Shown: piece after piece, positions 1 through 64,000 of the stretch
Numbering within the stretch: the stretch's first letter is position 1
How the letters are laid out: each line of letters begins with the position of its first letter
The notes under the pieces: model-generated
Told to the model about the DNA's origin: nothing
Seen by the model: the letters and a program-made list of their open reading frames with translations, nothing else
Database searches by the model: none
Origin: Eledone cirrhosa
Lineage: Eukaryota
Assembly (NCBI GenBank): GCA_964016885.1
Contig: OZ024757.1
Coordinates: 31,992,001-32,056,000, forward strand
Direction: 5' to 3'
DNA length: 64,000 nucleotides
Translations under genes and position numbers: made by a program

Positions 1-100
1 TAGAATGGGTAATATGAAAAATTTCAGGACCCTGACGGCTGAGCACCGGCCGTTTCAACAGCTAGATCCGAACGTCGGGGCCCTGAATCTTTTCATATAT
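1..100. mobile_element. Family A HHR-related fold-back island, diverged, one arm partly deleted, cut by window edge
   Basis: Matches 290-410 and 26019-26160 (gggtaata...gaccctgacggctgagc...ccgtttc); residual inverted arm gtcggggccctgaatcttttcat. Confidence 0.6.
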
Positions 101-180
101 ATAACTGATAATTTTGATAAATTTTGGCCAGTATTGGCCCAGGCCATGCCTAACTTAATAGCACCACCTGGCAATATGTG

Positions 181-221
<41 letters not shown>

Positions 222-223
<2 letters not shown>

Positions 224-407
224 CGAAGGAAATGTGATAAGGAACCAGGTGGACCATAACGCACCAAAGTACTCAATACTTAGGGTAGTAGAGTGGGTAA
301 TAGGAACAAGTAAGACCCCGACGGCTGAGCTCAAGCCGTTTCGACGGCTAATTCAGTCCAGAATTAGCCGTCGAAACGGCTTGAGCTCAGCCGTCGGGGT
401 CTTACTT

Positions 408-410
<3 letters not shown>
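222..410 (-). mobile_element. Family A island in (TA)n: 50-bp perfect inverted repeat carrying the 3' half of a hammerhead, plus tail (PLE pLTR-like remnant)
   Basis: Arms 305-354 and 361-410, loop agtcca. Each arm reads outward GAAA-CGGC-ttgagctca-GCCG-TC-ggggtc (stem III and GUC site). (TA)n on both sides. Confidence 0.7.
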
Positions 411-447
<37 letters not shown>

Positions 448-460
448 GCGCACGCGCACA

Positions 461-573
461 CAGTGAAAGAGTGAAGAATAACATGGTCGGCTGTACAAAA
501 AGGGTTTTATTTACAGTATTAACAGAGTACTCAACCTCTAACTGGATTACCTAAAACGGTAACTTGTTATCCC

Positions 574-575
<2 letters not shown>
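461..575. mobile_element. Short dispersed island, related to 32010-32120
   Basis: gtgaagaataacatggtcggctgtacaaaaagggttttatttacagta is the near reverse complement of 32055-32110; flanked by microsatellites. Confidence 0.5.
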
Positions 576-612
<37 letters not shown>

Positions 613-829
613 TACATACACACATACATACATACATACATTAACAGACAGATCGAAGCATAAAAGTAAAAATTAACAAGATAAAAGCTAAATCTGGATC
701 TGACATTAAAATGGCGTGTATAAGGAAAATTTTATAGGTGTATATAAAATGGTGTCATATATATACATTTATATATATATATATATGCATATATAAATAT
801 ATATATCAAGAGAGAGAGAGGGGGGGGGG

Positions 830-926
830 AGGTTTCCAAAAATTGTATACACACTTTGATTACCTGTGCAGATAATATTTATTAGAACGCTGTTAAAGTA
901 TGTATATATTTTTGGGGGACAGCCTG
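830..926. mobile_element. Tiny Tc1/mariner-type MITE (degenerate copy)
   Basis: Ends tttttgggggacagcctg-TA; same family as 9018-9096, 52936-53011 and 54363-54434. Confidence 0.6.
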
Positions 927-964
927 TATATATGATGGAGTTTAGTGAGATTTTGAACAATTGC

Positions 965-1770
965 TCCCTGTGCATAGTTCTTTGTTTGCAGTGGTTTTTG
1001 GTGTTATTATTGTTGTTGTTTGTATTAAATGTTTGTTGTGGTTACTGTTGTTGTTGTTGGCGGTGGTTGTATTAATGTTTGGTGTTGTTGTTGTTGGTGG
1101 TTTTATTAATGTTTGCTGTGGTTACTGCTGCTACTGTTGTTGTGGTTGTATTGTTTGTTGTGGTTACTGTTGTCGTTGTTGTTGTTGTTGGTGTTGTTGT
1201 TGTTTGTATTAATGTTTGTTGTTACTGCTGTTGTTGTTGTTGTTGTTGGTGGTGGTGGTTGTATTAATGTTTGGTGTTGTTGGTGGTTTTATTAATGTTT
1301 GCTGTGGTTACTGTTGTTGTTGTTGTTGTTGTTGGTAGTGGTTGTATTAATGTTTGTTGTTGTTGTTGTTGTTGGTAGTGGTTGTATTAATGTTTGTTGT
1401 GGTTAGTGTTGGTGTTGTTGTTGTTGTTATTGTTGGTAGTGGTTGTATTAATGTTTGTTGTGGTTGCTGTTGTTGTTGGTTCTATTATTTACTGCTGTTG
1501 TTGTTGCTGTTGTTGGTTCTCTTATTATTTACTGTTGGTGGTGTTGTTGTTGTTGCTGGTTGTATTAATGTTTGGTGTTGTTGGTGGTGGTTGTATTGTT
1601 AGCTGTTGGTGTTGTTGCTTCTCTTATTATTTACTGTTGGTGTTGTTGTTGTTGTTGATGATGCTGGTTGTATTAATGTTTGGTGTTGTTGGTGGGGGTT
1701 GTATTGTTAGCTGTTGGTGTTGTTGTTGGTGTTGTTGCTTCTCTTATTATTTACTATTGCTGTTGTTGTA
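965..1770. repeat. (GTT/GGT)n-derived compound minisatellite
   Basis: Recurrent tgtattaatgttt motif within GTT triplet runs. Confidence 0.9.
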
Positions 1771-2039
1771 GTGAAATGCATGGTTCTTTGGTCCTTTAGT
1801 TAAATATATAATCGTTTATTTACTTCTATAGTCTAGACTAACAGCAAGACCTCCAATCTGGGACAGTAATAAAATTATTTATTCGTTTATAACTTCACCT
1901 TTTATGGCTTTATTAGGTATTATGACCATACCACCCTCTCACTGTGTGTTACCCTCTCTCTAACCCCCCTCTACCCCTCTCTCTCCACCCCTCTCTCTCC
2001 ACCCCTCTCTCTCCACTCTCCCCCCCTTTCTCTCTCTCT

Positions 2040-2368
2040 ATATATATAGATATCTATATATAATATATATAATAATGCATATATCTGTATCATGTCAAAT
2101 AGGTATATATATCCATATATACATACATATGTGTATATATTGTGTATAGATATATATATGCATTACATACATATGTGTATATATATTGTGTGTGTATATA
2201 TATATATATAATGTATATATCTGTATAATGTAAAATAGGTATATATATAAACATCCATATGTGTATATATTGCATATAAATGTATATATATATATGTGTG
2301 TGTGAATATATGTATGCATATATTTATGTGTGTGTATATATATATGCATATATATATGTATATAGATA

Positions 2369-2424
<56 letters not shown>

Positions 2425-2446
2425 AATATATTTATGCATATATTTA

Positions 2447-2500
<54 letters not shown>

Positions 2501-2564
2501 AATATATTTATGCATATATTTATGTGTGTGTATATATATATGCATATATATATGTATATAGATA

Positions 2565-2608
<44 letters not shown>

Positions 2609-2644
2609 AATATATGCATATATTTATGTGTGTATATATATATA

Positions 2645-2700
<56 letters not shown>

Positions 2701-2724
2701 AATATATGCATATATTTATGTGTG

Positions 2725-2784
<60 letters not shown>

Positions 2785-3219
2785 ACATGTCACTGATCGT
2801 CTGTTTTCTGATCCCTATAAAATATTCTATCTGCTGTAATGAATTAGACATATACCATCCCCGACCCCAAGCCCATCACCACCCCCACCACCAGCAGGTG
2901 TTGCTCATCAGCCCCCCCCCCCCTACTTCACCACATTCAACCCCCAGTAATCCCCAGTGACCCCCAAACGTATTATATATAATTGTTAACAGGTAGTGTC
3001 TCTCTTGACAATAGAAACAATAATACTCTTTATTTGTGTTACCTTAACACTTAACTCCGCCATTATATCTGTGTATATGTGTGTGTGTGTATATATATGT
3101 GTATATATATATATATATATGTGTGTGTGTATATATATGTGTGTGTATATATATGTGTGTGTGTATATATATATATGTGTATATATATATATATGTGTGT
3201 ATATATATATATATTTATA

Positions 3220-3264
<45 letters not shown>

Positions 3265-3965
3265 ATGTGTATATATATATATATTTATATATATATATGT
3301 GTATATATATATATTTATATATATATATGTGTATATATATATATTTATATATATATATGTGTATATATATATATTTATATATATATATATGTGTATATAT
3401 ATATATTTATATATATATATATATATGTGTATATATATATATTTATATATATATATATATATGTGTATATATATATATTTATATATATATATATATATGT
3501 GTATATATATATATTTATATATATATATATATGTGTATATATATATATTTATATATATATATATATGTGTATATATATATATATGTGTATATATATATAT
3601 TTATATATATATATATATGTGTATATATATATATTTATATATATATATATATGTGTATATATATATATTTATATATATATATATATGTGTATATATATAT
3701 ATGTATATATATATATATGTGTATATATATATATGTATATATATATATATTTATATATATATGTATATATATATATATTTATATATATATGTGTATATAT
3801 ATATATTTATATATATATATATGTGTATATATATATATTTATATATATATATGTGTCTGTATGTGCATATATATATGTGTGTGTGTGTGTGAATGAGTGC
3901 ATACTAATGTGTGTCTACGTATGAGTGTGTGCATACGTATGTATATATATATGTATGCATGTGTA
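2040..3965. repeat. (TA)n/(TG)n compound microsatellite blocks
   Basis: Direct inspection; one short unique interruption at about 2780-3065. Confidence 0.95.
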
Positions 3966-4143
3966 TATCTGTGCGTGTGTTTTGTATGATTTACCATAGA
4001 CTCGGTTTGGGGTTCGACTCAGACTTTGTTATAGAATTATGACTGAACCTGGATCTCCCTGAGAAGTATGTTAAGAGCAACTGGAACGCTCATCGTCGAA
4101 ACCGATATAAGTCCGTTCTAGGTGCATTTAACTTATAAAGAGT

Positions 4144-4188
<45 letters not shown>

Positions 4189-4190
<2 letters not shown>

Positions 4191-4377
4191 CGAAGGGATT
4201 GTGGTAAGGAACCAGTTGGACCATAACGCACCAAAGTACTCAATACTTAGGGTAGTAGAGTAGATAATAGGAACAAGTATGACCCCGACGGCAGAGCTCA
4301 AGCCGTTTCGACGGCTATTTCTGGATAGAAATAGCTGTCGAAACGGCTTGAGCTCTGCCGTCGGGGTCATACTTGTT

Positions 4378-4382
<5 letters not shown>
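4189..4382 (-). mobile_element. Family A island, second near-complete copy
   Basis: Aligns end to end with 222-410; arms 4267-4322 and 4327-4382 with one mismatch; (TA)n on both sides. Confidence 0.7.
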
Positions 4383-4453
<71 letters not shown>

Positions 4454-4454
<1 letters not shown>

Positions 4455-4642
4455 ACCGGGTTCAATTGGGGGGTAACCTCAGTAAGTAAGGTACTCAATA
4501 CATAACAGTATAAATATATTTAACATAGAAATGGCTTCTACAGGACTAGAACTGTTTCATTCGAAGGAAATCATTAGGGCTTTCCTGTTGATTTGCTTCG
4601 AATGAAACAGTTCTAGTCCTGTAGAAGCTATTTCTATATCAA

Positions 4643-4645
<3 letters not shown>
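4454..4645 (-). mobile_element. Family B island: two head-to-head hammerhead cores plus tail
   Basis: Inverted repeat about 4515-4645; consensus CTGATGA-tttccttcgaat-GAAA-CAG-ttctagtc-CTG-TA-GAAGC; homologous to 19200-19395. Confidence 0.7.
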
Positions 4646-4677
<32 letters not shown>

Positions 4678-4680
4678 AGT

Positions 4681-4822
4681 GTGAGAAAAACCACAAACCC
4701 TCCATCTCAATTCTACTTTTGAAAAGCGCAAGAACTGCGAAACCGGTAAAGGAACCAAATAAATACATATTTAAAAGAAAAAAGACTCCAATTGTATTTT
4801 CGATTTCATCTTTTTCCCCTAT
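4681..4822 (+). mobile_element. Family C island with minimal HHR (U3-A8 core)
   Basis: TTGAAAA 4719-4725, degenerate stem II, GAAA-CCGG-TA; homologous to 5948-6090 and 40642-40780. Confidence 0.65.
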
Positions 4823-5018
4823 ATAGAGATCTTGCCTTGAGCTGATCGATAGAGAAACATATGTAATATATTAATAAATATGATATGATGCAACACTGAA
4901 ACCTCGTTCTTTATAATATTATACTCTGCTCTCGGCAAACATCACGTGCTCAACCGACATACCGCCTACGAACGCATTTATCTTGCAACCTTACAACGAT
5001 ATATATATATAAATATAT

Positions 5019-5182
5019 ATATTTATTAAAATAACAGATTAAAGTTTAAGCAAAGAATCGCCGCTTTCACCCTAATCTGTTATTTTAATAAATATTTGCT
5101 CCACAGTTCTTATATATTTGATATATATTTATCCTTATCGAGCCCTCTTTGGATTTTAGTCTTCAAATTTATTATTATTACT
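5019..5182. mobile_element. Family D island with most of one palindrome arm deleted
   Basis: Homologous to 25795-26005; junction ctttcaccct/aatctgttatt. Confidence 0.6.
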
Positions 5183-5388
5183 ATAAATATATATATATAT
5201 ATATATATAAATATCTTTAAGTCGTTTGGAAGCCTCGACAATGCAAATGGGTAAATCTCCGGGTAACAAGATCCGGTGGTGGGGAGAGAGATGTAAGTGG
5301 GTGTACGTTGAGATGCGTGGTGTGTAAAGATGTGTAAATGTGTAGAAGAAAGAAGGGAAGAGTATAAAGGATATATATATATATATAT

Positions 5389-5730
5389 GCAAAGAGATAT
5401 TTAATTTGCTGGTAATTCAACAAATTTATTTTTAACAGATTCGAAGCACTCGACAAGTTTCCTGGAGTCTAATATCAATGATATTAATAAATGGAAACTA
5501 TATTTATAAAACCATATTTATTCTATTATATATATTTCAAGGGTACCAAAACACTTTGGTACGCTCTCATCAGATAAAATACAAAATTTGTTTCATAAAT
5601 AGTGACATACCCCAGAAACAAGACCTTATCGGTTCAGGTTCAGTTTGGATAGTGAAAGAAAAAGAGAAAACTTTCAAATCATTAGGATGGATATGTAAAT
5701 GAAGTATAAGCGTAGACTGAAAAAAATCGT
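5389..5730 (-). mobile_element. Family E island (PLE pLTR-like) containing a complete HHR
   Basis: Homologous to 17975-18140, 18526-18672 and 18726-19120; (TA)n flanks. Confidence 0.65.
5520..5580 (-). ncRNA. Type I hammerhead ribozyme
   Basis: Minus strand: attttat-CTGATGA-gagcGTACCAAA gtgt TTTGGTACcctt-GAAA-tatata-TA-atagaat. Stem I pairs with one G-U; stem III is palindromic ATATATAT. Confidence 0.75.
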
Positions 5731-5740
5731 TATATATATA

Positions 5741-5800
<60 letters not shown>

Positions 5801-5803
<3 letters not shown>

Positions 5804-6150
5804 AAGAGATGAAATCGAAAATGCAACTGGAGTCTTATTTTTTTTTAAAATATATATATTTATTTGGTTTCTTTACCGGTTTCGCAGTTCTTCTGCTTTT
5901 CAAAGGGTGAGTTGAGATGGAGGGTTGGTCTCAGAGACCAACCAGATGTGAGAAAAACCACAGACCCTCCATCTCAACTCACCCTTTGAAAAGCAGAAGA
6001 ACTGCGAAACCGGTAAAGGAACCAAATAAATATATATATTTTAAAAAAAAATAAGACTCCAGTTGCATTTTCGATTTCATCTCTTTTTCTTTATACTTTC
6101 ACTCGTGTAGGACACCTCGGTTATTTTTCATTTTGTAAAAAAAACATCAC

Positions 6151-6157
<7 letters not shown>
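5801..6157 (+). mobile_element. Family C fold-back: about 120-bp inverted arms, each with a minimal HHR
   Basis: Arms about 5804-5925 and 5964-6085. Plus-strand HHR: TTGAAAA(5986-92)-GCAG aagaa CTGC-GAAA-CCGG-TA(6014-15). Small hairpin ggttggtctc/gagaccaacc in spacer. Confidence 0.75.
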
Positions 6158-6192
<35 letters not shown>

Positions 6193-6329
6193 ATTGTGTG
6201 TATATATATATATATGTTTATATGTGTATCTATTCACGTGTTCAAATATACGTATGCGTTTCTATGTATGTGTGTATGTATACATGCCTCTATGCGTAAG
6301 AATGTGTGTGTGTGTGTGTCTGCATGACT

Positions 6330-7760
6330 TTATAGATATATGTATGTATGTCACTTTGTGTATGCATGGATGTCTCTATATCCATGTATATGTATATATG
6401 TATGTCTCCTTGTGTATGTCTTTATATATATGTATGTATGTCTCTTTGTGTATGCATGGATGTCTCTATATCTATGTATATATGTCTGTCTCCTTGTGTA
6501 TGTCTTTATATATATATATGTATGTATGTCCCTTTGTGTATACATGGATGTCTCTATATCCATGTATATGTATATATGTATGTCTCCTTGTGTATGTCTT
6601 TATATATGTATGTATGTCTCTTTGTGTATACATGGATGTCTCTATATCCATGTATATATGTATGTCTCCTTGTGTATGTCTTTATATATATGTATGTCCC
6701 TTTGTGTATGCATGGATGTCTATATCTATGTATATGTGTATGCATCTATTTATATATATGTATATCTCCTTGTGCATGTCTTTATATATATGTATGTATG
6801 TCTCTTTGTGTATGCATTGATGTCTCTATATCCATGTTTATGTATATATGTATGTCTCCTTGTGTATGTCTTTATATATATATGTATGTATGTCTCTTTG
6901 TGTATACATGGATGTCTCTATATCTATGTATATATGTATGTCTCCTTGTGTATGTCTTTATATATGTATGTATGTCTCTTTGTGTATGCATGGATGTCTC
7001 TATATCCATGTATATGTATATATGTATGTCTCCTTGTGTATGTCTTTATATATATGTATGTATGTCCCTTTGTGTATACATGGATGTATATATGTATGCA
7101 TCTATTTATATATATGTCTCCTTGTGCATGTCTTTATATATATATATATGTCTCCTTGTGTATGTCTTTATATATATGTATGTATGTCCCTTTGTGTATG
7201 CATGGATGTCTATATCTATGTATATGTGTATGCATCTATTTATATATATGTATATCTCCTTGTGTATGTCTTTATATATATATATGTATGTATGTCTCTT
7301 TGTGTATGCATTGATGTCTCTATATCCATGTTTATGTATATATGTATGTCTCCTTGTGTATGTCTTTATATATATGTATGTATGTCTCTTTGTGTATGCA
7401 TGGATGTCTATATCTATGTATATATGTATGGATGTCTATATCTATGTATATATGCATGGATGTCTATATCTATGTATATATGTATGCATCTCTTTATATA
7501 TATGTATGTCTCCTTGTGTATGTCTTTATATATATATATGTATGTATGTCCCTTTGTGTATACATGGATGTCTATATCTCTGTATATATGTATGCATCTA
7601 TTTATATATATGTATATCTCCTTGTGCGTGTCTTTATATATATGTATGTATGTCTCTTTGTGTATGCATGAATGTCTCTACGTCCATGCATATATATATA
7701 TATATATATATTACTTTGTGTATGCATGAATGTCTCTATGTCCATGCATATATGTATATA
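6330..7760. repeat. Complex minisatellite, about 85-95 bp variable unit built from TATG/TGTC motifs
   Basis: Recurring tctttgtgtatgcatggatgtctctatatc...ctccttgtgtatgtctttata. Confidence 0.9.
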
Positions 7761-7990
7761 TATGTTACTATGTGTATGTTTGTCTGTACGTGTGTGTCCA
7801 ATATCCAAATGTAAGTCACCATCACTGAAACCCATTCTGCCTAACATTATAGTATTTCCGTTGATAGAAAAACCGAAACTACAATATTATACTCCGCCGT
7901 TTCGTTTCCCAAGTATGTTTTTTGTAATAATAAAAATAATATATATATATATATATATATGTACTTAGATATACATATGTACTTATAGAT

Positions 7991-8030
<40 letters not shown>

Positions 8031-8451
8031 GATATATATATGTACTTACAGATAATATATAAATATATATATATTTATATATATGTAATTAGATATATAT
8101 ATGTACTTACAGATTATATATATATATATACTTATATATATGTATATATAAGTATATATACTTATATATATGTACTTAGATATATATATGTACTTACAGA
8201 TTATATATATATATATATATATATACTTATATATATATATATATATATACTTATATATATGTATATATAAGTATATATACTTATATATATGTACTTAGGT
8301 ATATATATGTACTTACAGATTATATATATATATATACTTATATATATGTATATATAAGTATATATATGTACTTACAGATTATATATATATATATATATAC
8401 TTATATATATGTATATATAAGTATATATACTTATATATATGTACTTACAGA

Positions 8452-8503
<52 letters not shown>

Positions 8504-8763
8504 TGTTCTATTTTTTAAAATATTCTGTATTGTTTTATTCTCTTTGCCTGCTTTCTTTCTTTCTTTCTTTCTACCGTGCTTTTGATTTGATGTGATCCGT
8601 TCGTCTTTTACACCACCTTATCTTCGTATATATCGGAGTGCAGATTTGTGTGTGTGTGTATTTCTATGTGTGTATCTCTGTGCGTGGGGTGTATGTGTTT
8701 GTGTTTGTTGGTTTATATGGGAATTTTGTTCGTAAAAAATCTACCACAAACACTATACACACG

Positions 8764-8817
<54 letters not shown>

Positions 8818-8963
8818 TACATACATGCACACACACGTGTGTGTGTATGTACGTGTATATATATATACATATATTGTTTGTGGTAGATTTATATTTATAT
8901 ATAATTCCTTCCATACATTGAACCGTTTGTTTTGTTATTTCTGTTTACCTTTTACACACACAC

Positions 8964-9015
<52 letters not shown>

Positions 9016-9017
9016 GA

Positions 9018-9096
9018 GAGGGCGTCCCCCAAAATGTATCCACATTTTGATTAGAATGCTGTTCAAGTGTGTATACATTTTTGGGGGGACAGCCTG
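9018..9096. mobile_element. Tiny Tc1/mariner-type MITE
   Basis: TIRs agggcgtcccccaaaatgtat / atacatttttggggggacagcctg, TA on the right. Confidence 0.7.
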
Positions 9097-9099
9097 TAT

Positions 9100-9327
9100 A
9101 TAAAATCTCTAAACTGAACATAACATCAAGATTGCTTCTGCGATGCCCGAAGACTTCAAAATACGAAGGAACTTTTTCAGATTCTGTCATCTTCTGTCCA
9201 TTTCCACTGACGGTAATGTTTTTCCGTTGCCCAATCACTGCTGTTTCTAATGATCTTTTATCGATAACTGGACTGATGGGCTCACAACAACAACAACAGC
9301 AAGAGCAGCAGCAAAAACAACATTCAT
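9100..9327 (-). CDS. Candidate host exon: Cys string followed by a hydrophilic tail
   Basis: Strong acceptor ttttttcttgtttgtttgtttacag on minus strand; open frame ECCFCCCSCCCCCCEPISPVIDKRSLE...PSYFEVF. No homology recognised; 3' boundary uncertain. Confidence 0.3.
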
Positions 9328-9436
9328 CTGTAAACAAACAAACAAGAAAAAATGGCGACAACAAGAAACAAGGAGACTTGTAAACAGCAATCTCAACAAC
9401 AGTAAAAATATAAGAATGACAGATAAAGAATTTCAA

Positions 9437-9469
<33 letters not shown>

Positions 9470-9524
9470 CACACACACGGACACACATACACTCACACAC
9501 ACAAACATATATATTTATATGAGT

Positions 9525-9568
<44 letters not shown>

Positions 9569-9629
9569 AAGTGGGTATATATATATAGATATGCATATAT
9601 GTAGGCATGTAGATGTATCTCTCTTTGTA

Positions 9630-9681
<52 letters not shown>

Positions 9682-9731
9682 CCTCCTTGCTCTCTCTCCC
9701 TCCTTGCTCTCTCTTTCTCTCTCTATGTAGG

Positions 9732-9780
<49 letters not shown>

Positions 9781-9998
9781 GCATAGATATACTGAAGCAA
9801 AATTGAAATGTCTCTTTTTCCCAGGGGCCTCAGTAACCTAAGCACTAATGGTTGGATTACAACCCAAGTACCACACACGCACACACACTCGTATACACAC
9901 ACATACTCGTATACACACACACGTACACACACAGACACACAAGCGCGTGCAAGCTATTATAACACCATGACTGCAGATAAATCACAAACAGAATCGAG

Positions 9999-10034
<36 letters not shown>

Positions 10035-10059
10035 CAAAAAATCACAATCGTCTTACGAC

Positions 10060-11300
10060 AACTACCACTATCACTACCACTCCCACCACCATCACTACCA
10101 CTCCCACCACCATCACTACCACTCCCACCACCATCACTACCACTCCCACCACCATCACTACCACTCCCACCACCATCACTACCACTCCCACCACCATCAC
10201 TACCACTCCCACCACCATCACTACCACTCCCACCACCATCACTACCACTCCCACCACCATCACTACCACTCCCACCACCATCACTACCACTCCCACCACC
10301 ATCACTACCACTCCCATCACTACCACTCCCACCACCAGCACTACCACTCCCACCACCAGCACTACCACTCCCACCACCAGCACTACCACTCCCACTCCCA
10401 TCACTACCACTTCTACCACCATCACCAATATTACCATCAACACCACCACCACAAGAGCATCAACACTATCACTACCACCACCATCACTACCACTATCACC
10501 ACCATCACTACCACCACCACCATCACTACCACCACCACCATCATCACACCACCACCATCAAGACCAACACCACCACCATCACTACCACTACCTCTACCAC
10601 CACCATCACTACCACTACCTCTACCACCACCATCACTACCACTATCACTACCACCATCATCACACCACCACCATCAAGACCAACACTACCACCATCACTA
10701 ACACTACCTCTACCAGCACATCACTACCACATCACTACCACCACCACCACTACCACCACTACCACCAACACCACTACCATCACCATTAACACATCACTAC
10801 CTCCACCACCACACCACCACCACCACTACAACCACTACCACCACCACCACCAACACCACCAGCACTACCACCAACACCAGCACTACCACCACCACCAGCA
10901 CTACTACCACCACCACCAACACTACCACCACCACCAACACTACCACCACCACCAACACTACCACCACCACCAACACTACCACCACCACTACCACCACCAC
11001 CACCACCAACACCACCAGCACTACCACCACCACCAGCAGCACTACCACCACCACCAACACCACCAGCACTACCACCACCACCAGCACTACTACCACCACC
11101 ACCAACACTACCACCACCACTACCACCACCACCAACACCACCACCAACACCACCAGCACTACCACCACCACCAGCAGCACTACCACCACCACCACCAGCA
11201 CTACCACCAACACCACCACCACTACCACCACCACCACCACTACCACCACCACCAACACCACCACCACCACCACCACCACTACCACCAACACCACAACAAT
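10060..11300. repeat. CAC/ACC-rich repeats including a 21-bp tandem (cactaccactcccaccaccat)
   Basis: Exact 21-bp period about 10072-10310, then ACC/ACT triplet arrays. Confidence 0.9.
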
Positions 11301-11409
11301 ACCAACAAGACGGTCATATCAAGAGGAAAATATAGAAATAAAAAAAACGAACGTCCCAAAACTTTTTTTTACAAAGACAGAAGATTGTCTAGATTATTAC
11401 CTTGGTCAA

Positions 11410-15821
<4,412 letters not shown>

Positions 15822-16016
15822 CCAACGGTCGAGATAGGAAATTAAAAAAAAGTACATGTAATTTTTTTTTTCCTCTCTGTAATGGCCGACAGAGAATATG
15901 AAAGAGAGGTGTGTGATGTGGTGCGGTGTCCGATAATAACCTGGAGCTGTTATAACTCTCACTTCTTTTACACTTCCTTCACTTCTTTTGACGATATGTA
16001 TTTTAATAAACAACAC

Positions 16017-16086
16017 ATGAAACGTGACGTAGTCTTCATGGCGTTCTTTCTCACTGTTTCATTGGTGCCGGCTTCTTGTTTATCTG
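16017..16086 (+). CDS. Candidate first coding exon encoding a signal peptide
   Basis: MKRDVVFMAFFLTVSLVPASCLS (basic N region, hydrophobic core, small residues), then phase-1 donor G/gtaaca; sits in unique sequence. Confidence 0.35.
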
Positions 16087-16171
16087 GTAACATGTGATAA
16101 GATAGTACTGGCTGGTAGGTTGGTTGTAATGTATGCATTACTTACTTTTTTATGTGTATATATATATATAT

Positions 16172-16290
16172 ATTAATGCAAAATATTAACAAAATAGATA
16201 TTCTTGTGATCAATTATGTTATTATACATATTTCAGAGGTACTGAGTTAAGTTCAACAGTACGCCCTCAGCAGATAAAATATGATGATGC
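16172..16290 (-). mobile_element. Family F island with mutated HHR (CTGCTGA core)
   Basis: Reverse-complement homologue of 40510-40622. Confidence 0.6.
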
Positions 16291-16317
16291 ATGACATACA
16301 CAGACATAGTAGATGGT

Positions 16318-16341
<24 letters not shown>

Positions 16342-16348
<7 letters not shown>

Positions 16349-16560
16349 TGCAAACTCTGCCAAGAGTATTGCAATCGCTTGTCAGATTCAGATGTGTGAC
16401 GCTCGGATATGGCTTTTCAAGCCTGCTAGAGACTTGCACGCCTTCGCACATTGACTATGTATCTCTCTGGCTTGAGGTCCTGCATCAGGTTGCCCGTGAA
16501 CTCTCACAACACCGGGGAGATCATAGTTCACTGGTTCTCTTTGAACATGGCTGAGACTGT
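16342..16560 (-). mobile_element. LINE 3' remnant with C-terminal zinc-finger-like motif (RTE-like)
   Basis: Translation ends CAKACKSLAGLKSHIRASH-stop, followed by a short UTR into (TA)n. Confidence 0.55.
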
Positions 16561-16629
16561 GGCACCTGAGACCAGATTTGCCCAAGAAATTGCAGGCCTT
16601 GTGCCTATATAAGAAACCATTATTTGATA

Positions 16630-16678
16630 CAGGGGCCGGCCGTCGAAGAAACAATACCACACGTTCGGCCGGCACCTG
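16630..16678. mobile_element. 49-bp TA-flanked mini-MITE (mariner-type ends)
   Basis: TA-caggggccggccg ... cggccggcacctg-TA. Confidence 0.5.
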
Positions 16679-16752
16679 TATAATGAAAAGAAATTTTTTT
16701 CGGAAAAAATTATTGGATTTTTCCAAATTTAAAAGTTACTTACGAACTTTCA

Positions 16753-16845
16753 ATGTTTATTTTAGGTTTTGTCGTCTGAAGAGGTCAGGAAAGGATATCT
16801 GACAGTCCTCAGTGAAATATGTATAACGGAGTTTTAAATAAACAT
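16753..16845 (+). ncRNA. Type I hammerhead-like motif with irregular stem II and extended stem I
   Basis: tcgt-CTGAAGA(16776-82)...GAAA(16814-17)-tatgta-TA-acgg; distal pairing atgtttattt/aaataaacat. Confidence 0.55.
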
Positions 16846-17010
16846 GAATCAACTGAATATGGTCTCCGATTTTTTATTAATATATAATGCTCCGACTTGC
16901 ACCATTTATTCAGGTAGTTGAGGGCTTCTTTTTATCTGCTTCGTTCCCGACAGACCATAATATGATCCGCACACCTCTGTTCGGTTAACTCTATACTCTT
17001 CTCCCCCCCC

Positions 17011-17043
<33 letters not shown>

Positions 17044-17131
17044 TCTTATATATATATATATATTGTTATATATATATATATATATTCTTATATATATATA
17101 TATATATATATACATTATGAAGAGAGAAGAA

Positions 17132-17841
17132 GTCCCAGTCATTCATTGAGCAACATCGGTGAAGTTGGCACCCTTAACTCACAGTTGGGTGCGGATGCAT
17201 TCATGTATATATGTGTGTGTCCGCATGTATCTGTGTGTTTCTAAATGTATTAATAACTCCCTCTGGTCGAGCAATCTTTGAAGTGTGGGGACAACTGGAA
17301 AGCTTCCATTACTCATACTTCTCGCCTTCTTCACTACCTCTTCTACGGCCTCGATATGAATACCCCCTCCGCCTCCGTGGTATTTTTTTCGTGGTTATAA
17401 GAGGCTTAGCTCTGTTTCTCGACCGTTATATCGCGTGACTATCTCCCCCTCCGCCTTTTGGGATTCTTTCTCACGTCGTGTAGACGCGTTCTTGAGACTA
17501 GTAAAATGAGGTATCCTCTTGATAAGTCGGCAGACCTCGCAAGGACTCTATATCTTTGATATATTGTTTTTGTTTATGCCACGAAACTACGTAGTCGAGG
17601 AATTTAGGAACAGTTTAGGTATGATACATTTTATTACTAATTATATCTAAATGTTTCTTCTCTCTTCATAATGTATTTTTAACTCTGATACTGGTTCAGT
17701 CTGGTTCAAACTGAATTGGTCTGTCCCAGTCATTCATTGAGCAACATCGGTGAAGTTGGCACCCTTAACTCACAGTTGGGTGCGGATGCATTCATGTATA
17801 TATGTGTGTGTCCGCATGTATCTGTGTGTTTCTAAATGTAT
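17132..17841 (+). mobile_element. 591-bp HHR-containing unit with identical 119-bp terminal direct repeats (retrozyme or non-autonomous PLE candidate)
   Basis: 17132-17250 is identical to 17723-17841; HHR at 17514-17601; 17111-17131 is an inverted copy of about 17655-17676. Confidence 0.65.
17514..17601 (+). ncRNA. Type I hammerhead ribozyme, U3-A8 variant, long stem II
   Basis: TCCTC-TTGATAA-gtcggca...tgccac-GAAA-CTACGTAG-TC-GAGGA. Perfect 5-bp stem I, palindromic stem III ACTACGTAGT, GUC site at 17594-17596. Confidence 0.75.
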
Positions 17842-17912
17842 ATATATATATATATATATATATTCTTATATATATATATATATATTCTTATATATATATA
17901 TATATATATATT

Positions 17913-17945
<33 letters not shown>

Positions 17946-17974
17946 TTATATGTATATATATATATATATATATA

Positions 17975-18138
17975 AAGTAGAAGAGATATTTAATTTGTTG
18001 GAAATACAACAAATATAAATGTTTATAACTGATTCAGAGCACTCGACAGTTTCTGGAGTAAATATTCAATGATATTAAATAAATGTAAACTATAAATATG
18101 GTTTTATAAATATAGTTTCCATTTATTTAATATCATTG

Positions 18139-18183
<45 letters not shown>

Positions 18184-18457
18184 AAGAGTCGGGCCACGAA
18201 TGGCTGAGTTCTTGCCGTTTCAATAGCTAGTTCCAGTCTGGAAGTAGCTCTAGATACGGCAAGAGATCAGCCGTTGGTGGCTCGACTCTTTACAATATAA
18301 CCATTCTCTACTACCCCAAGTAGCGAGTAATGGTCTAACCAGTTTCAAAATGAATCCATCCTGATATATATATATATATATCACCCCACTCCCAAGAGCG
18401 TGAAATTAATAAACATTCGTTGTACTGCCTCTCTGTTTTGTTCCTGTTCAAATTTTC

Positions 18458-18517
<60 letters not shown>

Positions 18518-18670
18518 ATATATATAACAATGATATTAATAAAAGGAAACTATATTTATAAAACCATATTTATTTTATACATTGATATTATACTCCAGGT
18601 AATCTGTTGAGTGCTTCGATTCTGTTATAAATAAATTTGTTGAATTACCAACAAATTAAATATCTCTTTG

Positions 18671-18728
<58 letters not shown>

Positions 18729-19120
18729 CAGAGATATTTAATTTGTTGGTAATTCAACAAATTTATTTATAACAGATTCGAAGCACTCTCATTCTCCGTA
18801 ACCCAACGGCTTATTTTAAAAATAATATAATTAAAGCCACAACTCCACTATCCGGGAGCTTCCAACAGTAATGATTGCATTCTTTAAGGGTATGTCAATA
18901 TTTATTTATAAAACTGATCTATATTATATTTTATCTGATGAAAGCACACCATAATTTAACTTGGTGTCTTTGAAATATGTATAATGAAATAAATATGGTT
19001 TTATAAATATAGTTTCCATTTGTTAATATCGTATTTTTACTCCAAATATTTGTTGAGCGCTTTATATCAGTTATAAAAATATTTGCTTGTTGTATCCCAA
19101 CAATTTAAATAGAACTTTTA
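17975..19120. mobile_element. Cluster of family E fragments in both orientations, with HHR at 18927-18991 (+)
   Basis: tattttat-CTGATGA-aagcACACCA...TGGTGTcttt-GAAA-tatgta-TA-atgaaata; about 18608-18672 is inverted relative to 18726-18789 across a (TA)n tract. Confidence 0.65.
18181..18363 (+). mobile_element. Family A-related older fold-back island
   Basis: Imperfect palindrome gtaaagagtcgggccac...gtggctcgactctttac plus tail ctctactaccccaagta. Confidence 0.6.
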
Positions 19121-19199
19121 CATATATATATATATGAATCCGATTATGGGTTAGTTTAACACCAACATTTCAGTATACAAGGTAGAGGACTCAATGTTT

Positions 19200-19395
19200 A
19201 TCCCGCGTTCAATCGGGGGTAACCACAGTAAGTAAGGTTCTCAATACATAGCAGAGTATAAATATTTAATATAGAAATGGCTTCTAGAGGACTAGAGCTG
19301 TTTCATTCGGGAGAAATCATCAGGAAGCCGGGCTTCCTGATGATTTCTACCGAATTAAACAGTTCTAGTCCTGTAGAAGCCATTTCTGTATTATA
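19200..19395 (-). mobile_element. Family B island: head-to-head complete HHR pair
   Basis: Plus 19331-19381 GGCTTC-CTGATGA-...-tAAA-CAG..CTG-TA-GAAGCC; minus 19329-19279 the same with GAAA intact and one stem III mismatch. Confidence 0.75.
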
Positions 19396-19512
19396 TATAT
19401 ATATATACGAGAGAGAGAGAGAGAGAGCTCGTCCAAGCCCCCGATGACCAGATCAAGGAAAGAGGGCCACACCAGACCTTCGAACTATAGGTAACACTTT
19501 ATATATATATCC

Positions 19513-19568
<56 letters not shown>

Positions 19569-19582
19569 ATATATATATATCC

Positions 19583-19614
<32 letters not shown>

Positions 19615-20194
19615 GTATATATATACACACACACATACTTTACATTATTCGTTCTGGCTCTCTACACTCTGAGTTCAAATTAAGCCGTGCTCAACTTTTC
19701 TTATCATCCTTAAGGAAAATTTTAAACTAAATTCTTAATAACGCTACTATTGTGATTGGGTGCTTTATGAATTTTAGAAGAATTTCGTCTAATGTCTTTG
19801 TAGGAGTACATAACATGAGTTGTCTAACTTTATTGTAACATCGTGAAACAAATGAGCGTTGATTATAAAAGAAAAACCCAGACTCTTTTGGAATTGGAAA
19901 GGTAAGTGATGTTCTATTATTTAATCTACAGTTAATTTGAGCGTTGAATTTATGCAACAAGTCCTGTATACCCTGCTGCCAAGGCTAGAAGAGAATTTTA
20001 TTTGTAATATAAATAAAATGTAGAACCTAACACTATTTAATAGCTTTAACTGCATCTTTTGATCCTATACTGATATGAAAATGTACACCATTTTATTTTT
20101 CAGATGTTGTTTTTACTCTTTTTTTGCTGTTAAAATAATTTCATATAAACCTTTGTATATTAAAACTCTTCCTATACATACACGCACATATTGT

Positions 20195-20239
<45 letters not shown>

Positions 20240-20699
20240 GTGCAAGACAAACATGCTTGGAGAAAGCTCTCTGCACAAATTGTATTCATAAAAATAAAAG
20301 GCTCACTTAATGATTATGGCGACTGAGAGATGATCCAATCAACTGCGACTATCCTTGTAATTTCAAGACTGAAACTCCCTTTATATAACGTTGCATCACC
20401 ATTCGTGTTTGTTTACCTGTCTCTCTTTCTCCACCCAACTCTTTTTATCCCAATAACTTAATTTAGTTATTGTATTGCCCTAGCTGGAGTTATATTGCCT
20501 GTAATGCGAAGAAATACCTATGATGGCTAGTAGACCACTGATGATGGATAGTCCTGGCTTCTATTTCTAATTCTTTATTATATATATATATATATATACA
20601 CGAAATCGTATTTTCAGGAGGTGGCTGATGAGGAAGAGGGATGCTATTTTTTCGTGCGTCTTCAATATCCATTTTTTTTTATTTTGTTGTGCAACTTTG

Positions 20700-21075
20700 A
20701 CAACTCTCTCTCTCTTTCTCTTCTCTCTCTCTCTCTCACTCGCTCACACTCTCTCTCACCCTCTCTCACCCTCTCTCACCCTCTCTCTCACCCTCTCTTT
20801 CACCCTCTCTCTTTCACCCTCTCTCTTTCACCCTCTCTCTTTCACCCTCTCTCTTTCACCCTCTCTCTTTCACCCTCTCTCTTTCACCCTCTCTCTTTCA
20901 CCCTCTCTCTTTCACCCTCTCTCTTTATCTCTCTCCCACTATCCCACCCACTCTCACACTCTCTCTCCCACCCACTCTCCCACCCACTCTCACACTCTCT
21001 CTCCCATACTCTCTCATTCTCTCTCTCTCTGTCTCTTCCTTCTTTTCTTTCTTTCTCTCTTTCTCTCTCTCTCTT
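20700..21075. repeat. CT-rich repeats including a 14-bp tandem (caccctctctcttt)
   Basis: Direct inspection. Confidence 0.9.
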
Positions 21076-21634
21076 ATACATATCATAGATAAATTGATTT
21101 TGTGATATGTGATTGCAACGTTTATTGATCTGATTAATTAATTAATCTATTAATCTGCAAATCATTATTATTATATTTGCGATTGAAATGGACGTAGAAA
21201 TGAATAAAATGTATTTTTTACAAGTACTAGCAGAAAAACCACCCTTCGGGTGGTTTTCTGCTAGCATGTGTAGTGTGTATATTGATATTATACTCAAATA
21301 TATATATGCATGTAAATAAAATCGTAATTGACAATATACACAGAAATTGAACGAAGACTGTGTTACACTGTCTTCTGAAATCAGTAACGTAATCCATGAT
21401 ACATTTAAAAAAAGACATTAGATATAAACTGCATTAGGAGAAAATTAGCGACGGAAATATATGTGATTATAAGTGTTATAATATAACGGCCGCTAACCGG
21501 AAGTGTTGACATTTGACAATTTTAAAGAAGTGAATCTTTAAATAAGCTATAAAATATATTTAATCAACAGCCACGAAATTTAGTAGATAAATTATGTAAT
21601 ATTCATTCATTATTTATTCAAAGTGGATTCAAAG

Positions 21635-21822
21635 GGCGGTGGATTGGCAGTATCGGTAGAGGGTCGGACACCATGCTTTCCAGCATAGTTACGTCCCTTT
21701 ACGATCTGAGTTCAAATCCCGCCGAGGTTGACTTTGCCTTTCATCCTTACGGGGTCGATATAATAAAGTACCAGTAATGCACTGGGTATTTGCTGGCCTT
21801 GTGCCTAAAGTAGAAACAATTA
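21635..21822 (+). mobile_element. tRNA-derived SINE, full length
   Basis: A-box-like tggcagtatcgg, B box gagttcaaatccc, central gactttgcctttcatccttacggggtcgat; attatttattcaaagt repeated at 21609 and 21819; many copies in the window. Confidence 0.85.
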
Positions 21823-22009
21823 TTTATTCAAAGTAATCCAACTTATTTTACAAAGGGGTAAAAAAATATACTCCTTTCTTTATTATAGTTAATTATTAGG
21901 TATTATACCTAAATTAAATTATGAATATGTGTGTGTGTCTATTTATATTTGTGTGTCTGTGTGTCACTCTCTCTATATATATGTATATATATTTGTGTGT
22001 GTGTATATT

Positions 22010-22052
<43 letters not shown>

Positions 22053-22267
22053 ATATATATTTGTGTGTGTGTACATATATATATTTGTGTGTGTATATAT
22101 CTGTGTGTGTGTGTGTCTATATTTAGTTGTTTGTGTATATATCTGTGTGTGTCTATATGTATGTGTGTGTGTGTGTGTGTGTCTATATTTATGTGTGTGT
22201 GTATATATACTTATGTGTGTGTGTCTATATATATATATATATGTGTATATATGTATATATATAATGC

Positions 22268-22325
<58 letters not shown>

Positions 22326-23352
22326 CATATATAAAGAGTTGATCTATTTCTCACAATATACGTAAGAACTTCACTGAAACTCTTGTTGATTTTGGAAAAA
22401 GCCACTCTCTCTTTCCCCTTCTCTCTCTTTATATCTTTCACTTCCTCTCTCTTTATATATATATATAGACATTCGTATATATATATAGACATTCATATAT
22501 ATATATATATATAATATATATATATGTATACACACACAGACATATATATACACACACACACATATATATATACACACACACATATATATATACACACATA
22601 TATATACACACACACATATATATATACACACATATATATACACACACACATATATATATACACACATATATATACACACATATATATGTGTCCTTCCTTC
22701 TCTCTCTGTCCTCTCTCCTTCTCTCTCTCCTTCTCTCTCTCTCTCCTCTCTCCTTCTCTCTCTCCTCTCTCCTTCTCTCTCTCCTCTCTCCTTCTCCCCT
22801 CTCCCTCTCCTCTCTCCTTCTCTCCTTCTCTCTCTCCTCTCCTCTCTCCCTCTCCTCTCTCTCCTCTCTCTCCTACTCTCTCTCCTCTCCTTCTCTCCCT
22901 CCTCTCTCTCTCCCTCCCCTCTCTCTCTCCCTCCTCTCTCTCTCTCTCCCTCCCCTCGCTCTCTCCCTCCTCTCTCTCTCTCCCTCTCATATTAGTATTA
23001 TATTTCTTTACTAACATCTGCATATACCCAACTGCATCCATTTTATAAATCTCCTTATGTATCAGCATTTTCTATATAACACACATACAGACGTTTATAT
23101 ATATATTTATATAATATATATATATATATATATTTATATAATATATATATATATATATATTTATATGCTATATAATATAAATATATATATATATATACAA
23201 TATACTATATATAGTAATAATATATACTATACATATACCTACAAACATACATACACACATAATATAAATCCATACAGGCCTGTACACATGTGCATATATA
23301 TTGGTATATATAGCTATGTTTATACATACACACACACACACACATATATATG

Positions 23353-23383
<31 letters not shown>

Positions 23384-23899
23384 ATGTCTATGAATATATT
23401 TGTATATATAGAGACATGTATAAGTATGCATATGTGTGTGTATGTGTATATATATAGACATATGTATAAGTATGCATGTATATATATATATATATATATA
23501 TGCATACTTATGTATATACACACATGCATATATATATATAAGCAAAGCAACAATACGGAATGAAACAACATGGGGTCTATACGTATCCTAGTACCGTTTC
23601 TCTCCCCTTCCTTTTCTTTACCCTATGACGTCAATACTGCACACTGTTTCTGCCTTTTGATCTTGAAGTTACTCCTCCTGTAGACAAACAGCGCCGCCTA
23701 GCCATGAGTTGGGGAAACATAATAAGCAGATATAGATATTATATAGCATGGAACTGAATTCATTTTCCTTATTTTTTCACCGTTTTCTGTAAACGCTCAC
23801 ACACACACACACACACTAGAAATGGCAAAATGAACAGACTTGCTTTTTCTCGAAGAAACCTTTATCGTTTCTGCCCCTGTTCATTCTACTCTTCTTGTC

Positions 23900-24050
23900 T
23901 ATTTCTTCGTTAATGGCTAATTCTATTTTCTGATGAAGAACTAACGTCCGAAGCGTTAAAACTTTTACTACTATATTAAGCATGGAACTAGTATATATCT
24001 TCATTGAACTTCATCCTCTGTTGTGTTTTTTCTGTATACTTTTCACACAC
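23900..24050 (+). mobile_element. Family G island with degenerate minimal HHR
   Basis: CTGATGA(23930-36)-agaactaacgtcc-GAAG-cgtt; homologous to the HHR at 28136-28173. Confidence 0.5.
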
Positions 24051-24076
24051 ATGCACAACATACATACATATATACA

Positions 24077-24225
24077 TAATGTTAGTAACTGCCTCAATAG
24101 AAATCTTGAGAAGCTAGGCTTCACAGAAACAGAAAGAATACGACTAGTTAGGAAATTACAAGTACACTCCATTAATGGAACAGTAAAAATATGTAAAACA
24201 TTCCAAAATTTTGCATCTAATAACT
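24077..24225 (+). mobile_element. Non-LTR retrotransposon C-terminal remnant (RLE type, R4/Dong-like)
   Basis: NCLNRNLEKLGF...RLVRKLQVHSINGTVKICKTF resembles the LQ-x5-GT-x2-I tail of RLE elements (recalled, not searched). Confidence 0.5.
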
Positions 24226-24439
24226 GCATATACACTTGTACAGATACAAAGCGTATGCACATGCACACCTACACATGCATGTATGCAGACATACATACAT
24301 CTCTATCTAATTGATGTTGTGTAAATTCCAATGAGAGAGTCTTGTGTCTATGTTAGAAACCAACTCTCTCTCTCTATTGGCAAACATTTCTGAAATTATA
24401 AAACCAAAAGAACATACATACATACATGCATTCCATGTG

Positions 24440-25165
24440 TTAAAATCCCGACCCAGCATTAAAGTTACCAAGCACGATGGCCTTGTCTGCCTGAGGGATA
24501 TTTCTTAAAACACCTTTCAAGGCATGGTAAAAAGATACTTTTTCTTCATCAACAAAATTCATAGTCGGAGCATACACACTCACCAGGGTCGCATATCTTC
24601 CTTTGTCCAGCGGAATTCTCATGGACATAAGACGCTCACTAATCCCCACTGGGAATTCTTCTAATTTATCCACAAGAGCAGTCTTAACAGCAAATGCTAC
24701 CCCAGCCTCTCTGCTGGTGTCTTCATCTCTTCCTTTCCAGAAGAATGTATATTACCCACAAAAAGATGACCATCTCCAGCTAACCTCGTCTCGGATAAAC
24801 CACGATGTCAAGATCGTAATGACGAAGCTTTCTTGCGACAAGAGCGGTCGTTCGTACATACATACATAATGATGATGGTTGCAGCTCGAACGTGACTTTT
24901 TAGTCCTGCTATGGACTTGCCATTGGTCACCTATGCCATGCATCGCCAAAAATGTCACACATCAAGCGGTGCCTGTGCTTGTAGATTTTTTTCGGTGAGG
25001 AAAAGCTTTGCACGTGGCCAATCCCATTCTCTGAACATCGAATGGATTCACCAAAAGAAAGTAGAACTGCTCTACATCATTGGATGCAAACGAAGTCGCA
25101 GGTTTTATATCAGAGTGACCTTCTGCTAGAGAGATGTCCTAATGAGGATTAGGATTCTCTCCACA
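24440..25165 (-). mobile_element. RTE/BovB-type LINE 5' remnant (AP endonuclease), frameshifted
   Basis: PVGISERLMSMRIPLDKGRYATLVSVYAPT...DKAIVLGNFNA; upstream YTFFWKGR...EAGVAFAVK. Confidence 0.85.
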
Positions 25166-25320
25166 AAGGAAAAAAAATACATACATATATATATACTACC
25201 AAAATTAGAATAAAGATGCCATGTCTGAGAATATCAGAATCATGCGCCATATCACCTGTGGAATATGCTCAAAGATTCCAAGTAGTAAATCCGAGCATTT
25301 ATATCAAATTAAAAGTCGAA

Positions 25321-25360
<40 letters not shown>

Positions 25361-25635
25361 CATAAACACATCAAACAATGACAGGGGATAATTTGTAAAG
25401 AGTGTAAACACACATAGTTACGATTAAAAATTAAGAACTTTGAATAAAAAGAACTTTGTAATAAAAAGAATAGAGAAGACAGGAAAATGGACGAATATGT
25501 TGTTTCTGTGCTTTAAAGCACTGAGACAACGTATCTCCAGCGGTCGACTGATGAGATGGGATTGTTTGTGTTTATTCCTTTTCCCGTCTCCGCGGTTATC
25601 TTTTATTCATTTGTATGCTTTTAACCACGCGGGCC

Positions 25636-25664
<29 letters not shown>

Positions 25665-25666
<2 letters not shown>

Positions 25667-25786
25667 ATAATTGTTTCTACTTTAGGCACAAGGCCAGCAA
25701 TTATCCAGTGCATTACTGGTACTTTATTTTATCGACCCCGTAAGGATGAAAGGCAAAGTCAACCTCGGCGGGATTTGAACTCAGAT
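25665..25786 (-). mobile_element. SINE, 5'-truncated
   Basis: Reverse complement of 21705-21822. Confidence 0.85.
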
Positions 25787-25794
25787 ATATATTT

Positions 25795-26005
25795 AGTAAT
25801 AATAATAAATTTGAAGACTAAAATCCAAAGAGGGCTCGATAAGGACAAATATATATCAGATATATAAGAACCGTAGAGAAAATATTTATTAAAATAACAA
25901 ATTAAAGTTTAAGCAAAGAATCGCTGCTTTCACCCCAGAAGATCCCGTTAAGGGTGAAAGCAGCGATTCTTTTCTTAAACTTTAATCTGTTATTTTAATA
26001 AATAT
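25795..26005. mobile_element. Family D fold-back island with HHR-like centre
   Basis: Arms 25882-25935 and 25952-26005; centre CAGAAGA-tCCCgttaaGGGt-GAAA-GCA...TGC-TT (stem III intact in the left arm). Confidence 0.65.
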
Positions 26006-26018
26006 ATTTATATATATA

Positions 26019-26159
26019 GGAAAAGAGTCAGGGCCCCGATTTCTGAGCTCCGGCCGTCTCGACAGCTAGATCCGAACTATTACCCACTCTACTACCCTAA
26101 GTATTGAGTACTCTGGTGCGTTACGGTCCACCTGGTATCTCACCACACCCTCTTTCTTG

Positions 26160-26160
<1 letters not shown>
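26019..26160 (+). mobile_element. Family A island with one arm deleted
   Basis: Tail tattacccactctactaccctaagtattgagtac is the reverse complement of about 268-302. Confidence 0.65.
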
Positions 26161-26189
<29 letters not shown>

Positions 26190-26192
<3 letters not shown>

Positions 26193-26400
26193 GTTTGAAG
26201 GCCACGACAATGCGAATTGGACGAACAAGAAAATAAGACGAAGCAAGATGTGTTTGCTTATTTATTTATCTGTCCTGATATTTTGAGATAAAATCTCTTC
26301 TTCGGAGGGAAATAACACGTCCGGGTTTGGACCATGATGCCAGAAGTGGTGGTCTTAGGTGAGAGAGAGGAGGTTAAGGGGACATAGAGCTCTATCCCTC
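26190..26400 (-). mobile_element. Island with decayed minimal HHR (26274-26308)
   Basis: Minus strand: cct-CCGAAGA-aGAGAttttaTCTC-aAAA-ta-TC-agg; two core substitutions. Confidence 0.4.
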
Positions 26401-26798
26401 TTATATTTTTAATTATATTATATTATAGGCAGTTCCCACAATGGGGTTTGCAAATTTAGTATTAGGGGTTAAATTTCGTAATTATAAACATAATATACAC
26501 ACCCCATTTGGTCTCTATTGTTCTTTAGGTACAAACATTTCTGTCCCTCAAGTGTTATTCGTGCTGTATAACAATTTCAAGTAGTTTATCGTAAATATAA
26601 TATACACACACTATTATCTATGTATAAACATTTCTCTGTTTCAATTATTATTATCATTGCATAACAATTTCAACCACTATATATACACCCGCTATGGCGT
26701 ATATATTCTTCTTTCAGTCCAAACACTTCTCTTGTGATTGTTTTATCACTGTAAACAATTCCAAATAGTTTATCATAAACATAATATACACATACTCT

Positions 26799-27085
26799 CA
26801 GGGCCGGATTTAATGGGGAGCGAAGTAGGCAATTGCCTCGGGCCCCCTGCAGTGTAGTCCCCCACCCTCGACGGCCGTAGCAATTTATTTGTGGCCTCAG
26901 CTGGGCTTTTTAGTTTTAGAATTTTTGAATTTAATACCTGTATGTATAACTTTTCAATTCCAATTACTTGAGCCAAGCTAAATTTGAGAAGTAAAATAGG
27001 GGATGAGGGATGTTGTGTATTCTAAGTTTTTTTGTATCCAAAACCTGAAGTGCCCTGGGCCTCCCAAGGTCTAAATCTAATTCTG
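26799..27085. mobile_element. hAT-type MITE (Tip100-like end)
   Basis: TIR cagggccggattta / taaatctaattctg; 8-bp TSD catactct / catactat. Confidence 0.7.
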
Positions 27086-27135
27086 CATACTATTGTTATT
27101 CTTACTGTAAGTTATAGTTGCTTTCTAAGGGTTCA

Positions 27136-27597
27136 AACTATAAATAGGAATTCACAAGGTTCGATACAAGTATGAAAATACATTCTTGACAGGCGCAATG
27201 TGTCCGAACATATCTCTCGCCCTCCCCATCTCTCTGTATAGTGAGCAAATGTGGTCCCACGTGCTTGCCGTGCCACAGTCCCGGCGGACAGAATGGAGAA
27301 GGCGTTTCCCCGGAGGATGGTAAGAGAGATGCGCTGGGTGAACCATTCCATCTCGCGAGGCTCACACCTGCGGCTGGCCAGCTCAGCGCCTATGGGGGCG
27401 AGAAGGGAGTTAGCCCTAGCGTCAAGGACACCAGAAGTCTCCACTGCCAAGGGCATGACGCCAAACCTGTCGTAGAGCGACCAGTATTTGGAGAGTTTGT
27501 CCTTCTCCGCCCGAAGTGTAGCAGAACCTGGGTTAGTCGCAGACTGCACCGGGTTGCGACTGGAAAAGGTGTCGCTGTAAGTGGCATCCCACTTTTT
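27136..27597 (-). mobile_element. CRE-clade non-LTR retrotransposon 3' remnant (restriction-like endonuclease)
   Basis: WDAT..DT...AEKDKLSKY...PLAVETSG...QRISLTILRGNA, typical CRE C-terminal motifs; GC-rich. Confidence 0.85.
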
Positions 27598-28049
27598 ACT
27601 GTAAACAGTTTTATGTATTCTCACTGTAAACAATTTTAAGTACTTTATTATAAACGCAATATAAACATATTACTTGGTATCTATTTATCTCTACTGCTTA
27701 ATGTTCAGCGCCATCCTCAGCATTCTCGTGTATACACATTAATCAGTATACACTGAGGATGAGGAACTCATAGCTGTACGGGAGCCTCCCAAAAGTCAGC
27801 TCGAGAGTAGCACAGAAGAGACTGAGGTTAGCTGGACATGCTCACTGACTGATTTAAGAACCACTGATCCAGTGCTATGAAAGCTACCTATATACCTGTG
27901 TCGTTAGTTGCGTTTCACTTTACTTAGATAAATATTATCTTTTGAATACCAATACCATGAACACCATGACATCTCCATTCCTCCAGACTTTATATATATA
28001 CACACGCATACGCACGCGCACACGCACGTACGTACGTACGTGTGTGTGT

Positions 28050-28200
28050 GTAAAAGGTAAACAGAAATAACAACACAATCGGTACAGTATATGGAAGGTA
28101 TATATTAGGTTAACGCTTGAAATAGCAGGAAAAAGATCTTAACGTTTCGGACGTTAGTCCTTCATCAGAAGAAAGAATGAGAAATTAGAATGATTGAAGG
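28050..28200 (-). mobile_element. Family G island with intact minimal HHR (28136-28173)
   Basis: Minus strand: tctt-CTGATGA-aGGACtaacGTCC-GAAA-CG-TT-aaga; tail ends in (CA)n; a tail fragment also lies at about 8900-8953. Confidence 0.7.
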
Positions 28201-28222
28201 GGCCTTCGCCTTTACCTTAGCG

Positions 28223-28406
28223 CAGGGTTTCCCAAACCTTTTCAAACGCGGAATTTTTTTTGATTCAGAAACTTTTGGAGGGAGCCTAAAGTCTAATACT
28301 GTTATATGGTCGTAATATAAATATACTCCTCTACCTTTTTTCACGGAACCCAGACTCTCCTTTGCGGAAACCCTGAGTTCCGTGTATCCCACTTTGGGAA
28401 CTACTA
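28223..28406. mobile_element. hAT (Charlie-like) MITE
   Basis: TIR cagggtttcccaaac / ctttgggaactacta; 8-bp TSD ccttagcg / ccttagag. Confidence 0.75.
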
Positions 28407-28421
28407 CCTTAGAGCATTGTT

Positions 28422-28550
28422 CCTTTACGGTCTGAGTTCAAATCCCGTCGAGGTTAACTTTGCCTTTCATCCTTACGGGGTCGATAAAATAAAGTACCAG
28501 TAATGCACTGGGTAATTGCTGGCCTTGTGCCTAAAGTAGAAACAATTATA
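28422..28550 (+). mobile_element. SINE, 5'-truncated
   Basis: Same family as 21635-21822. Confidence 0.85.
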
Positions 28551-28649
28551 ATTCCTTCCTTCCTTCCACCCACTCAGCCATCAATCTGGCCAATCAACTC
28601 TCGCACCCATTAAACCATCCACCTAGCCATCCATCCACCCGACCATCCA

Positions 28650-64000: not shown

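Follow-up and report, generated by a model that had tools for sequence, protein, structure and literature searches.

Organization of the locus

The window analysed here is a stretch of 64,000 nucleotides from the genome of Eledone cirrhosa. Positions 17110-17841 are occupied by a single young copy of a non-LTR retrozyme that is abundant in the genome; its ends are of the type found in Penelope-like elements (PLEs). Its features are as follows:

17028..17109, no strand: left target, (TA)n with TTCT/TGT interruptions
17110..17131, - strand: short inverted arm, 22 nt, a copy of 17655-17676; its 3' end is fixed end A and faces the left (TA)n
17132..17841, + strand: long arm, 710 nt or 1.2 units; its 5' end is a random truncation, and its 3' end, next to the right (TA)n, is fixed end B
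17132..17722, + strand: monomer in the phase of this insertion, 591 nt, the period in arrays being 591
17514..17601, + strand: type I hammerhead motif, predicted to cut after C17596; the core is of the U3-A8 kind, stem II is long and stem III is palindromic
17677..17841, + strand: A-to-B stretch, 165 nt, equivalent of the Penelope 'tail' (as defined in the available text of PMC8557442 and PMC11167929)
17723..17841, + strand: opening part of the second turn, with the same sequence as 17132-17250, stopping at B
17842..17974, no strand: right target, (TA)n with TTCT interruptions

Positions in the unit are given below as circle positions 1-591, corresponding to 17132-17722. An earlier, sequence-only reading of this DNA had described an exact 119-bp terminal redundancy. 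The repeat was verified: 17132-17250 and 17723-17841 are identical over 119 nt, lie 591 nt apart and cannot be extended on either side. The identity thus stands, while the idea of a designed terminal repeat does not, as the right edge is fixed end B and the left edge a random truncation; the length of 119 bp is arbitrary. The inverted interior piece that had been reported as 21 bp at the left end (17110/17111-17131) is indeed the reverse complement of 17655-17675/17676, its last base being ambiguous with the TA run and its length hence 21 or 22 nt. The copy in the window is accordingly two-armed, with 22 nt ending at A and 710 nt ending at B. TA-rich minisatellite flanks it on both sides, as had also been seen, and the same reading's view that no convincing ORF is present agrees with a longest ATG-started frame of 75 codons in the tandem 591-nt unit. 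A tblastn search of the 64-kb window with twenty PLE proteins gave no match. The insertion is not an autonomous PLE, and a reverse transcriptase (RT)/GIY-YIG ORF is absent from its unit. To the right of the retrozyme, fragments at 17960-18140 and about 18700-19030 share sequence with a hammerhead element at 5573.

Hammerhead motif and predicted folding

Every part of the hammerhead described from the sequence could be located. Stem I is formed by 17514-17518 and 17597-17601, the core TTGATAA occupies 17519-17525, stem II runs from 17526 to 17582 including a long distal hairpin, and GAAA (17583-17586) leads into the palindromic stem III (17586-17595). The U3-A8 core variant has been reported for PLE hammerheads (PMC4209133, text available in part). 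Rfam scans returned low-complexity miRNA matches only and no hammerhead family. The exact 24-nt ribozyme core is found 7,444 times in the 3.0-Gb assembly and the reversed control not once, showing that the motif is not a product of chance.

As an isolated 106-mer, the hammerhead region folds no better than shuffled sequences (z -0.5). The 591-nt monomer is predicted to be highly self-paired as a circle, with a predicted minimum free energy of -172.6 kcal/mol against -134.3 +/- 7.0 kcal/mol for 40 shuffles (z -5.5). Adopting the active hammerhead fold is predicted to cost 8 kcal/mol in the circle and 4.6 kcal/mol in a long precursor. Self-pairing of the palindromic stem III (predicted at -12.9 kcal/mol) fits the dimer action described for PLE hammerheads in the accessible part of PMC6765202.

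The family and its sister in the genome

Genome-wide BLAST, the check proposed for tandem copies, found tandem, variably truncated arrays across the genome. These are dispersed, contain 0.2-12 units each, are sited in (TA)n, and have a period of 590-595 with a single hammerhead motif per unit. The event in the window had been called recent, and 49 of the 150 matches listed have the full score of 1281 bits over 710 nt, identical to the window copy; the genome contains 400 occurrences of a motif from the youngest subfamily. Contigs from sequencing runs (four of six runs) showed the unit joined end to start in two, a junction that a tandem array also gives and that is therefore no evidence for a circle.

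A total of 120 loci was mapped, namely the window, the 39 best BLAST loci, the 40 first-listed core loci (one chromosome) and 40 loci chosen by motif; 20 further loci were picked by their likeness to one of them, L178. These sets are biased to long or young arrays, except for the 40 first-listed core loci. Older insertions are shorter than younger ones (mean 847 versus 1,198 nt; rho 0.33, n=42).

A sister retrozyme family of 590 nt, 80% identical, was identified at loci L201-L229 (e.g. G000:C4:289450408-289453647), with the same ribozyme core and ends at the same places. Positions of the ribozyme core and stems are identical at 44/45, compared with 459/576 overall. The sister breaks 21 of 171 predicted pairs where 41.5 +/- 4.1 would be expected, and the predicted structure is thus kept. 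L076 contains an old copy next to a young one.

Two fixed ends and a two-armed layout

Read in ribozyme orientation, arms stop at A (circle position 545; 17676) or at B (circle position 119; 17250/17841), 165 nt apart. Canonical ends adjoin at least (TA)5 in 165 of 183 cases in the 120 loci. Exact junctions of the A end with TA number 2,517 genome-wide and exact B-end junctions at least 1,164, the B pattern missing older variants. The 5' ends of arms at the 120 mapped loci are scattered. A second peak of 5' truncations lies at about circle 225-285 (17356-17416), near a T-run; it may reflect pausing of the RT, initiation of transcripts or a bias in the sample.

Head-to-head two-armed insertions make up 23 of 42 in the unbiased set, and the joints between arms mostly show an overlap of 0-7 nt. 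One arm ends at A and the other at B in 62 of 68 two-armed groups in the 120 loci (one segmental duplicate counted twice) and in 16 of 18 in the 20 added loci, or 78 of 86 two-armed insertions in total. The remaining six of the 68 comprise five with one end elsewhere and L164, a complex A+A locus whose arms are different haplotypes. Among 28 sister-family loci, 19 A+B pairs and one clear B+B pair (L215) were found. Subfamily alleles are fully common to both arms at 22 of 29 testable loci, whereas in L052 and L164 the haplotype differs between arms. Twin priming of the L1 type on one linear template was considered and rejected, the 5' end of one arm being unrelated to the start of the other.

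The template: cut-site crossing and inherited A>G changes

On a cleaved linear monomer, copying could extend for only 80 nt when started at A and for 245 nt when started at B. Of 184 arms, however, 173 run through the cut site, and 91 do so twice. In about 318 such crossings, no indel was found at circle 462-467. The 5' ends step up just after the cut (5/38 loci at 452-463 against 33/38 at 464-482, p 0.0005; measured on the first 100 of 356 matches), and four arms stop at circle 466-467, the first bases past it. The step supports cutting in vivo, but it also indicates that some of the templates were probably linear; TA microhomology may contribute to it.

Variants present in all units of an insertion differ in kind from those in single units. 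On the ribozyme strand, the 93 all-unit variants (54 of them on both arms) include 47 A>G, 19 G>A, 9 T>C and 9 C>T, kin sharing some sites so that there are fewer events than rows; the 147 single-unit variants include 29 C>T, 28 G>A, 21 T>C and 8 A>G. Counted as distinct all-unit sites, there are 29 A>G versus 8 T>C (p 8e-7), and at a coverage of at least 3, 23 A>G and no T>C among 35 variants. At 59 young loci, A>G accounts for 1/42 single-unit versus 9/14 all-unit variants. The changes cluster, at 4-7 A>G per insertion. In L178, seven A>G are present in all 7-8 units of both arms, a haplotype found nowhere else among 40 scored candidate loci. Among 38 variants in the 20 added loci, counted with the sites of L178 dropped, A>G accounts for 24 and T>C for 3, some of these rows being subfamily differences. 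Sites 151, 214, 231, 269 and 411 recur as A>G on two subfamily backgrounds. The sister family is without an A>G excess (3/21 all-unit variants, at low coverage).

Given that the arms occupy opposite strands of the DNA, the simplest cause of the A>G excess would be a change at the RNA stage, and its strand specificity makes deamination by ADAR the likely source. The A>G sites are paired more often than others in the fold model (0.72 versus 0.58, p 0.03), and a 5' G neighbour is present at 3/29 of them versus 25/103 (p 0.13), a weak ADAR preference. One edited molecule copied many times is the pattern expected from rolling-circle reverse transcription, which has been put forward as a hypothesis for ribozyme circles (PMC4209133 and PMC7229834, in the text available).

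Duplication or conversion of units at the DNA level was also seen (L143, L096 and L247), with single variants common to both arms in L031, L056 and L063, and it helped to build the longest array. L247 (G000:C3:51374000-51383999) has an arm of 11.8 units with variants that alternate in two-unit steps, read as block duplications at the DNA level; a dimer circle was rejected as the source, since three different alternations occupy separate parts of the arm.

Penelope-like elements and the likely enzyme

PLEs are characterized by a tail confined to one end and by an inverted, truncated arm (PMC8557442). The tail has been described as the segment that separates two internal start sites of the RT, and the PLE protein as cutting and extending both strands, modelled as a dimer (PMC11167929; both sources available in part). 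The genome holds 10,596 GIY-YIG candidates. Several elements combine RT and GIY-YIG with a linker zinc finger in a single frame, and are called Neptune-type here according to our reading of the zinc finger after the available text of PMC8557442. The 50 loci examined include several Neptune-type families and one other. Neptune-type 3' regions contain a U3-A8 hammerhead whose stem III is palindromic. Two TA ends come after it (76/144, 115-125/154-164 and 117/145 nt beyond the cut), with one TA end per arm in L186, L191, L196 and L198.

No partner with sequence similarity or a 165-nt tail was found in 50 of the 150 listed GIY-YIG loci (10,596 candidates). When short-stem hammerheads sharing this stem III were looked for by pattern, five matches in three loci resulted; as partners these were rejected, all three being point mutants of the 591-nt family. 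L180 (G000:C1:145868000-145877000) and L182 have long open PLE frames (938 and 1096 aa) that match RT and GIY-YIG, and are candidates for recently active Neptune-type families.

The window itself contains further pieces of this kind. At about 5800-6170 lies a miniature two-armed insertion built solely from Neptune-type PLE ends, with hammerheads at 5903 (- strand) and 5986 (+ strand); its ends in (TA)n, of which the left is the shorter and the right the longer, match both ends of its PLE family. Hammerhead-bearing pLTR fragments of the same family are present at 4719 (+ strand) and 40744 (- strand), while the element at 5573 (- strand) is a different one, with a CUGAUGA-core hammerhead. A short repeated element end occurs twice, at 18380-18460 and 12936-13000, beside TA runs.

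Comparison with known elements

The 591-nt family resembles the metazoan non-LTR retrozymes (PMC7229834 and bioRxiv 10.64898/2026.07.22.740005, each available in part) in several respects. Its tandem units are non-coding and contain a single type I hammerhead apiece, its copies run into the thousands, its GC content is below 50%, its predicted circle is strongly self-paired, LTR, PBS and PPT are absent, and PLEs are present in the same genome. The unit had been thought unusually long on the sequence-only reading. That impression was not borne out: 591 nt exceeds the 170-400 nt given in the accessible text of PMC7229834 and lies within the 51-972 bp of the bioRxiv study. The two-armed inverted layout, fixed ends and inherited A>G marks are not described for metazoan retrozymes in the available parts of these two sources. 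Folding predictions leave the hammerhead of the 591-nt circle blocked, whereas most metazoan circles are said in the literature available to leave it free. Target-site duplications of retrozymes, when there are any, exceed 4 bp; the (TA)n on either side of the window copy would mask one.

With Neptune-type PLEs (described in the portions available of PMC8557442, PMC11167929 and PMC4209133), the family shares partial tandems, insertion into AT-rich or microsatellite DNA, an inverted arm truncated at its 5' end, two sites of RT initiation, a tail confined to one end, and a U3-A8 hammerhead upstream of the ends. Unlike them, it is without an ORF. Its tail measures 165 nt, compared with 30-40 nt in PLEs in the published accounts available and about 28-68 nt in the Neptune-type families of the same genome, to whose ends its own ends show no sequence similarity. 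Its start sites end in AUGUAU/AUAUAU and could pair with the target, unlike PAc as far as the available description goes. Non-autonomous PLEs of the Chlamys clade such as MRC1 are likewise non-coding passengers with multicopy head-to-tail insertions. These resemble their autonomous partners at the 3' end, whereas no such partner was found for the 591-nt family among the 50 GIY-YIG loci examined, and the clade is without canonical hammerheads, one of which the 591-nt family carries (PMC8557442, as far as its available text describes them).

Alternative explanations

The 119-bp repeat could stem from a single duplication event in host DNA or represent a target-site duplication of large size. Beyond a local look at the repeat nothing favours this and it can be given almost no credence: the 119 nt are part of the unit in all mapped arrays, and with 7,444 core copies the segment is not single-locus host DNA, the outcome that the earlier reading had named as contrary to its own. 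A linear multi-unit read-through transcript could also have been the template, the identical units coming from homogeneous master arrays and from DNA-level duplication or conversion without any circle. PAc inserts from uncleaved RNA in vitro with the hammerhead dispensable (PMC11167929), unequal crossing-over is the route proposed in bioRxiv 10.64898/2026.07.22.740005 (both as far as available), and the duplications in L143, L096 and L247 are of the kind required. It is nevertheless unlikely, as editing unit by unit would not yield one rare A>G set across all turns and both arms (L178, L247 and L261) and a master for the L178 haplotype is absent among the 40 scored candidates. Arrays identical to the reference are, moreover, already multi-unit (L034, 3.3+4.7 units at 100%), and the older insertions are shorter rather than longer.

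If the template were one cleaved linear monomer, repeats could arise without a covalent circle by jumps of the RT from the 5' end to the 3' end. Such RTs may switch templates, and both the rise of 5' ends after the cut and the four arms halted at its first bases accord with this. RT jumps usually leave scars, however, and the roughly 318 crossings are free of indels at 462-467; retrozyme circles have, in addition, been demonstrated in coral, mussel and axolotl (PMC7229834, available text). A jumping RT is therefore judged quite improbable. Rolling-circle copying might, on the other hand, be right with the A>G excess owed to RT misincorporation or to selection for G-U-tolerant changes instead of ADAR. 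The weak neighbour preference, the missing excess in the sister family and the more frequent pairing of A>G sites would suit such a cause, the last being equally a prediction of ADAR. Against it stand the contrast between single-unit and all-unit variants at the 59 young loci, the clusters of 4-7 A>G per insertion, and C>T, which is equally G-U tolerant and is not enriched (9/93). Causes of this sort are considered very improbable.

Proposed mechanism

The reading preferred here, at a probability of roughly 70%, is that of a non-LTR retrozyme with two fixed ends in (TA)n, likely copied by a Neptune-type PLE RT from a single edited RNA monomer that was probably a circle. Both alternatives offered by the sequence-only reading would find a place in it: the arrays are tandem and truncated as in retrozymes, and the ends are of the PLE pLTR/tail type with an inverted arm. 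Arrays would be transcribed and the hammerhead would cut after C17596, in keeping with the conserved motif and the rise of 5' ends past the cut; monomers would then be ligated into a structured 591-nt circle, in which some adenosines would be deaminated, likely by ADAR judging from the strand-specific A>G. A dimer of a PLE RT-GIY-YIG protein, the presumed enzyme, would cut both (TA)n strands, each 3' end priming at its own site, A or B, where the ends are observed. Each RT may round the template for 0.04 to 7 or more turns, and the two cDNAs would join head to head with the 0-7 nt of overlap seen in the layout. In the window copy, arm A would have halted at 22 nt and arm B at 710 nt.

A fuller version of this mechanism is one we consider evenly poised between right and wrong. 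It holds that the PLE RT dimer grips one ADAR-edited circle at two set sites and copies round it from both ends of the break, and that the edits enter the germline in every unit and drive the family from A to G over time.

The retrozyme class is already known, and PLE enzymes have since 2014 been suggested to copy ribozyme-made RNA circles by rolling-circle reverse transcription (PMC4209133 and PMC7229834, text available in part); the value of the 591-nt family is genomic evidence on the mechanism. A literature search, thin on subscription journals, older PLE papers and supplements, found nothing on octopus hammerhead retrozymes, edited retrozyme copies or paired PLE ends, and family lists published in supplements could hold the 591-nt element. 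Edits repeated throughout the units of the two arms point to one RNA molecule as template, and so provide a genomic test of the rolling-circle proposal. The rule of one A and one B end ties the two RT start sites described in vitro (PMC11167929, in the text available) to both strands of one break. Direct assays could address the family's young 591-nt template, both of its start sites and the positions at which edits recur. If the proposed mechanism is true, transient RNA edits would become heritable through retrozyme insertion.
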